A DNA stretch of 63,864 nucleotides, the filler included, from an uncultured Methanosarcinales archaeon (GTDB taxonomy: Archaea; Nanobdellota; Nanobdellia; Woesearchaeales; CAYSVS01), in the NCBI GenBank assembly GCA_964434475.1. It is 5 parts of 5 records of this genome, joined end to end, with 100 filler letters (N's around TTAATTAATTAA, not from the genome) between each part and the next. Parts side by side here need not be neighbours in the genome. Positions count along the whole stretch, not along the records: positions 51,687 to 63,864 come from CAYSVS010000040.1; 4 more parts are not named here. The stretch is one strand, 5' to 3'. Below the pieces are notes generated by a model. It was given only the letters and a program-made list of their open reading frames with translations, was not told the origin of the DNA and did not search any database. This document shows, piece by piece, positions 1 through 63,864 of this stretch; the stretch's first letter is position 1, and each line of letters starts with the position of its first letter. Both the position numbers and the translations under genes were made by a program.

Positions 1-63
1 TGTACTGGAGAATATAGATGCGATGATTTCAAGAATTATTAGCTATGCACATACAATTTAACA
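1..63. mobile_element. Probable right end of IS-like element A (ends ...AATTTAACA), followed by ATAAT candidate target duplication
   Basis: Reverse complement TGTTAAATTGTAT resembles the element A terminus TGTGAAATTCGAT; an open frame ends inside it (VLENIDAMISRIISYAHTI*); lies at a contig end. Confidence 0.45.
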
Positions 64-111
64 ATAATTTTATATACTAAATATCAGATTTCTCTTGTAA
101 GGTGAATATTT

Positions 112-1809
112 ATGAGGACTCATAATTGCGGTGAACTTACTAAAACAAATATAGGAAAAAATGTTAAATTGTGCGGGTGGATTGATTCAATAAGAACCCA
201 TGGCGGCGTAAATTTTGTCTCTTTAAGGGATAGGTATGGCATAACGCAGATTGTACTTGATGATGTTTCTGAACTTAAGAATGAATATGTGATAAAAGTA
301 GAAGGAAATGTAAGATCAAGACCAAGCTCTAATAAGAATATTTCAACTGGAGAGATTGAAGTCGAAGCAAAAAAATTGATCGTTTTGAATAAGGCAGAGC
401 CTTTGCCTTTGGATATCTCTGGAAAGATCGAAAGCACAGATGAGACTAGGTTGAAGTATAGGTATCTGGATCTGAGAAATCCTGCTCATAACAAATATTT
501 AGTATTTAGGCACAAGGTTGTTACAGCATTTAGGGAATTTCTGAATAAAAATAGCTTTGTTGAGATAGAAACACCTTTATTAGTTAAATCAACGCCAGAA
601 GGTGCTAGGGATTATGTTGTTCCAAGTAGAGTAAATCAAGGCACAGTGTATGCATTACCTCAATCTCCTCAATTGTATAAGCAGATATTGATGATCGCTG
701 GAATGGACAGGTATTATCAGGTTGCACGTTGCTTGAGAGATGAAGATCTAAGAGCTGATAGGCAGCCTGAACATACTCAGGTTGACTTGGAGATGAGTTT
801 TGTAACAAGTGATGATGTAAGAGCAATGATAGAAAATCTGTTTAAGTATATATTTAAGAAAACAATGAATATTAAGCTTGATGATTTTCCTGTGTTTACA
901 TATGATGAAGCTATGGTAAAATATGGTACTGATAAGCCTGATATTAGGTTTGAATTATTCTTACAAGATGTATCTGACTTAGTTAAGGATTGCGGATTTA
1001 ATGTGTTCGCTAAAGCAGAGCATGTTGTTGCTTTGGTTGTAGATAAAGATTTTTCTAGAAAAGAGATTGAAAAGCTGGAGAAAGTTGCTAAACTATACAA
1101 AGCAAAAGGATTGGCTTGGGTTAAAGTAATTGGCAAGAAGTTTGATGGCGGAGTAAGTAAATTTTTGGATGATAAAGTTCAGAATAATCTTGTTAATAAT
1201 TTAAAATTGAAAGATGGACAAACTGTATTATTTGTTGCTGATAAGAAAAAATTAGCTCAAACTGCACTTGGACAAGTAAGGATTGCTTTGCGTGATAAAC
1301 TTGAATTAGTTAATCCTAGTGAATTTAAGTTAGCATGGGTCAAGGATTTTCCTTTGTTTGCATATAATGACGAAGAAAAAAGGTGGGAGCCAGAGCATCA
1401 TATGTTTTCAATGCCAAAGCCTGAGTTTGTAGATGATTTTGAGAAACGTCCAGGAGAAGTTTTAGGAGACTTGTGGGATTTAACTATGAACGGTTGGGAG
1501 ATGTCTTCTGGTTCTATTAGGGTGAGTAATCCAGATGTTCAGAAAAGGATAATGCAATTTATTGGATTTGATGAAAAAGAAGCTATGAAAAAGTTTGGAT
1601 TTTTATTGGAAGCGTATAAATATGGCGGACCTGTGCATGGCGGAATGGGTATTGGTGTTGATAGGTTAGTTGCATTAATGTTGGAGTTGGCTGATATTCG
1701 AGAAGTAATCGCTTTTCCAAAAAATAAGAATGCGCAATGTCCTATGGACGGAAGTCCTTCGGTTCCAGATAAAAAGCAGTTGGATGAATTGGGTATGAAG
1801 TTTAAGTGA
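112..1809 (+). CDS. aspS: Aspartate--tRNA ligase, bacterial type (GAD insertion)
   Basis: MRTHNCGEL start, LRDRYG, TPEGARDY, ALPQSPQLYKQ, DEDLRADRQPE, HHMFSMP, IREVIAFPK; 565 aa; GGTGA RBS. Confidence 0.97.
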   Translation: MRTHNCGELTKTNIGKNVKLCGWIDSIRTHGGVNFVSLRDRYGITQIVLDDVSELKNEYVIKVEGNVRSRPSSNKNISTGEIEVEAKKLIVLNKAEPLPLDISGKIESTDETRLKYRYLDLRNPAHNKYLVFRHKVVTAFREFLNKNSFVEIETPLLVKSTPEGARDYVVPSRVNQGTVYALPQSPQLYKQILMIAGMDRYYQVARCLRDEDLRADRQPEHTQVDLEMSFVTSDDVRAMIENLFKYIFKKTMNIKLDDFPVFTYDEAMVKYGTDKPDIRFELFLQDVSDLVKDCGFNVFAKAEHVVALVVDKDFSRKEIEKLEKVAKLYKAKGLAWVKVIGKKFDGGVSKFLDDKVQNNLVNNLKLKDGQTVLFVADKKKLAQTALGQVRIALRDKLELVNPSEFKLAWVKDFPLFAYNDEEKRWEPEHHMFSMPKPEFVDDFEKRPGEVLGDLWDLTMNGWEMSSGSIRVSNPDVQKRIMQFIGFDEKEAMKKFGFLLEAYKYGGPVHGGMGIGVDRLVALMLELADIREVIAFPKNKNAQCPMDGSPSVPDKKQLDELGMKFK

Positions 1810-1811
1810 TT

Positions 1812-1907
1812 TTACCACCAACCAAATATCCTTCCAATTATGAAAATAATCAGTATGAAAAATAGTACTATTATTATTTGAGTTGTTTGTGCTCTTTTGT
1901 TTTTCAT
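1812..1907 (-). CDS. 31-aa microprotein with class III (pilin-type) signal peptide
   Basis: Hand-translated MKNKRAQTTQIIIVLFFILIIFIIGRIFGWW*; GAGGTGA RBS; ATGA overlap with the upstream ORF; absent from ORF track. Confidence 0.7.
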   Translation of the reverse strand: MKNKRAQTTQIIIVLFFILIIFIIGRIFGWW

Positions 1908-2107
1908 TTTATGTTCACCTCGTGTTGTATGTAAATTGTAAATATCAAATAAAATGTAATTAGTGATAGCAATACTAACCCTATATTTTTCGCCATTATT
2001 TTCATAAAGTTATCAATCGTCACAAAAAATAATATTGTAATTATTACACTTTGTGCTGTAATTTTCCAAAATTTACTTTTGAATATTATATCTTTTAAAT
2101 TGTCCAT
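1904..2107 (-). CDS. Small two-TM membrane protein
   Basis: 67 aa with two hydrophobic segments; stop overlaps the next start. Confidence 0.6.
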   Translation of the reverse strand: MDNLKDIIFKSKFWKITAQSVIITILFFVTIDNFMKIMAKNIGLVLLSLITFYLIFTIYIQHEVNIK

Positions 2108-2141
2108 TTTAAAATTTGTTATTATATATATTTAAAATTTT

Positions 2142-3269
<1,128 letters not shown>

Positions 3270-3353
3270 TTATTTAAAAAGCTTTAGAATAATATAGATT
3301 TCTCGTAAACTTTAAAAATACTGACTAAATGCTATGATGAAGGTGAAAAAATA

Positions 3354-4652
3354 ATGATCAAAAAGATGTCGATTCAAGAATCTATGGATAAAGGTAAAGG
3401 CGAAGTAACTTTGTATGGTTGGGTTCATAGAGAAAGAGGAAGTAATAAATTAAAATTCATTAATCTAAGAGATTCAACAAACATAATCCAATGTGTAATA
3501 GAAAAAGAAAAAATAGGAGATGAAAAGTTTGAGGTTGCTGACAAGGTCCAGATAGAAGCAGCTATGAAGATAGTTGGCGAGATAAAAAAAGAGCCAAGAG
3601 CTCCGACAGGATATGAACTGCATGTAACTGATCTTGAACTTATTGGAGAAAGCAATGAGTTTCCTATACAAAAGGATTTTTCACCTGATTTTCTTGCTGA
3701 TGTAAGGCATCTTTGGCTTAGAAGTAGAAAAATGACTGCAATGCTTAAGATAAGAAGCACAGTTTTTGGTGCTATAGATGAATATTTTAAGTCAAAAGGA
3801 TTTTATGAGTATCATTCACCTATATTTATGAGCAGTAACTGTGAAGGTGGAAGTACTGTTTTTGAAGTTGATTATTTCGGTAAACCTATGTATCTTGCAC
3901 AAACTTGGCAATTGCATGCCGAGCCTGCTATCTTTGCTCTTGAGAAAATATATACTATAGCTCCTAGCTTTAGGGCTGAAAAAAGCAAAACATCAAGGCA
4001 TTTGACTGAATATTGGCATGCTGAGATGGAGATGGCTTGGTGCGAATTCGAGGATATACAGGATCATGGAGAACAGCTGTTGAAATTTGTACTTAAGAAA
4101 GTTTTGAAAGAACATAAGACTGATCTAGATACTTTAAAGAGAGACTGGAAAAAATTAGAACCTACTGTAAAAAAGCCTTTCATAAGGATGACTTATGATG
4201 AAGCTTTGAAAATATTGAAAGATAAATGCAAGATGGATGTTGAATGGGGTAAAGATTTGAGGACAATAGAGGAAGAAAAGCTTACGAAATTATATGATGT
4301 TCCGATAATAGTAAAAAATTATCCTAAAAAAGTTAAAGCTTTCTATATGAAAGAAGTTGATGATAATAAAGATGTTGTGCAGGGTTGTGATTTTTTGGCA
4401 CCAGAAGGATATGGCGAGATAATCGGCGGTTCACAGCGTGAAGAAGATATTAAAGAGATTAAGAGAAGACTAAAGGAACAAGGCGAAGATGTAAAAGAGT
4501 ATGAGTTTTATCTTGACACCAGAAGATATGGTAGTGTACCGCATGGAGGTTTTGGTCTTGGAGTAGAAAGGATAATTTCATGGATATGCGGTTTTGACAC
4601 TATAAAGGACGCAATACCTTTCCCAAGAACTATGCTTAGGTTTAAGCCATAA
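3354..4652 (+). CDS. asnS: Asparagine--tRNA ligase
   Basis: GWVHRER, PSFRAEKSKTSRHLTEYWHAEME, EIIGGSQRE, RRYGSVPHGGFGLGVER, IPFPR. Confidence 0.93.
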   Translation: MIKKMSIQESMDKGKGEVTLYGWVHRERGSNKLKFINLRDSTNIIQCVIEKEKIGDEKFEVADKVQIEAAMKIVGEIKKEPRAPTGYELHVTDLELIGESNEFPIQKDFSPDFLADVRHLWLRSRKMTAMLKIRSTVFGAIDEYFKSKGFYEYHSPIFMSSNCEGGSTVFEVDYFGKPMYLAQTWQLHAEPAIFALEKIYTIAPSFRAEKSKTSRHLTEYWHAEMEMAWCEFEDIQDHGEQLLKFVLKKVLKEHKTDLDTLKRDWKKLEPTVKKPFIRMTYDEALKILKDKCKMDVEWGKDLRTIEEEKLTKLYDVPIIVKNYPKKVKAFYMKEVDDNKDVVQGCDFLAPEGYGEIIGGSQREEDIKEIKRRLKEQGEDVKEYEFYLDTRRYGSVPHGGFGLGVERIISWICGFDTIKDAIPFPRTMLRFKP

Positions 4653-4685
4653 GCTTTTTATTGTTTTTCTTAATTCTTTATATTT

Positions 4686-6377
4686 ATGGATATTGATAAG
4701 CTGGATTCAAGGTTTGATGAATTGGTGTCTTATATTGGTTATAGAAATAATGCACTGGATTTTCTTGAAAATAGATTAGGATTTAATGTAAATAACTTTT
4801 TTAGGCAAACAGAACGTGATACAAATGTCCCTGAAGAGGTTGTTAAGACATTAGATGATCTTGTTGTTGAAGAACAAGAAAGGGTAGATAAATTAAAGGA
4901 AATAGAAAAAGAGTATTCTATGCCTTATGGCTGTGTTTCTGAAACTTTTGAAATTGATGATGATACTATTGATCTACTTAAGAAATTTATGGGATATAGG
5001 ACTACAGAGGTAATTGTAGATAATTTAGATACAAGGAAAAATTTGGTTAGTTCTTGGATTCATAGAAAACAAAAGAATATGCATTACAAGTCTTTGGCTA
5101 TTATCTGCCAGTATATGGATAAAGATATAGATATTGATATAGAACGAAGATATGATGTAGGCTTGTTTAATAAGTTATTCTATAATTATTGTCATAATTC
5201 TGATGATAGTTTATCTCAAAATATAGATGAGTTGAAATCTGTTGCAAATATTAGTGACAGAAGCATAAGAAAGTTGATTAATGCTCATAGGGATGAAAGT
5301 GCTAACTATAAGACTGTATCTGAAGAATTGTGGGATTGGATTGTTGAAAAAAATAAGGACTTAGGTTTTGAAGACATAACTGATATTAAATTAGTTCATT
5401 ATTCGAACCATGGCAATAGCTTTCAAGAGATTGCAAATTTCAGAAAAAAGTATTATTTTTGCTCTGTATATGAGAATAAAAATTATAAAGAGATACTTTT
5501 AGAGATATTGGACAGGTCAGAAAACAAAAAACTTACTCTTGATGATGTCAAGCTGGGAAGAGTTACAGAGAAAGAGATGAACGCATTAGATGATATGGTG
5601 CATGATGTTATTGAAAAGAATAAAGTATCCTTGTTGAAGAGTTCTCATACCTATCTGACTATCCGGAAAGCAGAAAAAAAATCAGGTTTTTCTAATTCTT
5701 TTATCAGAAAAATTGTAAAAAAAGGGATATTGAAAACAAATTTTGACGAAGATTTTAATGAGGTTTTGCCTTCTTGTGAACTGTATAGATTAAACAGGAT
5801 AAAGGAAGCTGAGAAAACTTATATTAACAATATTATTGAGTTGATAAAAGAAAAACCATACTATTCAAAGAAAGATCTAGTGAGGTTAAGATTAGGCATA
5901 TCTTTAGCAAACGATAATGAACAAGTAAGTTCTGAAAGATTGATAAACTATCTTAACACAAAATATTATCCTTGTTTTGATTCGTATGTTGACTTGGTTG
6001 ATGATAATCATGTCAAGAAAAGATACAGCAGGTATTTAGAACAGTTTGAAATAAAAGCTGCATTGATTAATTATAGGAAAGGAGAAGGAACTATCTTATG
6101 TATAAAATATAAGAAAGGAACTCGATTTTGTGATTTAAGAAGATTCTTGTCAAAGCCGTTTATTGATTATCACTATGGTATTGCTGGAGAACATGCAGGA
6201 AGCGTAAAGAAGGATAAGGATAATTTGTATATAACAAGAGCAGTATTGGACAATTATTTCACTAAAAAGATAATAAAGAGATTCAAGAAATTCAATGTTG
6301 ATGTTCAAAAAGTCAAGCTTTCAAAAAAGTATGATGCGCACAACCAATCAATAGATTGGATAAAGGCGAATATGTGA
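4686..6377 (+). CDS. Hypothetical protein, possibly with multiple HTH-like segments
   Basis: 563-aa ORF; segments such as YLTIRKAEKKSGFSNSFIRKIVKKGIL and ELKSVANISDRSIRKLIN look HTH-like. Confidence 0.7.
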   Translation: MDIDKLDSRFDELVSYIGYRNNALDFLENRLGFNVNNFFRQTERDTNVPEEVVKTLDDLVVEEQERVDKLKEIEKEYSMPYGCVSETFEIDDDTIDLLKKFMGYRTTEVIVDNLDTRKNLVSSWIHRKQKNMHYKSLAIICQYMDKDIDIDIERRYDVGLFNKLFYNYCHNSDDSLSQNIDELKSVANISDRSIRKLINAHRDESANYKTVSEELWDWIVEKNKDLGFEDITDIKLVHYSNHGNSFQEIANFRKKYYFCSVYENKNYKEILLEILDRSENKKLTLDDVKLGRVTEKEMNALDDMVHDVIEKNKVSLLKSSHTYLTIRKAEKKSGFSNSFIRKIVKKGILKTNFDEDFNEVLPSCELYRLNRIKEAEKTYINNIIELIKEKPYYSKKDLVRLRLGISLANDNEQVSSERLINYLNTKYYPCFDSYVDLVDDNHVKKRYSRYLEQFEIKAALINYRKGEGTILCIKYKKGTRFCDLRRFLSKPFIDYHYGIAGEHAGSVKKDKDNLYITRAVLDNYFTKKIIKRFKKFNVDVQKVKLSKKYDAHNQSIDWIKANM

Positions 6378-6836
6378 TTATCTTTTATTTTTTGTTGGTT
6401 TCTTGCTTGGCTTTTTTTGATTTGATTTTTTTTTGTGATTGGTTTTTTTCTTTATCTGTTTTTTAGGTTTTGATTTTTTTGTTTTACGTATATCTTTTCT
6501 TAATTTCTTATTGTGTATATCATCAAGCATAAACAATATGCCAATAAACAAGCTTGTACCACTCATGAATGTTATTGCCGTGTAACTTACTCTTCCAAAG
6601 CCTATTAACAGATATAATAAAGCAAGTATGATGAATAATATTCCTCCTAATCTCTCTTTTCTCCAAGCGAGTACAGTTAATAATAGTATTATTGTTCCTG
6701 GTATCAAGGAAAGCAAGAAATTGTTTATGTTGAATCCTTCAGCAAATACCTCTAAGACGAACATATATAGGAATACTGTAAATAATATAGCTAATAATCT
6801 TGGTGTCCAGTATAAATAATTTATTTTTTTTCTCAT
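6378..6836 (-). CDS. Four-TM membrane protein with Lys-rich C-terminal tail
   Basis: WTPRLLAILF...LAWRKERLGGILF; basic low-complexity tail. Confidence 0.8.
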   Translation of the reverse strand: MRKKINYLYWTPRLLAILFTVFLYMFVLEVFAEGFNINNFLLSLIPGTIILLLTVLAWRKERLGGILFIILALLYLLIGFGRVSYTAITFMSGTSLFIGILFMLDDIHNKKLRKDIRKTKKSKPKKQIKKKTNHKKKSNQKKPSKKPTKNKR

Positions 6837-6918
6837 TATAGTATGTGGTATATAGTTTAGTATATAATCCTTTCTTTTTCAGTAATATATAAAAAGTATC
6901 TTGTCTGAGACTACTTAA

Positions 6919-8658
6919 ATGTTAATATCAGACATCCTTAGGAACAATTTAACAAGCGAATTGATAGAAGGCTATGAATCGAGAAAAGATAAATCAGGAT
7001 TAGTTTGTGAAACAACAAATCCTAGTGATCTGAATGAAAACATAGAAAACCTTAGCAGTGCTTTGTATCATAAGTTAAAGGTAAGAAAAGGGGATAAAGT
7101 GGCAATATTATCTGAAAACAGAAGACAATGGCTTAAGTTTTTTCTTGCTGCTGTGAACATAGGCGCTGTTGCTGTTCCTATAGATATAGACCACGATAAA
7201 GAAAAGGTGCATTATATCTTAGGGCATTCTGAATCAAAAGTTTTGTTGGCATCAAAAAAAGGCTTGACAAAAGGCTGCAAAAATGGAGAGACAAAATTAG
7301 AAGGTACTAGTCTTGAGAGATTGGTATTGCTAGATACTGATGAGATAGATAGAAGAGGAATAAAAGCAAAAAAAATATATGGCTTTGAAGAACTTCTTAA
7401 ACATAAAGAGAAAAAGCATAAGCAGGTTGTTTTTGAAGAAGATTTGGCTATGATCAACTATACTTCTGGTACGTCTGGTTTTCCTAAAGGGGTTATGTTG
7501 AGTCATAAGAACATGATATCCAACATAAAAGGTATTGCTGACAGGATAAATGATATAGGTTCGAATGATAATGTTGCAATAATTCTTCCTTTGCATCATA
7601 CATTTCCTTTGATAGTTGCGCTTACAGCGTTATATAAAGAAGCTTCAGTAACATTAGCAAGCAGCCACAGAAAATTTCCTGATATAATAAAACATACTAA
7701 ACCTACAGTAATGCTGGCAGTTCCTGTTATGCTAGAAAAGATGTATCATAAGATAGATAAGACTATCAAGAAAAAAGGAAAGATTGCAAGTACTTTATTT
7801 AATCTTGCGACAAAAAATAGATATACTAGACATTTGGTGAACGATATATATGTCGAATCTTTTTTTCCTGGGTTAAGGTTTATTGTTAGTGGAGGAGCGA
7901 AGCTTGAGCCTGATGTTGTCAAGAATTTCTTAAAGCTAGGTATTTCTGTGATAAATGGTTATGGTGCGACTGAACTGAGTCCAGTAGCAGCTGTTCAGGA
8001 ATATGATTTTGATAAGTTCTTTACTACAGATTATTATTTTGATCATGCTGGCGAAGTTGGAAAGCCGTTGTTCAATGTTGATTGTTTTATAGATGAAGAT
8101 AGTGTGTTATATGTTTCTGGGCCGAATGTTATGCAAGGATATTATAAGGATGAGAAAGTTACAAGAGAAGCGTTTATTACAAAGGATAATAATAAATATT
8201 ACAATACAAAAGATATTGCTGAATTTACAGAAGATGGTGGTCTGCTAATAAAAGGAAGAGCAGATAATGTTATCAATTTAGCCAATGGTGAAAGGATATC
8301 CTCTACTGACATACAAAGAAAAATATTATTGGATAATATGGTGGAGGAAGCATGGGTTTATCAAAGTGAGAATTGCATTAAAGCAGCAGTATATCTTGAT
8401 TATTCTATTCTTAAGAAAAAATACGGCGATGTTTATGATGCTGATATTGAAGAAGCTGCGAAAAAGGTAATTAAGAATGTTAATAGAAAACTAAGCATAA
8501 ATTCTAAGATAAAAGAGTATAGTCTATTAGATACACCTTTGCCAAAAACCTCAAAACTTAGCATCAGATATAAAGAAGTGATGACTCTTGCTGAAAATAA
8601 TGAGTTTTGCTTAAAAACTTTTGTCGAGAATAACGCAAAATATATAAATAAGAGATAA
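6919..8658 (+). CDS. Long-chain acyl-CoA synthetase-like AMP-binding enzyme
   Basis: YTSGTSGFPKGVMLSH, LPLHH, SGGAKL, GYGATELSP, GPNVMQGYY, KGRAD, LPKTSKL. Confidence 0.9.
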   Translation: MLISDILRNNLTSELIEGYESRKDKSGLVCETTNPSDLNENIENLSSALYHKLKVRKGDKVAILSENRRQWLKFFLAAVNIGAVAVPIDIDHDKEKVHYILGHSESKVLLASKKGLTKGCKNGETKLEGTSLERLVLLDTDEIDRRGIKAKKIYGFEELLKHKEKKHKQVVFEEDLAMINYTSGTSGFPKGVMLSHKNMISNIKGIADRINDIGSNDNVAIILPLHHTFPLIVALTALYKEASVTLASSHRKFPDIIKHTKPTVMLAVPVMLEKMYHKIDKTIKKKGKIASTLFNLATKNRYTRHLVNDIYVESFFPGLRFIVSGGAKLEPDVVKNFLKLGISVINGYGATELSPVAAVQEYDFDKFFTTDYYFDHAGEVGKPLFNVDCFIDEDSVLYVSGPNVMQGYYKDEKVTREAFITKDNNKYYNTKDIAEFTEDGGLLIKGRADNVINLANGERISSTDIQRKILLDNMVEEAWVYQSENCIKAAVYLDYSILKKKYGDVYDADIEEAAKKVIKNVNRKLSINSKIKEYSLLDTPLPKTSKLSIRYKEVMTLAENNEFCLKTFVENNAKYINKR

Positions 8659-8670
8659 GCATAAAATACA

Positions 8671-9705
8671 ATGGGAAAGAAAGAAGATATTATTAACTTA
8701 GTAAAAGGAAAGAACGTCTTTATTGGTGCACACTGGGATGCTGATGGTGTTGCTTCAGGAGCTATGATATTTCATATGATAAAGAAGCATGCTAAATCCA
8801 TATCAACAATATCAAAAGGAGACGTTTTTCTAATAAACAAGGAAGATGTTAATGGAGATCCTGATATTATAATATGCGCAGATATACATGCTGGCAGGGA
8901 TCTGGATCCTAAAAAAGTGATTTATATAGATCATCATCCTTCTATGGACCACGATAATTTTCTTTATGTTTTGCATGATGAGTTTATACAAAGCTGCAGT
9001 TTGTTGATATGGCAGGAACTGATGCATGATACAGAAGATCCTTATATGGTCTTTTTGACATTGATGGGTTATTTTGGAGACAATGGCGATAGAGAACAGA
9101 TTCCTTTGGAATTGCATATGAAAGCAAGTGAAATGTTGAAGACAAAAACAAAATTTGGCATCCATGATCTTATGCAGAAAAAGGATTCTTTTTATAGTAA
9201 AGGATACTATTATGAGATAGAAAGGTATGTAAGTGCATTGAACACTGGTAAAAGGATGAACTGGAGCGGAGATATTCCTTTTGAGCTATTGAAACAGATC
9301 GATAATTTTAGGGATTTTATATACAATAATCATCCTTTTGCGCAGCAATTGCAATTATATAGACGAGAATTAAGAGATTATTACAGTATGAAGATAGATG
9401 TTAAGGAGTTGTCCAATCTGCAGTATAGTATGATAAGCTGTGACAAGAATGTTCAAGGCGTATTGTGTGCTAGGTATATGAAAGACAAGCCTATAATAGT
9501 TATGAACAAACTTAATGATAAGATAATAGCAAGTATGAGAGTGCCAGATGAATGTGATTTTGATGCTGGCAAATATTTAGAGGAGTTTTCAAACCATATG
9601 GAGACAGTTGTCGGCGGCGGTCATGAAAAGGCTGGCGGCGTAACATTTGAAGCGCATGAATTGGATACGTTTCTTGAGTTGATGGAGAATTCGAGTTTTA
9701 TTTAA
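8671..9705 (+). CDS. DHH/DHHA1 phosphoesterase (RecJ-like)
   Basis: HWDADG, IDHH, SMR, GGGHEKAGG. Confidence 0.9.
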   Translation: MGKKEDIINLVKGKNVFIGAHWDADGVASGAMIFHMIKKHAKSISTISKGDVFLINKEDVNGDPDIIICADIHAGRDLDPKKVIYIDHHPSMDHDNFLYVLHDEFIQSCSLLIWQELMHDTEDPYMVFLTLMGYFGDNGDREQIPLELHMKASEMLKTKTKFGIHDLMQKKDSFYSKGYYYEIERYVSALNTGKRMNWSGDIPFELLKQIDNFRDFIYNNHPFAQQLQLYRRELRDYYSMKIDVKELSNLQYSMISCDKNVQGVLCARYMKDKPIIVMNKLNDKIIASMRVPDECDFDAGKYLEEFSNHMETVVGGGHEKAGGVTFEAHELDTFLELMENSSFI

Positions 9706-9727
9706 ATATTGGTGCTAGTTCTTTAAT

Positions 9728-10801
9728 TCAATATTCCATCTTCTTATCGTCGAGAAATATGTTTGGTTTGTTGAATACTTGGTCAAGATGTATCAATGTC
9801 TTTATGTCTCCGCCGAACCATGCGTTTGAACCAATGGCTACATGGGCTGTATTATACACTTTTTCATCTATTATTGTTGAGCCTACTAAAGTTGCTCTTG
9901 GATTTATGCCTATGCCTAGCTCTCCGATCAATGCAACATTTTCTGGTTTTTTTGCTCTTTCTTTTGCGTTTTCTATTGTTTTTTCCAATAATCTAGCTTC
10001 TTGCATACCTTCTATTGCAACAACACTTCCTTTTTCTATTCTCAAGGTAACTGGCTCTTTTACTAAGCTAGTACCGTTCATGTGTCTTATTGAAGCGTCT
10101 ATGACAACTTTGCCGTTTACATTATGCTTTCCGTTTGGAGGTATGTATACTTCTCCAGCAGGTATATTCCCGCCTTTGCCAAAACTACTGTAATCAGCAG
10201 CATTAGCTATTGTATCTTTTCCTTTTACATCAATATATAGGTCAGTTCCTAGCTGTGTTGTCACATGTATTTCTTTTGTGCCGTCCATCAGTTCTTTCAT
10301 TTGGTTTGCTTTTTTCTGCAGTTTTGTATAGTCTATATCTATTGAATTTATTACATAAGGATAATATTGTGTTGTTAAATAACCCATGCTCATTGTTGAA
10401 GCAAACCTGTGATTGCTTTTTCTTATGTATTCTCTAAAGCTTAAACTTAGTTCTTTGATACTTCCTAGTTTGTTTGATAATGATAATGCGATTATACTTT
10501 CATCTTTGAGATTATCAAAAGCATTTACGACTGTGTTATCTGCTGTATCTTTTGATGTTTTTACCAATTGTATGATAAGTTCTGACTTTAGTCCTAAATC
10601 TCTTGCTGCAATATAGTAACCAGCAGCCATAAGAGCAGAAATATGGCGGTTATTGAAACCTTGGTCTCCTATGACAAGAACCTTTTCTTTTTCACCACCT
10701 AAGCAATCTTTTAGAACATTCCTAAAATGATGTGCATTGTTTTTCGCTATATCTAAAAGGTTATTTTCTTCAAGCCATTTAATATGTTCTTTTGAATGCA
10801 T
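9728..10801 (-). CDS. Aminopeptidase (thermophilic metalloprotease M29-like)
   Basis: GNIPAGEVY, IGELGIG, DEKVYNTAHVAIG, IHLD. Confidence 0.85.
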   Translation of the reverse strand: MHSKEHIKWLEENNLLDIAKNNAHHFRNVLKDCLGGEKEKVLVIGDQGFNNRHISALMAAGYYIAARDLGLKSELIIQLVKTSKDTADNTVVNAFDNLKDESIIALSLSNKLGSIKELSLSFREYIRKSNHRFASTMSMGYLTTQYYPYVINSIDIDYTKLQKKANQMKELMDGTKEIHVTTQLGTDLYIDVKGKDTIANAADYSSFGKGGNIPAGEVYIPPNGKHNVNGKVVIDASIRHMNGTSLVKEPVTLRIEKGSVVAIEGMQEARLLEKTIENAKERAKKPENVALIGELGIGINPRATLVGSTIIDEKVYNTAHVAIGSNAWFGGDIKTLIHLDQVFNKPNIFLDDKKMEY

Positions 10802-10886
10802 CTTAAAGTATATATAATTAATAATCTAATATATTAATCTTTGGTTTTCAAAAAATTTATAAACATATATATTTTAAGTGATTAAC

Positions 10887-11114
10887 ATGAATGAAAAATT
10901 AAGATCAGACTTAAACATTGCATTGGTTATTGTGCTTATGTTGAGTGTTGCGATAATAGCGAATCATATGGGTGGACAGATAACAGGTGCAACGACTCTA
11001 GATAATGATGAGTGTTTTATATCTCAGGATTGTGATGACGGCAATCCTTGCACTATGGATTCATGTTTTGGTGGAAGCTGTATGCATGAGACAATTGATG
11101 ATTGTAAGAAATAG
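10887..11114 (+). CDS. Small membrane-anchored Cys-rich protein
   Basis: TM helix, ITGAT motif, CDDGNPCTMDSC repeat unit. Confidence 0.75.
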   Translation: MNEKLRSDLNIALVIVLMLSVAIIANHMGGQITGATTLDNDECFISQDCDDGNPCTMDSCFGGSCMHETIDDCKK

Positions 11115-11165
11115 CTATTAGAGTATAATTAATTTTAAAAGCTATTGTTTAGTTCTTTTTATGTT

Positions 11166-12500
11166 ATGGGATTAGAGAAGATAGTTGTCAGTTGCAGTCA
11201 TAATAAAGAGAATGCGAATAATTTTGAAAGCGCTAAGATTATAGCAAATAGGAAAGTAATATTTAAATTTCTGGAAGACATAGAACAAAATAAAGTTTGC
11301 AGGAGCATAAATTTTAGGAGATGGAATAAAAGCAAACAAGAAGAAGACTATGTTGATGAGAATAAATTCTTGATGTCACTGTATAAGGATGTGCCTGTTT
11401 TTGTTCCCGTAACTCTTCCTTATACTGCTTTAGGAAAGGAAGTGTCTGTTTATGGCAGCCAAGAGAACAGAGATGTTGTTGAATTATTTAATGCTTTTTT
11501 AGATCAGAAATATGGGATAAGTGATGCTGTAGATTTTATTAAAGAAGGTGAAATATTGTCCTTGGGTAATTCGATATTAAGAAGTGCTAAGAATCTTAAT
11601 CTAAAAAAAAGCGAGCACTTTGCTTTTGTTCCTGGAGATTGTCCTTTAGGTTTTTATATGCTTGATCAGTTAAATGACGAGGATATCGATAATCATGGAA
11701 TAATATTCAATCTTAATACTCCGGATGCTGCTAAATTTGAAGACGTTGAATTGTTTAATAGGAATTTCTATAGATATATAATAGATGAAAACAATATTAG
11801 AAAATTATGGAAAGAGTCCAACTTTTGGGTGCTTAATAAGAATATACTTAAGAAAAAGAAAGCGATAAATGCAATATATAAACTAAGGCAGGGCACAAAA
11901 CTTAATCCTTTCAGTTTGGCGTACGAGTTAGGTTCAAGCCTTAAATGGTGGAAATTTCCAGGAATTACGCTTCCTGATCTTGCAAATGTAGCTACAACCA
12001 TCTTTATGAATAAAGTTATGAAAACTAACTTAAGATGGGGAGGCGATTATAGAACAGGAGAATTGCTTGGAGAATTCATTTTTGAAACTCCTACAAGAAT
12101 TAAAGCGAAACACAATAATCCTTTTTTGATCAAAGATATAGATGCATGGCATGATCTTTGGTATTATCAAGATATATTTAAGGCTGTCAAGGGAAAGACA
12201 GAATATGATGGCTTGGATTTGATACATCCTTTTGGCAAGTTAATATTTGAGTTCAATGAATATATGCAGGATATAAAAAATAATGTTGGTGTGTTAAATT
12301 GCGATTATGAACAAAGAAGAAAACAAGAGTTGATAGATTTTGTGCCTGCTCCATTTAAGGATGATATAGCTGATTATTTTAAGCAAAGGAATCAAGGAGA
12401 ACATATTATGAAAAGCGTTAAATGTGCTATGTATCATACAGAACGGTTCAAAAAATACATTAAAGAAAATAATATACCATTAAAGATTCCTTTACAATAA
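11166..12500 (+). CDS. Hypothetical protein, distant MobA-like NTP-transferase fold possible
   Basis: Long ORF; FVPGDCP and late DIDAWHD motif resemble GT-A/NTP transferases. Confidence 0.55.
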   Translation: MGLEKIVVSCSHNKENANNFESAKIIANRKVIFKFLEDIEQNKVCRSINFRRWNKSKQEEDYVDENKFLMSLYKDVPVFVPVTLPYTALGKEVSVYGSQENRDVVELFNAFLDQKYGISDAVDFIKEGEILSLGNSILRSAKNLNLKKSEHFAFVPGDCPLGFYMLDQLNDEDIDNHGIIFNLNTPDAAKFEDVELFNRNFYRYIIDENNIRKLWKESNFWVLNKNILKKKKAINAIYKLRQGTKLNPFSLAYELGSSLKWWKFPGITLPDLANVATTIFMNKVMKTNLRWGGDYRTGELLGEFIFETPTRIKAKHNNPFLIKDIDAWHDLWYYQDIFKAVKGKTEYDGLDLIHPFGKLIFEFNEYMQDIKNNVGVLNCDYEQRRKQELIDFVPAPFKDDIADYFKQRNQGEHIMKSVKCAMYHTERFKKYIKENNIPLKIPLQ

Positions 12501-12758
12501 ACTTATTATCCTGTTTATGTTTTCAGTTATCTCTTCGCCTTTTTTTGTTAGTGTAAGAAGCTTTAATCTTCCTTGTTTCTCAAAATTGACTAATCCGTTT
12601 TTCTGCATCTGTTGTAGTACTTTAACAACATGAGAATATGTGCAGTCTGTCTGTTTCGCTAAGCTTGATGCATATATCGGATTTTTGGTGTTTTTTAAAA
12701 TAACTAACATCATCGTCGGTTTTTCTCTGAAAAACACGTTAAATATTTCTTTGTTCAT
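12492..12758 (-). CDS. Winged-helix (MarR-like) transcriptional regulator
   Basis: YASSLAKQTDCTYSHVVKVL...KQGRLKLLTLTKKG. Confidence 0.85.
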   Translation of the reverse strand: MNKEIFNVFFREKPTMMLVILKNTKNPIYASSLAKQTDCTYSHVVKVLQQMQKNGLVNFEKQGRLKLLTLTKKGEEITENINRIISLL

Positions 12759-12953
12759 AAAATCTACCCCCAAAACACACATAATAAAATATATTTGATT
12801 ATATGTATGTTAGAGTATATTATATTTAAATCTTATGTTTTAAGTATCTATGTTGTTATCACTGAGTGTTGACGGAATAGCTGTGTTTTGATGTTAAACA
12901 AAATATAAAAAAACAAAAAAAGATTTCAAGAAATAATCAGATCATGAATAGAA

Positions 12954-13154
12954 TTAGTATTCTTTCTTCTTTCTGAAGCATTCTTTGCAGTAAACTGGCT
13001 TGCCTGATGTTGGTTTGAACGGAACTTCGCATTCTTCACCGCATTCTGAGCAAGTTGCTTTATGCATCTGTCGTGGACCAAAATTTCTTTTTTGGCCAAA
13101 ATGTTTTCTTTGGCTGGATTCTCTTCTGAATCTACCTTTTTTGGAATTTTCCAT
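12954..13154 (-). CDS. CxxC-x17-CxxC domain protein
   Basis: PRQMHKATCSECGEECEVPFKPTSGKPVYCKECF; GGAGG RBS. Confidence 0.9.
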   Translation of the reverse strand: MENSKKGRFRRESSQRKHFGQKRNFGPRQMHKATCSECGEECEVPFKPTSGKPVYCKECFRKKKEY

Positions 13155-13307
13155 GTTTCTTTCCTCCGCAAATTATATAAAAAGACCTCTGAGGTTTCTT
13201 ATATATTTTAGTGCATAATAAATGAAGCTGCTTATAAATATATCTTTTCGAGGTATGTGCATAGCTTAGATTAGAGCTTTTAAAGAATAAAATGGGTTTT
13301 GTCCATT

Positions 13308-13407
13308 NNNNNNNNNNNNNNNNNNNNNNNNNNNNNNNNNNNNNNNNNNNNTTAATTAATTAANNNNNNNNNNNNNNNNNNNNNNNNNNNNNNNNNNNNN
13401 NNNNNNN
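13308..13407. other. Assembly spacer (N run with TTAATTAATTAA linker)
   Basis: 100-nt artificial joiner. Confidence 0.99.
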
Positions 13408-13455
13408 ATAAACCAACTTGATCAAATAAATTTTGCAGAATTATCGAATTTCACA
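13408..13455 (-). mobile_element. IS-like element A terminus, copy 1
   Basis: Reverse complement of TGTGAAATTCGATAATTCTGCAAAATTTATTTGATCAAGTTGGTTTAT, identical to 26471 and 63814 copies; all at contig ends. Confidence 0.85.
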
Positions 13456-13582
13456 ATTATTTGACAAAACAATTATGTATAATCAAAAACTATTTATAAC
13501 ATTAATTTTTTAAAGAAATTAAAGAGATATTATTACAAAGATAATTCTTTTTGATTCAAATAAATACGGAGGTGTTTTAACA

Positions 13583-13879
13583 ATGGAAGAAGAAAACAAA
13601 CAAGAACAAGCAGAGCAGCCTCAGGAACAACCTGAACAATCACAAGAAACAACAGAAGAAACAGAAGAGAAAAAGGAAGAAGCTTCGGAAGAACCTAAAG
13701 AGGAAGAACAAGCAGAGCAGCCTCAGGAACAACCTGAACAATCACAAGAAACAACAGAAGAAACAGAAGAGAAAAAGGAAGAAGCTTCAGAAGAACCTAA
13801 AGAGGAAGAACAAGCAGAGCAGCCTCAAGAAACAACAGAAGAGAAAAAAGAAGAAGCTTCTGAACAACCTCAGGAATAA
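13583..13879 (+). CDS. Acidic Glu/Gln-rich low-complexity repeat protein
   Basis: GGAGGTG RBS; 98 aa almost entirely E/Q/T/K/P. Confidence 0.8.
   Translation: MEEENKQEQAEQPQEQPEQSQETTEETEEKKEEASEEPKEEEQAEQPQEQPEQSQETTEETEEKKEEASEEPKEEEQAEQPQETTEEKKEEASEQPQE
13604..13828 (+). repeat. 102-bp (34-aa) tandem repeat, two near-identical copies plus a partial third
   Basis: EQAEQPQEQPEQSQETTEETEEKKEEASEEPKEE x2, then EQAEQPQ. Confidence 0.95.
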
Positions 13880-13960
13880 GATTCCTTTTTTTTATTTTTT
13901 CTTAACATTTATATACTTGAAAAATATTGAATTCTTAAATATTAAAAAAGAGTTGATATT

Positions 13961-14929
13961 ATGGTTTTAATGAATATACTGCTTTTGATCTTATTCTCGA
14001 CATTGTTAGTCATATCAGGAGTATATCTGGTAAAATGCCTTAGAAAGATTGCTGTTATTTTCAAGATGAGCGAATTTGTAGCAGGATTCATAATAATGGC
14101 TGTTGCTACAACGATACCCGAATTATTTGTAGGAATATCGTCAGCACTCAAAAAAACAACAGGAATCGCCTTGGGAACTGTTATTGGAAGCAATATAGCG
14201 AACTTGACATTAATATCAGGTATAGCAATAATTTCAGTTAAAGGATTTAAGATCCAAAGCGAAAAGACCAAAAACGATTCTTTGATGATGGTTGTTTTCG
14301 CCGCACTACCTATCATATTGACAGTTATCGGACAAGAATTAAGCAGAAAAGATGCTATATTACTGCTTATCGCTTTTGCAGCATACTCAATCCATCTCTT
14401 AAAGCAAAGAAAAGCTTTTAGGAAAGAATTTGAGGAAGATCTAAAAAAGAAAGAAATATTATATTACAGCATAATATTTGTGGTAAGTCTGGCAACATTA
14501 TTTTTTAGTTCAGAAAGAATTGTATACAATGCAATAGAAATTGCAAATTTTTATAATATAGCTCCAATAATAATAGGACTAATATTAGTCGCCATAGGAA
14601 CATCATTGCCTGAACTGACATTTGGATTAACTTCAGTACTCAAAGGCCATACTGATATATTTTTAGGCGATATAATCGGCGCAGTTATTGCAAACTCAAC
14701 ATTGATCCTTGGAATCACTGCACTAATAGAACCCATAACTGCAGATTATTTCCTTTTCTTGACTTCAGGAATATACATGGTGATAGTAACATTCATATTC
14801 GCAACCTTTGTAGAATCAGGCGACAGGTTATATTGGAAAGAAGGAGTATCATTGATAATGCTGTATGTCTTCTTCATAATAATAGAATTCTACATAAAGT
14901 TGTTAAGCAATGGAGTAATAGGCGGATAA
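13961..14929 (+). CDS. Na+/Ca2+ exchanger (CaCA, YrbG-like)
   Basis: Alpha repeats ATTIPEL...IGSNIAN and GTSLPEL...IGAVIAN. Confidence 0.93.
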   Translation: MVLMNILLLILFSTLLVISGVYLVKCLRKIAVIFKMSEFVAGFIIMAVATTIPELFVGISSALKKTTGIALGTVIGSNIANLTLISGIAIISVKGFKIQSEKTKNDSLMMVVFAALPIILTVIGQELSRKDAILLLIAFAAYSIHLLKQRKAFRKEFEEDLKKKEILYYSIIFVVSLATLFFSSERIVYNAIEIANFYNIAPIIIGLILVAIGTSLPELTFGLTSVLKGHTDIFLGDIIGAVIANSTLILGITALIEPITADYFLFLTSGIYMVIVTFIFATFVESGDRLYWKEGVSLIMLYVFFIIIEFYIKLLSNGVIGG

Positions 14930-14930
14930 G

Positions 14931-15374
14931 ATAAAAAAGGAAAAAATATCCTGTTTACCTGTGGACAGGCAAAAGCTGGGGAAAGACAACATCAGCGATA
15001 GGATGCACATTAAGAGCAGCAGGCTATGGAAAAAAGATTGTTGTAGTTCAGCAGAAAGCAAGAGAGAAAACTGAAAAACCCAGGTAGGAAATACAAGGAT
15101 TTGGCAAAGAAAGGAGTTGATTTTGCCAAAGAAACCGCACTTAAGAAAAAGCCGTTCTTTTATACTTGACGAGATAAATCTTACTGCAAAGATATGATTA
15201 TTAAGCTCTAAAGATATCCTGGACATGCTTGATAATATTCTGCAAAAAGTTCATATCTAGATGGCAAGAAGATATGCTCCTGATTCTTTAAAAAAAAGAG
15301 CAGACTTTGTAAATACTATCAATATGATCAAAGGCCCTAAGAAATTGGTTGGAGAGAAAGGCATAGATTTGTGA
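14931..15374 (+). pseudogene. cobO: Cob(I)yrinic acid/cob(I)alamin adenosyltransferase (CobO/BtuR) pseudogene
   Basis: Hand translation: VYLWTGKSWGKTTSAIGCTLRAAGYGKKIVVVQ ... ILDEINL..*..*..RYAPDSLKKRADFV...GIDL*; no ATG, frameshifts, in-frame stops. Confidence 0.85.
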
Positions 15375-15420
15375 CTGCTGTCACAATAAGTTTTTTAAAT
15401 ATTCTTATTATATCCGTAAT

Positions 15421-15771
15421 ATGAAAAACACACTGGAAAAGATGATTAATACAGAAACAATGTTGGTGACCAGGATAACCGAATATTCTCAAAAAATCGC
15501 TAGTTTCTTCACTGAAATAGAAGAATACAATGAAGCCAAAAAAGATACTGGACTCATAGGATTATATTTTGATTTTTCTCAACACTATAAAAAAGATGGG
15601 CTAAATAAAGAACAGCTGAAAGCAGTATCAAAAGCTGCAGAATTGATAGAATTTATGGATTCTTTAAGGTTAAATAATAGCGATGAAAAACAAAAAATAA
15701 AATCATTCATAGAACTTTATGAAACACAGATATATCAAGTATGTTATCCCATGTTCTGTAGGAATTTTTAA
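15421..15771 (+). CDS. Hypothetical protein
   Basis: 116-aa ORF with upstream TATA-like TTTAAATA. Confidence 0.6.
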   Translation: MKNTLEKMINTETMLVTRITEYSQKIASFFTEIEEYNEAKKDTGLIGLYFDFSQHYKKDGLNKEQLKAVSKAAELIEFMDSLRLNNSDEKQKIKSFIELYETQIYQVCYPMFCRNF

Positions 15772-15870
15772 AATGAACCCTCAACCATCCTTATCTGTCT
15801 TGGGTATGTCTCAGATATAAGTTTGCTTTTGCAGAAAGTGAATTCAAGAATTAGAGCCAGATTAGATATC

Positions 15871-16284
15871 CTATCTCTTTTTTAACAATAATTTTATCTC
15901 ATCTAGGTCCTTTTGCATATTGTTTATCTCTCTTTCTGCTTTCCTGTTGACCAAGTAATCATACCTTGCGTTAATCCTGTCCCTTTCTGCTTGTCTGTTT
16001 TGGCTCATAAGGATTATAGGCGCTTGTAATGCAGCTAAGCAGGACAACAAAAGATTAAGAAGAATAAATGGATAAGGATCCCATCTATATATAAACATCT
16101 GAACATTAACAAATATCCATAAAAGCAGAAAAATAAGCAATCCGATTATGAACGCCCAACTGCCTGCAAATTCAGTCAGTTTATCTGCAGATATCTGACC
16201 AAAAGTTAAGCCTGTTTTTTGGATCAAAGAACTGCTCTTTGACTTATGCAAATTATTATTTTTGCTTTTCCTCTTTTTGGCCAT
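15871..16284 (-). CDS. DUF1003 membrane protein
   Basis: GSWAFI, DPYPFILLNLLLSCLAALQAPIILMSQNRQ. Confidence 0.93.
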   Translation of the reverse strand: MAKKRKSKNNNLHKSKSSSLIQKTGLTFGQISADKLTEFAGSWAFIIGLLIFLLLWIFVNVQMFIYRWDPYPFILLNLLLSCLAALQAPIILMSQNRQAERDRINARYDYLVNRKAEREINNMQKDLDEIKLLLKKR

Positions 16285-16370
16285 ATAATAAATAAATTTA
16301 AATTTAATATATAAAGTTTTGGATTATAAACATTTGAAAATATGTTTTCATATTGAATTATCTATATATC

Positions 16371-17087
16371 TCAATACCTTCTGCTCATGTTGTTCATGCT
16401 TATAGCTAGTATGTCCTTGAACATCCTATAAGAATCTCTTACTGGACTAACTTTGCTGCCTTTCTTGTCTATCCATGTTACTGGCAGTTCCTTTACCTTT
16501 AGCTTATACTTTCTCGCAAGATACAATATCTCAACATCAAAAGCAAATCCGTCTAGAGTTGTTCTGGAAAAAATTTTCTTTGCAGCGCTTTTCTTGAAAA
16601 GCTTGAATCCGCATTGCGTGTCTTTTATTCCAGGAAGAAGCACAAAGTTGACAAGCAAAGGAAAAGATTTTCCTAACATCTGTCTGTATATAGGCTGCTT
16701 TATAACTATATTTGATTTTTTCATGTTCCTTGAAGCTATGACAACATCATATCCTAATTTCATGAAATGCATAAATTTAGCAATCTCTTCTATAGGTGTA
16801 GCAAGATCAGCATCACTGAACAATATAAGATCGTATTTAGCATTTAATACGCCTTTCTTTACGCTGTAGCCTTTACCTTTGTTCTTTGCATTAAGAAGCA
16901 GCCTTATGTTTTTATCTTTTTTCTGGTGCTCAAGAACTATTTTTCTAGTCTTATCTTCTGAACAGTCATCAACAACTATAATCTCGTAATCCTTAAATAC
17001 AGTATCAAGGAAATAGCTAATCTTTTCTAATGTTTCTCCTATCCTTTGTTCCTCGTTATATGCAGGAATAACAACAGACAATGTCAT
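16371..17087 (-). CDS. GT2 dolichyl-phosphate glycosyltransferase (Alg5-like)
   Basis: VIPAYNEE, VDDCS, NKGKG, DADL, DTQCGFKLF, FAFDVE. Confidence 0.92.
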   Translation of the reverse strand: MTLSVVIPAYNEEQRIGETLEKISYFLDTVFKDYEIIVVDDCSEDKTRKIVLEHQKKDKNIRLLLNAKNKGKGYSVKKGVLNAKYDLILFSDADLATPIEEIAKFMHFMKLGYDVVIASRNMKKSNIVIKQPIYRQMLGKSFPLLVNFVLLPGIKDTQCGFKLFKKSAAKKIFSRTTLDGFAFDVEILYLARKYKLKVKELPVTWIDKKGSKVSPVRDSYRMFKDILAISMNNMSRRY

Positions 17088-17157
17088 AAGATATACTGAA
17101 AATATCTACTTTTTAAAGATTATTATTATTTAATTGCTATTCTATAGAATATCTGTT

Positions 17158-18012
17158 CTAAAGAAACATCAACAACCAATTGCCTAAAAATAATGTCAAT
17201 ATATATGCAATCAAAAAACTAGGAACAAAAGGTATGCCTTCTTTTACCAATACTTTTTTTATCTTGTTCTGTTTGTATAATTTCTGAATTTTTTTAATCT
17301 GTGGCTTCTCTATGCCTAGATCCTTAGGTCCTGCGATGTATCTGCCTTTATAGTAAACGTCTTTTGCTATCCAATCTCCCTCTGTTAACTTATTAGGTTC
17401 GTAGTATTTCAACATGCATGATTCTTCTGCTGATTTAGTGAACAAGAAAAGATAATACCAAAGGAATATGACTACAGCAAACAAAAGCATAGTGTATCTT
17501 AACATGAAATTAGCTATTAAAAAAGATAATATAGCCATTATAGCCGAAATCAGTAAAATGATGTTATGAGCCTGCCTTGTCTTCAAGAAATTCTTATTGA
17601 AAGCTTTAGTAAACTTTTTTCTGTTGATTATGACAAGAACTATGCTGAATATCAAACCATAGAAAGCACCAGCTATAAAAGAATTGACGATAAACACGAC
17701 AAATGTTGAAGCAAGAGAAAGATTAAAACCTAATAATGCACCCAACCCCATCAGAAGTTTTGAGTCTCCTCCTCCCCATTGACCAGTATAGAACATAACA
17801 TAAGCAATTATTAAACCTAAAACAAACCCATAGATTCCCTGTAAAATATAAATATTATTAAAAGTTATCAATGAAAAAGAAGATCTTAATGTCAAAGCAA
17901 AGAATATCAACCCATAATTCAACCAATCCATAACTTCTCTTTTTTTCATGTCCTGTATTGATGCAATAACCAATACTATAATTGCTGTTATGATTATTAT
18001 AAGGTTTATCAT
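17158..18012 (-). CDS. Prepilin/preflagellin peptidase (A24, PibD/FlaK-like)
   Basis: ASIQD, WGGGDSKLL, LTEGDW, GIPFVPSF. Confidence 0.9.
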   Translation of the reverse strand: MINLIIIITAIIVLVIASIQDMKKREVMDWLNYGLIFFALTLRSSFSLITFNNIYILQGIYGFVLGLIIAYVMFYTGQWGGGDSKLLMGLGALLGFNLSLASTFVVFIVNSFIAGAFYGLIFSIVLVIINRKKFTKAFNKNFLKTRQAHNIILLISAIMAILSFLIANFMLRYTMLLFAVVIFLWYYLFLFTKSAEESCMLKYYEPNKLTEGDWIAKDVYYKGRYIAGPKDLGIEKPQIKKIQKLYKQNKIKKVLVKEGIPFVPSFLIAYILTLFLGNWLLMFL

Positions 18013-18065
18013 AAGTATTGTTTTTAACAATAATCTTTATAAACTTTGTTATTACAATATATTGT

Positions 18066-18803
18066 ATGCTAGAAAAAGTCAGAAGTATGCTTAAAGGAGA
18101 GGACACAAGCAAGTTGAAAAGAGCTCCTTTTCATGTAGCTTTGACAATGCATGGAATAAAGAAATGGAGCGATGAAGCAAGTTCTACTTATGATCAAGCA
18201 TATTCAAAAAGTTTTGAAAAACTTAAAGAGCTTATAGAAGTGCAGGTCGATGAAAAGATAAGGATATTCAGCATATATATAATACCAGAAACCATGAAAG
18301 ACAGCGTAGATGCTATAGATCATTTCATAGAATTCGTCAATGGACTTAAGCACAGCGATATAGTCAACAAGAACCAGATCAAAGTTTCGGTTTTAGGCAA
18401 ATGGTATGATTTGCCGAATAGAGCTATTGACCCTATAAAAGAGCTTATTACAGAGACAAAAGATTATGATAATTTTTTTCTTAACCTTTGCATAAACTAC
18501 AACGGTCAAGAGGAGATTGTCGGAGCTATGAGAGTGATTGCAAGAAAGATACTGGCTGAAAAGATAGATCCTGAAAACATAGACAAAGAGATGATAAAGG
18601 ACAACATCTACACATCATATTTTCTTCCGCCTGACATATTGATAAAGACAGGCGTAAAAAGAAGAACTTTCGGATTTTTGTTATGGGATTCACCTAAAGC
18701 CCACATACATTTTGTGGACAAACTTTTTCCTGAAATGACAAAACATGATTTTCATAAAGCGCTTAAAGAATGGGAAAAATATAAAGAATATGTGTATAAA
18801 TAA
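18066..18803 (+). CDS. cis-prenyltransferase (UppS-like) homolog with degenerate catalytic motif
   Basis: PFHVALTMHG (vs IMDG), NLCINYNGQEEI, PDILIKTG, FLLWDS, LFPE. Confidence 0.8.
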   Translation: MLEKVRSMLKGEDTSKLKRAPFHVALTMHGIKKWSDEASSTYDQAYSKSFEKLKELIEVQVDEKIRIFSIYIIPETMKDSVDAIDHFIEFVNGLKHSDIVNKNQIKVSVLGKWYDLPNRAIDPIKELITETKDYDNFFLNLCINYNGQEEIVGAMRVIARKILAEKIDPENIDKEMIKDNIYTSYFLPPDILIKTGVKRRTFGFLLWDSPKAHIHFVDKLFPEMTKHDFHKALKEWEKYKEYVYK

Positions 18804-18882
18804 GGTTTGATTTCTCAAGAGAATATAAAACATATATTGTTTAATAGTAACATTTAAAAAGCTATATCGCCTATTAGTATTA

Positions 18883-19191
18883 ATGGTAGATATAAATTAT
18901 GCTTATGATCTGGAAGAAGCTGTAGATCCTATTCCTAAACCAGGTTTTATGGAAAAACACGAGTTTGACAGCTTAAATGAGATAAGAAAGATGATTTCTC
19001 AGAAAAAATATAAAGATTCACAAGAAGTAAGAGAACATATGCTTTATCTTGAAAGATTAGGAGATAAACTAAGAATAAAGTTACAGAGAGAAAATAATGA
19101 CGGAGAAAGCGGATGGATGCTTAAGTACGATGTTGAAAAAGTGCATTCTACATTCAAGATTCTTGAAAGATTGCTTAACAAGATGGGTTGA
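18883..19191 (+). CDS. Hypothetical protein
   Basis: 102-aa ORF with upstream TATA. Confidence 0.6.
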   Translation: MVDINYAYDLEEAVDPIPKPGFMEKHEFDSLNEIRKMISQKKYKDSQEVREHMLYLERLGDKLRIKLQRENNDGESGWMLKYDVEKVHSTFKILERLLNKMG

Positions 19192-19307
19192 TCACCATTG
19201 CATTTTTACTTAAAAAGATACAAATTATATATTTGTAATGGTACTTATTCTATGAAATTAATTAAACAAAAAAATTAACAGTATTATCATACAATAACCA
19301 TAGAGTA

Positions 19308-19382
19308 TCAACAGTTCATGGCGACCAGTCAATACAAAACAAAATCCATGATTTTTATGAGATCAATGGTATTAAAAGTATA
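19308..19382 (+). repeat. Dispersed intergenic element, copy 1
   Basis: Blocks TCAACAGTTCAT / ACCAGYCAATA / AATCCATKATTTTTATGAGA / GGTATTAAAAGTATA shared in order with 43457-43562 (-). Confidence 0.8.
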
Positions 19383-19557
19383 CAAAAATAAAATAAGACC
19401 ATTATGCTTTATCAAAAACAGAAACCGATTTTCTTAATTACTTCATGAGAAGATACATTAACACATATAAATATCTTAAAACGAAAAGTTTATAAATGAT
19501 ATATTATATTATTCTAAGATATATATTATTTAATAACGTTCAAAAGAGGTGTAAATT

Positions 19558-20181
19558 ATGAGGTACAAAAAAAAGGGAAGTTTGAATCTTTCTATAAACG
19601 CTATAGTTGTTTTAATTCTAGCAGTTACAATGCTTGGACTTGGACTTGGTTTTATGAAGACAATGTTTGGTAAAGCAACAGAACAGTTTGGAGAAGTATC
19701 TGGCTCGATGAAACAGCAAATCATAGATGAGATAAAATCAAGCAATGAGAAACTTGCATTGAATGTGTTTGATGTCGAGTTGAAAAGAGGCGACAGCAAG
19801 AAGATATATTTTGGATTGAAGAATGTGTTACCTACTTCTGATGTTTTTAATGTTCTGCCTGATACTAACCCTGGATTAATCATTTTAGATGGATCGATCG
19901 ATACTTCATACGATGGTTCAACAATACAATGTTATACCAACTATGAAGGAGACGACTACGACGGAACCGCTGGCGGAGATCCTATTGAAGATCAGATACA
20001 ATTTAAAACAGCTCAATCTATTAGTATATCTGCGGGAGAGACAAAAGTAATCAGCATGAATATAATTCCTACATCAGATGCTAAATTAACAACATATTCT
20101 TGCGCAATCTATATAGATGATCCCGTAAATCCTGGAAAAGAATACGCAAGAAAAGACTTTGAAATTACTGTAAATTCATAA
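19558..20181 (+). CDS. Archaeal pilin-like protein (class III signal peptide)
   Basis: KKKG|SLNLSINAIVVLILAV hydrophobic N-terminus; GAGGTG RBS. Confidence 0.85.
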   Translation: MRYKKKGSLNLSINAIVVLILAVTMLGLGLGFMKTMFGKATEQFGEVSGSMKQQIIDEIKSSNEKLALNVFDVELKRGDSKKIYFGLKNVLPTSDVFNVLPDTNPGLIILDGSIDTSYDGSTIQCYTNYEGDDYDGTAGGDPIEDQIQFKTAQSISISAGETKVISMNIIPTSDAKLTTYSCAIYIDDPVNPGKEYARKDFEITVNS

Positions 20182-20191
20182 GGTGATTATA

Positions 20192-20407
20192 ATGGCAAAA
20201 AAAAGATTAAGCGAACAACAAGAGTTTAACATCATGCTTTTGGTATTGGACAAGTTCCTTTGGCTAGGATTTGGTGTTATGATTTTTGGACTTTACAAAA
20301 TGCTTTCACAGACAATAGCAGACGGCATATATTATATCATTACAGGAGCAGTATTGTTGATCTTGTTCATGATATTAATAGTCAAAGAATATGAAGTCCT
20401 GAAATAA
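20192..20407 (+). CDS. Small two-TM membrane protein
   Basis: QEFNIMLLVLDKFLWLGF...IVKEYE; GGTGA RBS. Confidence 0.8.
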   Translation: MAKKRLSEQQEFNIMLLVLDKFLWLGFGVMIFGLYKMLSQTIADGIYYIITGAVLLILFMILIVKEYEVLK

Positions 20408-20409
20408 AA

Positions 20410-21882
20410 ATGAAAAATAGATTTTTTTTATTTTTTACAATTTTTATCATTCTTATAAGTATTTTGACAGGCTGTGGAGGAGAATGTAAAGTTGATGCTG
20501 ACTGCGAAGCTCCTAACGCTTGCACAAAAGCGCAGTGTATTGACAAAGAATGTAAATTAACTCCAATAAAAGGCTGCACATGCGGAGATAATGAGTGTGA
20601 TGCAAGTATAAACGAGAACAAATGCACTTGCCCAGAAGATTGCGGTAAATGTGGAGCTACGAAATCTGAAAGCGTATATCTAAAAGAACAATGCTTCAAC
20701 ACTGAAACAGGGGAATTGTGCGAAGGAAGGATAGCATTAGATGATCCTTGCGAATGTTATGAAGATATTGACCAATCGCAGATTGAAACTGAAACATCTA
20801 GCATAAGTGCTAGGACTAGACAAGGAACTTTTGAAGGCACTGTAGAATACCAACAACCTTTTGACCTTAAAAGAAGCACATTTAAAATAAAAGAACTTAA
20901 GATAAAAGACTGGGATGAAGATATAGATAAAATATCCTTGAATAATATAGAAGTTTATGGAACAAGAGAAAGGACTGAAATTAAACTAGGCTCAAAAGAG
21001 ACGCAAAAGATTTTATGGGATGGCACTTCTGTAGATGAAGAAGTTATTTTAGATAATCTTTATACAGAAGAACAAGGAATGGTCGCAGCATTGCGGCTTG
21101 TTGTATACTATTCATATATTTTATCAGGTAAAGAGGAAACATCTCAGTTTGAACAAAAATTCAGGATGAGTGAGCTGGAATATATCAAACCAACAATAGA
21201 ACTAAACTGCAAAGATGAAGATTGCGATGATGATAATCCTGGAACAAAAGACTACTGTCTAAGCAGCAATACTGCTTTTTGTCTACATGAACCTTTACCT
21301 AACAAATGCGGCAACTATATATGCGATACAAAAGAAGACAAATGTACCTGTCCTAGTGACTGCGGGCCTTGTCAAGGGAATATAGGCGAGTATATGTATT
21401 ATGATTGTGTTGATAATGTATGCAACGCTTTGCTTAATCCTAAGACAGATACAGTAAAAGAGATAGAAAAAGTTGTAGAAGGAGGAGTAAGACAATATGA
21501 TACTGATCATGTATTCAAATATGATTATCCTTATGCAGATATAAGAACATCTTCAATAAAGCTTAAGTTAGTGCTTAAGGACATAACAAATGAATACGGC
21601 GGAATAAAGATAAAGAGCATAAGCGGATATGACGGAGATATAAGATGGATACATCAAAATATAGGCACAACATTAAGCACAAGGGACCAAAGCATAGATA
21701 TAGTACTTCCTCTTAAAACAATACCTATGGAAGAAAGAATAAAGAAATTGTCAAAATTGAAATTTGAAGCTGAATATGAGTATCCCACTGTAGTACGAGA
21801 CGAACCAACAACAAATGTTGGAAAATATCCTATAAGGTTGAATATAGATACTACTTTGATAAAACCAAGTGAAACAAAATGA
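20410..21882 (+). CDS. Cys-rich secreted/lipoprotein-like surface protein
   Basis: ILTGC lipobox-like signal; duplicated CG.x.C...E.KCTCPxDCG modules. Confidence 0.85.
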   Translation: MKNRFFLFFTIFIILISILTGCGGECKVDADCEAPNACTKAQCIDKECKLTPIKGCTCGDNECDASINENKCTCPEDCGKCGATKSESVYLKEQCFNTETGELCEGRIALDDPCECYEDIDQSQIETETSSISARTRQGTFEGTVEYQQPFDLKRSTFKIKELKIKDWDEDIDKISLNNIEVYGTRERTEIKLGSKETQKILWDGTSVDEEVILDNLYTEEQGMVAALRLVVYYSYILSGKEETSQFEQKFRMSELEYIKPTIELNCKDEDCDDDNPGTKDYCLSSNTAFCLHEPLPNKCGNYICDTKEDKCTCPSDCGPCQGNIGEYMYYDCVDNVCNALLNPKTDTVKEIEKVVEGGVRQYDTDHVFKYDYPYADIRTSSIKLKLVLKDITNEYGGIKIKSISGYDGDIRWIHQNIGTTLSTRDQSIDIVLPLKTIPMEERIKKLSKLKFEAEYEYPTVVRDEPTTNVGKYPIRLNIDTTLIKPSETK

Positions 21883-22478
21883 AAAATAAAAAAGGACTTG
21901 AACTATCCATTAATTTTATAGTAATAACCATTTTCTCTGTAGTCATATTATTCTTTGGAATAACATTGGCAAAAAATATGTTCTCTGAAGCGCAGGAATT
22001 TAAAGCACAAGTTGATGCAAACACGCAAAGAGAGATTGAGGCTTTATTGTCTGGAGGAGCAAGAGTTGCTATTCCTTTGAACAAAGCTGAACTGAAATCA
22101 GGAGAATCAGAAAGTTTTGGATTGGGTGTACTGAATACTTTGGGAACAAGCCCTACTTATGGTAATTACAAGTTTTTTGTCTATGTAACAGAAAGTACGA
22201 GTAATCCTTCCAGCTACTTACAAACATTGCCCAACATAGGACAACCAAGATCAATTTCTGTAGAAAATAATGAAAAGGTTACTATGCCTATAGGTGTTAA
22301 GGTTTATGGGAATGCGCCTTCTGGAACTTATATTGTTAATGTCGAGGTATGCTATGAGGATTGGGACAGGTTTGCTCCTCCTTCAGACAACTCTGAACCA
22401 GGAGATTGTAGTGCTAACCCTTATCAGATGTACTACAAATACGGCTCACCGCAAAAGATATACATCACTGTACCATGA
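21879..22478 (+). CDS. Archaeal pilin-like protein (class III signal peptide)
   Basis: KKG|LELSINFIVITIF; paralogous to 19558 ORF. Confidence 0.85.
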   Translation: MKNKKGLELSINFIVITIFSVVILFFGITLAKNMFSEAQEFKAQVDANTQREIEALLSGGARVAIPLNKAELKSGESESFGLGVLNTLGTSPTYGNYKFFVYVTESTSNPSSYLQTLPNIGQPRSISVENNEKVTMPIGVKVYGNAPSGTYIVNVEVCYEDWDRFAPPSDNSEPGDCSANPYQMYYKYGSPQKIYITVP

Positions 22479-22978
22479 AAAAAGCAAATTTATCTACTGA
22501 AACTATCGTAACTATCATATTAGCTATAGCTATGTTAGGTATAGCTTTGTTCTTTATACAAAACGAATTCTCCAAAAGCCATGAGCTTATGGGAGAACAA
22601 ATTGATCAAAGTTTCTATGAACAATCAATATCGCTTATTGATCAGAAATTTGAAAAAAATGTTGCATTAGCTTCTTCAACAACAATATTTGATACTACCA
22701 AGCCTGATAACAAAAGGTTTTGGGTCGGAGTAAAAAATTTAGAAGAAACTGAAAAAAACTATAGGATAAGCATAACAAATGTTGATTATTCAGAAACAGA
22801 TGATTTGTTTGAATATAGACAAACAGAACATAATCTAAAACCAGGAGAAAAATATTATTTTTTGGTCGAGCTTATCATACCTGAAGATGCTATTTCAAAA
22901 AATCTGAATTACGATGTACTCCTATATTGCGATAATCAGTTAATATCAAAAGAACAATTGTTTATAAACATCAAATAA
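22475..22978 (+). CDS. Archaeal pilin-like protein (class III signal peptide)
   Basis: MKKA|NLSTETIVTIILAI; FWVGVKN core motif like the paralogs. Confidence 0.8.
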   Translation: MKKANLSTETIVTIILAIAMLGIALFFIQNEFSKSHELMGEQIDQSFYEQSISLIDQKFEKNVALASSTTIFDTTKPDNKRFWVGVKNLEETEKNYRISITNVDYSETDDLFEYRQTEHNLKPGEKYYFLVELIIPEDAISKNLNYDVLLYCDNQLISKEQLFINIK

Positions 22979-22980
22979 AT

Positions 22981-23688
22981 CTATTTCTGTACAAAGAAAT
23001 TCAGCCATGTTCCGCTGTAACCATCTTTTTCAGAATATGCTTGAAGAACATTAAAACCTGCTTTTTCAACCAATGCTCTTAATTCTTCAATAGTATAGAA
23101 TGCAAACAATCTTGGCATATTTGCAGTATCTGAAAAGCTTACCATTCCCTCGCCTTTTCCTGCTCTCAAACCTATATACATTATGCCTTTTTGTTTAAGC
23201 ACACGCTTGAATTCCTTAAGCACATCCAGAACATCCTTCTTATGCAGATGGCATAAAGTAGCATGGCACCAGATAGCATCAAAACTTCCTGCTTTGAAAT
23301 CCATCTTAGCCATATCCATCTGTTCAAACTTCGCTTTCTTAACCCTTTTTTTAGCTTCCTTAATTAAATTTGCAGATAGATCTATTCCAGTAACATCAAA
23401 ATCCTCTTCCATAAGATATTCTACGTCCCTTCCTGCTGCACAACCAATATCTAATATTTTTGCTTTTTTAGGAACATAATTAGCTAGCTGCATCAATTGA
23501 AACTGTAGAATATATTGAAAAGTATAGTCACTATACTGTTTTGCCAGCTTATCATAAACCCCTATTGTCTCCTTGATCTGTTTGTATTTCAAAGACTTGA
23601 ATTCTTTTTTTAGAGTTTTTTTAGTACTTTTACTGGTCTTTTTCTTAGCTTTTTTGCTAGGTTTTTTTGATTTCTTTGATTTAGCCAT
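22981..23688 (-). CDS. Class I SAM-dependent methyltransferase with Lys-rich N-terminus
   Basis: ILDIGCAAG, GIDLS, FDAIW, RVLKQKG. Confidence 0.9.
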   Translation of the reverse strand: MAKSKKSKKPSKKAKKKTSKSTKKTLKKEFKSLKYKQIKETIGVYDKLAKQYSDYTFQYILQFQLMQLANYVPKKAKILDIGCAAGRDVEYLMEEDFDVTGIDLSANLIKEAKKRVKKAKFEQMDMAKMDFKAGSFDAIWCHATLCHLHKKDVLDVLKEFKRVLKQKGIMYIGLRAGKGEGMVSFSDTANMPRLFAFYTIEELRALVEKAGFNVLQAYSEKDGYSGTWLNFFVQK

Positions 23689-23865
23689 GAATGTGAATTA
23701 AAGATAAGTAATTACTATAGAGTAGTTTTAGTTATATATAAATCTTATGGTACATTTGCAAGTATTCTTTAAAAAGTATTATCTCATCATATTTTTTATA
23801 TATGCAATATATGTTCTATTTGCTGAAAAATTAAATAAGTATACATCTATATATATTATGGAGGG

Positions 23866-24159
23866 ATGAAAATGCCTACAAAACACGACAAATATTTATT
23901 AAACCTCTGTGACAAACTTAAATCAGATCATGATATACTTGGCACAAACATAATTCTGAGAAATGAAAAGAGAGCTTTAGCTGAAATCGATATAATAGCT
24001 TCAAAAGACAATATTATTGATATTTATGAAGTAAAATGTTCTTACAGACCACATAAAGCAAAAAAGCAGTTAAAACGTATCAAAAAACTTTTGGAACTCG
24101 AGAAATGCAGGATGTTCTTCTATTGCGGATCCAACGGATTGCTGGAAATAGTGAGTTGA
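23866..24159 (+). CDS. Small PD-(D/E)xK nuclease-fold protein (YraN-like)
   Basis: AEIDIIA...IYEVK...KAKKQL. Confidence 0.75.
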   Translation: MKMPTKHDKYLLNLCDKLKSDHDILGTNIILRNEKRALAEIDIIASKDNIIDIYEVKCSYRPHKAKKQLKRIKKLLELEKCRMFFYCGSNGLLEIVS

Positions 24160-24345
24160 TTATTTCTTGCTAAGTAAAGCATCTATGTTATCCTGACTAG
24201 GCAGTTGACTCAATTCTACAACAGCTTTTCCTGCACTATAAGCACTTCCTTGCTTATAATCCCAAACCTGATCTTGTATGTAATCTTTAACAAGAGGTAT
24301 TGATATTCCTATAGCTGCCACTGTAGGCAATGCTATATTTGTCAT
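24160..24345 (-). CDS. Small hypothetical protein
   Basis: Short ORF filling intergenic space, with own TATA-like sequence. Confidence 0.45.
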   Translation of the reverse strand: MTNIALPTVAAIGISIPLVKDYIQDQVWDYKQGSAYSAGKAVVELSQLPSQDNIDALLSKK

Positions 24346-24419
24346 AAAATTCTTTATGGATGAATCATATTTAATCATAATAAGTATAAAGCACAAGTTA
24401 CTTATAAAGTTTATTGATT

Positions 24420-25016
24420 TTAGTAACTAGTTAGTAAGTACACTTTGGAAACAACAATCATCATCGTACCAGCCAAAGCCAAACTAAAGAAATATACTAA
24501 CTTATTCCATCTATATACTTTAATACCATCAAAAATAGGCAAGGGCAATAGGTTAAACAATCCTAAAAAAGTGTTGATCAAAGCTCCGTATATAGATATA
24601 ATATTAGGATAGATAAAATGTGTTGTCAAGAACAATAATGCCAACACCAAATTAGACATAGGCCCTGCTAAACTCACTATGCCATTCTGCTTCTTTGTCA
24701 ATCTTCCCACTATCATAACAGCTCCAGGAGCTGCAAATATAAAACCAAAAAAAGCCATCACAATAGCGATCAACAACATTTGGTCATTAGCTCTAAACTC
24801 TGCTATACAATGATATTTCTGAGCAAAATATTTATGTGCAATCTCATGAACCAGAAAACCGATACCTACAGTAAACATAGAAACTACGAACATCATCAAA
24901 AAATCAAGAGAACTTATACCGCCGGACAATACAATAGCAAAAGCCACAGAAATCGCAACCCAAGCCTTGAGTAGATGCTCTTTCTCAATTCTCGAGAATC
25001 TCAGAATTTTTTTCAT
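24420..25016 (-). CDS. Site-2 protease family (M50) metalloprotease
   Basis: HEIAH, AGPMSN, FNLLPLPIFDG. Confidence 0.92.
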   Translation of the reverse strand: MKKILRFSRIEKEHLLKAWVAISVAFAIVLSGGISSLDFLMMFVVSMFTVGIGFLVHEIAHKYFAQKYHCIAEFRANDQMLLIAIVMAFFGFIFAAPGAVMIVGRLTKKQNGIVSLAGPMSNLVLALLFLTTHFIYPNIISIYGALINTFLGLFNLLPLPIFDGIKVYRWNKLVYFFSLALAGTMMIVVSKVYLLTSY

Positions 25017-25188
25017 TTTTCTTGACTTTTTCCTTTAGGTATTCTTTGAGCTTCTGCGCATCTTCTTCTAGTTTCTGCAGATAGCTCAAATCACCGAACA
25101 ATTCCTGGCTGCATTCCTTGCAATAATACTCATTAGAGCATTTTATGCAGTATTCTGCTTCCTCTCCGCAAATTATACATCTTTTCAT
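24985..25188 (-). CDS. Small zinc-finger protein
   Basis: CIIC...YCIKC...YCKEC. Confidence 0.75.
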   Translation of the reverse strand: MKRCIICGEEAEYCIKCSNEYYCKECSQELFGDLSYLQKLEEDAQKLKEYLKEKVKKNEKNSEILEN

Positions 25189-25198
25189 TAAGCAAAAC

Positions 25199-25753
25199 CT
25201 AATCGCAAAAAATCTTATGCTTCTCCTTACCTGAAATCTCAGACAATATCCTTTTTATTATCGCTTTCTTAGGGTCAGGCATTAACTTTACTCTGGTTTT
25301 AATATTATCAAAACTTTCAAAAGGCTTATCCTTTCTTGCGTCAATTATCTCCCACATATGTTTTTTACCTAATCCCGGCAATAATTCAAGTTGATGCATA
25401 CGAGTGGTTAAAGGTTGTGCTTTATTGAAGAACTCTACAAATCTCTCTTCATTCTTATCTACAATTTCTTTTACTACAAATTCCAACTCATTCTTAGCTG
25501 TCTGAGTCAATCTATCCATATTTAATCTTCCTGAAATATGATGTATCCTTTCTCTTTTTCCTTCACCAATATAAACTTCTTCATAAGGCTGGAGAAAAAC
25601 ATCTTTTTTAGGTACAAGTTCAAGCAGGACAAACCTTGTCTTGCCTATAGCTTGCACTATAGCGGTTTTCTTATGCATCGGCCTTTCATCAAAAGGATAG
25701 CCATTAGGCAAAAAATCCAAAACTACAGCATATTCTTCTTTTGTTTTTTCCAT
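25199..25753 (-). CDS. DUF655 RNA-binding protein
   Basis: VVLDFL, TTRMHQLELLPGLGKKHMW; conserved rpl21e-rpo4-DUF655 order. Confidence 0.93.
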   Translation of the reverse strand: MEKTKEEYAVVLDFLPNGYPFDERPMHKKTAIVQAIGKTRFVLLELVPKKDVFLQPYEEVYIGEGKRERIHHISGRLNMDRLTQTAKNELEFVVKEIVDKNEERFVEFFNKAQPLTTRMHQLELLPGLGKKHMWEIIDARKDKPFESFDNIKTRVKLMPDPKKAIIKRILSEISGKEKHKIFCD

Positions 25754-25754
25754 T

Positions 25755-26093
25755 TTATTCGTTTACCACATTAATTATTTTCTTCATATGATCCTGTGTC
25801 AAAGTTATTACAAATCCTTGGAGCACTATTTTCAGATCATCTACTGATCTTGGCATAAGATCAAGAATCTTGATTATATGATCTTCTTTTAATCTACTTA
25901 TGCCCAAATCTTCAAGTTTTTTCTTAAGTTCATCCTGTTTTTTTTTGCTTTCATCAATAACGTTATTAAGATATTCTTCGGTCTTATTAGCCCGAAAATT
26001 AAGCTCTCCGTCCCTTTTCTTGATTATTTCAAGTTCTTTCTTAAGATTGGACATTGTTATTGGTTTTTCGTTTATTATCTCAGGTTTTACCAT
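25755..26093 (-). CDS. rpo4: RNA polymerase subunit Rpo4 (F)
   Basis: ELNFRANKTEEYL, KILDLMPRSVDDLK; gene order. Confidence 0.88.
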   Translation of the reverse strand: MVKPEIINEKPITMSNLKKELEIIKKRDGELNFRANKTEEYLNNVIDESKKKQDELKKKLEDLGISRLKEDHIIKILDLMPRSVDDLKIVLQGFVITLTQDHMKKIINVVNE

Positions 26094-26094
26094 T

Positions 26095-26385
26095 TTAAGA
26101 CCTCTTAAGATGTACAGGATGCACAATCAATTCTTTTCTCTTTCTGCCATCCATAATATCAACAGTATAACATCTTCCTTTCATAGATTTCACTATTGCT
26201 GGTTTGCCGTGAAACCTCGGATGATACATACCTTTTTGAACTGCAGGTTCTGCGCAAAGTATAACCTTATCTCCTTTATTGAACTTTTGGAAATATCTTG
26301 TTATACTTATCTTTCCTTTATTCCTTATTGCTTTTTTTAGCTTATTCCTTGTTTTTCTTCTTATTCCGCCTATTCTTTGTACCAT
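26095..26385 (-). CDS. rpl21e: 50S ribosomal protein eL21
   Basis: RRKTR, GMYHPRFHGK, IVHPVHL. Confidence 0.97.
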   Translation of the reverse strand: MVQRIGGIRRKTRNKLKKAIRNKGKISITRYFQKFNKGDKVILCAEPAVQKGMYHPRFHGKPAIVKSMKGRCYTVDIMDGRKRKELIVHPVHLKRS

Positions 26386-26470
26386 ATTAATACCCTCTAT
26401 AACTTATAAATATGACTAATAAGACAATGGAAAATCTACCAATATAAAAAGCTTTTGTTTAGAATTAAAA

Positions 26471-26521
26471 TGTGAAATTCGATAATTCTGCAAAATTTAT
26501 TTGATCAAGTTGGTTTATAAA
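26471..26521 (+). mobile_element. IS-like element A terminus, copy 2
   Basis: 51-nt exact repeat at contig end beginning TGTGAAATTCGATAATT. Confidence 0.85.
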
Positions 26522-26621
26522 NNNNNNNNNNNNNNNNNNNNNNNNNNNNNNNNNNNNNNNNNNNNTTAATTAATTAANNNNNNNNNNNNNNNNNNNNNNN
26601 NNNNNNNNNNNNNNNNNNNNN
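26522..26621. other. Assembly spacer
   Basis: N run with TTAATTAATTAA. Confidence 0.99.
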
Positions 26622-26670
26622 TTCAACTACCTAATTTTTTCGGTTTTTAGAAAAATCTGCACAACTCCAG
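26622..26670 (-). mobile_element. IS-like element B terminus (end X), copy 1
   Basis: Reverse complement CTGGAGTTGTGCAGATTTTTCTAAAAACCG..., identical to 51533-51581. Confidence 0.85.
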
Positions 26671-26697
26671 TTAAATATTAAGTAAAAAAAATAAAAA

Positions 26698-26913
26698 TTA
26701 TTCTTTTGTCTCTTCTGACCTTTTAGGCAATGGTCTTATTACGCTTAAAGGTATCAGATCCTTTTCCATCTCGAGTTTAGCTATTTCGACAGGATTGTAG
26801 TTTATTTTTTCCAGTTCTTCTTCATCAAGCTTTAATAAAAACGGTGCTCCCATAGCTATTTGCAATGATCTTGAACCTAAAATCCTTGCTTTTTCGAATT
26901 TAGTGTATTTCAT
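26698..26913 (-). CDS. rpoK: RNA polymerase subunit Rpo6 (K)
   Basis: YTKFEKARILGSRSLQIAMGAP. Confidence 0.96.
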   Translation of the reverse strand: MKYTKFEKARILGSRSLQIAMGAPFLLKLDEEELEKINYNPVEIAKLEMEKDLIPLSVIRPLPKRSEETKE

Positions 26914-26922
26914 CTTAATACC

Positions 26923-27687
26923 TCAAAGATATTTTCTGAGTTCATTTGTTTTTTCGATTGCAATCTTGACCATCTCTTCTGTGTCTTTGTCGCTTAGAGG
27001 TTCATCTCCTCCTTTCTGTAGAGCACATATTTTATTGTTCTCTAATGTAACTACTGTTAATCTTGCATCGTATGCTTTCTCTTCTTCTGTCAAAGGGTCC
27101 ACTATATACTTATTTCCTATTTTTATCACAGTACATGATAGCGGAATATGTTCTAATGGCAGACCTTTATCTGTCTTTTTTTTGTAGTTGACTGTATCAT
27201 CTTCTAATTCAGGAAATTTTGCGTCTTTGAGTGCTGCCATAGCAGCAAGTGCGCCTGCATCAAAAAGATTTCCTTCGTCATTTATAGGGCATATATCTAT
27301 TAAAACTCCCCACACTTTTTCTTTAGGTGTTATGCATAGTTTCTGCACGTCAACAGACTGGCTTTCTCTTATCCCTCTGTCTATCACTCTTGAAATTTCT
27401 ATGGCTTGGATTGAAGGCGGTCCAGGTTCAAATTCTGGATTGGATAAAGGCAGTAACTCTGAGTTGACCATCAATGTACCTTGATTAGGTGTATCTGGGT
27501 ATGGTGTGTTAAGCTCCATCTTTACTCCTGCGATCACTTTGGTTCTTCCTATAGTGACCATGGCTGAGCCTTCTGCTGTTTCTGAAACTCCGTATTCTAT
27601 AGATATAGGTTTTCTATATTCTTGTAGTTTTCTTCCGTCAAATCTTATATCTTTATTGATTAGTTTGCGAATATATTCTTTGCTCAT
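26923..27687 (-). CDS. rrp42: Exosome subunit Rrp42
   Basis: RFDGR, FEPGPP, EISRVIDRGIRES. Confidence 0.96.
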   Translation of the reverse strand: MSKEYIRKLINKDIRFDGRKLQEYRKPISIEYGVSETAEGSAMVTIGRTKVIAGVKMELNTPYPDTPNQGTLMVNSELLPLSNPEFEPGPPSIQAIEISRVIDRGIRESQSVDVQKLCITPKEKVWGVLIDICPINDEGNLFDAGALAAMAALKDAKFPELEDDTVNYKKKTDKGLPLEHIPLSCTVIKIGNKYIVDPLTEEEKAYDARLTVVTLENNKICALQKGGDEPLSDKDTEEMVKIAIEKTNELRKYL

Positions 27688-28394
27688 TGTTCTCCCTCAT
27701 ATTTTTCTTTTAATGCTTTTTTTTGCAGTTCATATATCTCTTTGCTTGCTTTTTTTGCTGCTTTTATAGCTTCTTGTAATTGTTCAGGTTCTATTATGCC
27801 GTCCATCTGCAGTAATGTTATTTTTTCAGATTGAGGCATCATAGCAACAGGTATGTCTGCTACTCCTCCTTCACACTCATAGGCTTCTTCAGCATAATCA
27901 AGATCAACAACTATCTTGTCGTCAACTTTTCCTACTGCAACTGCAGATATCAATTCTTTCATCATGAATCCTGCGTCTGCTAAAGCCAATGACGCTGCAC
28001 ATATTCCTGCACATCTGCTTCCTGCATCTGTTTGAGGAAGTTCTATAAAGACATCAACTACAGAATTAGGATAATCGCTCAGATCAAGTACTGGCAGCAG
28101 AGCTTTTTCTGTAACCATCGATATCTCTTTCGCTCTTCTGTTTGAGCCGGGTCTTACTCTGTTTCCCATCCCTGAAAAAGGCATCATGTTATAGCTGCAT
28201 CTTAATACCCCTGTTGTAGGATCCTGCTTGAATCTAGGGTGAAGGTTTTTAGGGCCGTATACTGCAGCATATGCTGTTGTTTTTCCTATCTTAAAAAAAG
28301 CGGATCCGTCAGCATTTTTTATAACTCCTACTTTTGCTTCTGTTTTTCTTATCTCGTCAAATTTTCTTCCGTCTAATCTTTTATCATAACTCAT
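27684..28394 (-). CDS. rrp41: Exosome subunit Rrp41
   Basis: RLDGR, ADGSA, AVYGP, DAGSRCA, LLQMDG. Confidence 0.96.
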   Translation of the reverse strand: MSYDKRLDGRKFDEIRKTEAKVGVIKNADGSAFFKIGKTTAYAAVYGPKNLHPRFKQDPTTGVLRCSYNMMPFSGMGNRVRPGSNRRAKEISMVTEKALLPVLDLSDYPNSVVDVFIELPQTDAGSRCAGICAASLALADAGFMMKELISAVAVGKVDDKIVVDLDYAEEAYECEGGVADIPVAMMPQSEKITLLQMDGIIEPEQLQEAIKAAKKASKEIYELQKKALKEKYEGEQ

Positions 28395-29113
28395 TGGACA
28401 TCACCTTTTGGAGTTTCTATTTTTGTTCCTGTTTGCTTCTCAAGAAATTCTTTTACCGTATCGGTCAATCCGCTGATATGGGCTTTTTTCTCGATCATCT
28501 CTATGGCTTTTACTGCTTCAAGTTCAAGTTTAGGATTATCTCCTTTAAGCCATACTATGCCGTTCTGCCCTACTTGTATCTTGCATCCTGTAGCTTGTTT
28601 AATCATACTTACCATTGAACCTTTCTTTCCAATAATTCTTGGAACTTTGGATGGCGTAACTTTAATTATTCTTCCCTCGATAAGTTTTCTTAATCCTGGG
28701 CCTTTAGTCGACAAGTCAATCATCTTTTGCGAAGTGACATTAACTATCTTAGTGACTATAAAATCCCCTATTTGGAATATTTGGGTAAGATCCGCGCCTC
28801 TTTGGATAAATTCAGAAGTTGCATCTTTAATGTTTAACATAGCAGAATATGCTGAATTAGTTTCTACTCTCCATCCTGAGAATGCTATATCTGTTATCTG
28901 TCCTATTATTACGTCATTTTTTTTCGGGTTATATTTCCCTGCCAACGGTATAAGCTTGATAGCTCTTCCGTCGATATATGTCAATCCTACTCTTGAGGCA
29001 AAAATATTTTCGCCTTCTCTGTATGTTCCTGTGCCTGGCAGATAATCCATGCCTTTGGCTAATGTCTCTCCAGGAACAACGATTTGTTTTTCCTTTATTA
29101 ATATTTCACTCAT
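28391..29113 (-). CDS. rrp4: Exosome RNA-binding subunit Rrp4
   Basis: VVPGE, S1 domain, KH PRIIGKKGSM, GQNG. Confidence 0.96.
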   Translation of the reverse strand: MSEILIKEKQIVVPGETLAKGMDYLPGTGTYREGENIFASRVGLTYIDGRAIKLIPLAGKYNPKKNDVIIGQITDIAFSGWRVETNSAYSAMLNIKDATSEFIQRGADLTQIFQIGDFIVTKIVNVTSQKMIDLSTKGPGLRKLIEGRIIKVTPSKVPRIIGKKGSMVSMIKQATGCKIQVGQNGIVWLKGDNPKLELEAVKAIEMIEKKAHISGLTDTVKEFLEKQTGTKIETPKGDVQ

Positions 29114-29124
29114 TATTTTTCACC

Positions 29125-29847
29125 TTATAAAATTTTAGTGTTGATCGTTCCATGTGTTGCTGAGTTCAGTTTGTCGAAGAAGTCTTCACTTAATCCTGCG
29201 GGCAGTTTTACTACTGCAACAAGATTTCCTTCATCGTCCCAATCCTGCCTTTCTACTTTTGCCATACTTTTTATGGTGTTCATGCATTGTTTTGCATAAT
29301 TGTTTTTTATCTCAAGTTCAAATCTCTTTGTGTCGAATTTGATAGGTATGATTGGTTTTAGTTTAGACATGATCTCGTCTATCTGCTCTTCTGCTGCTTT
29401 GAACTCATCTATTTTCACTTTTGCTTCTTCCATGGCAGCTTCTATTCTTTGCATAGGATGTGGAAGACCTGTTTTAGGATCTATAGCATTTATGTGGATA
29501 AGACTTATTATTTTTTTTCTTTTCACTTCTCTTATCTCATTCCTTTGCTCTGTAGTTAGCTGCATCTCTCCCTGTTTAAGTATTATTTTTGCGATTTCAA
29601 ATACGTCTTCTGTATCGAACAATTCTTTCATCTTTTCTTCAGAAGCTAGCATGCCGTTTTTAGCGTCTGAAAATATCTTTCCTGCTTTTAGAACATCTTT
29701 TATATTGACATCCTTACCTTTTTTGAAATCCATCGCCAATTCTGGTTCTATGTCTATTTCAAATACTTCTCCGCCTTTCTTGAATCTTGCTAAATTAAGG
29801 TGTCTGTATTTTTTTTGGTTCTTGTCGAATATGTTCTCTTTATGCAT
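29125..29847 (-). CDS. Ribosome maturation protein SBDS/Sdo1
   Basis: FEI, QLTTEQR, AIDPKTGLPHPMQRIEAAMEEA. Confidence 0.95.
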   Translation of the reverse strand: MHKENIFDKNQKKYRHLNLARFKKGGEVFEIDIEPELAMDFKKGKDVNIKDVLKAGKIFSDAKNGMLASEEKMKELFDTEDVFEIAKIILKQGEMQLTTEQRNEIREVKRKKIISLIHINAIDPKTGLPHPMQRIEAAMEEAKVKIDEFKAAEEQIDEIMSKLKPIIPIKFDTKRFELEIKNNYAKQCMNTIKSMAKVERQDWDDEGNLVAVVKLPAGLSEDFFDKLNSATHGTINTKIL

Positions 29848-29858
29848 GTTGGTTCACC

Positions 29859-30596
29859 TTATTTCTTGCTTTTTTTGATTTCACTAAGGATTTTGTCAAT
29901 CTTGTTTTTTGATAATTTTTTGTATTTCTTTCCTTTGGTCATTATTTGAGCAACATCAAGCCTATCTGCGTTGAAATTCTTGTCAAGAACCTTGATAAGT
30001 GCTTTTATCGCAATCTTTATGCCTTCTTCTGTGTTTATTTCAGGTTTGTATTCCTTATGCAGTATTTCTTCTACTTCTATTTCGCCTTCTCCTATTACTG
30101 CTGCCCTGTATTGAAAATAGATTCCTGTTGGATCTGTCTCGAATAGTTTTGGACCTTCATTATCTATGCCTGCTACTAATACAGAAACTCCGAATGGTCT
30201 AAGTCCTGCTGATTGTGTACATATTTGTTTAAGATTGCATATGTCCTTTACTATAGACAATGTATCTATGGGGCTGTCATATGTAACTCTGTGCTGCTGG
30301 GCTTTTATCTGCGATCTTTCTATAAGTACTCTTGCATCTGATATTATCCCTGATGCTGTGGCGCCTATGTGTTCGTCGATCTGCCATATTTTTTCTATAG
30401 ATTCAGAAACTACAAAACTATCTACTATTCTTTTATCTGTTATTAAAGCTACGCCGTCTTTACAAACTATTCCTATAGCTGTACTTCCTTGTCTTACTGT
30501 TTTTTTTGCGTATTCAACTTGTAATAATCTTCCGTCAGGGCTGAACATTGTGATTGCCCTATCATATCCCATCATTTGATGACTCATCGGCTGCAT
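29859..30596 (-). CDS. psmA: Proteasome subunit alpha
   Basis: GYDRAITMFSPDGRLLQVEYA, RPFGVS. Confidence 0.98.
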   Translation of the reverse strand: MQPMSHQMMGYDRAITMFSPDGRLLQVEYAKKTVRQGSTAIGIVCKDGVALITDKRIVDSFVVSESIEKIWQIDEHIGATASGIISDARVLIERSQIKAQQHRVTYDSPIDTLSIVKDICNLKQICTQSAGLRPFGVSVLVAGIDNEGPKLFETDPTGIYFQYRAAVIGEGEIEVEEILHKEYKPEINTEEGIKIAIKALIKVLDKNFNADRLDVAQIMTKGKKYKKLSKNKIDKILSEIKKSKK

Positions 30597-30610
30597 TTTT
30601 AAACCTCCTT

Positions 30611-30970
30611 TTAACTGGCCATATATTTATTATTGGCTCTATCTATTGTTCCGCTAACTCCTATATTCTTGAAAATGACCTTGTTATCGTCAATCTCTTT
30701 AATCAGGCTCAGGGCTGATTTAACTTTGTCTATATGTTTATTATTGGCTTTAATCATTCCTCTTTGAGATGTCCTATTCCATGTATTGCCAAGAATCTTT
30801 ATTCCTGCTTTTGCAGTTGTAAGTTCTCCTAAGTGCCTGTATATGCTGCTTTTTATCGCTTTTGAAACTATCTTAAAATCAAGTAATCCTTTTTGGGATA
30901 TAATTTCAAATACGAGGTATCTTTTGCGCTCTTTTAAGCTTGGTAATAAGGTTTTAAGCCTTTTTTCCAT
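30611..30970 (-). CDS. rnp2: RNase P protein component Pop5/Rpp14
   Basis: LLPSLKERKRYLVFE, GVSGTI. Confidence 0.93.
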   Translation of the reverse strand: MEKRLKTLLPSLKERKRYLVFEIISQKGLLDFKIVSKAIKSSIYRHLGELTTAKAGIKILGNTWNRTSQRGMIKANNKHIDKVKSALSLIKEIDDNKVIFKNIGVSGTIDRANNKYMAS

Positions 30971-31573
30971 TTTATTTTCCTATAACAGTTTTCATTAACT
31001 GAGAAGATTTAAATTCGTGTTTTTTTCTTTCTCTCCTCATATCTCAGAATAATGGACTTATTTATAAATGCTTCGGATTAATATAATATCTGTTATATTG
31101 AGGTATTGTGGTTTTACCCCTTTTTGGATACAAAAAAACAAAAGTTGTGTGTGGTATGATGTCTTGATGATGGTTGGTGATGTAGGTGAAACGTAACTTT
31201 AATAGTGAATTTTTAAAATTAGTATCTAAGAAGAATAATGGTAAATATGTATCTAAGACCTGCATCGGTGATTTTTTTATGGGGTCATATAGAATATGAA
31301 GGTAAGACTGTATTTTATATTTTGGTTTTAAACAAAGGTACAGGAAGTAGAAATGTTGTTGTTAATGGATATGGTGATAAGTATGAAAATGATGATGGTT
31401 TTATAGAAATTGTCTTTATGAAAATCTCTTATGAATGGAAAATAAATGGTTTGAAGAATAAAATTAAATCTGAGTTTTAAAAAAAATATTGTCTATATTC
31501 TTGAATATTTTAAAGATCCTGAAACCTTTAAGTTTTATAGTGGAAATAAAGATGTTATAATAAGGCTATACTT

Positions 31574-32902
31574 TTATTTTCTTATTATTCCTAAAACTTC
31601 GTCCCTTTTATCTTGCATTAGCTCTTTGTTTTTAGCTTCTAGGTTTAGTCTTAGCTTTGGTTCTGTATTACTTTTACGTACATTAAACCACCAATCTTCA
31701 AATACTATGCTTATGCCATCAAGCCAGAATATGTTCTTTGCTGTTTCTTTGTATTTTTCTTCAAGCTCTTTCATCCTTGCGTCTTTGTCTTCTACTTCTG
31801 AGTTGATTTCGCCAGATGCAAAATATCTCTTTATTGGTTTTATCAGATTGCTTAATGTTTTTCCTTCTTCCTGCATAAGGTTCATTATGTTTATTACAGA
31901 AATTATTGATGATTCTGTGAAAAAGCTTTCCTTGTAGTAAAAATGTCCGCTTAGTTCGCCTGCAAATAATGCATCCTCTTGTCTCATCTGTTGTTTTATG
32001 AATGCATGGCCGACCCTGCACATTATTGCATCGCCTTGGTTTTCTTCAATAATTTCCTTCACAGATTTGCTGCTTCTTAAGTCATAGAGAATCTTTGAGT
32101 TTGGATGTGTTTTAAGCAGTTCTTCTGCCAACAATGCTGTAATCAGGTCTGCGCTTATGTATTCTCCTTTCTCGTCTATGAACATGCATCTGTCACAATC
32201 TCCATCTACAGATACGCCTAAATCTGCTTTTTCGTATATAACTTTTTTTTGAAGATCTTTTACATTCTCTAATTTTAATGGGTCTGGAGTATGGTGTGGA
32301 AAGCTGCCGTCTGGTTTATCGTACATATATATTTTTTTGCATTCTATTTTGTCAAAAACTTTAGGATAGCTAAAGCCGCCCATACCATTGCCGAAATCAA
32401 ATACTATCTTTAGATTGTTTTTTTGTTGTTTTAAGAATCTTAGATTATGTTCTATGAAATCTTGCTCTATGTCAAGTTCCTTGATCTGGCCTTTTTTATT
32501 TGCTTCTTGGAAGTTATTCTCCTGAAACAATTTTTTAATATCTTTTATTCCTGTATCTCCGCTTATTGGTATGGCATTTTTTTTGCATAGTTTAAATCCG
32601 TTGTATTCTCCTGTATTGTGGCTTGCTGTAATCATTATGGCTGCTTCTTTATCTTTTGCAGCAAAATAAAGCATAGGTGTGCTTGCTAGACCTATATTTA
32701 TGATGTCTGCTTCTTGGTCTGTGATGCCTTTGATTAATGCGTCTGTAATCTTTTTCTGTGATTCGCGCATGTCATAACCTATAACAACTTCTTTACATTT
32801 CAAGAATGTAACGAATGCTCTTCCTATCCTGTAAGCGGTTTCTTCATCTAATTGTGTAGGGTAGATTCCGCGTATATCATAAGCTTTGAATATGTCTGTC
32901 AT
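31574..32902 (-). CDS. Phosphomannomutase/phosphoglucomutase
   Basis: FKAYDIRG, TASHN, DGDCDR, GELSGH, RKSNTEP. Confidence 0.96.
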   Translation of the reverse strand: MTDIFKAYDIRGIYPTQLDEETAYRIGRAFVTFLKCKEVVIGYDMRESQKKITDALIKGITDQEADIINIGLASTPMLYFAAKDKEAAIMITASHNTGEYNGFKLCKKNAIPISGDTGIKDIKKLFQENNFQEANKKGQIKELDIEQDFIEHNLRFLKQQKNNLKIVFDFGNGMGGFSYPKVFDKIECKKIYMYDKPDGSFPHHTPDPLKLENVKDLQKKVIYEKADLGVSVDGDCDRCMFIDEKGEYISADLITALLAEELLKTHPNSKILYDLRSSKSVKEIIEENQGDAIMCRVGHAFIKQQMRQEDALFAGELSGHFYYKESFFTESSIISVINIMNLMQEEGKTLSNLIKPIKRYFASGEINSEVEDKDARMKELEEKYKETAKNIFWLDGISIVFEDWWFNVRKSNTEPKLRLNLEAKNKELMQDKRDEVLGIIRK

Positions 32903-32903
32903 T

Positions 32904-33755
32904 TTAATCTTTGTTTTTTGGGCTAAGTCCTTTCCATTCTTTTATTGCTCTGTCGTATCTTTCCATATTCCCTGTATCAAACCACTGCCCTGAAAAAGGA
33001 TATCCGAATAGTTTGCCTTGATTTGCCAATTCAGGAAAAACTGTTTTTTCAAGCATTGCAAAACCGTCAGGAATCATCTCTATTGTATTTGGCTCAAGAA
33101 TATAGAAACCTGAACTTATCAGTTTGCTTGGAGCTTCTTCTTTCTTAGGTTTTTCTACGAATTCAAGTATTTTGCTGCCGCTCAATCTTGCGACTCCATA
33201 GGCACTAGGATCCTCGACAGTAGTCAAAGCTATGGTTGCTTTTGCGTTTTCTCTTGTATGCTGCTCGTACATCTCGTCTAAGTCTATGTCTTTCAGTTCG
33301 TCGCCGTTGGTACAGAAAAAAGCTTCTGAAAGATGTTCTTTTGCAAGTTTTAGCGGTCCTCCTGTGCCTAATGGCTCGTTTTCAATTATATAAGTGATGT
33401 TGACGCCAAACTTGCTCCCATCTCCGTAATATTGCATTATCTTTTCGCGCATATGGCCTACTGCCATGATTATATCTTTAATTCCATACTTTTTAAAAAG
33501 GTCGAAAAGATGTTCTGTTAATGTTTTACCGTGTACTGGAATCAATGCTTTTGGTATCTCATAAGTTATGGGTCTTAACCTTGTGCCTTTGCCGCCACAA
33601 AGTATCACTGCTTTTTTTGGAAAATTATTTCTTAATGATTTTTTCAGCAGTAATTCAAAAGCATGACTTCTGTTTTTTATCTTATGTCCATCTATTGCTT
33701 TGTCTATTTTTTTTAGTAAATCTGAATCTATAGTTACAGTTAATCTTTCTTTCAT
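32904..33755 (-). CDS. Sugar-1-phosphate nucleotidyltransferase fused to N-terminal ribbon-helix-helix domain
   Basis: MKERLTVTIDSDLLKKID...NRSHAFE (RHH), then GGKGTRLRPIT..PK, EPLGTGG, FVEKP, WFDTG. Confidence 0.9.
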   Translation of the reverse strand: MKERLTVTIDSDLLKKIDKAIDGHKIKNRSHAFELLLKKSLRNNFPKKAVILCGGKGTRLRPITYEIPKALIPVHGKTLTEHLFDLFKKYGIKDIIMAVGHMREKIMQYYGDGSKFGVNITYIIENEPLGTGGPLKLAKEHLSEAFFCTNGDELKDIDLDEMYEQHTRENAKATIALTTVEDPSAYGVARLSGSKILEFVEKPKKEEAPSKLISSGFYILEPNTIEMIPDGFAMLEKTVFPELANQGKLFGYPFSGQWFDTGNMERYDRAIKEWKGLSPKNKD

Positions 33756-33979
33756 AGAAAAAGTATGATAAAGTAATATTATTTAAACTTTTTTATTATG
33801 GGGTTTTTAATGTGGCGTAAATAATTTTAATACTGTTTTTTAATCTCGTATTAATTTTAGGTTATCTGAATAAGTTTATTCTTTAATGTTTTGTTATTCC
33901 TTTTTTAATATAAACCTATTTTAAAATTACCATTAAATAACAATATTTATATAGTTTGTTATGTTTTGCTATTTTTACA

Positions 33980-34996
33980 ATGATTAAACTAACACAAAAA
34001 GAGAAAAAATGTTTTTTAGGGTTAACCAAATTTCCAACGCTAAACGATAACCAATTGTCTAAAAAGATAGGTATTAAAAGAAGTACGATAACAGCAATTA
34101 GAAATAAACTTAAGCAGAAAGACTTTTATCAGACTATCGCTGTACCTAGTTTGAGTCTTATTGGATGTGAGATGCTTTCTGTTGTATATGGTTCGCTTAA
34201 TGCCAAAAACGGAGATATTAAAGCATTATTTCCAAAGATAAGTAAAAATCCTAATATTATTTATTGTTATTTTACAGATTCTGATTTTTTTGCAGTATTT
34301 GTAGAAAAAAATTATACTGGTTTTTCGAAGGATTATTATAACTTTATAGAAAGGTTAGAAGAAAATAATATTTTAAAGGACCATAAGATTGTTAATTTTC
34401 CTTTTGAAATATGTGTTTTCAGCAAATTGATAAATTTCACTGGGATATTGAAAAGAATATTTGATATAGATACTGAACCTGATGATGTTAATATTTATCG
34501 GAAACCTTCTTATTATAAATTAAGCAATAAGGAAAAGATTGTGCTTAAAGCTATAGTGAAAAATCCTGATGAATCTGATACTTTTATATCCAAGAAAACA
34601 AAGGTTGCCAGGCCTACTATAAGTTCAATAAAAAAGAAACTTTTAGATAAGAATCTTTTGCATTTTGTAAATATCCCTAATCTACAGAAGATTCCTTGTG
34701 AATTATTGAGCTTGTGTTATCTGCAGTTTAAAGGAGATGCTAGGGAATTTGCTGAAAAATCCTTTACTAATGAATGTAATGGTTATAGCTTTATGGAGTT
34801 ATTAAGTATAAGAGATGCGATAACTATCGGAATCTATGAAGATTATACTGTTTATCACAATCTTATGCAGAATATGATAAAAGATCAAAAAGAAAATCTT
34901 AGAGCTGAACCAGAGAATGTTTTGATTTCTATAAAGGAAGATTACAGGAAAAAACTTGATTTTTCCAGATTAGTTGATTATATGCTCAGCGATTAG
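33980..34996 (+). CDS. Tandem-duplicated HTH (Lrp/AsnC-like) transcriptional regulator
   Basis: Reads on + strand (ATGATTAAACTA at 33980, TAG at 34994), although the ORF track labels it '-'; two HTH halves NDNQLSKKIGIKRSTITAIRNKL and SDTFISKKTKVARPTISSIKKKL. Confidence 0.85.
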   Translation: MIKLTQKEKKCFLGLTKFPTLNDNQLSKKIGIKRSTITAIRNKLKQKDFYQTIAVPSLSLIGCEMLSVVYGSLNAKNGDIKALFPKISKNPNIIYCYFTDSDFFAVFVEKNYTGFSKDYYNFIERLEENNILKDHKIVNFPFEICVFSKLINFTGILKRIFDIDTEPDDVNIYRKPSYYKLSNKEKIVLKAIVKNPDESDTFISKKTKVARPTISSIKKKLLDKNLLHFVNIPNLQKIPCELLSLCYLQFKGDAREFAEKSFTNECNGYSFMELLSIRDAITIGIYEDYTVYHNLMQNMIKDQKENLRAEPENVLISIKEDYRKKLDFSRLVDYMLSD

Positions 34997-36238
34997 ATGG
35001 AATATTTTTGCTTTTTTTATCTTGACTTTTATCCTATCTCCTATTTTGTATTTTCCTTTCACTGCTATTGGTTTGTATGAATCGTTTCTTCCTATATATG
35101 TAGATTCTTTGCCTTTTCCATCTATAATTATATTGTCTATTCTTTCGATCCATTTTTGATTATTTTTTAATGATATCTTTCTGAACATTTCAGACAGTAT
35201 TCTTGATCTTTTTTTGATATCTCTTCCATGTATTTGATTAGGCATTTCTGCTGCTAATGTTTTCGGTCTTGCACTATATCTAGAAATATTTACTATGTCT
35301 GGCTTGGCATATGTCAATAAATTTAATGTATCTTGGAATTCTTGCTTTGTCTCTCCTGGAAATCCTACAATGATGTCTGTGGCTATAGTGATATCTGGGA
35401 TGTTTTGCTTAAGTTTTTTTATCATTGCCTTGAACTCTTCTATGGTGTATTGTCTTTTCATGTCTTGTAATACTTTGTTGTTTCCGCTTTGTACTGGAAT
35501 GTGTATAAATTTGAACATTTTTTTATCTTTGTATATTTCCGTAATTTCATCTATTAAATTTTTTAGGTGATTGGGGTTCAACATTCCTAGCCTTATCCTG
35601 AAGTTTCCTGGTATTTTGATTATGCTTCTGAGCAGATCAGGTAAATCCTCGCCGATATCTTTGCCATAAGCTCCTGTATCTTGTGCAGTCAGCCAAATTT
35701 GTTTTACTCCTTTGATTATCGCTTTTTTTGCTTTGCTGATTATCGCATCCTTGTCGTATGAGAACAAGCTTCCTCTTGCTTCTTTTGTCTTGCAGAAAGA
35801 GCATGGCAGACCTAGACAGCCTTGACATATAGGAATTATTTCTATGGCTTTGTTTTTTCTTTTTTTAGGCAAATCTATTCTTTGATTTTTTTCACGCGTT
35901 ATCGAAGTAATGCTATTATCTTTAAGAGTTTCTTCAACAATCTCTGCTATCTTATGGATCTGGTCTGTGCCTATTCTTGAAAAATCCTCTACTTGTTCAG
36001 TCTGCGCTATACAGCCTGCTATTATTATCTTTTTTTTTGATTGTTTTATCTTTTGAACCGTTTTTTTAAACTTTTTTATTGTTTGGTTCTTGACAGTACA
36101 TGTGTTGATTATAACAAGATCAGAATCATCTATGCTATTTACTATATTGAATCCTGCTTTTATTAATATCCCTTCTATTATCTCTGAATCTGCTGTATTT
36201 AGAGAGCATCCGAATGTGATAATAGATATATTATTCAT
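34970..36238 (-). CDS. tRNA t6A37 methylthiotransferase (MtaB/e-MtaB, radical SAM)
   Basis: TFGCSLN, INTCTV, AGC, CLGLPCSFC, ARG, TDIIVGFPGET, TRAM-like tail. Confidence 0.9.
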   Translation of the reverse strand: MNNISIITFGCSLNTADSEIIEGILIKAGFNIVNSIDDSDLVIINTCTVKNQTIKKFKKTVQKIKQSKKKIIIAGCIAQTEQVEDFSRIGTDQIHKIAEIVEETLKDNSITSITREKNQRIDLPKKRKNKAIEIIPICQGCLGLPCSFCKTKEARGSLFSYDKDAIISKAKKAIIKGVKQIWLTAQDTGAYGKDIGEDLPDLLRSIIKIPGNFRIRLGMLNPNHLKNLIDEITEIYKDKKMFKFIHIPVQSGNNKVLQDMKRQYTIEEFKAMIKKLKQNIPDITIATDIIVGFPGETKQEFQDTLNLLTYAKPDIVNISRYSARPKTLAAEMPNQIHGRDIKKRSRILSEMFRKISLKNNQKWIERIDNIIIDGKGKESTYIGRNDSYKPIAVKGKYKIGDRIKVKIKKAKIFHLIAEHIIN

Positions 36239-36293
36239 AATTTGGGCTAAAAAACCACTATATTTAAATATAACCTTAAATTTTTCAAAAAAC

Positions 36294-36602
36294 ATGAAAA
36301 TTCCAAAAGCAGTAAAAAGATATTGTCCGTATTGTAAGAAACATACAGAGCATAAAGTGGCTCAGAATAAGAAAAAGAAAGCTTCTAGTTTAACTTATGG
36401 TAGTAAAGTGAGGGCAAAATTAAGAGGTAGAGCTAGAGGAACAGGCAATTTGGGAAGGTATAGCAAGCCTGCGGTCACTAATTTTAAGAGGACTGGAGCT
36501 AAACAGACCAAAAAGACTGATTTGCGTTATACTTGCAAAGAATGCAAAAAAGTTCATATGCAAAAATCAGGAATAAGAGCGAGAAGAGTAGAGTTTGTTT
36601 AA
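36294..36602 (+). CDS. rpl44e: 50S ribosomal protein eL42/L44e
   Basis: MKIPK...YCPYCKKHTEH...TKKTDLRYTCKEC. Confidence 0.96.
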   Translation: MKIPKAVKRYCPYCKKHTEHKVAQNKKKKASSLTYGSKVRAKLRGRARGTGNLGRYSKPAVTNFKRTGAKQTKKTDLRYTCKECKKVHMQKSGIRARRVEFV

Positions 36603-36670
36603 ATTTATATCTTCTATTACAATATAATTTTTAATCCTGTTCTGTTTTTTTCTATTTTGAGGTGTTTATT

Positions 36671-37600
36671 ATGAAAGATGTAGTTTATGTTTTTACAGGT
36701 CAAGGAAGTCAGCATCCTGGCATGGGTAAAAGTTTATATGATGCTTATGATGCTGCTAAAATAATTTTTAATCAAGCAAATGAATATACTGGAATGGATA
36801 TTAAAGGTCTATGCTTCGAAGGTTCTAAAGAAGAACAGAAGTTGACAAAAAATACGCAGCCTATGATATTTACATTAGAAGTTGCAGCTTTTGAAGTTTT
36901 TAGTGAGCTGGCTTCACAACATATTGTGAAAGCAGCTGCAGGCCATAGTTTAGGAGAGTATGGTGCATTGTATTCAGCAGGATCTATATATTTTAAAGAC
37001 TGTGTTGAGTTGGTAAAGAAAAGAGGCGAAATAATGTCTGATGTAGGAGGTTATCTTGCTGCTATAGACAACATAGAATCTGATAAGGTTGATGATTTAC
37101 TAGAGGAGTTTAATGATGTTCAGGCTGCTTTGTATAATCATCCTAAACAGACTATTGTGGGGAGCGGTTCTAAAGAAGAGATTGAAGATTTTATTGTTGA
37201 AGCTAAAGCTAATAGAGCAAGGAGCAGGGGTTTGCTGCCAGTGAGTGATGCTTTTCATACTTCTTTGTATGCTGAAAGATCTGATGAGTACAGGAAGATG
37301 TTAAAAAATATTGATTTTAAGTTGCCAACTTTTTCAGTGTATTCAAATTTTGGACCGCATAAATATTCTGAAAAAAAAGATTTTGCAGAGTACTTATCCA
37401 GACAATTAGAGCAGCCGGTAATGTGGGATTCTATAATGTCTAGTATTCAAGATATCTTGCCTGAAACTATCGTCGAGTTCGGACCAAAACCGATTGTTAA
37501 AGGATTTTTTATGAAGAAAGATAAAGAATTTTTTAAAAATAGGTTGGTATTTGTAGGTGATGAAGAAAGCCTTGAGAAAACATTAGAGAAACTAATTTAA
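36671..37600 (+). CDS. fabD: Malonyl-CoA:ACP transacylase (FabD-like)
   Basis: FTGQGSQ, TQP, GHSLGEY, RG, VSDAFH, PVMW, EFGP. Confidence 0.9.
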   Translation: MKDVVYVFTGQGSQHPGMGKSLYDAYDAAKIIFNQANEYTGMDIKGLCFEGSKEEQKLTKNTQPMIFTLEVAAFEVFSELASQHIVKAAAGHSLGEYGALYSAGSIYFKDCVELVKKRGEIMSDVGGYLAAIDNIESDKVDDLLEEFNDVQAALYNHPKQTIVGSGSKEEIEDFIVEAKANRARSRGLLPVSDAFHTSLYAERSDEYRKMLKNIDFKLPTFSVYSNFGPHKYSEKKDFAEYLSRQLEQPVMWDSIMSSIQDILPETIVEFGPKPIVKGFFMKKDKEFFKNRLVFVGDEESLEKTLEKLI

Positions 37601-37603
37601 TTT

Positions 37604-38599
37604 TTATTCTTTTTTCTGTATTTTTGGATATGTATCTGGAAGCATGAATACTTTGTTTACTGCAACAGCAAGTCCCTTATCTTTTCTGATAATATCTTTA
37701 CTGATCATCTTTGCTTTTCCTAAGGCTATAAGTTCATCCTTTAAAGTCATAATTGCAACATCTTCGTCAATCTGTATATCTGATTCTGATTTAACTATTC
37801 CTGGTGTATTTAGGTTTGCCCCATGGCATAAAGTGTCGACAGTAGTATCCATAACCCAAACTTTTGGAAGATGTTCTACAGCTCTTTCAATAGGAAGTAT
37901 AACTTTTCTTATGTAAGCTTCATTATTCTCTTCTTTCCAGAAATGTAATGCGTCTGTAATATCGTGCAGCGTTATAATGTCACTTTCATTGAAAGGCCCT
38001 GTTTTGCTTCTTCTTAATTCTGCCATGTGTGCTCCTACGCCTAATTTTTGTCCTATATCGTGGCAAAGTTTTCTTATATATGTGCCTGCCTGACAGCCTA
38101 TCTTGAACAATATATCTTGCTCTTCAATATCCAGAATGTCTATATAGTATATCTTTCTGTAACGCCATTGTCTCTTTACTGCTGATTTTATAGGTGGTAA
38201 TTGCTTTATTTTGCCAACGAATGACATAAGAGTATCCTTAAGTTTTTCCTTGTCTATATCTTTATGCAGATGCATAAGCACTATATATTCTTTACCAGAA
38301 GTTAGTAAAGTTTGAACTATTCTTGTTGCTCTGCCTATAGCAACAGGCAAGACACCAGTTACTTTAGGATCCAGTGTGCCAGAATGGCCTGATTTATTTA
38401 TGTCTAGTATTTTTTGTACATATGCTGAAACTTGGTGTGATGTAGGGCCTTTTGGTTTATCTAGATTGATTATGCCATATTCTACCAAATCCTTAACTTT
38501 TCTTTTTTCGGGATTTTCACCAAACTTATCGCTTGTTTCAACTATCCTTTTAACAAGGATTTGTCTTTCTATCTTTTCAAAAGGCAATAGTGTTTCCAT
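37604..38599 (-). CDS. cbf5: H/ACA pseudouridine synthase Cbf5
   Basis: DKPKGPTSHQV, GHSGTLDP, GTYIRKLC, PUA domain. Confidence 0.96.
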   Translation of the reverse strand: METLLPFEKIERQILVKRIVETSDKFGENPEKRKVKDLVEYGIINLDKPKGPTSHQVSAYVQKILDINKSGHSGTLDPKVTGVLPVAIGRATRIVQTLLTSGKEYIVLMHLHKDIDKEKLKDTLMSFVGKIKQLPPIKSAVKRQWRYRKIYYIDILDIEEQDILFKIGCQAGTYIRKLCHDIGQKLGVGAHMAELRRSKTGPFNESDIITLHDITDALHFWKEENNEAYIRKVILPIERAVEHLPKVWVMDTTVDTLCHGANLNTPGIVKSESDIQIDEDVAIMTLKDELIALGKAKMISKDIIRKDKGLAVAVNKVFMLPDTYPKIQKKE

Positions 38600-38684
38600 A
38601 TTTTTAGAATTAATTCTGTTTGTTTATAAATATTGCTTTGATTTATCTAGAATATAAACTTTTATATATTGTGTTTTTTTCTCT

Positions 38685-38987
38685 ATGTTTATGGAAGCAG
38701 GAATATATTATTTGGATGATATGAAATTATACAAAGGATTATTGCACCAATTAAAGGATGAAAAGTATGATTCGTCAAATGGTGTAAGAGTATATAATAT
38801 TATGGATTCTTCTGTTATATTCGAAGAAGTTGGTAGAAATAATAAAGGAGTATCTTCTGGATTGGATATTATTGTTTTATCAGACAATAGATCTAAACTT
38901 GAATCTGCATTATTTTTTATTAAAGGAAGGGTTAAACAAGTTGCAAAGAATTTTGACAGGAAAGATTATATACTTCCTAAAACCTGA
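38685..38987 (+). CDS. Hypothetical protein
   Basis: 100-aa ORF with upstream TATA. Confidence 0.55.
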   Translation: MFMEAGIYYLDDMKLYKGLLHQLKDEKYDSSNGVRVYNIMDSSVIFEEVGRNNKGVSSGLDIIVLSDNRSKLESALFFIKGRVKQVAKNFDRKDYILPKT

Positions 38988-39057
38988 TTTTTAGTACTTA
39001 TTTTTTCTAAGATACATAAATATCTTTTAATTGTATTTTACTTTTTTTATGAAATGC

Positions 39058-39111
39058 AGGGAACTTTGCAAAATTAGCAAAAACGTAAACTCTATATATC
39101 TACTTGATATT
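39058..39111 (+). mobile_element. Possible third IS terminus (GGGAACTTTGCAAAA...)
   Basis: At a contig end; resembles IS5-family (IS1106-like) ends from memory; single copy only. Confidence 0.3.
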
Positions 39112-39211
39112 NNNNNNNNNNNNNNNNNNNNNNNNNNNNNNNNNNNNNNNNNNNNTTAATTAATTAANNNNNNNNNNNNNNNNNNNNNNNNNNNNNNNNN
39201 NNNNNNNNNNN
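39112..39211. other. Assembly spacer
   Basis: N run with TTAATTAATTAA. Confidence 0.99.
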
Positions 39212-39261
39212 AATATTTAGAGGTTTAGCCAAGGCTAGAGTTTAAATCTGCACAACTCCAG
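39212..39261 (+). mobile_element. IS-like element B terminus (end Y)
   Basis: Shares 18-bp terminal inverted repeat AAATCTGCACAACTCCAG with end X, then diverges internally. Confidence 0.8.
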
Positions 39262-39307
39262 TAATATAATATACTATATAAATTGTTTTCTTTGTTTCGG
39301 TGTAGGA

Positions 39308-40447
39308 CTAAATATTTATATTCCTTATAAGCCATTCTCTTGCTTCACTTACAGTATAACAGCTTCCAGTAACAAGTATCTTACCTTTGTTATTTTGTTT
39401 TGCATATTCCATAGCTCTATCTATGCTGTCAAAAACAATGCATTTTGCACTGTATTGTGCAATCTTATCAGGTTCAAGCGCTCTTTCGCTTTTTGGTTTT
39501 GTTATTATAATATTAGAATGCTTAGGCAATAGTTGGAACATTTTCAAATAATCTTTGTCTTTCAAAACACCAAATATTATTGTTAGTTCATCGATATTAA
39601 GATTGTCTATATATTCCTTCAATGCTTTCATTCCAGCAGGATTATGAGCGCAGTCAAGTATAAAATTATCTATTTGTTCTAGTCTACCGGGCCAGTCAAT
39701 GTTTCTAAAAGCCCTATCTATTATTTTTTCATTTATGTCAGTATCAAGTTCATTTATCGCAGTCAATGCAACTTTGGCATTGTTTATTTGATGTTTTCCT
39801 TTAAGGTTAAGCTTGAATCTGAAAGGTTTTGAATAATCCACATTCACTAATCTTTTACCTTTATTGAACATATGGTTTAGTTCCCTGTTTCCTCCATATA
39901 CTACTATAGAATTATTTTTTATTATGCCTGATTTTTCAAAAGCTATTTTTTCTTTAGTATTTCCAAGTTCAGCAGTATGTTCTAAATCAATGTTCGTTAT
40001 CACAGCAACATTTGCATCTACTACATTAGTCGCATCAAATCGTCCTCCTAAGCCAGTTTCCCAAACAACATAATCCACCTTTTGTTCATGGAAGTATTGT
40101 AAAGCTATTGCAGTAACAAACTCGAAAAAAGTGAGTTCTATTTTTTTTGATTTTATCAGCTCGATTATTCTAAGCAAATCTTGTTCAGGAATCCACTTAT
40201 CATCTATAGATATTCTTTCTCTGAAATCTATGATGTGCGGAGAATTGTATCGTCCTACCTTGTACTTTGCTTCGGTCAATATTGCTTGTATCATCCTTGA
40301 CACTGAGCCTTTTCCGTTCGTACCAGCTATATGTATGAACTTAAGCTTATCTTGAGGATAGCCTAGAGCTTCCATTATCTCTTTTATCCGCTCCAAATCG
40401 AGCTTGCTTCCAAATCTTCGCAGTGCATATAACCATTCATAAGACAT
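39308..40447 (-). CDS. folC: Folylpolyglutamate synthase/dihydrofolate synthase
   Basis: HIAGTNGKGS, SPH, ETGLGGRFDATN, WPGRLE, LDCAHN. Confidence 0.94.
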   Translation of the reverse strand: MSYEWLYALRRFGSKLDLERIKEIMEALGYPQDKLKFIHIAGTNGKGSVSRMIQAILTEAKYKVGRYNSPHIIDFRERISIDDKWIPEQDLLRIIELIKSKKIELTFFEFVTAIALQYFHEQKVDYVVWETGLGGRFDATNVVDANVAVITNIDLEHTAELGNTKEKIAFEKSGIIKNNSIVVYGGNRELNHMFNKGKRLVNVDYSKPFRFKLNLKGKHQINNAKVALTAINELDTDINEKIIDRAFRNIDWPGRLEQIDNFILDCAHNPAGMKALKEYIDNLNIDELTIIFGVLKDKDYLKMFQLLPKHSNIIITKPKSERALEPDKIAQYSAKCIVFDSIDRAMEYAKQNNKGKILVTGSCYTVSEAREWLIRNINI

Positions 40448-40556
40448 GGTTATTGGGAGAATAAAGGATTCTTTTTAAGATTTGTTATGTCTTTATAATA
40501 TGTTCTTTGTAAAACATATGATTTTAAATATTAGAAGTTAAACTTTCAAATTTAAG

Positions 40557-41534
40557 ATGAGCTATATAGATATCGTAGTATCAGGTCCAGACATGTCTGG
40601 AACAAGCACACAGATAAAAGACATTATTGAATTCTTTCAGATAAAAGGATTGAAAGTAAAGGATATAAGAGGTACAGAGATAGACGCATTATTCCATGCT
40701 GAATTGTTTGAAAAATATAATTCAAATTATTTGAATCTTACACAATTCTTGAAAGATGATTCTGTTCCTGAAGAGTACAAGCAGGATTTTAGGGAGAAAG
40801 CGATTGATCTTTTAGAGGGCTGTGGCGGTACTAATAAAGATCTAAAGGTTGCATCATTTGTTAGGAATAATATCTCTACATACATCGATCCTGATTCTGC
40901 AGATGTATGGATAATGGAAGAACCAACAAAAAGAGGTGCAGGACAGACAAATAGGGTTGTTGAGCAAAATAGAACCCAATTTGGAGGCGAGCTTGATCCT
41001 GTTGCTGCTGCATATTGTCATCAAACATATAGAGTTAGCGAATTTCTTAGATTTAGAAAGATATTAAGAGAAAAAAATAAGGTAATAGTTAGAAGTAGAA
41101 GCGAGGAATCTGCATGCTATCAGATATATGATGAAAACTATCTTAATAATGGCATTGATAGGGATACATATATCGATCTTCCAGGTCATAAGATTGCTTT
41201 TGGTCATCCTCCTACTCACTTATTTTTTGCATGCGCTCCTGAAGATTGGACTGTTGAGCAATATATTACATTAAAAAAAGAAAGAAGCGATGGAAGATTG
41301 AATGATGATCATGAGTTTAATGTGCATTATCAATTATTGGTAAACAAAAGATACGCTTCCAACTGGATAGATGATCTGTATAAAGATGCTTGCACCAAAT
41401 ATTGTTCAAAAACTCCTGAGATGATAAAGTTCAGTTTATATGATTCAAAAGAACAGATCAGGGACTTTTTATATCAAAAGCTTGAGACTATAGTCAAACC
41501 TCAATCATCAGCTTCGGAAACTTCTGCAGAATAA
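40557..41534 (+). CDS. Divergent thymidylate kinase-like P-loop protein
   Basis: VVSGPDMSGTSTQIK, EEPT, IVRSRSEES..YQ; 325 aa with insertion. Confidence 0.6.
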   Translation: MSYIDIVVSGPDMSGTSTQIKDIIEFFQIKGLKVKDIRGTEIDALFHAELFEKYNSNYLNLTQFLKDDSVPEEYKQDFREKAIDLLEGCGGTNKDLKVASFVRNNISTYIDPDSADVWIMEEPTKRGAGQTNRVVEQNRTQFGGELDPVAAAYCHQTYRVSEFLRFRKILREKNKVIVRSRSEESACYQIYDENYLNNGIDRDTYIDLPGHKIAFGHPPTHLFFACAPEDWTVEQYITLKKERSDGRLNDDHEFNVHYQLLVNKRYASNWIDDLYKDACTKYCSKTPEMIKFSLYDSKEQIRDFLYQKLETIVKPQSSASETSAE

Positions 41535-42225
41535 TTTCCTTTAGGTTTTCTAAAAACATTTCAGAAGGTGGATCAATAGCATCAAATCTTTTTACTAAAC
41601 AATTGCCTGGTTGAAACTTAGTTAATGTCCATAAGCAGTTAAAATCCTTAACAATATCTGCAATTTCCAGCAGATCCTCTTTTTTGTACATCAATGATGG
41701 AACTATCAATGTCCTGAACTCAACATAAATATTATAGTTAGTTAATATTTTTAATGATTCTTTTACATCTTTGATTATATCTTGTGTCTCTTTGAAGAAT
41801 GTTTTTGATTTTGTAACCTTGTCAAATATCTCGTTCCTTAAAGGACATTTTAAATCAAAGATAACTTCATCAATTAATTTATCCTTAAACAAACTTTTCA
41901 AGCTATCTGGTTTAGAGCCGTTAGTATTTAATATTGTTTTTAAACCAAACTTTTTTGCAAACTTGCATAGTTCAATCAGAGGCTGCCTTTGTAATGTAGG
42001 TTCTCCACCTGTGAATAATACTGCTTGGATAAGTTTAGAATTATTTTTTATCTTTTCTTTTATCTCTCTTATATCATAAAGATATTCTTCTAGAAATTTT
42101 AGCATTTGAGAAACATTGCAGAAAGGACAGTTAAAATCGCATCCTGCAAAAGATATTACATCGCAAGTTTTTCCTGGCAAATCTATGTTTGAAAGTTCAC
42201 TATATTCTGCGATATATACTTGCAT
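41494..42225 (-). CDS. Radical SAM glycyl-radical activase (NrdG-like)
   Basis: GCDFNCPFCN, TGGEPTLQ, TNGS, DLK, EFRT. Confidence 0.88.
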   Translation of the reverse strand: MQVYIAEYSELSNIDLPGKTCDVISFAGCDFNCPFCNVSQMLKFLEEYLYDIREIKEKIKNNSKLIQAVLFTGGEPTLQRQPLIELCKFAKKFGLKTILNTNGSKPDSLKSLFKDKLIDEVIFDLKCPLRNEIFDKVTKSKTFFKETQDIIKDVKESLKILTNYNIYVEFRTLIVPSLMYKKEDLLEIADIVKDFNCLWTLTKFQPGNCLVKRFDAIDPPSEMFLENLKEIILQKFPKLMIEV

Positions 42226-42227
42226 AG

Positions 42228-42329
42228 CTATTCCTCATCTTGTTCTTTTTTTTCTTTAGCCTCTTTTTTATAAAACTCATCTAATCTTAAACAATTCTTT
42301 TGTGCATTATAGCTAATACCATTATCCAA
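42228..42329 (-). CDS. 33-aa microprotein between dut and the activase
   Basis: TTG start, GAGGTGG RBS, MDNGISYNAQKNCLRLDEFYKKEAKEKKEQDEE*; stops 2 nt before the next ATG. Confidence 0.5.
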   Translation of the reverse strand: MDNGISYNAQKNCLRLDEFYKKEAKEKKEQDEE

Positions 42330-42347
42330 AAAAACCACCTCTTTTTT

Positions 42348-42797
42348 TTATTTGCCTGTGTGTCCAAAACCGCCTTCTCCCCTTTCTGTTTCTGTAAGTT
42401 CATCAACAAGATTCCAATCTGCTTGTGCAACCTTGTTTATAACCATCTGCGCTATCCTTTCACCTCTATTTATTGTGAAAAATTGGCTTCCGTGATTGAT
42501 TAATATTATGCCTACAGGTCCTCTATAATCAGAGTCAACTGTGCCTGGAGAGTTCACTATGCTTATTCCATGCTTTAATGCCAAACCGCTTCTTGGTCTT
42601 ATCTGTGCTTCATATCCGACAGGTAAAGCTATATGTATTCCGCTTGGAACTAATCTGCTCTCTCCTGGCTTTAAAGTTATGGGTTCGTCGATCGCAGCAT
42701 AAAGGTCCATGCCTGCTGCCTGTTCAGTTTTATATACTGGTAATGATAATTCTTTATAATTTTCAGATTTTTTTACGTGTACTTTTACTTTTTCCAT
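42348..42797 (-). CDS. dut: dUTP diphosphatase (trimeric, bacterial-like)
   Basis: [36 protein letters not shown]. Confidence 0.97.
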
Positions 42798-42873
42798 ATA
42801 AACAACCCCCTCTTGTTTTTATTATCATAAATTATATTTAAACAATACTTTACTTCAGTATATATTAACAATA

Positions 42874-43374
42874 TTATTTTTTGAATTTCATGAAAGATGT
42901 TTTTTCATGATTCAGTATATTGCCTTCTTTAGCATCTATCTTTATGTTGATGGTATTGAATGAACTTGTTACAAAAGTTATGTTCCATATATTGCCAAAA
43001 TCTTTTATATTCTGCAGTATAATCATAGTTTTCAAAGGAAGTTCTTTTGGATAATTTTTTTTTAAACATTCTTTTGCTTTTTTTATAGCATCATCATAAT
43101 ACTTTTTTATTTTATCAAAACCTAATCTTGCGATACTGTCTTCTGGTTTTTTGAAAGGCTCTTGCGGAGTTTCTGCTATTATGTCTTTGTTTGTGACTAT
43201 ATAGGTGCTTACCAGATTAGAATCAGGATTATAGTATCCTATCTGCCAATCATTTTTCATATCTTTTTCCATCATCATAAAAAAATGGCTTAAGTAAGCT
43301 TTAGGATTATTTTTTAAGTATTGCTTAAAGCTTATGTCAGAATTGAGTTTGTCAAGAGCTTCATTGATTTTCAT
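42874..43374 (-). CDS. Hypothetical protein (PepSY-like C-terminus)
   Basis: WQIGYY; WNITF...NIKIDAKEGNIL. Confidence 0.75.
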   Translation of the reverse strand: MKINEALDKLNSDISFKQYLKNNPKAYLSHFFMMMEKDMKNDWQIGYYNPDSNLVSTYIVTNKDIIAETPQEPFKKPEDSIARLGFDKIKKYYDDAIKKAKECLKKNYPKELPLKTMIILQNIKDFGNIWNITFVTSSFNTINIKIDAKEGNILNHEKTSFMKFKK

Positions 43375-43456
43375 AAGAATAAGTTTTCAGAGATGATTTA
43401 TATATTTTGTTATTGTTTATAAATGGATACAATTGTTTTAATTACAAACTAGATTT

Positions 43457-43562
43457 TATACTTTTAATACCCCCTGTCTCATAAAAATAATGGATTATTA
43501 GGACATAAAAAATATTTTAATATTTTTTAGTATATTGGCTGGTTGTGCTTATGAACTGTTGA
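43457..43562 (-). repeat. Dispersed intergenic element, copy 2
   Basis: Same four blocks as 19308-19382, with an extra AT-rich hairpin insert. Confidence 0.8.
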
Positions 43563-43784
43563 AATCCTGTTGTTCTGTAATGGTTTAGGATTTGTAATTG
43601 TAAATATTCATATTTACAAATTAAAGATTAGGCTTATAATTTCTTTTGTCTTAAGAATTCGGATTGCAAAGAAAAAATAGGATAATATCCTTAATTTTGT
43701 TGCGGTTGTGTAGTCTGATTCAGGAATTTTTATTAATTTTTATCAAAAAGCTTTAAAAACAAACCTTCCTTTTCACAATATATA

Positions 43785-44735
43785 ATGGATGAACAAAAAA
43801 AACAAGATTTGGAAAGACAAGGCTATAGGATTGTTGGAAATCATAGCGCGATTAAGGTATGTATGTGGACAAAAAAAGCAATAAGAGCAGAAGATGTCTG
43901 CTATAAACATACTTTTTACGGCATAGAAACACATAGATGTGTTCAGATGACTCCTGCATTACCTTTTTGCAATCATAGGTGTGCTTGGTGCTGGAGAGAT
44001 ATTGATTTTACGAAGATGCAGTGGCAAGGTCCTATAGATGATCCTAAATTTATAGTTGATGAGTCAATAAAAGCACACGTAAAATATCTGCAAGGATTTG
44101 GTGGTACTGAAAAACGTGATGAAACAAATTTTGCTGAATGCCAAAAGCCTTTGCACTTTGCGATTTCATTATCAGGAGAGCCAACAATGTATCCAAGATT
44201 GAACGAGATGATAGATTATCTAAAAGAAAAACAGATGACTTCCTTCCTTGTTACAAACGGCACCAACCCCGAAGCATTAGAAAAATTACAAGGGCATGAG
44301 CCAACGCAGTTATACATCACATTACCTGCTCCTGACGAAGAAACTTATATAAAAAGCTGCTCTCCATTGATAAAAGACGGCTGGGAAAGGATAATGCAGT
44401 CATTAAAAGTTATTGATAAATTAAACACCAGAAAGACAATAAGATTAACATTGGCAAAAGATATCAATATGGTCAAGCCAGAAAAATATGCAGAATTGTT
44501 CAAAGATATAAACGCAGATTTTTTTGAGTTAAAGGCTTATGTATGGGTCGGCTATAGTAGAGAAAGGTTAGCAATAGAAAACATGCCAAGACATGAAGAG
44601 ATAATGCAATTCGCGAAAGAAATAATCGAACACAATCCTGAACTTAAGATAATAGATGAAAAGGAAAACAGTAGAGTTGTTTTATTGATGAGGCAAGACT
44701 CAAAAGATAGGGTGATGAATTTTGATGGAAGATGA
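43785..44735 (+). CDS. taw1: 4-demethylwyosine synthase (Taw1/TYW1)
   Basis: HSAIKVCMWTK, CYKHTFYGI.THRC.QMTP, CNHRCAWCWR, SLSGEPT. Confidence 0.96.
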   Translation: MDEQKKQDLERQGYRIVGNHSAIKVCMWTKKAIRAEDVCYKHTFYGIETHRCVQMTPALPFCNHRCAWCWRDIDFTKMQWQGPIDDPKFIVDESIKAHVKYLQGFGGTEKRDETNFAECQKPLHFAISLSGEPTMYPRLNEMIDYLKEKQMTSFLVTNGTNPEALEKLQGHEPTQLYITLPAPDEETYIKSCSPLIKDGWERIMQSLKVIDKLNTRKTIRLTLAKDINMVKPEKYAELFKDINADFFELKAYVWVGYSRERLAIENMPRHEEIMQFAKEIIEHNPELKIIDEKENSRVVLLMRQDSKDRVMNFDGR

Positions 44736-45475
44736 ATTATGAACAAATGCTTAAAATTTTGAGAAAAGAAGATTCTCTTCATATTTTTGATAATTCTGTT
44801 TTTTATCCTAAGGTAGAAAAAGGAAAATATGCGCTTATGGAAAGCAGTGTAAAATGCTATGTTGATGAAAGATTTTCTAAGGACTTGATATTTTTCCTGA
44901 AACATATGTCTTGTATGCACGGAATTAATGAAGCTGAACAATCATTATTGAACAAAAAGTATAAAGAATCATTGGTTGCAGATATAAATTTATTTTGCAC
45001 CACTTTAGAAAAAGCAGTTGATGATTTATTGTTTCAGATGGACAAAAACACGGTTGTTAAGCAAAGAACAAGTATGCTGGATAAAATTTTATATTTTCAT
45101 AATCCTGATGATTCAAATAACATCTCTCTTTTTCATAGTCAAATATGCTATATGTTTTATGAAAGAATAGAACATATTTATGGTAAGATAATGGAAAAAG
45201 GGCTGTTTTTTGATAATAGTGATACAAGACAGTATAAACATCTAAAAGATTTTTTTGAAACTTCTGGTTTGAAAGATAATAAATATGTTTTAAAAGTAAC
45301 AAATATGTTATCTGCTTCATCTATACAAGAAAAACCTCTGGTGATTTGGTCAGATTCAAAGCGATTAAAAGTATTGGTGGATCAAGCTTTTTATGGACCT
45401 ATTAAGTTTCCTGGTGTTGTGATAAGAAGTCCTTCTTTGTCAAAAAAATATAAAAGACTATTTTCTAAACCCTGA
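44732..45475 (+). CDS. Hypothetical protein
   Basis: 247-aa ORF with ATGA overlap to taw1. Confidence 0.65.
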   Translation: MNYEQMLKILRKEDSLHIFDNSVFYPKVEKGKYALMESSVKCYVDERFSKDLIFFLKHMSCMHGINEAEQSLLNKKYKESLVADINLFCTTLEKAVDDLLFQMDKNTVVKQRTSMLDKILYFHNPDDSNNISLFHSQICYMFYERIEHIYGKIMEKGLFFDNSDTRQYKHLKDFFETSGLKDNKYVLKVTNMLSASSIQEKPLVIWSDSKRLKVLVDQAFYGPIKFPGVVIRSPSLSKKYKRLFSKP

Positions 45476-46058
45476 TTATTCTTCCTTTCCACCCGGGATT
45501 TATTATAAGACTTTTGCCAATCTTATCTTTTTTCCCTTCGTTCTCATGCAGATGTCCACAGATTACAATATCAGGCTTGGCTTTTTTTATGAATTTTCGG
45601 TAGCTTTTATTGCCTGCTCTTTCTCCATGTATCTTGTCGCATTCTGTTTTATAGGGTGGCTGGTGTATAACAAAAACAACCTTTTTATGTTTTGCAGCTG
45701 ATTTCTCAAATCTTTCAGAGATTTTTTCAAAATCTTCGCTTGTCGAAGAAAAACCTCCTCCTCCATGTCCCAGAAAAAGCACGTCTTTATACACAAAAGT
45801 TTTTTTATGTATGTTGACTATATTCTTATATCTTTTAGCCATCCTTTTCATGTCTTTTTCATCTTCATGATTTCCATGTACTATAAGGACAAGCCTTTTT
45901 AATTTGTTGAGTTTAGAGAAGATCTTATCCATATCTTTTCCAAAGATAGTCATATCTCCTGCAAACACAGCTAATTCCACGTTACTTAACTTCTTTTTTT
46001 TGATATTGTTGAGCTTATCCAAATCTCCATGCAGGTCAGCGTTAGCGTATATCTTCAT
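45465..46058 (-). CDS. Metallophosphoesterase
   Basis: ADLHG, AGD, HGNHE, HQPP, CGHLHE, NPG. Confidence 0.93.
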   Translation of the reverse strand: MKIYANADLHGDLDKLNNIKKKKLSNVELAVFAGDMTIFGKDMDKIFSKLNKLKRLVLIVHGNHEDEKDMKRMAKRYKNIVNIHKKTFVYKDVLFLGHGGGGFSSTSEDFEKISERFEKSAAKHKKVVFVIHQPPYKTECDKIHGERAGNKSYRKFIKKAKPDIVICGHLHENEGKKDKIGKSLIINPGWKGRIIRV

Positions 46059-46161
46059 GAAAAAAAATAAATTGGTCTGATATTTAAATCTTTCATTTGA
46101 TTAAATATGAAAAAGTATATAAATATAATAACATTATATTGTTAAAAAGAGAGGTGTCAGA

Positions 46162-47415
46162 TTGGAACTTGCTATATTATACAAACTATTGAATATTATT
46201 TTGATTTCTGCTGCTTTAGGTACTTTAATAGGATTAGAGCGTGAGATGAGCCAGAAGCATTTTAAAATAAGAAGGTTTGCAGGAATTAGAACATTTATAC
46301 TGATTACTTTATTTGGAACATTGAGTGCGTTTCTTGCAGAGAAATACTCTGACTGGTTTTTGATAATCTCTTTCCTTGGATTTTTCTTGTTCATCATTTC
46401 TTCATATGTTGTAGCGTCAGCAAGGTTTAAAGAAACAGGCTCAACCACTGAGTTTGCAGCTATTTTAGCTTTCATCATAGGAGTCATGTGTTATCAGCAA
46501 TACTTTAAGATATCCATTATCCTTGCTATATTGGTAACTATATTATTGTCTATAAAAATAATTTCGCATAAGTTTGCAAAGACAATGAAGAGAGAGGAAT
46601 TTTATGCTGCCCTTAAATTTGGCATAATAGCTTTTGTACTTCTTCCTCTTTTGCCTAATAAGATATATGGTCCATATGATGTATTTAATCCTTATATTAT
46701 CTGGCTTATGGTTGTTTTCATATCAAGCATAAGTTTTGTCGGCTATATTCTTGTCAAGTTCATAGGCCAGAAAAGAGGTATTGGGTTGACAGGATTTTTA
46801 GGAGGTTTGGTATCTAGTACGGCTGTTACTATGTCTTTTTCAGAGAGAAGTAAAAAATCTAGAATAGATAATCCTCTTGTTTTAGGAACATTGGTCGCAA
46901 GCGCAACAAAATTCTTAAGGGTATTGTTTGTTGTTTTTGTATTGAACAGAGCTTTGCTTGATTCTTTGATACTGCCTTTGGTCGTAATGTTTGTAGTTTC
47001 TTTTATTATATCTTATGTTTTCTACAGGATGCCTTCCAAAGATTTAAAGCACAAAATAGAACTCGAAAGTCCATTCGCTTTAGCTCCTGCATTGAAGTTT
47101 GGTGCTTTTTTTGTAGCTATATTATATATAAGCAAGATTTCACTTACCTATTTTGCAGAAAAAGGAATCTATGCGACTGCATTATTCTCTGGGATTGCAG
47201 ATGTTGATGCGATTACTGTTACTATGTCTCAACTTGGAGGAACCGATATTTTGTTGAGTGTTGCTGCTATTGCAATAATGTTGTCTGTCTTTATTAACCT
47301 GATTATAAAGGCAGCCATAGGATATATGTTTGGCAGCAGAAGTTTTGCACACAAGTTAGGATTGGCAACTTTGATAATAATCATCTCAGGAATCTTGCCT
47401 TTGTTCTTATTTTAA
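46162..47415 (+). CDS. MgtC/SapB-DUF4010 membrane protein
   Basis: IGLERE, AGIRTF, TTE, GGLVSSTAVT, GIADVDAIT. Confidence 0.92.
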   Translation: MELAILYKLLNIILISAALGTLIGLEREMSQKHFKIRRFAGIRTFILITLFGTLSAFLAEKYSDWFLIISFLGFFLFIISSYVVASARFKETGSTTEFAAILAFIIGVMCYQQYFKISIILAILVTILLSIKIISHKFAKTMKREEFYAALKFGIIAFVLLPLLPNKIYGPYDVFNPYIIWLMVVFISSISFVGYILVKFIGQKRGIGLTGFLGGLVSSTAVTMSFSERSKKSRIDNPLVLGTLVASATKFLRVLFVVFVLNRALLDSLILPLVVMFVVSFIISYVFYRMPSKDLKHKIELESPFALAPALKFGAFFVAILYISKISLTYFAEKGIYATALFSGIADVDAITVTMSQLGGTDILLSVAAIAIMLSVFINLIIKAAIGYMFGSRSFAHKLGLATLIIIISGILPLFLF

Positions 47416-48599
47416 GCATATTCATAATAATCTTCAAGTATTATCTTGTCCAATTCATCTATATTTTTGCAAACATAGAATTTTCCGTCTCCTGTTTCAG
47501 ATATCTTTCTTCCTAATTTTTCTCCTTTTTTATCTAATCCTATGCCTATCAAGCTTACGCTGATATTATTTGCTCTTGCACTGCTCACTGCCTTTAAAGT
47601 TTCTTTTTCTGGGTTTTTGCCAATTGTCGGTAAAGCATCGCTTAAGAGTATTATGTGCTTTGTAGTATCATTATCTTCAGGAAACAATTCTATCGCTTTG
47701 CTCAAAGTAGCAGGGATATCTGTCTCTTTGCTCGCTTTTACAGATGTTATTTCCTTTAGTATAGATCCAAAATCCTGTGTTGGTCTTATTATTTCTTTTA
47801 TCTCTGCTCCGAATGTTATCAATCCTACCATATCCTTGTTGTCTATTGCTTTGAAAGCCAATGCGATGCCTGCTTTTTTTGCAGCATCTATTTTTTTTCC
47901 TCTCATGCTTCCTGATGCATCTAAAGCATAGACTATATGCAGTTGTCCTTTGCTTTGTCTTTCAAAAGTTTTTAGATCTTCTTTGACAATCTTTTTATGT
48001 CCTCTTCTTACTGCTGTCTTTATGCTTTTCTTAAGCGCAAAATCTTTGAATCTGTCGCCTTTCTTGTATTTTTTTGTATCTTGCTTTTCACCATAGTGGC
48101 TTGTCTTTTTATGAAGCCTTTCTCCCATGCTTCCTTTTGGAATTATATTGTCAAGTTCTTCCATATAAAGTGTCAATGAAGCGAGTTCTATGCCTGCAGA
48201 ATTTATGACTCCTTCTTTTGTCAACACTTTGTCGTCTTTTAGTTTTTGGATATTGTCTTCTATTCTTTTTTTGATCTCTCTTTGGAATTCAGGGATATTT
48301 ATGTTTCTTTCAACATAGCCTTCTCCATATCCTGTAACTAAGCTGATCAATTTTGGACCGTACAGGTTTTTTGCAAGATTATAGTTTTTTACGAGGTTCT
48401 GGAACATAATATCTGGAGTAAAGCTTCCTATGCCTTGGTTTATGGCTTCCTTTATCGTCTTGCCTTCATCTATCTTTTGTTTATCGTTTTCAATAACAGA
48501 ATGCATAAGTTTTTCTTCAACATTGTTTGTTTTAAGTTTGCCGGATAATTCTTCTATCTCTGAGAACTCTTTTACTTCTGTATCGACATCAGGGAACAT
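47412..48599 (-). CDS. VWA-domain protein (chelatase D subunit-like partner)
   Basis: MIDAS DASGSM, T, LLSDA. Confidence 0.9.
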   Translation of the reverse strand: MFPDVDTEVKEFSEIEELSGKLKTNNVEEKLMHSVIENDKQKIDEGKTIKEAINQGIGSFTPDIMFQNLVKNYNLAKNLYGPKLISLVTGYGEGYVERNINIPEFQREIKKRIEDNIQKLKDDKVLTKEGVINSAGIELASLTLYMEELDNIIPKGSMGERLHKKTSHYGEKQDTKKYKKGDRFKDFALKKSIKTAVRRGHKKIVKEDLKTFERQSKGQLHIVYALDASGSMRGKKIDAAKKAGIALAFKAIDNKDMVGLITFGAEIKEIIRPTQDFGSILKEITSVKASKETDIPATLSKAIELFPEDNDTTKHIILLSDALPTIGKNPEKETLKAVSSARANNISVSLIGIGLDKKGEKLGRKISETGDGKFYVCKNIDELDKIILEDYYEYA

Positions 48600-49620
48600 C
48601 CCCCTTTTTGATTTCCTTAGCTACATCGCTCTTCATAACTTCTTCAAATTTCTCTTCTATAAATTCTTCAGGAGATTTTAGGTATTTTACGCTTGGTTTC
48701 AACCTTATCCTGTGTGCTAACACACTGACTATACTTTCCTTAAAATCAGTATATTCTACTTTTTTATTGCCTTTTATCCTTGCATTAGCCTGGCTTCTTT
48801 CGTATAGCCCCATACTTGCTCTTACGCTAGGTTTTTTTGCAACATCTTTGCTTTCTCTTAATGTCCTGACAAAATATATCATAAGATGCAGTAATTCTTT
48901 AGGTACTTCAACAAGGTTACTTGATTTTTCAACAACGATCTTTTTTTCGATATCTATCTTGTTAGGATAGTCCATATAAATTACATCAAACCTGTCCAAC
49001 AATACATCGCTTAGTTTTTCTGAAGCGCTGTCTTCTGGATTCATAGTTGCTATGAAAAGAAAATTAGCGTCAAAGTCTATATTATAAGAGCCTATAGTGC
49101 ATTTTCTTTCCTGCAGAACCTGTAACAATGCATTCTGAAGTTTTTCAGGGCATCTGTTCAATTCATCAAAAAACAGTACACCGTTGTTTGCTTTGAATAT
49201 TTTTCCTGGCGTAAACGCTTCTAAGGATAGTGCTCCAAACTTCATGGCCTTGATAGGATCAATATCTCCTAATAGATCCTCAACAGTTAAATCTGGTGAA
49301 CCTTGAACGCGGATAAATCTCTCTTCTCCCGAGATCTTCTTGACATTCGGTTTTTTTTCATTTTTACATGACGAGCATATAGGGTCTTTAGGTGAGCAAT
49401 GGAATGCACAGCCTTCAACAACTTCAGTTGCTGGCAGTATTTTTGCGATGTTCTTAGCTAAAGTTGTCTTTCCTATACCTGGATTACCAACTATAAGTAC
49501 GTTCCGATCCATAAGTAAAGCTGATTTAAGCTGTTTTTTTACTTCATCTTGTCCTATAATATCTGCGAAGATGTCTTTTTCTTCCAAAAGTTTTTTTTGC
49601 ATTTGTTCTTGTAGTTTCAT
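48589..49620 (-). CDS. AAA+ ATPase, Mg-chelatase I/MoxR-like
   Basis: GNPGIGKT, FDELNR, LQNALLQ, ATMNPE, LLDRF. Confidence 0.92.
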   Translation of the reverse strand: MKLQEQMQKKLLEEKDIFADIIGQDEVKKQLKSALLMDRNVLIVGNPGIGKTTLAKNIAKILPATEVVEGCAFHCSPKDPICSSCKNEKKPNVKKISGEERFIRVQGSPDLTVEDLLGDIDPIKAMKFGALSLEAFTPGKIFKANNGVLFFDELNRCPEKLQNALLQVLQERKCTIGSYNIDFDANFLFIATMNPEDSASEKLSDVLLDRFDVIYMDYPNKIDIEKKIVVEKSSNLVEVPKELLHLMIYFVRTLRESKDVAKKPSVRASMGLYERSQANARIKGNKKVEYTDFKESIVSVLAHRIRLKPSVKYLKSPEEFIEEKFEEVMKSDVAKEIKKGDVP

Positions 49621-49719
49621 GATGCCCTAATTTATACGGACAGAAGTTTATAAAAGTATCTTTTTTAAGTGAGCATTTGATAATATCAATATAGTATATT
49701 ATTATTTCAATATAAATTT

Positions 49720-50310
49720 CTAAATCAATCCCAATAATAACAATACTACTCCCGCAATAATAGGCATAATTACATTGTCATCTATTGGCTCGCCTTTCAC
49801 TTCATCTATGCTCTCTGCTATCATTGCTATCGTTGAAGCTATCAAAGCTTTCCACCATACTACAAACAGCATAGCACCTAATGTTCCTGCAATTATCCCT
49901 GCCAACAATCCTTCAAAATATCTTACATTGCTGAACGGATGCTTGAATCTTCCAAAATGCCCTACCATAGGTCCTATAGAATCGCCTAATGTAAGTATCA
50001 TTATCGAAGCAAGTGCAATCCTTTTCTCAAATATCAGAATTGTTGTCAATATACCTATAATCATATATATCGCGCCTTTGCCGGGCATCTCCTTGAAATC
50101 TTTTGGCCTGTCGAAGTTTTTTAGAAACTTATCTATTATCGGAATGTTCTTTCCTCTGCTTACCAAAGACAAACCTAATCCTAAACATAATATAAGAAAT
50201 ATGAAGTATTCATTGAAAATATTAAAGTATAGTATAGCTAAGAAAAACAATCCTGTTAAGATATGGAACATTTGCCTTTTCATCTCTAGTTTGCTTATCA
50301 TCTTTACCAC
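49720..50310 (-). CDS. Dolichol/phytol kinase (SEC59/VTE5 family)
   Basis: RQMFHI, LTLGDS, RYFEG, IDDNV. Confidence 0.88.
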   Translation of the reverse strand: MVKMISKLEMKRQMFHILTGLFFLAILYFNIFNEYFIFLILCLGLGLSLVSRGKNIPIIDKFLKNFDRPKDFKEMPGKGAIYMIIGILTTILIFEKRIALASIMILTLGDSIGPMVGHFGRFKHPFSNVRYFEGLLAGIIAGTLGAMLFVVWWKALIASTIAMIAESIDEVKGEPIDDNVIMPIIAGVVLLLLGLI

Positions 50311-50849
50311 TTATATTTTTTTTCAAGGCTGAAAAATATATCTCCAACAGTATATCCTAATAATGCTCCTCCTACAACATCGCTAAAAAAATGCTGATTA
50401 AAATAAATTCTGCTTATTCCGACAACAACTGCAAAAACTATCCAGAACCATTTTATTTTTTTAAATTTTCTGTTCAGTATGGGCAGTGCTGAAAAAGCTA
50501 ATGAAGTGTGCAGACTGGGAAAAGAATATATGAAGAGATCGTTTAACATTATTCCTGCAGCTATGTCTGGTCTTGTTCTTGCAATTATCATTTTTAATGA
50601 AATAGTAATTATTATAGTGACAAATGCACTTATGAACAATGGCAGTATCCATTTTTTCTTCTTTTCTTCATAAAGAAAAGCTGCTCCTATTAGTATGAAA
50701 AGCGTGAATATGGTTATGAAATCAAAAATACTTTCAAACGCATAATCTATTGCAGCATGCTTTGGTATCAGAATATGCTTATCGATAAAAAAACTGATTA
50801 TAAGAATCAATACTGCTATGCTGTATCCTATTATTTTTTTGTTTTTCAT
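50304..50849 (-). CDS. PAP2 family phosphatase
   Basis: K...ARTRP, SFPSLH, SRIYFNQHFFSDV. Confidence 0.9.
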   Translation of the reverse strand: MKNKKIIGYSIAVLILIISFFIDKHILIPKHAAIDYAFESIFDFITIFTLFILIGAAFLYEEKKKKWILPLFISAFVTIIITISLKMIIARTRPDIAAGIMLNDLFIYSFPSLHTSLAFSALPILNRKFKKIKWFWIVFAVVVGISRIYFNQHFFSDVVGGALLGYTVGDIFFSLEKKYKW

Positions 50850-50850
50850 T

Positions 50851-51330
50851 TTAAGTTTTCAAAAATAATGATGCTATTATGCCATTGCCGAATATGCTTG
50901 CAAATAATACCGCTGTTCCTGCAATCAATACGCCTATCACTGATGCTATAATGTAATCTTTAAACTTGAACCCTAATAAATATGCACCTAATGCTCCTGA
51001 ATAAACTCCTGATCCTGGTAAGGGTATGCCTATAAATAATGCTAGTCCTATTGTTCCGTATTTTTCCACATATGGATGCACTTTTTTCTGTGTTTTCAGA
51101 ACTATTTTATCATAAGGCTTTCTGATAAAATCAAAGTCTAAGAACAGATGCATCATATAATTTACGAATATCCACAGCAGCGGCGCAAGCAAGATGTTGG
51201 TTACTATACATATCAAAAAAACACTTGGCCTGCTAAGGCTTGTATTAAATATACCATAAGGTATGCTTGCCCTTAGTTCTAAGAAAGGCAATAATGTAAG
51301 AACTATTAATGTGTTAATTTCTGCGTTCAT
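50851..51330 (-). CDS. Small multi-drug export family (COG2426) membrane protein
   Basis: LPFLELRASIPYG, FIGIPLPGSGVYSG. Confidence 0.9.
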   Translation of the reverse strand: MNAEINTLIVLTLLPFLELRASIPYGIFNTSLSRPSVFLICIVTNILLAPLLWIFVNYMMHLFLDFDFIRKPYDKIVLKTQKKVHPYVEKYGTIGLALFIGIPLPGSGVYSGALGAYLLGFKFKDYIIASVIGVLIAGTAVLFASIFGNGIIASLFLKT

Positions 51331-51353
51331 ACTCAAATAAATATTGTCTTGAT

Positions 51354-51479
51354 TTAAATATTTATTCTTTCTCTGCAGTATGGACAGAATACAGATATAT
51401 GTCCCGGCTCAACTACATGTTTTATCTTGTTTTTGCATCCAGGACAATCCATATCGCTATATTCAATCACTTTAGTCAT
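51354..51479 (-). CDS. 41-aa CPxC zinc-ribbon microprotein
   Basis: Hand-translated MTKVIEYSDMDCPGCKNKIKHVVEPGHISVFCPYCRERINI*; TATA upstream. Confidence 0.75.
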   Translation of the reverse strand: MTKVIEYSDMDCPGCKNKIKHVVEPGHISVFCPYCRERINI

Positions 51480-51532
51480 TTATTTTCAGAAAAAAGGAAT
51501 ATTAACTGGATTTATAAACTTTTGTTATTACT

Positions 51533-51586
51533 CTGGAGTTGTGCAGATTTTTCTAAAAACCGAAAAAATTAGGTAGTTGAACACTT
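51533..51586 (+). mobile_element. IS-like element B terminus (end X), copy 2
   Basis: Exact reverse complement of 26622-26670. Confidence 0.85.
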
Positions 51587-51686
51587 NNNNNNNNNNNNNN
51601 NNNNNNNNNNNNNNNNNNNNNNNNNNNNNNTTAATTAATTAANNNNNNNNNNNNNNNNNNNNNNNNNNNNNNNNNNNNNNNNNNNN
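51587..51686. other. Assembly spacer
   Basis: N run with TTAATTAATTAA. Confidence 0.99.
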
Positions 51687-51859
51687 CTATAACTTACAGG
51701 AGATGCTAAAGCAACAAGGATTGAATCCACTGTGGGGGAGGAAGTTGTGCCTCCGGCAGTTCCACCACCTCCACCACTTCCACCACCGCATCCAGTGATG
51801 TTGAGCAGGAAAGCTGCAAGGACAAATATTGATAAAAATATGTTTTTCAAAGTTGACAT
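51687..51859 (-). CDS. Lipoprotein, 5' fragment truncated by contig end
   Basis: NITGC lipobox-like then GGGSGGGGG linker; GGAG RBS. Confidence 0.8.
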
Positions 51860-51879
51860 TTAGTCTCCATCATTGCATT

Positions 51880-53922
51880 TTAGTCTTGTTCTAAAGCATA
51901 TAAGATGGAGCGATTGATACCATCATAATAGCTTATATGCGCTTTATCTGTCGAATCTATGGCAAGAGAACAGGAAAACCCTACATTCCCTGAACTGTCG
52001 ATTGTTTCTGTTTGCCAGAATCCACTGTAACTGACATATTTCAGATTACCATTATCAAAAAAAACAATATGTGGATTATTGTTAGAATCAATTGCAATAG
52101 AAGTATTACCTGCGGAGGCATCATCCAGTGTAATAACTTGCCACCCCCACACTCCTGAATACTCAGCATATTTCAAGCAAGAATTTGTTGTATCGTAGTA
52201 ACTGACAAACAGATTATCAGAAGAATCTATTGCTAACGAATTGTACTTCCCTACATCACCCCAGTTATCAATTTCTTCTGTGTGCCAGGAACCGTCATTC
52301 CATGCGTGATTCAATGTGTTGCCTGCGCCATCATAATAACTAATATGCGGATTTCCTGCAGAATCAAGCACAAGAGAGGAATATTTTCCAAAGTCGCCAG
52401 CAACAACTGTCTCGATATTCCATGCGCCATTTTTTTCAGCGAATCCAAGATTGTTCCCAACAAGTGCGTAGTAGCTGAGATGAGGATTGTCTGCATTGTC
52501 AAGTGCTAGAGAGACATGCCGATCAATAATATTCACCGCAACTGTTTCAGTTTGCCAAGAGCCATTATTGTATGTATACATCAATTGTGAGGGGGAGAAA
52601 TTATTGAAACTTATACATGGATTCCCAGCAGAATTAATGGCTAAGGATTTATATTCTACAAATCCTGCTGAATAAACGGTTTCAGTCTGCCAGGAAGCAT
52701 TATACGATGCATACTTTAATGGGCTGTCATTTCCTCCAGAATAAGCAATATGTGGATTATCAGAAGAGTCAACGGCTATCGAGCAATCTCCCCATCCTGA
52801 AGCAGCAAAGGTATCTATCGTTGTTACATTCCAATCGCTCTCGCTTGCTCCCCAACTAGGATCATTGGATGTACCTCTATAAATTTTATTCATATAAAAA
52901 TCCTGAATTTCCAGTGCAGTATAATTGTAGACCTCACCTGCAGGAAGAGTGAAATCGACAGTGTTTGTTGCCTGCGAAATTCCTTTTGCAAGGTAATCAT
53001 TGTTCTGACCATGAACTACTATTTCATAGTTGTTGCCGCCGTTTATCGTTGAAGTATCATCATTCCAGGTTACTGTTATTGTTTGACCGTTCTGGCTGAC
53101 ATTGGCACTTGGTGAAGAGAGTTCTGCTTCAATGGTTCTTCTGTATCCCATAGTCTCACCATTTGAAAAAGTAATATACCAATCATAGGTTCCTGTTTCT
53201 AATTTGCCTGGCATATACTCACTCCGCCAGTTCCCTGAATAATTTTCTGTGAAAGTCAACCCGAGTGATACATTATCTTTTTTCAAATCAATACTATTGA
53301 TAGGGTAATCTGGATCATCATCAACGGCAAATATTGTATGGGGTATTTCTGTAAAATAATCTGTTGCCGCTGCCCAAAGCCATTTTACTTCTTCATCTCT
53401 TACAACCTGCCAACTATTGCGATCATTTTGGAAAAGCACTGGAAATTTATAATGATAAGTTTCAGCAATATCTGTATAGGCAGTGCCGTCTTTATAATAA
53501 AAATCGGCGTTACTTCTTGATCTTGTCCAGGTCACTGTTGTGTCGATATCACAAACACCTACTGTATCCGTTGCATAATATACATCTTCTGCTGACATTG
53601 TTAGGGATGTGATTGTTGGAATAATGCTATTCGAACATACAGTTTCTCCGATAACGTAAGCAGAAAAACCATTCACTATTGCTGTTCTTGAAACAGCGTT
53701 GAACTTTGCATTTGAATGAAGTATAGATGAGAATTGTGTCGTGTTCTTATTAATGATTGCCTGACGCAGGTTTTCAACAGCTTCAGGGATTGTGCTGCTC
53801 GTATAAGAAGCAGCTGCACCACCTCCACCGCCGCCGCCTCCACCGCCGCAAGCGGTTAATAGCGTACAGAGAACTCCAAAAGTAACAACTGAGGCAAAGC
53901 AATAGATTACTCGTCTTTTCAT
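51880..53922 (-). CDS. Large lipoprotein with C-terminal beta-propeller-like repeats
   Basis: LTAC lipobox, poly-Gly linker; seven repeats of SLAxDSxxNPHISYY...LKYA...W.TETV; AGGAGG RBS. Confidence 0.9.
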   Translation of the reverse strand: MKRRVIYCFASVVTFGVLCTLLTACGGGGGGGGGGAAASYTSSTIPEAVENLRQAIINKNTTQFSSILHSNAKFNAVSRTAIVNGFSAYVIGETVCSNSIIPTITSLTMSAEDVYYATDTVGVCDIDTTVTWTRSRSNADFYYKDGTAYTDIAETYHYKFPVLFQNDRNSWQVVRDEEVKWLWAAATDYFTEIPHTIFAVDDDPDYPINSIDLKKDNVSLGLTFTENYSGNWRSEYMPGKLETGTYDWYITFSNGETMGYRRTIEAELSSPSANVSQNGQTITVTWNDDTSTINGGNNYEIVVHGQNNDYLAKGISQATNTVDFTLPAGEVYNYTALEIQDFYMNKIYRGTSNDPSWGASESDWNVTTIDTFAASGWGDCSIAVDSSDNPHIAYSGGNDSPLKYASYNASWQTETVYSAGFVEYKSLAINSAGNPCISFNNFSPSQLMYTYNNGSWQTETVAVNIIDRHVSLALDNADNPHLSYYALVGNNLGFAEKNGAWNIETVVAGDFGKYSSLVLDSAGNPHISYYDGAGNTLNHAWNDGSWHTEEIDNWGDVGKYNSLAIDSSDNLFVSYYDTTNSCLKYAEYSGVWGWQVITLDDASAGNTSIAIDSNNNPHIVFFDNGNLKYVSYSGFWQTETIDSSGNVGFSCSLAIDSTDKAHISYYDGINRSILYALEQD

Positions 53923-53956
53923 ACACCCTCCTTTCCTATGACAATAGTTTTCTGAC

Positions 53957-54166
53957 TAGGAGAATGTTATCCGAATTTAGGAGAAATGTGAAGAATAAAT
54001 ATTTAAACTTTTTGCACCGGTTTCCTCTACCAACGACCAAGAATCAGTTTTTTTCCAAAAATTAATCCTTTTCCTAGTTTTTTATTAACTTTGATGAAAG
54101 AAACTGCTAAAATATCTTTTTGTTGACGGAAATATCTATCCTCAGTCTTTTCAGCATTCTCCTAAA
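53957..54166. promoter_or_regulatory. Inverted-repeat-flanked segment containing a leftward BRE/TATA promoter
   Basis: TAGGAGAATG (53957) and TTTAGGAGAA (53976) vs inverted CATTCTCCTAAA (54155-54166); minus-strand AAAAAGTTTAAATA at ~54000-54013. Confidence 0.5.
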
Positions 54167-54216
54167 ATGCGAAAAGAATATTCTTTACTAAAAGGGAGGC
54201 GCAATGTTTTTAAAAA

Positions 54217-54855
54217 ATGAGCAGCCACCATGAGCGTGAGTATTACAGTCTTGAAAAGGTAAGGTGTCTGAATATCGCTGAAATAAAAAGACTAAGGAAA
54301 GTGCTAAAGAGAAGACTGTATGCTAGAACTCAGTATTATGGACAATCCGCCATTAAGCAGTGGTTTTTGGTCGAATTGGGACTTTCCACTGGTTTAAGAA
54401 TCTCCGAGATCTGCAATCTAAGGATGAAGCATATCTTTTTGTATTCTGTAAGGCCGTTCGTCTTCGTAGAACAGGGAAAGGGTGGAAAATCAAGGCGAGT
54501 TGAAATCGATTTTGAGTTCAGAGAAACCGTGAAATCCTACATGATTATGAAAAAAGAGATCAATGAGTCTGTTAAGCTTGATGATTATCTTTTGCACAGT
54601 TCAAGATCTAATGGTAGATACTCTACAAGAGGATTGCAATTCATGTTTGCCAAATGTTTAGAAATTGCCAAGATTTCACAAGAGTTTTCTGTTCATTGCA
54701 TGAGGCACACTTTTGCATTGGCTGTCTACAAAGCCACCAAGTTCAATATTAGGTATGTTCAAAAGCAATTGGGGCATTCTTCTTTAAGAGTTACTGAAAT
54801 CTATCTACAAGCCTTGATGTCAGAATTACAAAAGCCGTTGAAGAGGTTGTATTGA
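54217..54855 (+). CDS. Tyrosine recombinase, catalytic domain only (FimB/FimE-sized)
   Basis: TGLRISE (R), GKGGK (K), HCMRHT (HxxR), LGHSS (H), TEIY (Y); 212 aa. Confidence 0.93.
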   Translation: MSSHHEREYYSLEKVRCLNIAEIKRLRKVLKRRLYARTQYYGQSAIKQWFLVELGLSTGLRISEICNLRMKHIFLYSVRPFVFVEQGKGGKSRRVEIDFEFRETVKSYMIMKKEINESVKLDDYLLHSSRSNGRYSTRGLQFMFAKCLEIAKISQEFSVHCMRHTFALAVYKATKFNIRYVQKQLGHSSLRVTEIYLQALMSELQKPLKRLY

Positions 54856-54896
54856 GTTTCGAAACATTTATATAGAATCTTGACAAAATTACATCT

Positions 54897-55247
54897 ATGA
54901 TCGAACGATTCGAAGCTATAGAAAGAGGCGGTAAAAAATATCTGATAGAGAAGCATCCGAGAGTTCTAAGAGCACCTATTTGGTATTTATATGAAAAAAG
55001 CGCAAGACTAAAGATTCACTGCCTTATTCCCCAAGTTGGAAGTTCATATGTCCTTTTCAAGGCTAAATGGCTAAAAGGGAAAGATGTTAAGGAACAGATT
55101 TCAAACCTATTAAAACATAAGGAATTTGAAGTTAATGAAGACAATTTCAAAGGCAGGTTTATCATAGCATCAAATTCCAACCATCCAAGTAATGCCAGCC
55201 ATAAGTTTATGTCCGGCCTGGTCGTTCAAATATCTAAGTTAGAGTAG
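54897..55247 (+). CDS. Hypothetical protein
   Basis: 116-aa ORF with TTTATATA promoter upstream. Confidence 0.6.
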   Translation: MIERFEAIERGGKKYLIEKHPRVLRAPIWYLYEKSARLKIHCLIPQVGSSYVLFKAKWLKGKDVKEQISNLLKHKEFEVNEDNFKGRFIIASNSNHPSNASHKFMSGLVVQISKLE

Positions 55248-55280
55248 AGATTGTTATCCCTTTCAGTTACAATCAATTCA

Positions 55281-56012
55281 ATGACTTCTAAGACGCATAG
55301 CTTTATTGCCAAACTTGCTCTAGCCTGCCTGGAACCAGAAGAACAGGAAATATTATTCCCAAGATGGGCTGGCATTGATTCAGGTGCCACCCTTTCAGAT
55401 GATTTCAGGATCATGTGGGACTTTGACCTTTCTGATTCGGAAAAGCGAAAACTTGTGCACCGTTTCTATGTGGATAGTGATAATCTTAAGGATAAAGGAT
55501 GTGTACCGAGGATTGTGATGCACACTGAAGGGGTCATTGATTTCATCAAGGTTTATGAGCCTGAAGATGAAGGCTACAGCGAGATTGAGTTTCTTGAGAA
55601 CATGGGCATGTTTCTGGGAATTATAAGCCACCATATTGCAGATATCTGCACTCCACTTCATGTCGGAAAAAAGCTCAACCACAAAGCAGCTAGTTTCAAA
55701 TCAAGAAAATCTTTTCATGACAGGATTGAGAAAGATATTGAGAAGTATTCTTCTCAAGCTCAGCTCCACTTAACTCCATGTGTTGAGATCCCTGTCACTG
55801 AAGCCCATTTTGAAGGCATTGCCATCCAGACTTACCAGAAGTATTTCCTTACGATTGAAGACATCTATCGCAATAACAATAACTCTCTCATCTATGAAAT
55901 GTCTTCAGATCTGATAAACACAGCAGTAATCCAAACAAGAGATACATGGCATACTGTTCTACAAGTCACCAAAATGACTGAGAATAAATGGTCTTATCAG
56001 CCTTTGCTATGA
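55281..56012 (+). CDS. Zn-dependent phospholipase C / S1-P1 nuclease-like protein
   Basis: N-terminal TH, HHIADICTPLH, FHDRIE zinc-ligand pattern. Confidence 0.75.
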   Translation: MTSKTHSFIAKLALACLEPEEQEILFPRWAGIDSGATLSDDFRIMWDFDLSDSEKRKLVHRFYVDSDNLKDKGCVPRIVMHTEGVIDFIKVYEPEDEGYSEIEFLENMGMFLGIISHHIADICTPLHVGKKLNHKAASFKSRKSFHDRIEKDIEKYSSQAQLHLTPCVEIPVTEAHFEGIAIQTYQKYFLTIEDIYRNNNNSLIYEMSSDLINTAVIQTRDTWHTVLQVTKMTENKWSYQPLL

Positions 56013-56016
56013 TGCC

Positions 56017-56343
56017 TTATATAGTTTCAATTACCAATTTGTTTCTTTCAGGATGGATATAAACTTCAGTATCCTTTTTCAATTTCAGATATTCGGATAT
56101 CTTCTTAGGAATCCTTACTGCAAGAGAATTGCCTGATTTTGATATCTTTGTCTTTTTCTCAAGCCCAAAAAGTCCTTTCTTTTTGGCAATATCCTCAATC
56201 TGTTTAACAACCGCTTCGTCCATAAAGGATTCACCGCAATGGTTACATACATCTGCCGGAAACTCACCGATTAACTCTCCGAAAACATACTCTTTGACTT
56301 TCTTCCTAACAAGTTTCCCTTTGTTACATATTGGACATTTCAT
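56017..56343 (-). CDS. Antitoxin: YgiT/MqsA-type zinc finger plus AbrB/MazE DNA-binding domain
   Basis: MKCPIC...VCNHCGE; KISKSGNSLAVRIPK; GGTGA RBS. Confidence 0.88.
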   Translation of the reverse strand: MKCPICNKGKLVRKKVKEYVFGELIGEFPADVCNHCGESFMDEAVVKQIEDIAKKKGLFGLEKKTKISKSGNSLAVRIPKKISEYLKLKKDTEVYIHPERNKLVIETI

Positions 56344-56348
56344 GATTC

Positions 56349-56549
56349 TCACCTTGGTTTGACAGTTATGACATAATAGACAGCTCCAATTTTTCTGCAA
56401 ACTACGCAAAAATGACCATAATAACAGAGCAGCTTATTGGGCTTCTGGATTGCTTTTGCTCCAAAAGCAATTGCTCTCTTCACTTCTTCAACACTTATGC
56501 CTCTCAAAATCATCCGATCTCTCGCGTGTTTGCTGAACTTCAATAACAT
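56349..56549 (-). CDS. DUF4258-like putative toxin (RelE/BrnT-type RNase fold)
   Basis: FSKHARDRMILRGISVEEV...YVITV. Confidence 0.82.
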   Translation of the reverse strand: MLLKFSKHARDRMILRGISVEEVKRAIAFGAKAIQKPNKLLCYYGHFCVVCRKIGAVYYVITVKPR

Positions 56550-56558
56550 TGTGCTTAC

Positions 56559-56570
56559 CTGTAATTACAG
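56559..56570. promoter_or_regulatory. Palindromic operator candidate of the TA operon
   Basis: CTGTAATTACAG perfect palindrome between the minus-strand TATA (~56584) and the toxin ATG. Confidence 0.55.
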
Positions 56571-56725
56571 TAAGGACAATGATTATTTAAATCTTGCGGT
56601 TGATTCTTCGATAAATTCTGAATCATGCAAAAATCTCAGTTATTACAACTTTTAAGCAAAAAATCAAAAAGTTTATATACTTATTTATCTTTTTGATAAC
56701 TGCGCATGTTACTAGGTTATAGATG

Positions 56726-56738
56726 CTCGGCCGGCGCA
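56726..56738 (+). other. tRNA 3'-end-like remnant (candidate att site)
   Basis: GC-rich CTCGGCCGGCGCA in AT-rich DNA at the island edge; resembles archaeal tRNA-Gly 3' ends. Confidence 0.4.
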
Positions 56739-56983
56739 TTTCAGTTTTAATGAAATAGCTAAGAGACTCGAATAATGAATAAAAACAAAAAAATGAAAGA
56801 GGATCAACATAACTAAATACTCACTAAATCTTGAAGCTAGGTTGATAAAAGCAAAGCTGTATGATTTTAAGACAAGAACAGCTATCAATAGAGCAGATAT
56901 TTATATGAAAAATCTATTAAATAGGCATAATCAAATATCTGAATGTATGCTATAACAAGATAAAAGATTATTTCAGAAATTAA

Positions 56984-57511
56984 CTACTTTTCAAACAATG
57001 TTTTGGTCCTAGTAGGCATCATCTGTTTCATCTGTGCAAATTGCTCTTCATCAACTGTCAATGGGCTTACGTTATATTCAAATTGCTCCTTTATTGCAGC
57101 ACATATCTGTTTGATTTCAGTCAGATCAAAGTTATTACCTATCAAAATTATATTTGCCCTATCTTTTTCTTCTTTTCCTTGCAAGAGTATCTTTTGCAAT
57201 CCTCGCAAATCTTTTGCTTTTGTTACAAAAACCTGCAAAGCCTGCTTCTGCTTTTTGATCAATTGACCTAAAAATCTAGTTTTCTCATTATCTCCAAGCC
57301 TATATACTTTAAATTTAGCAACCTTAATTTCATTTACTAATCCTAGATCAACCAACCTTCTGACAATCCTAAAAGTTGTTGCTAAAGATACTCTGCTTTT
57401 CTTGGACAACTCTCTTATATAAAACTCCTTTTTATCAAACTCATAGAATTTTCTTAATACAGCTAAAAGCTTGCTGTCAAACAACTGCTCAACTATATCA
57501 AGATTTTCCAT
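56984..57511 (-). CDS. Winged-helix regulator with degenerate nucleotidyltransferase-like C-domain
   Basis: EFYIRELSKKSRVSLATTFRIV; KILLQG...ANIILIG. Confidence 0.75.
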   Translation of the reverse strand: MENLDIVEQLFDSKLLAVLRKFYEFDKKEFYIRELSKKSRVSLATTFRIVRRLVDLGLVNEIKVAKFKVYRLGDNEKTRFLGQLIKKQKQALQVFVTKAKDLRGLQKILLQGKEEKDRANIILIGNNFDLTEIKQICAAIKEQFEYNVSPLTVDEEQFAQMKQMMPTRTKTLFEK

Positions 57512-57681
57512 TCTGCAAATAAGGGATACAGAGCCCATATTTAATGTTTTCTTTTTTGAAACACCGTTTCATTTATGAAAATGACCTTTGTTTCGTATGG
57601 AAAAGAGAATTTTAGTATACTTTTACCCATACCAAAAGAATTTACAAAATATTTTTATACTAGATATTCAACAACAAAGTT

Positions 57682-58251
57682 ATGATAAAGAAAATCAAAG
57701 GAATGATGCAGTTAAGCGAGCTCATGGAAAACATAGCAGAAAAAGTAAATATACAAAATAAAAAACTAGATGAATTCAGCAAAGACATATTTCATTTCAA
57801 GAATATTTTTGATGCAAAGCTGAAAGAAATAAATCAAGAGCAGAAAAGCGCAATAGAAAGATTTAACAGCGAAATAAAACAGATATCTGAACTTAAAGAA
57901 ATACTAAACAAAGAGATTAATGATATCAAACTTCAAAAAACACAAGTGATGAAAAAGATTGCAGATAACACAGATTCTGAGATAAAGGAAAGCATAGAAA
58001 GAATCAAAACAGATGTGCAGAAATACAATGATATAAAAAATCAGTTCAATTCAATAAGCGCAGAAATAGAAGATATAAAGAAAGAGATTGACAAATTCAA
58101 AAATATAAGCAAAAAGATCAAGGAAGAAGATTTTGAACTTACAAAATATGCAAACAAGATAATATCTATGGATAAGGAAAAGCTTGAACTTATGCAAAAG
58201 ATAGATACTCTTGAAAGGCTTATAAGCAAAGAAAGGAGGAGGAGAAGATGA
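57682..58251 (+). CDS. Coiled-coil protein
   Basis: Heptad-rich K/E/I sequence. Confidence 0.8.
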   Translation: MIKKIKGMMQLSELMENIAEKVNIQNKKLDEFSKDIFHFKNIFDAKLKEINQEQKSAIERFNSEIKQISELKEILNKEINDIKLQKTQVMKKIADNTDSEIKESIERIKTDVQKYNDIKNQFNSISAEIEDIKKEIDKFKNISKKIKEEDFELTKYANKIISMDKEKLELMQKIDTLERLISKERRRRR

Positions 58252-58799
58252 AAGTTGATTTCAGAAAATATATAGTAGTTCTTGTGATAGCTGTGCTCTT
58301 TACAGTCTTTGTTTTCAGCACAATTAATGCATTCTATGAAAAACCAGAGTATAATGATTATTGCAAACAAAAACCTAAGCCCGTTACACAGACAAAAGGC
58401 GAATGCAAACATATAGAAGCAAGTGATGAGCAAATAGAAGCTTGCGAAGGCATATTAGAAGCAAGATATGATGAAGACGGATGCGTCATAGAATACGTTT
58501 GCAAGACATGCCATAAAGAATATAAAGAAGCAAGAGAAATATATAACAGAAATGCATTTGTTATAACTTCAATAATAGGCATTATAGCAGTACTTGCTGG
58601 AATGTATCTACCAAAAGAAAAGAATCTGGCCAATGAATGGATAGGTACAGCATTCATGATAGGAGGATTATTCGTAATAGGTGCAGCAACCATGATGTAT
58701 TTCTACAGTCTGCATAAGTTTATCAAGCCTATAGTGATTTTCATAGAAATGTGCTTAGTCATATGGCTTACATATAAGAAATTCAGCAAAAATGCTTGA
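58248..58799 (+). CDS. Membrane protein with Cys-containing extracellular loop
   Basis: AFYEKPEYNDYC loop and four TM segments. Confidence 0.8.
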   Translation: MKVDFRKYIVVLVIAVLFTVFVFSTINAFYEKPEYNDYCKQKPKPVTQTKGECKHIEASDEQIEACEGILEARYDEDGCVIEYVCKTCHKEYKEAREIYNRNAFVITSIIGIIAVLAGMYLPKEKNLANEWIGTAFMIGGLFVIGAATMMYFYSLHKFIKPIVIFIEMCLVIWLTYKKFSKNA

Positions 58800-58810
58800 T
58801 TTTTTTATTT

Positions 58811-58951
58811 TTATAATTCTTCTAAAACATGCCTTTTTTCACTTATAGTGCCTTCTTTTGAACAATAAGGACATCTTTTAGGAGGCAATATCCTCTCTTT
58901 ATTTCTTGAATAAAACTCGTATTTACATACAGTACACCTGAATTTTTTCAT
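58811..58951 (-). CDS. Small zinc-ribbon protein
   Basis: FRCTVCKY...PKRCPYC. Confidence 0.75.
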   Translation of the reverse strand: MKKFRCTVCKYEFYSRNKERILPPKRCPYCSKEGTISEKRHVLEEL

Positions 58952-59136
58952 GTCGAAATTATAACATAACACATATTTAAACATTTCTTTAGGCGTATTT
59001 GTCACTTTATGGTGGTTAAAAAAAGAAAGATTTATATAGTTGCTTTACTTTAATAATGAAAAAACAGAAGCCCAAGAGTTTCTTCCATACATGCCCCCCC
59101 TCAAAATAAGTCTCTTGGGTATTTTTATTTTTAAAA

Positions 59137-59385
59137 ATGAAAAACATAGATAAATTAACAGATGAAATAGAACAAGAAGACAATCAAAACAATAAAGATA
59201 CTTCTTATAAAAGCAGCAACGATGTTGAACAAACAAATTGCGAAAATATAGAATACAAAGATCCCATAACAAAAGACTATATCTGCGAATTCAACAACAA
59301 ATTAGGAAGACAGACATTAAAACCAAGCTTGTTCCTTGAAAAACCTAAATTTAAAGATATAGAAATAATAGAAAAAAAAGAATAA
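59137..59385 (+). CDS. Hypothetical protein
   Basis: 82-aa ORF. Confidence 0.5.
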   Translation: MKNIDKLTDEIEQEDNQNNKDTSYKSSNDVEQTNCENIEYKDPITKDYICEFNNKLGRQTLKPSLFLEKPKFKDIEIIEKKE

Positions 59386-59964
59386 TCATTTAGTTCTTCT
59401 TTTTGTGTTAGATGTTCTTGAAGGCCTTAACTTTTCAGCACCTTTGCCTTTGTTTCTCAAACCTCTGCTTTTTTTACCAGCAGAAGTCAACCCTCTAGCA
59501 GCTCTTCTTTTTTTTTTAGTGATCCATTTGATATTCCTATCTTTCTTTATCACAGGATGAGCTTTATCTACAAGAATAATCTCGAACCAATGATATTTAC
59601 CATCAGAAGCTACCCAATAACTATTAAGAACTTCACAATTAGGATATTTCCTATTGCATCTTTCTTCAGCAATATTTTGATAACTTTTGTCAAGATCTAC
59701 CCTTTTCTTTCTTCTCTTTGGCCTTCTTTTCCTAAAAGACTCCTTAGTCTTTACATGTCCGCCTCTAAGAATCTTCTGTCTTACTATCAGATAGCCTTGC
59801 TTTGCCTTATATCCTAAGCTTCTTGCCCTATCAACTCTAGTAGGATATACTAACCTAACAGTAACTGGCTCTTTTCTCCATCTAATCAGCCTTTGTCTCC
59901 AGATGTCCTGAAGATTTTCTCGTGGTTTTTTCCACATCTTTCTTACATATTTGTAAAATCCCAT
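59386..59964 (-). CDS. rpl15e: 50S ribosomal protein eL15
   Basis: PTRVDRARSLGYKAKQG, VLNSYWV, RGLTSAGKKSRGL. Confidence 0.98.
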   Translation of the reverse strand: MGFYKYVRKMWKKPRENLQDIWRQRLIRWRKEPVTVRLVYPTRVDRARSLGYKAKQGYLIVRQKILRGGHVKTKESFRKRRPKRRKKRVDLDKSYQNIAEERCNRKYPNCEVLNSYWVASDGKYHWFEIILVDKAHPVIKKDRNIKWITKKKRRAARGLTSAGKKSRGLRNKGKGAEKLRPSRTSNTKRRTK

Positions 59965-60061
59965 ATCATATCACCATTTAAGAGATTCAGGCTTGGCTAT
60001 TTGCCCACATTTCTCTGATAAACATACGTTTATTTAATACATTTATAAATTTTATTGAAAT

Positions 60062-60196
60062 TCATAGAGCAATATCTTCATCCAGGTAATCAGAATTGTT
60101 TATTACCTTTTCTCTTATAATCTCAACCTCAGCATTTTTTAGCTGAAAAATATGCCTTTCCCACTCAATATCTGGCTTATTTTGTGACTTAAACAT
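60062..60196 (-). CDS. 44-aa hypothetical microprotein
   Basis: GGGGGTG RBS; MFKSQNKPDIEWERHIFQLKNAEVEIIREKVINNSDYLDEDIAL*. Confidence 0.5.
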   Translation of the reverse strand: MFKSQNKPDIEWERHIFQLKNAEVEIIREKVINNSDYLDEDIAL

Positions 60197-60462
60197 ATGC
60201 AACACCCCCAACAAAGATTATTGTTTTGCAATTATATAAATCTTACTAATGCGTAAAATAAATTAAAAACATCTACACAATATCCAAAAGAACAAATACA
60301 TACAAAACTTTTGAAAATACCAAATAAATTTAATATAAACGAGACTTCGCAAGTGAATTTAATTTATTCAAGAAAAAAACGCAATATAATCTATGTTAGA
60401 TGTATATACAATACTTCTTTAAGTACGCAGAGTATATAATTTAAAAAAACTTTTTTTCAACC

Positions 60463-60816
60463 ATGCAAAACAAAAGAAAAAAGCAAGAATATAAAGTAAT
60501 TAAAAACATTTCTGATATAATCACACACACACCAATAGATAGAAATCACCTATATTCTGCAATAGACACTCTTGCAGACATTTTTGAAAAGGACATGAAA
60601 ATACAATATGGACTTTCACAAGATACCAGAAAAAGCGAGATCAAAAAAAAATATTTCAGATTTGCAGTCAGAGAAGGAGAAACCAAACAAGAAACAGAAA
60701 TAGGATTAGCTAACAAAATATATTATGTATTGAAGAAAGCTATAGAAGAGGTCAAAAAAGAAGGCAGAAACTATAAAGACATAGAAACAAAAGCCTTAGA
60801 GATAGTTTATCCATAA
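60463..60816 (+). CDS. Hypothetical protein, paralog of the next ORF
   Basis: Shares AID.L...E....Q and F..R......E...G..N.IY.....AI with 60833. Confidence 0.7.
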   Translation: MQNKRKKQEYKVIKNISDIITHTPIDRNHLYSAIDTLADIFEKDMKIQYGLSQDTRKSEIKKKYFRFAVREGETKQETEIGLANKIYYVLKKAIEEVKKEGRNYKDIETKALEIVYP

Positions 60817-60832
60817 AAAAAGAGGTATTCAA

Positions 60833-61243
60833 ATGTATAACAAAAGAAAGGACCCTTATGAAAAAAGGATACAATATATTTCACAGATAAAACAAGCTTT
60901 TTCAGGAGTAAATATAGGAAACAAGATAATATGCCAAGAAGATATAGCTCCTGCAATAGACGAACTATGCAAAACAATAGAGTATGAGAGAGAATTACAA
61001 AAAAACAAACATCCAGAAGGATTGAAACATGTTAAAGTATCTTTCATAGAAAGAAAGGACCAGTCTGAAAGAGAGAATTATGTAGGCATGGTAAATATAA
61101 TATATGAAGCTATCAATAACGCCATATCAAACATCAAATCAAAATACGAAAAAGAGGGACAAATAGGAAAAAAAATTAAAACTATATCTAGAAATTATCT
61201 TGCTAAAAGATCGCAGTTGGTATATGAAAAGCAAAATTTTTGA
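60833..61243 (+). CDS. Hypothetical protein, paralog of the previous ORF
   Basis: GAGGT RBS; shared motifs as above. Confidence 0.7.
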   Translation: MYNKRKDPYEKRIQYISQIKQAFSGVNIGNKIICQEDIAPAIDELCKTIEYERELQKNKHPEGLKHVKVSFIERKDQSERENYVGMVNIIYEAINNAISNIKSKYEKEGQIGKKIKTISRNYLAKRSQLVYEKQNF

Positions 61244-61376
61244 AATAAAACTCAAACCTAAGCAAAAATACAAGAAGAACACACTTGTTACATTAGTATA
61301 CAAAAAAGTAACATTTATATATTAGTTATCATTATTGAAATAAAGCAGAAATATTCAATTTTGCGAAAAAAGCGGT

Positions 61377-62822
61377 GTGATTATATTGCAAGAGATGGAA
61401 ATTAAAAAGGATAAAAGCGAACTTATCCAGAAATTGATCGAAAATGCAGGCATACTCAAAGAGTATGATATAAACATCCCTCCTTCTTTAAATCTAAATA
61501 AATTACTAAGTCAAGACACAGAAACATTAGAAAATCAACTTCAAAAAATAAGCAAAGAACTTGCTATAAGACGAAACAAGAAAAAAACAGAAGAAGAAAC
61601 ACAAGAAAACATAATAAAATTATACAATTCATTAAACAATTATCCTACTTTTGACGAAAAAATGGAAAAGATAATTGAAAATGTTCCCATTGTATTTAAA
61701 TCAGAATACAAATTTTATATGAAAACAGACGATGAAGAGTTTGTGCTAAAATCAACAAACAAAGAAAAATTAAAGGACAGGATAAAAGGAACAGAAGATC
61801 CTTTAAAATTAAAAAAAGACAGCTTGACTGCAAGGATATTTTTGGACAGAGTGCCTAAATATATACAAGACATAGAAGAGCTAGGAATAAAACATAAGCA
61901 AGAAAGATATAGCCACAAATCAGCACTATATATACCTTTGATAAACGGTAAAGTCCACGGAGGCTTTACATTAGATATTAATCCCGAATTCTATTCTCCG
62001 AAAATCTTAACAAGATTTTATCAGCTCATCATGAGTGCATTGAAGAATGCAGAAGACTACGAGATGGTAAGAAAAGACAAGGATATAGACGGAATGACCA
62101 AGCTTTATGTTCATAAATATTTTAAGAATGAATTAAAAAAGCAAGTGAAATACGCCATGAGAAATAATAAAGACTTAAGCATATTCATGAGCGATATAGA
62201 CCATTTCAAGGAATTCAACGATACTTATGGACATCAAGCAGGAGATGAAGTACTGCAGAAGGTTGCAGAAATAGGCATTAACTTAGAAAAAAGGACAAAT
62301 GATTGTCTTGCAAGATATGGCGGAGAAGAGTTCATATGTTCATTAACAGGATCAGATTCAGAGTTTGCGCATAAGATTGCAGAGAAGTACAGAAAAAACA
62401 TAGAAGAAACAGAAATAATATACGAAAGCAAAAGATTAAATGTGACCGCAAGTTTTGGATGTACAAGCCTACATAATAATAAAGAAACAACACTTCTTTT
62501 TGGAAATAATGAAGAAAGGAAAACAGTCAATAATTATTTGATAAATGACACAGTAGAAACAACACCTGAATTATTTGAAAAATATGGAGGAAGAGACAAA
62601 CTCGAACTTTATCTTTCAAACATAAAAAATGCTTTCCTTGATTATAAGAACAGAAAAAGAGAACTCCAAAGGATAAATAATGACGATTTTTTTCAATCTA
62701 TAAACTCGAAAGAAAAAAGGCATCTATGGGAAGATATAGGGATAAATATGATGATCAAAGCTGCAGACAGTGCATTATATAGAGCAAAACACAGCGGAAG
62801 AAATCAAGTCATACAAAATTAA
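61377..62822 (+). CDS. GAF-GGDEF diguanylate cyclase with large insertion
   Basis: DGMTKLY, SDIDHFKEFNDTYGHQAGD, RTND I-site, ARYGGEEF, TASFG, AADSALYRAKHSGRN; GAF-like KSALYIPL. Confidence 0.93.
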   Translation: MIILQEMEIKKDKSELIQKLIENAGILKEYDINIPPSLNLNKLLSQDTETLENQLQKISKELAIRRNKKKTEEETQENIIKLYNSLNNYPTFDEKMEKIIENVPIVFKSEYKFYMKTDDEEFVLKSTNKEKLKDRIKGTEDPLKLKKDSLTARIFLDRVPKYIQDIEELGIKHKQERYSHKSALYIPLINGKVHGGFTLDINPEFYSPKILTRFYQLIMSALKNAEDYEMVRKDKDIDGMTKLYVHKYFKNELKKQVKYAMRNNKDLSIFMSDIDHFKEFNDTYGHQAGDEVLQKVAEIGINLEKRTNDCLARYGGEEFICSLTGSDSEFAHKIAEKYRKNIEETEIIYESKRLNVTASFGCTSLHNNKETTLLFGNNEERKTVNNYLINDTVETTPELFEKYGGRDKLELYLSNIKNAFLDYKNRKRELQRINNDDFFQSINSKEKRHLWEDIGINMMIKAADSALYRAKHSGRNQVIQN

Positions 62823-62827
62823 AAACA

Positions 62828-63634
62828 TCATAAATATTCTTTCAAAGCTTCTTCTTCGATAAAATGCAATTCTCCAGGAACTATTAGACAATGTAAAGGC
62901 GTGCCAAAATCCTCTTTAACCAAATCTTTTGCTTTGCCCGATTTAACAATATAATCATTACTGCCTAACCTTGAACAGCCTACACAGAAAGTCTCTTCTG
63001 TGAATATTTTCTCTTTTCGCTTATTTTCTATATTTAGCATAACACCTATAGCCTCATTTACAGTCATATATCTTGAAGGAAGGAACATCTTTTTGTCTTT
63101 TCTTATGTCTTCTTTGCTAGGCTCTTTTACCTTTATATCGAGCAAAAGCAAAGTATGAAGACCATTTGTCTTGTTCATCTTTACAACATCATAAGGCGTT
63201 TCAGGAAGCCAATTATCTTCAGGAAACACTATAGATGATGTCTTTCCGAATTTATAGAGCTGCAAACCAGTCACACCTATAGCAGTTAGTACTGAAGCAT
63301 TGTGTATTATCTTAACATCTATACTTAATTGTTTAGCTCTGAGCCACAGATCAGTATGTGTTGTTGCAGACATAGGATCTCCTATTACAAGAAAAACTAC
63401 ATCCTCATCTATTGCAGGCTTCAGAATATCTGTATCAGGATAGTTTTCAACCAGGTCCCTGTCAGCAAGGATTATCTTATTACCATATAATTCCTCCAAT
63501 TCTTTGATAGACGAATTCAGTTTACAGGTATAATTTTCAAGAAAAATATGCTTGGATCTTTTTATTATCTCTAATCCTTTCAAAGAAATATCTTTAGAAT
63601 CGTACAAACCTAATCCTATGAAATATAAAACCAT
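62828..63634 (-). CDS. dph5: Diphthine synthase
   Basis: LYFIGLGL, ENYT, GDPMSATTH, HNAS, GLQLYKFG, HTLLLLD. Confidence 0.97.
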   Translation of the reverse strand: MVLYFIGLGLYDSKDISLKGLEIIKRSKHIFLENYTCKLNSSIKELEELYGNKIILADRDLVENYPDTDILKPAIDEDVVFLVIGDPMSATTHTDLWLRAKQLSIDVKIIHNASVLTAIGVTGLQLYKFGKTSSIVFPEDNWLPETPYDVVKMNKTNGLHTLLLLDIKVKEPSKEDIRKDKKMFLPSRYMTVNEAIGVMLNIENKRKEKIFTEETFCVGCSRLGSNDYIVKSGKAKDLVKEDFGTPLHCLIVPGELHFIEEEALKEYL

Positions 63635-63813
63635 GAAAATTTGTGAATAATATATAATATATAAATATATTCTAAATATTTTTTATTTTTTATAACAACA
63701 CTAAAATAAAGAGTTAAACCAGTATAGTAAAAAGTATATCGCTTCAAATGCACCTAATCAATCGTATTAGAGCTTAATTAAGGATTGTACCTAAATGATA
63801 GTAAATATACAAT

Positions 63814-63864
63814 TGTGAAATTCGATAATTCTGCAAAATTTATTTGATCAAGTTGGTTTATAAA
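63814..63864 (+). mobile_element. IS-like element A terminus, copy 3
   Basis: Identical 51-nt repeat at window/contig end. Confidence 0.85.

Follow-up and report, generated by a model that had tools for sequence, protein, structure and literature searches.

The window analyzed here is a stretch of 63,864 nucleotides assembled from an uncultured archaeon of the Woesearchaeales. Two divergent genes flank an intergenic region of 294 bp within it, as the initial annotation had described: a lipoprotein gene on the minus strand (51880-53922) and a tyrosine recombinase gene on the plus strand (54217-54855). The lipoprotein, at 680 aa, is predicted to be secreted and carries the lipobox LLTAC, a poly-Gly linker, and a repeat-rich C-terminal half; it has no match in Pfam, NCBIfam, or the PDB sequences, and its ATG is preceded by a Shine-Dalgarno-like GGAGGGTG. 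Downstream of the recombinase gene lie two ORFs on the plus strand (54897-56012) that encode 116 aa and 253 aa, the latter with a weak match to Zn-dependent phospholipase C. The first of these ORFs has its own TATA at -30, so that co-transcription with the recombinase is not required.

The recombinase is a 212-aa, catalytic-domain-only protein. It matches the Pfam family Phage_integrase (PF00589) over residues 32-201 (3.2e-26; 92.6 bits against a cut-off of 27.1), and residues R61, K88, H160, R163, H187, and Y196 are invariant in an alignment of 24 sequences; the Pfam score and the catalytic R-K-H-x-x-R-H/W-Y residues place it in the tyrosine recombinase superfamily. In an AlphaFold model (pLDDT 85.7), a single helix (residues 20-36) precedes the catalytic fold, and the top Foldseek match of the model is XerA (5hxy), with a TM of 0.70 to the XerA/XerH catalytic domain. 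Pfam, alignment, and model together bear out the earlier description of a full catalytic set without an N-terminal domain. Kinship with FimB/FimE, in contrast, is not supported: the FimB/FimE-type models of NCBIfam ("tyrosine-type DNA invertase") score far below their cut-offs (NF007370, 37.1 bits against 221; NF007371, 28.7 bits against 222), and the best matches are Xer-type, namely 5hxy and the XerA equivalog NF040815 (107.2 bits). What the protein shares with FimB/FimE is form only, at about 200 aa and with no separate N-terminal core-binding domain. Nor is it a canonical Xer protein; the NF040815 score lies below the cut-off of 220 for a full-length match including the N-terminal domain (aligned model positions 94-261 of 263), and instead of a single dif-like site for chromosome dimer resolution we find inverted pairs beside the gene with locus-specific cores. 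Judged by these comparisons, the recombinase is a short Xer-like enzyme and not a FimB/FimE member.

Two sites of 36 bp each, D and P, lie in the intergenic region, and in both of them two 15-bp arms flank an asymmetric core of 6 bp. The proximal site P (54144-54179, plus strand) reads agtcttttcagcatt CTCCTA aaatgcgaaaagaat, with its core at 54159-54164 and arms that form a dyad. The distal site D (53963-53998, minus strand) reads ttattcttcacattt CTCCTA aattcggataacatt on the minus strand, with its core at 53978-53983. The two sites therefore have the core CTCCTA in common, in inverted orientation, and together they form inverted repeats around a short segment beside a recombinase gene, which is one of the marks of an inverton. 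Using the three recombinase-proximal sites of the window clade (from the window and its closest loci, L081 and L001), we built a site weight matrix, under which D is the best non-self match in the whole 63.8-kb window (20.2, against 10.5 for the next unrelated match; 126,578 positions) and also the top non-self match on the 12-kb contig. The reverse strand of P scores 18.0 with the same matrix, which reflects the dyad symmetry of this site, and the position of P is kept in the three loci, at -73 to -62 from the recombinase start. With a matrix from the bacterial clade (99.99th-percentile threshold of 8.0), P scores above the threshold (11.1) and D below it (5.8).

The repeats listed in the initial annotation both exist, although they differ in standing. 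The 14/17 pair (53976-53992 and 54150-54166) is the best local inverted alignment in the intergenic region, and 53976-53992 is the center of D. The 10/10 pair is formed by TAGGAGAATG (53957-53966, plus strand) and the inverted 54155-54164, but here the left-hand member is only a partial third copy of the core, 21 bp off the D core and overlapping the outer arm of D; it is absent among the top site-model matches and may serve as an accessory or alternative site or be due to chance. The 14-bp palindrome AAAGAATATTCTTT (54173-54186) is also found ahead of the recombinase gene, where it consists of the end of the outer arm of P and a mirror copy of that end; neither L081 nor L001 has kept it. By itself, the inverted repeat has no significance: in Smith-Waterman comparisons, the score of the intergenic region is reached by 12 of 200 dinucleotide shuffles, and that of L081 by 26 of 200. 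Because this plain test was not significant we turned to the site models, and once treated as a site the repeat exceeds chance.

The sites enclose a non-coding inner segment of 145 bp (53999-54143); measured from core to core, the unit is 187 bp (53978-54164). At the D-proximal end of the segment we find the BRE/TATA-like promoter AAAAAGTTTAAATA (54000-54013, minus strand), which points at the lipoprotein gene as had been claimed. The exact 14-mer has one other copy in the window (33780-33793, minus strand), at -32 of the gene 32904-33755, and a TATA-like motif starts at -30 to -34 in 15 of the 52 genes of the window. AAAAAGTTTAAATA is this organism's consensus BRE/TATA and the sole consensus promoter of the intergenic region; it lies at -85 of the lipoprotein ATG, with no other TATA-like motif in the 90 nt upstream of this codon, and its predicted transcription start is near 53976. 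We infer that it serves as the lipoprotein promoter. On the other side, a weak TATA-like TTTACTAA (54184-54191, plus strand) abuts site P at -33 of the recombinase ATG; it equals TTTAWATA at 6 of 8 positions, its position fits the -30 to -34 class, and it may be the recombinase gene's own leaderless-type promoter.

The segment itself has no detectable similarity to other inner segments of the family, leaving the window a singleton, and no conserved ORF, frame, or strand was found among 46 family inner segments. Two candidates for its content were rejected. A small protein such as a DNA-binding domain or excisionase is not indicated, the 33-aa ORF of the window and the 63-aa ORF of L081 being unrelated, and structured leader RNA was not found with Rfam, either at gathering score in six loci or at E <=1 in window positions 51900-57000.

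The closest locus with both sites, L081, encodes a recombinase 61% identical to that of the window and has the same layout, with two inverted cores that both read CTCCCA and sites that enclose 109-125 bp, depending on the site frame. The cores of these two loci co-vary, CTCCTA/CTCCTA in the window versus CTCCCA/CTCCCA in L081. Within the window clade both sites are seen in these two loci only; the L001 contig ends 104 nt before P, and the missing half of the switch was not found on other contigs of the L001 genome, where the recombinase is single-copy. That genome is bacterial (L20 present, L15e absent). Lipobox proteins adjoin the module in all three loci, divergent and just beyond D in the window and L081, and as two downstream genes in L001. 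The lipoproteins found at the same place in the window and L081 show no homology to each other, and the L081 lipoprotein gene has a palindromic TATA of its own (1777-1784) that lies immediately beyond D and hence outside the segment.

We surveyed site pairing in the wider family at 134 loci with at least 420 bp upstream, taking the best proximal (plus) and the best upstream (minus) site of each. Inverted site pairs with an identical core occur at 73 of the 134 loci and same-core direct pairs at none; the inner length of the pairs has a median of 194 bp (10-90% range, 169-200). Among non-redundant loci, the two cores are identical within the locus in 44 of 45 cases, compared with 36 of 1980 pairs between loci, and 34 distinct cores are represented. 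Core positions carry 0.15-0.5 bit across loci, yet they show 98% identity within a locus. Cores that match within a locus and are diverse between loci are the signature of a crossover region that needs equal partner sites.

The module, in the order D, segment, P, recombinase, is kept among paralogues with different flanks, and one Sedimentisphaerales assembly contains four copies (L060, L064, L071, and L078). The main clade is centered on Planctomycetota and distant from the window (33-40% identity); in a quick tree, the window and L081 form a long separate branch, with clades that lack site pairs between them and the main clade. Three loci considered as archaeal examples of the main clade (L016, L036, and L054) were discarded, as they nest among Planctomycetota sequences and the flanks of L016 are not diagnostic.

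Natural orientation variants with collinear flanks are found in three lineages, all in the Planctomycetota-centered clade. Between L150 and L160, a 74-nt inner piece is reversed (86%) and shifted from the P end to the D end; between L088 and L113, 126 nt are reversed; and L016 carries its segment in the opposite orientation to L085 and L005, with the mixed half-site types expected after inversion. These three variants, the co-variation of the cores, and the exclusively inverted pairing show that family modules do invert DNA. One state appears to be strongly dominant, given that 65 of 69 related inner-segment pairs share one orientation and that the sites form a better palindrome as assembled than after in silico inversion, for D at 48 of 73 loci and for P at 53 of 73. 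Terminator switching by a D hairpin was considered and set aside: compared with its inverted form (D' for D), the assembled site is the more stable one in 48 of 73 cases for D and in 53 of 73 for P, which is suggestive of a dominant state and indecisive for the idea, and with a D hairpin of -3.4 kcal/mol it is inapplicable to the window.

For the window, we looked at Logan contigs from three runs of one study. A single contig from the probable source run (9.48x) spans 53300-54900 in the reference orientation with no joints, which speaks neither for nor against a minority state; contigs of the other two runs aligned to nothing but the poly-Gly codon repeat (53817-53849). Inversion at this particular locus is what the kinship of its sites and recombinase with the inverting family leads us to expect.

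We consider it somewhat better than an even bet that the locus is a site-specific DNA inversion switch in which the AAAAAGTTTAAATA promoter is flipped to turn the lipoprotein ON and OFF. The 187-base stretch is very probably a reversible on/off switch, and most likely one for a cell-surface protein, with the lipoprotein gene as the candidate regulated output. Of the fimS-like invertible promoter of the initial annotation, we retain the inverted site pair, which the inverting module family supports, and the candidate internal promoter, but not the kinship to FimB/FimE. The 212-aa recombinase would bind the four 15-bp arms of D and P, and strand exchange inside the CTCCTA cores would flip the unit. 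In the assembled orientation, the promoter would fire across D into the lipoprotein gene (lipoprotein ON), yielding a transcript with a 54-nt leader that contains the Shine-Dalgarno-like sequence. After inversion, the promoter would lie at 54129-54142 on the plus strand, ~31 nt before the recombinase-side flank, and transcripts would start near 54166. The lipoprotein would then be OFF and recombinase expression would go up, favoring a return to ON, so that the switch would have an ON-biased feedback.

A different output is conceivable for the same inversion: the segment may act as an invertible 5' leader of the recombinase transcript and what follows it, with the lipoprotein as an unregulated neighbor. 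This arrangement, which is that of the main bacterial clade, is unlikely for the window. At 46 of 71 loci in that clade, the recombinase strand carries a sigma-70-like promoter outside D that is directed at the recombinase gene and ends 3-17 nt before D (compared with 3 of 71 loci on the other strand and 4.8% in random windows). Within 130 bp downstream of the recombinase gene, 32 of 46 loci have an ORF on the same strand, with the upstream neighbor in either orientation; the usual cargo of main-clade modules is downstream of the recombinase. Even within the window clade, the lipoprotein TATA of L081 lies outside the segment and the L001 lipoproteins lie downstream of the recombinase. In the window, however, no TATA-like motif left of D fires rightwards, the first downstream gene has its own TATA, and the one consensus promoter of the intergenic region sits inside the segment and is aimed at the lipoprotein gene. 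Given the position of the L081 TATA and of the main-clade promoter, both outside the segment, the regulatory logic is not conserved across the family.

It is rather improbable that D and P are recombinase-binding operators or the remains of a decayed switch, at which the protein represses the divergent promoters and the segment has ceased to invert. The arms of D are degenerate, equal to the corresponding P arms at 7/15 (inner) and 9/15 (outer) positions; a possible recombinase promoter lies directly against P, and the lipoprotein promoter directly against D; and the contigs contain one orientation only. Yet operators have no need of an identical asymmetric 6-bp center, whereas the two sites share one such center in the window and another in L081. 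The catalytic residues are all intact, and outer-arm positions of D are kept between the window and L081 (TTCgGATAAc / TTCtGATAAg).

We give very little weight to the proposal that D and P belong to a mobile island and serve it in attachment or resolution, for excision, integration, or the resolving of dimers. GC content does rise to 0.375-0.395 at 52-56 kb, against 0.28-0.36 elsewhere in the window, horizontal transfer is implied by closest relatives that span a bacterium (L001) and this archaeon, and the module persists among paralogues whose flanks differ. But there is no third site in the 63.8-kb window, the same-core pairs of 73 loci are all inverted and no locus has a direct one, and nothing can be excised by inverted sites that lie 145 bp apart. 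An origin from phages or plasmids was likewise rejected, since viral and plasmid records show no enrichment of the family and the best matches there are generic integrases at most 32-38% identical. Finally, AT-rich intergenic DNA might yield such repeats by chance, as the 12 of 200 shuffles would allow, but this is effectively refuted: the site model picks out D alone in the window, and the same architecture and position recur in L081 and 71 further loci.

A promoter-inverting switch for the lipoprotein invites comparison with known systems. In the fimS switch of E. coli, a promoter inside the invertible segment reads across one repeat into a surface-structure gene, with the recombinases FimB and FimE acting on 9-bp repeats with flanking half-sites. 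The fimS switch is given as 314 bp long (PMC9993118). The window resembles it in having a ~200-aa tyrosine recombinase without the usual N-terminal domain, a recombinase gene beside a short, putatively inverting segment, a candidate promoter inside that segment, and, as we propose, orientation-dependent recombinase expression. It is unlike fimS in its protein family (37 bits versus 221), its one recombinase instead of two, its archaeal BRE/TATA, its DPANN host, and its full 15-6-15 dyads with a 6-bp core in place of 9-bp repeats with half-sites.

In the RecV-dependent cwpV and flgB switches of Clostridioides difficile, a 5' leader is invertible and the recombinase, encoded elsewhere, serves many switches. 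The bacterial main clade of our family is similar, with a promoter outside and an invertible ~190-bp 5' leader, but each module has its own recombinase directly downstream of the leader, and the window seems to use an internal promoter. Bacteroides reportedly have invertible promoters with adjacent Tsr tyrosine recombinases. As in that system, which we compare by description only, our family has several copies per genome that combine a recombinase gene and a ~200-bp segment with different surface-protein cargo; unlike it, the family occurs in other phyla (Planctomycetota and others; DPANN here) and has a shorter Xer-like recombinase. In XerA/dif, XerH/difH, and Cre/loxP, too, the crossover region is short and asymmetric and is framed by a pair of inverted arms; these systems are the closest by sequence and fold (5hxy, 5jk0), whereas here the enzyme lacks a core-binding N-terminal domain and the sites form an inverted pair beside the gene, with locus-variable cores.

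That recombinases drive the phase variation of surface proteins is well established for host-associated bacteria; in archaea and environmental phyla such variation is, to our knowledge, almost unexplored. DPANN archaea live attached to other cells and are dependent on surface proteins. We suggest, tentatively and with less than even confidence, that here a DPANN (Woesearchaeota-like) archaeon provides its group's first phase-variation switch based on promoter inversion, one that would turn a BRE/TATA promoter from a surface lipoprotein gene to the recombinase gene of the locus and back. The same tentative claim takes in a family of self-contained modules, so far undescribed and spanning both domains (each with a recombinase that is Xer-like and catalytic-domain-only, and with an inverted pair of 15-6-15 sites whose 6-bp core is private), that is abundant and multi-copy in Planctomycetota, moves between bacteria and archaea, and has been rewired to archaeal transcription. 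A long-read analysis listed 12 putative invertons in 42 archaeal isolates from Euryarchaeota and Crenarchaeota and called archaeal invertons "minimally investigated" (Chanin et al., PMC10028968). Like the locus described here, these are inverted repeats around a DNA segment in an archaeon; the main-text account of archaeal invertons in that paper names no DPANN case or recombinase family.

If our reading is true, DPANN archaea switch a lipoprotein ON and OFF stochastically. Each module copy would be an orthogonal switch by virtue of its private core, so that a ~210-aa enzyme, 36-bp sites, and dozens of natural 6-bp cores would amount to ready-made, mutually orthogonal DNA switches. The family would also test how a tyrosine recombinase without a core-binding domain recognizes 15-bp arms.

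Two smaller features of the intergenic region deserve mention. Around the midpoint of the unit (54071), T-tracts at 54048-54054, 54069-54072, and 54078-54083 and an A-tract at 54057-54061 are spaced at roughly multiples of 10 bp; the tracts at 54048-54083 may confer intrinsic curvature that aids the formation of a short loop. In addition, a 9-codon uORF (54204-54233, plus strand; MFLKNEQPP and a stop), with GGGAGG ahead of it, overlaps the start of the recombinase gene in another frame. L001 has a counterpart in the same place (MSLKNRKTP and a stop), and L081 has an ATG 16 nt upstream whose frame relation to the recombinase is that of the window uORF.

Between the lipobox protein gene at 51880-53922(-) and the recombinase ORF at 54217-54855(+) lie 294 bp, in which the initial annotation had placed a candidate fimS-like promoter inversion switch for surface lipoproteins. 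The elements it reported are there: the 10/10 and 14/17 inverted repeat pairs, the 14-mer AAAAAGTTTAAATA at 54000-54013(-), and a 14-bp palindrome at 54173-54186. Taken alone, the inverted repeat is no more than chance; its score is equaled in 12 of 200 dinucleotide shuffles of this intergenic region, and that of the closest related locus, L081, in 26 of 200. Treating the repeat as a site bound by protein changes this. At 62-73 nt ahead of the recombinase start, the window has a conserved stretch in common with L081 (61% identity) and a second close relative, L001 (59%). We built a site weight matrix from these three proximal stretches and scanned all 126,578 positions of the window; the proximal stretch itself scores 43.2, the next match, at 53963-53998(-), scores 20.2, and unrelated matches reach at most 10.5. 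Because the proximal stretch scores 18.0 on its own reverse strand, it is a dyad. Restricting the scan to the 12-kb contig gives the same ranking. The strongest further match in L081 is also inverted; it lies 125 bp upstream and scores 23.9 (background 8.7). The distal site (D) and the proximal site (P, 54144-54179(+)) in the window are both built as a 15-bp arm, CTCCTA, and a 15-bp arm; both L081 sites carry CTCCCA between their arms.

The 212-aa product of the recombinase ORF matches Pfam Phage_integrase over residues 32-201 (3.2e-26). The full R-K-HxxR-H-Y set is borne out, with R61, K88, H160, R163, H187, and Y196 invariant in an alignment of 24 relatives, and so is the lack of an N-terminal binding domain: in an AlphaFold model (pLDDT 85.7), a single helix (20-36) precedes the catalytic fold. 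The modeled structure comes closest to the catalytic domains of XerA (5hxy, TM 0.70) and XerH, and against the XerA equivalog model the protein scores 107 bits (cut-off 220), with only the catalytic part aligned. By sequence and predicted fold, the enzyme is Xer-like, with a catalytic domain only. In function and form the module would resemble fimS with FimB/FimE, combining a short recombinase, an adjoining short invertible promoter, and surface-protein output, but kinship with those enzymes is rejected: on the FimB/FimE family model the protein scores 37 bits, below the cut-off of 221.

Pattern scans of species-representative genomes yielded 272 relatives and those of metagenome contigs 326; we kept the best 80 from each source. 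Most named relatives in this set belong to Planctomycetota (Phycisphaerae, Sedimentisphaerales, Pirellulales), with others in Bipolaricaulota, Thermotogota, and elsewhere. With the window contig, the 160 loci make 161 sequences, 134 of which extend 420 bp or more upstream of the recombinase. The gene-adjacent 140 nt find an inverted match farther upstream at z > 3 in 46 of the 134, and a direct match at that level in 14. The inverted matches are 36-bp dyads with the consensus AAAAGGTTCAGATTT-N6-AAATCTGAACCTTTT at about -53 to -19, with the inverted copy upstream. After dereplicating these 46 loci together with the window and L081, 45 non-redundant loci remained; the central 6 bp (the core) are the same in both sites of a locus in 44 of them, the sole exception, L028, having a poorly detected site. 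Between loci, cores are identical in only 36 of 1980 pairs, with 34 different cores overall, and site positions 17-21 carry 0.15-0.5 bit across loci yet are 98% identical within a locus.

Since these 45 loci were selected for having repeats, we repeated the test without using the core, neutralizing the core positions of the matrix and comparing the best proximal (+) site with the best upstream (-) site in all 134 loci. Both sites have the same core in 73 loci, and in 69 of these both also score above the 99.99th background percentile; none of the 134 shows a directly oriented same-core pair. The enclosed segment has a median length of 194 bp (10-90% range 169-200). In the 61 loci lacking a pair, inverted repeats are absent as well (median z -0.3, no locus exceeding 3). 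A quick maximum-likelihood tree was built from 133 of the 134 rows, one having been dropped by the length/stop filter. The site-pair trait needs 4 changes on it, versus 44 in shuffles; a Bipolaricaulota/Thermotogota clade of 29 rows is entirely without site pairs, and the window and L081 sit together on a long branch of their own. An asymmetric center that varies between loci yet matches between the inverted sites within a locus is a requirement of tyrosine-recombinase strand exchange; operators or RNA hairpins have no need for it.

Several modules occur in one Sedimentisphaerales assembly (L060, L064, L071, L078), each with different downstream cargo, and another assembly likewise holds L048 and L070. 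In the former, L060 and L078 share the core CAACAG and L064 and L071 share CAATAG, so cross-recombination between modules would be possible. The recombinases of three MAG loci labeled Aenigmatarchaeota, Bathyarchaeum, and archaeon (L016, L036, L054) nest among Planctomycetota at short distances, and the flanks of L016 include a RelA/SpoT-like gene; the three are probably bacterial contigs that were mis-binned, not archaeal carriers. L019 carries a second short tyrosine recombinase (5972-6589, 205 aa, Phage_integrase 1.7e-26) 363 bp downstream of the first.

When the 73 inner segments were compared all against all, 65 related pairs had the same orientation and 4 the opposite one. We compared the latter over a span reaching 250 bp beyond the sites on either side, outward from D and from P. 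In L150 and L160, the left flank with the outer part of D (89% over 73 nt) and the recombinase side (77% over 265 nt) are collinear, while the 74 nt by P in L150 match the 74 nt by D in L160 in reverse (86%). L016 matches both L085 and L005 forward on the recombinase side and in reverse over 79 nt within the segment (73%; 96% over 26 nt against L005); L085 and L005 are collinear throughout their 488 nt. L088 and L113 likewise match forward on the recombinase side, with 126 nt reversed (71%). Each L016 site joins one CAG-type and one CGC-type half-site, where L085 pairs like with like, as would be expected of the product of a crossover in the core. Reversed segments between collinear parts, together with the L016 half-sites, show that segment inversion occurs naturally in this family and that one state is strongly favored. 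For the window, one Logan contig (depth 9.48) from a public run that is probably the source spans 53300-54900 in the reference orientation without joints; at this depth a minority orientation would be lost in contig building. The proposed invertible switch is well supported at the family level, by site pairs, cores, and orientation variants, and is probable at this locus.

No conserved ORF appears among 46 family segments, and no Rfam family matches six loci at gathering score or window 51900-57000 at E up to 1. In the window, the D-proximal end of the segment carries AAAAAGTTTAAATA on the lipoprotein strand; at -85, it is the only TATA-like motif within 90 nt before the lipoprotein ATG. The window has one other exact copy (33780-33793), at -32 relative to gene 32904-33755, where promoters of this host canonically lie. 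Applying the 31-nt TATA-to-start distance of leaderless genes, lipoprotein transcription would start near 53976, just past the D core, giving a 54-nt leader with GGAGGGTG ahead of the ATG. Inversion about the cores (x to 108142 - x) would place the BRE/TATA at 54129-54142(+), with transcripts starting near 54166 and passing through GGGAGG, a 9-codon uORF, and the recombinase gene. A weak TATA-like TTTACTAA abuts P at -33 of the recombinase. With the promoter facing the lipoprotein, little recombinase would be made; once flipped, it would drive more, promoting its return. We read this as an ON-biased switch, and promoter inversion controlling the lipoprotein is the best, if unproven, reading for the window.

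The short uORF, with a Shine-Dalgarno-like sequence ahead, overlaps the recombinase start in the window (54204-54233), L001 (155-184), and L081 (1996 onward); the overlap spans an A-run (TTAAAAAAT), and the two frames are in every case offset by one base. It encodes MFLKNEQPP* in the window and MSLKNRKTP* in L001, where the recombinase frame has ATA in place of ATG; the N-terminal HHEREYY is nonetheless conserved in frame. This could reflect translational coupling, the use of a rare start codon, or +1 slippage on the A-run.

The wiring differs in relatives. L081 has a palindromic TATA, TTTATAAA (1777-1784), immediately outside D and suitably spaced from the lipoprotein gene, so that gene may not depend on the segment. 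In the bacterial main clade, centered on Planctomycetota, 46 of 71 loci have a sigma-70-like promoter that is aimed into the segment and stops 3-17 nt short of D; the opposite strand has one in 3 of 71, and 4.8% of random windows contain one. Examples are L100 (1827-1854) and L021 (4650-4678), the latter with a distal site resembling a hairpin followed by a T-run. A same-strand ORF follows within 130 bp of the recombinase in 32 of 46 main-clade loci, and upstream neighbors face either way. This promoter outside D and the same-strand downstream ORFs suggest that the main-clade segment serves as an invertible 5' leader for an operon of recombinase and cargo. The C. difficile cwpV and flgB leader switches are similar, but every main-clade module encodes its own enzyme. 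The cargo is varied: 24 of the 44 downstream proteins that were scanned fall in no Pfam family, and PEP-CTERM sorting signals occur in six, reaching the cut-off in four; further cargo includes response regulators, a histidine kinase, and NYN, C39, and collagen-like proteins. Lipobox proteins are linked to all three window-clade loci: those of the window and L081 are divergent, just beyond D, and not homologous to each other, and L001 has two lipobox genes downstream. The L001 genome is bacterial, as L20 is found and L15e is not, and the clade therefore crosses domains. The regulatory scheme is not conserved; the window clade retains the sites but seems re-wired.

A full-text literature search found no paper on this recombinase family, which does not prove its absence from print. 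The text examined of a tyrosine-recombinase classification mentions no such group (PMC8138268), and part of another report describes 12 putative archaeal invertons among 42 isolates of Euryarchaeota and Crenarchaeota (PMC10028968).

The recombinase shares one 12,178-nt contig with a ribosomal protein L15e gene (59386-59964), whose closest named relatives are from Woesearchaeota and Nanoarchaeota (61-68% identity); genes of the Cbf5 and Tyw1 types are found in other parts of the window. A TATA-like motif begins 30-34 nt ahead of the start codon in 15 of 52 genes, the leaderless archaeal pattern, and the host's promoters look strongly leaderless. In a minority of genes, the leader instead carries a Shine-Dalgarno-like GGTG and the TATA lies at -39 to -62. 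Directly downstream of the 680-aa lipoprotein gene is a second lipobox gene (51635-51859; NITGC, then a Gly-rich linker) that runs into an N gap in the scaffold near 51.7 kb, so the lipoprotein 'operon' is incompletely assembled; an 8,067-nt Logan contig may bridge the gap. GC is 0.375-0.395 at 52-56 kb, above the rest of the window, and the contig with the archaeal L15e also encodes a GGDEF diguanylate cyclase domain protein (61377-62822, 1.2e-36), unusual in an archaeon; both hint at bacterial imports. At 56017-56549(-), a 66-aa DUF4258 protein overlaps a 130-aa zinc-ribbon/MqsA-like plus MazE/AbrB-like protein, a likely toxin-antitoxin pair.
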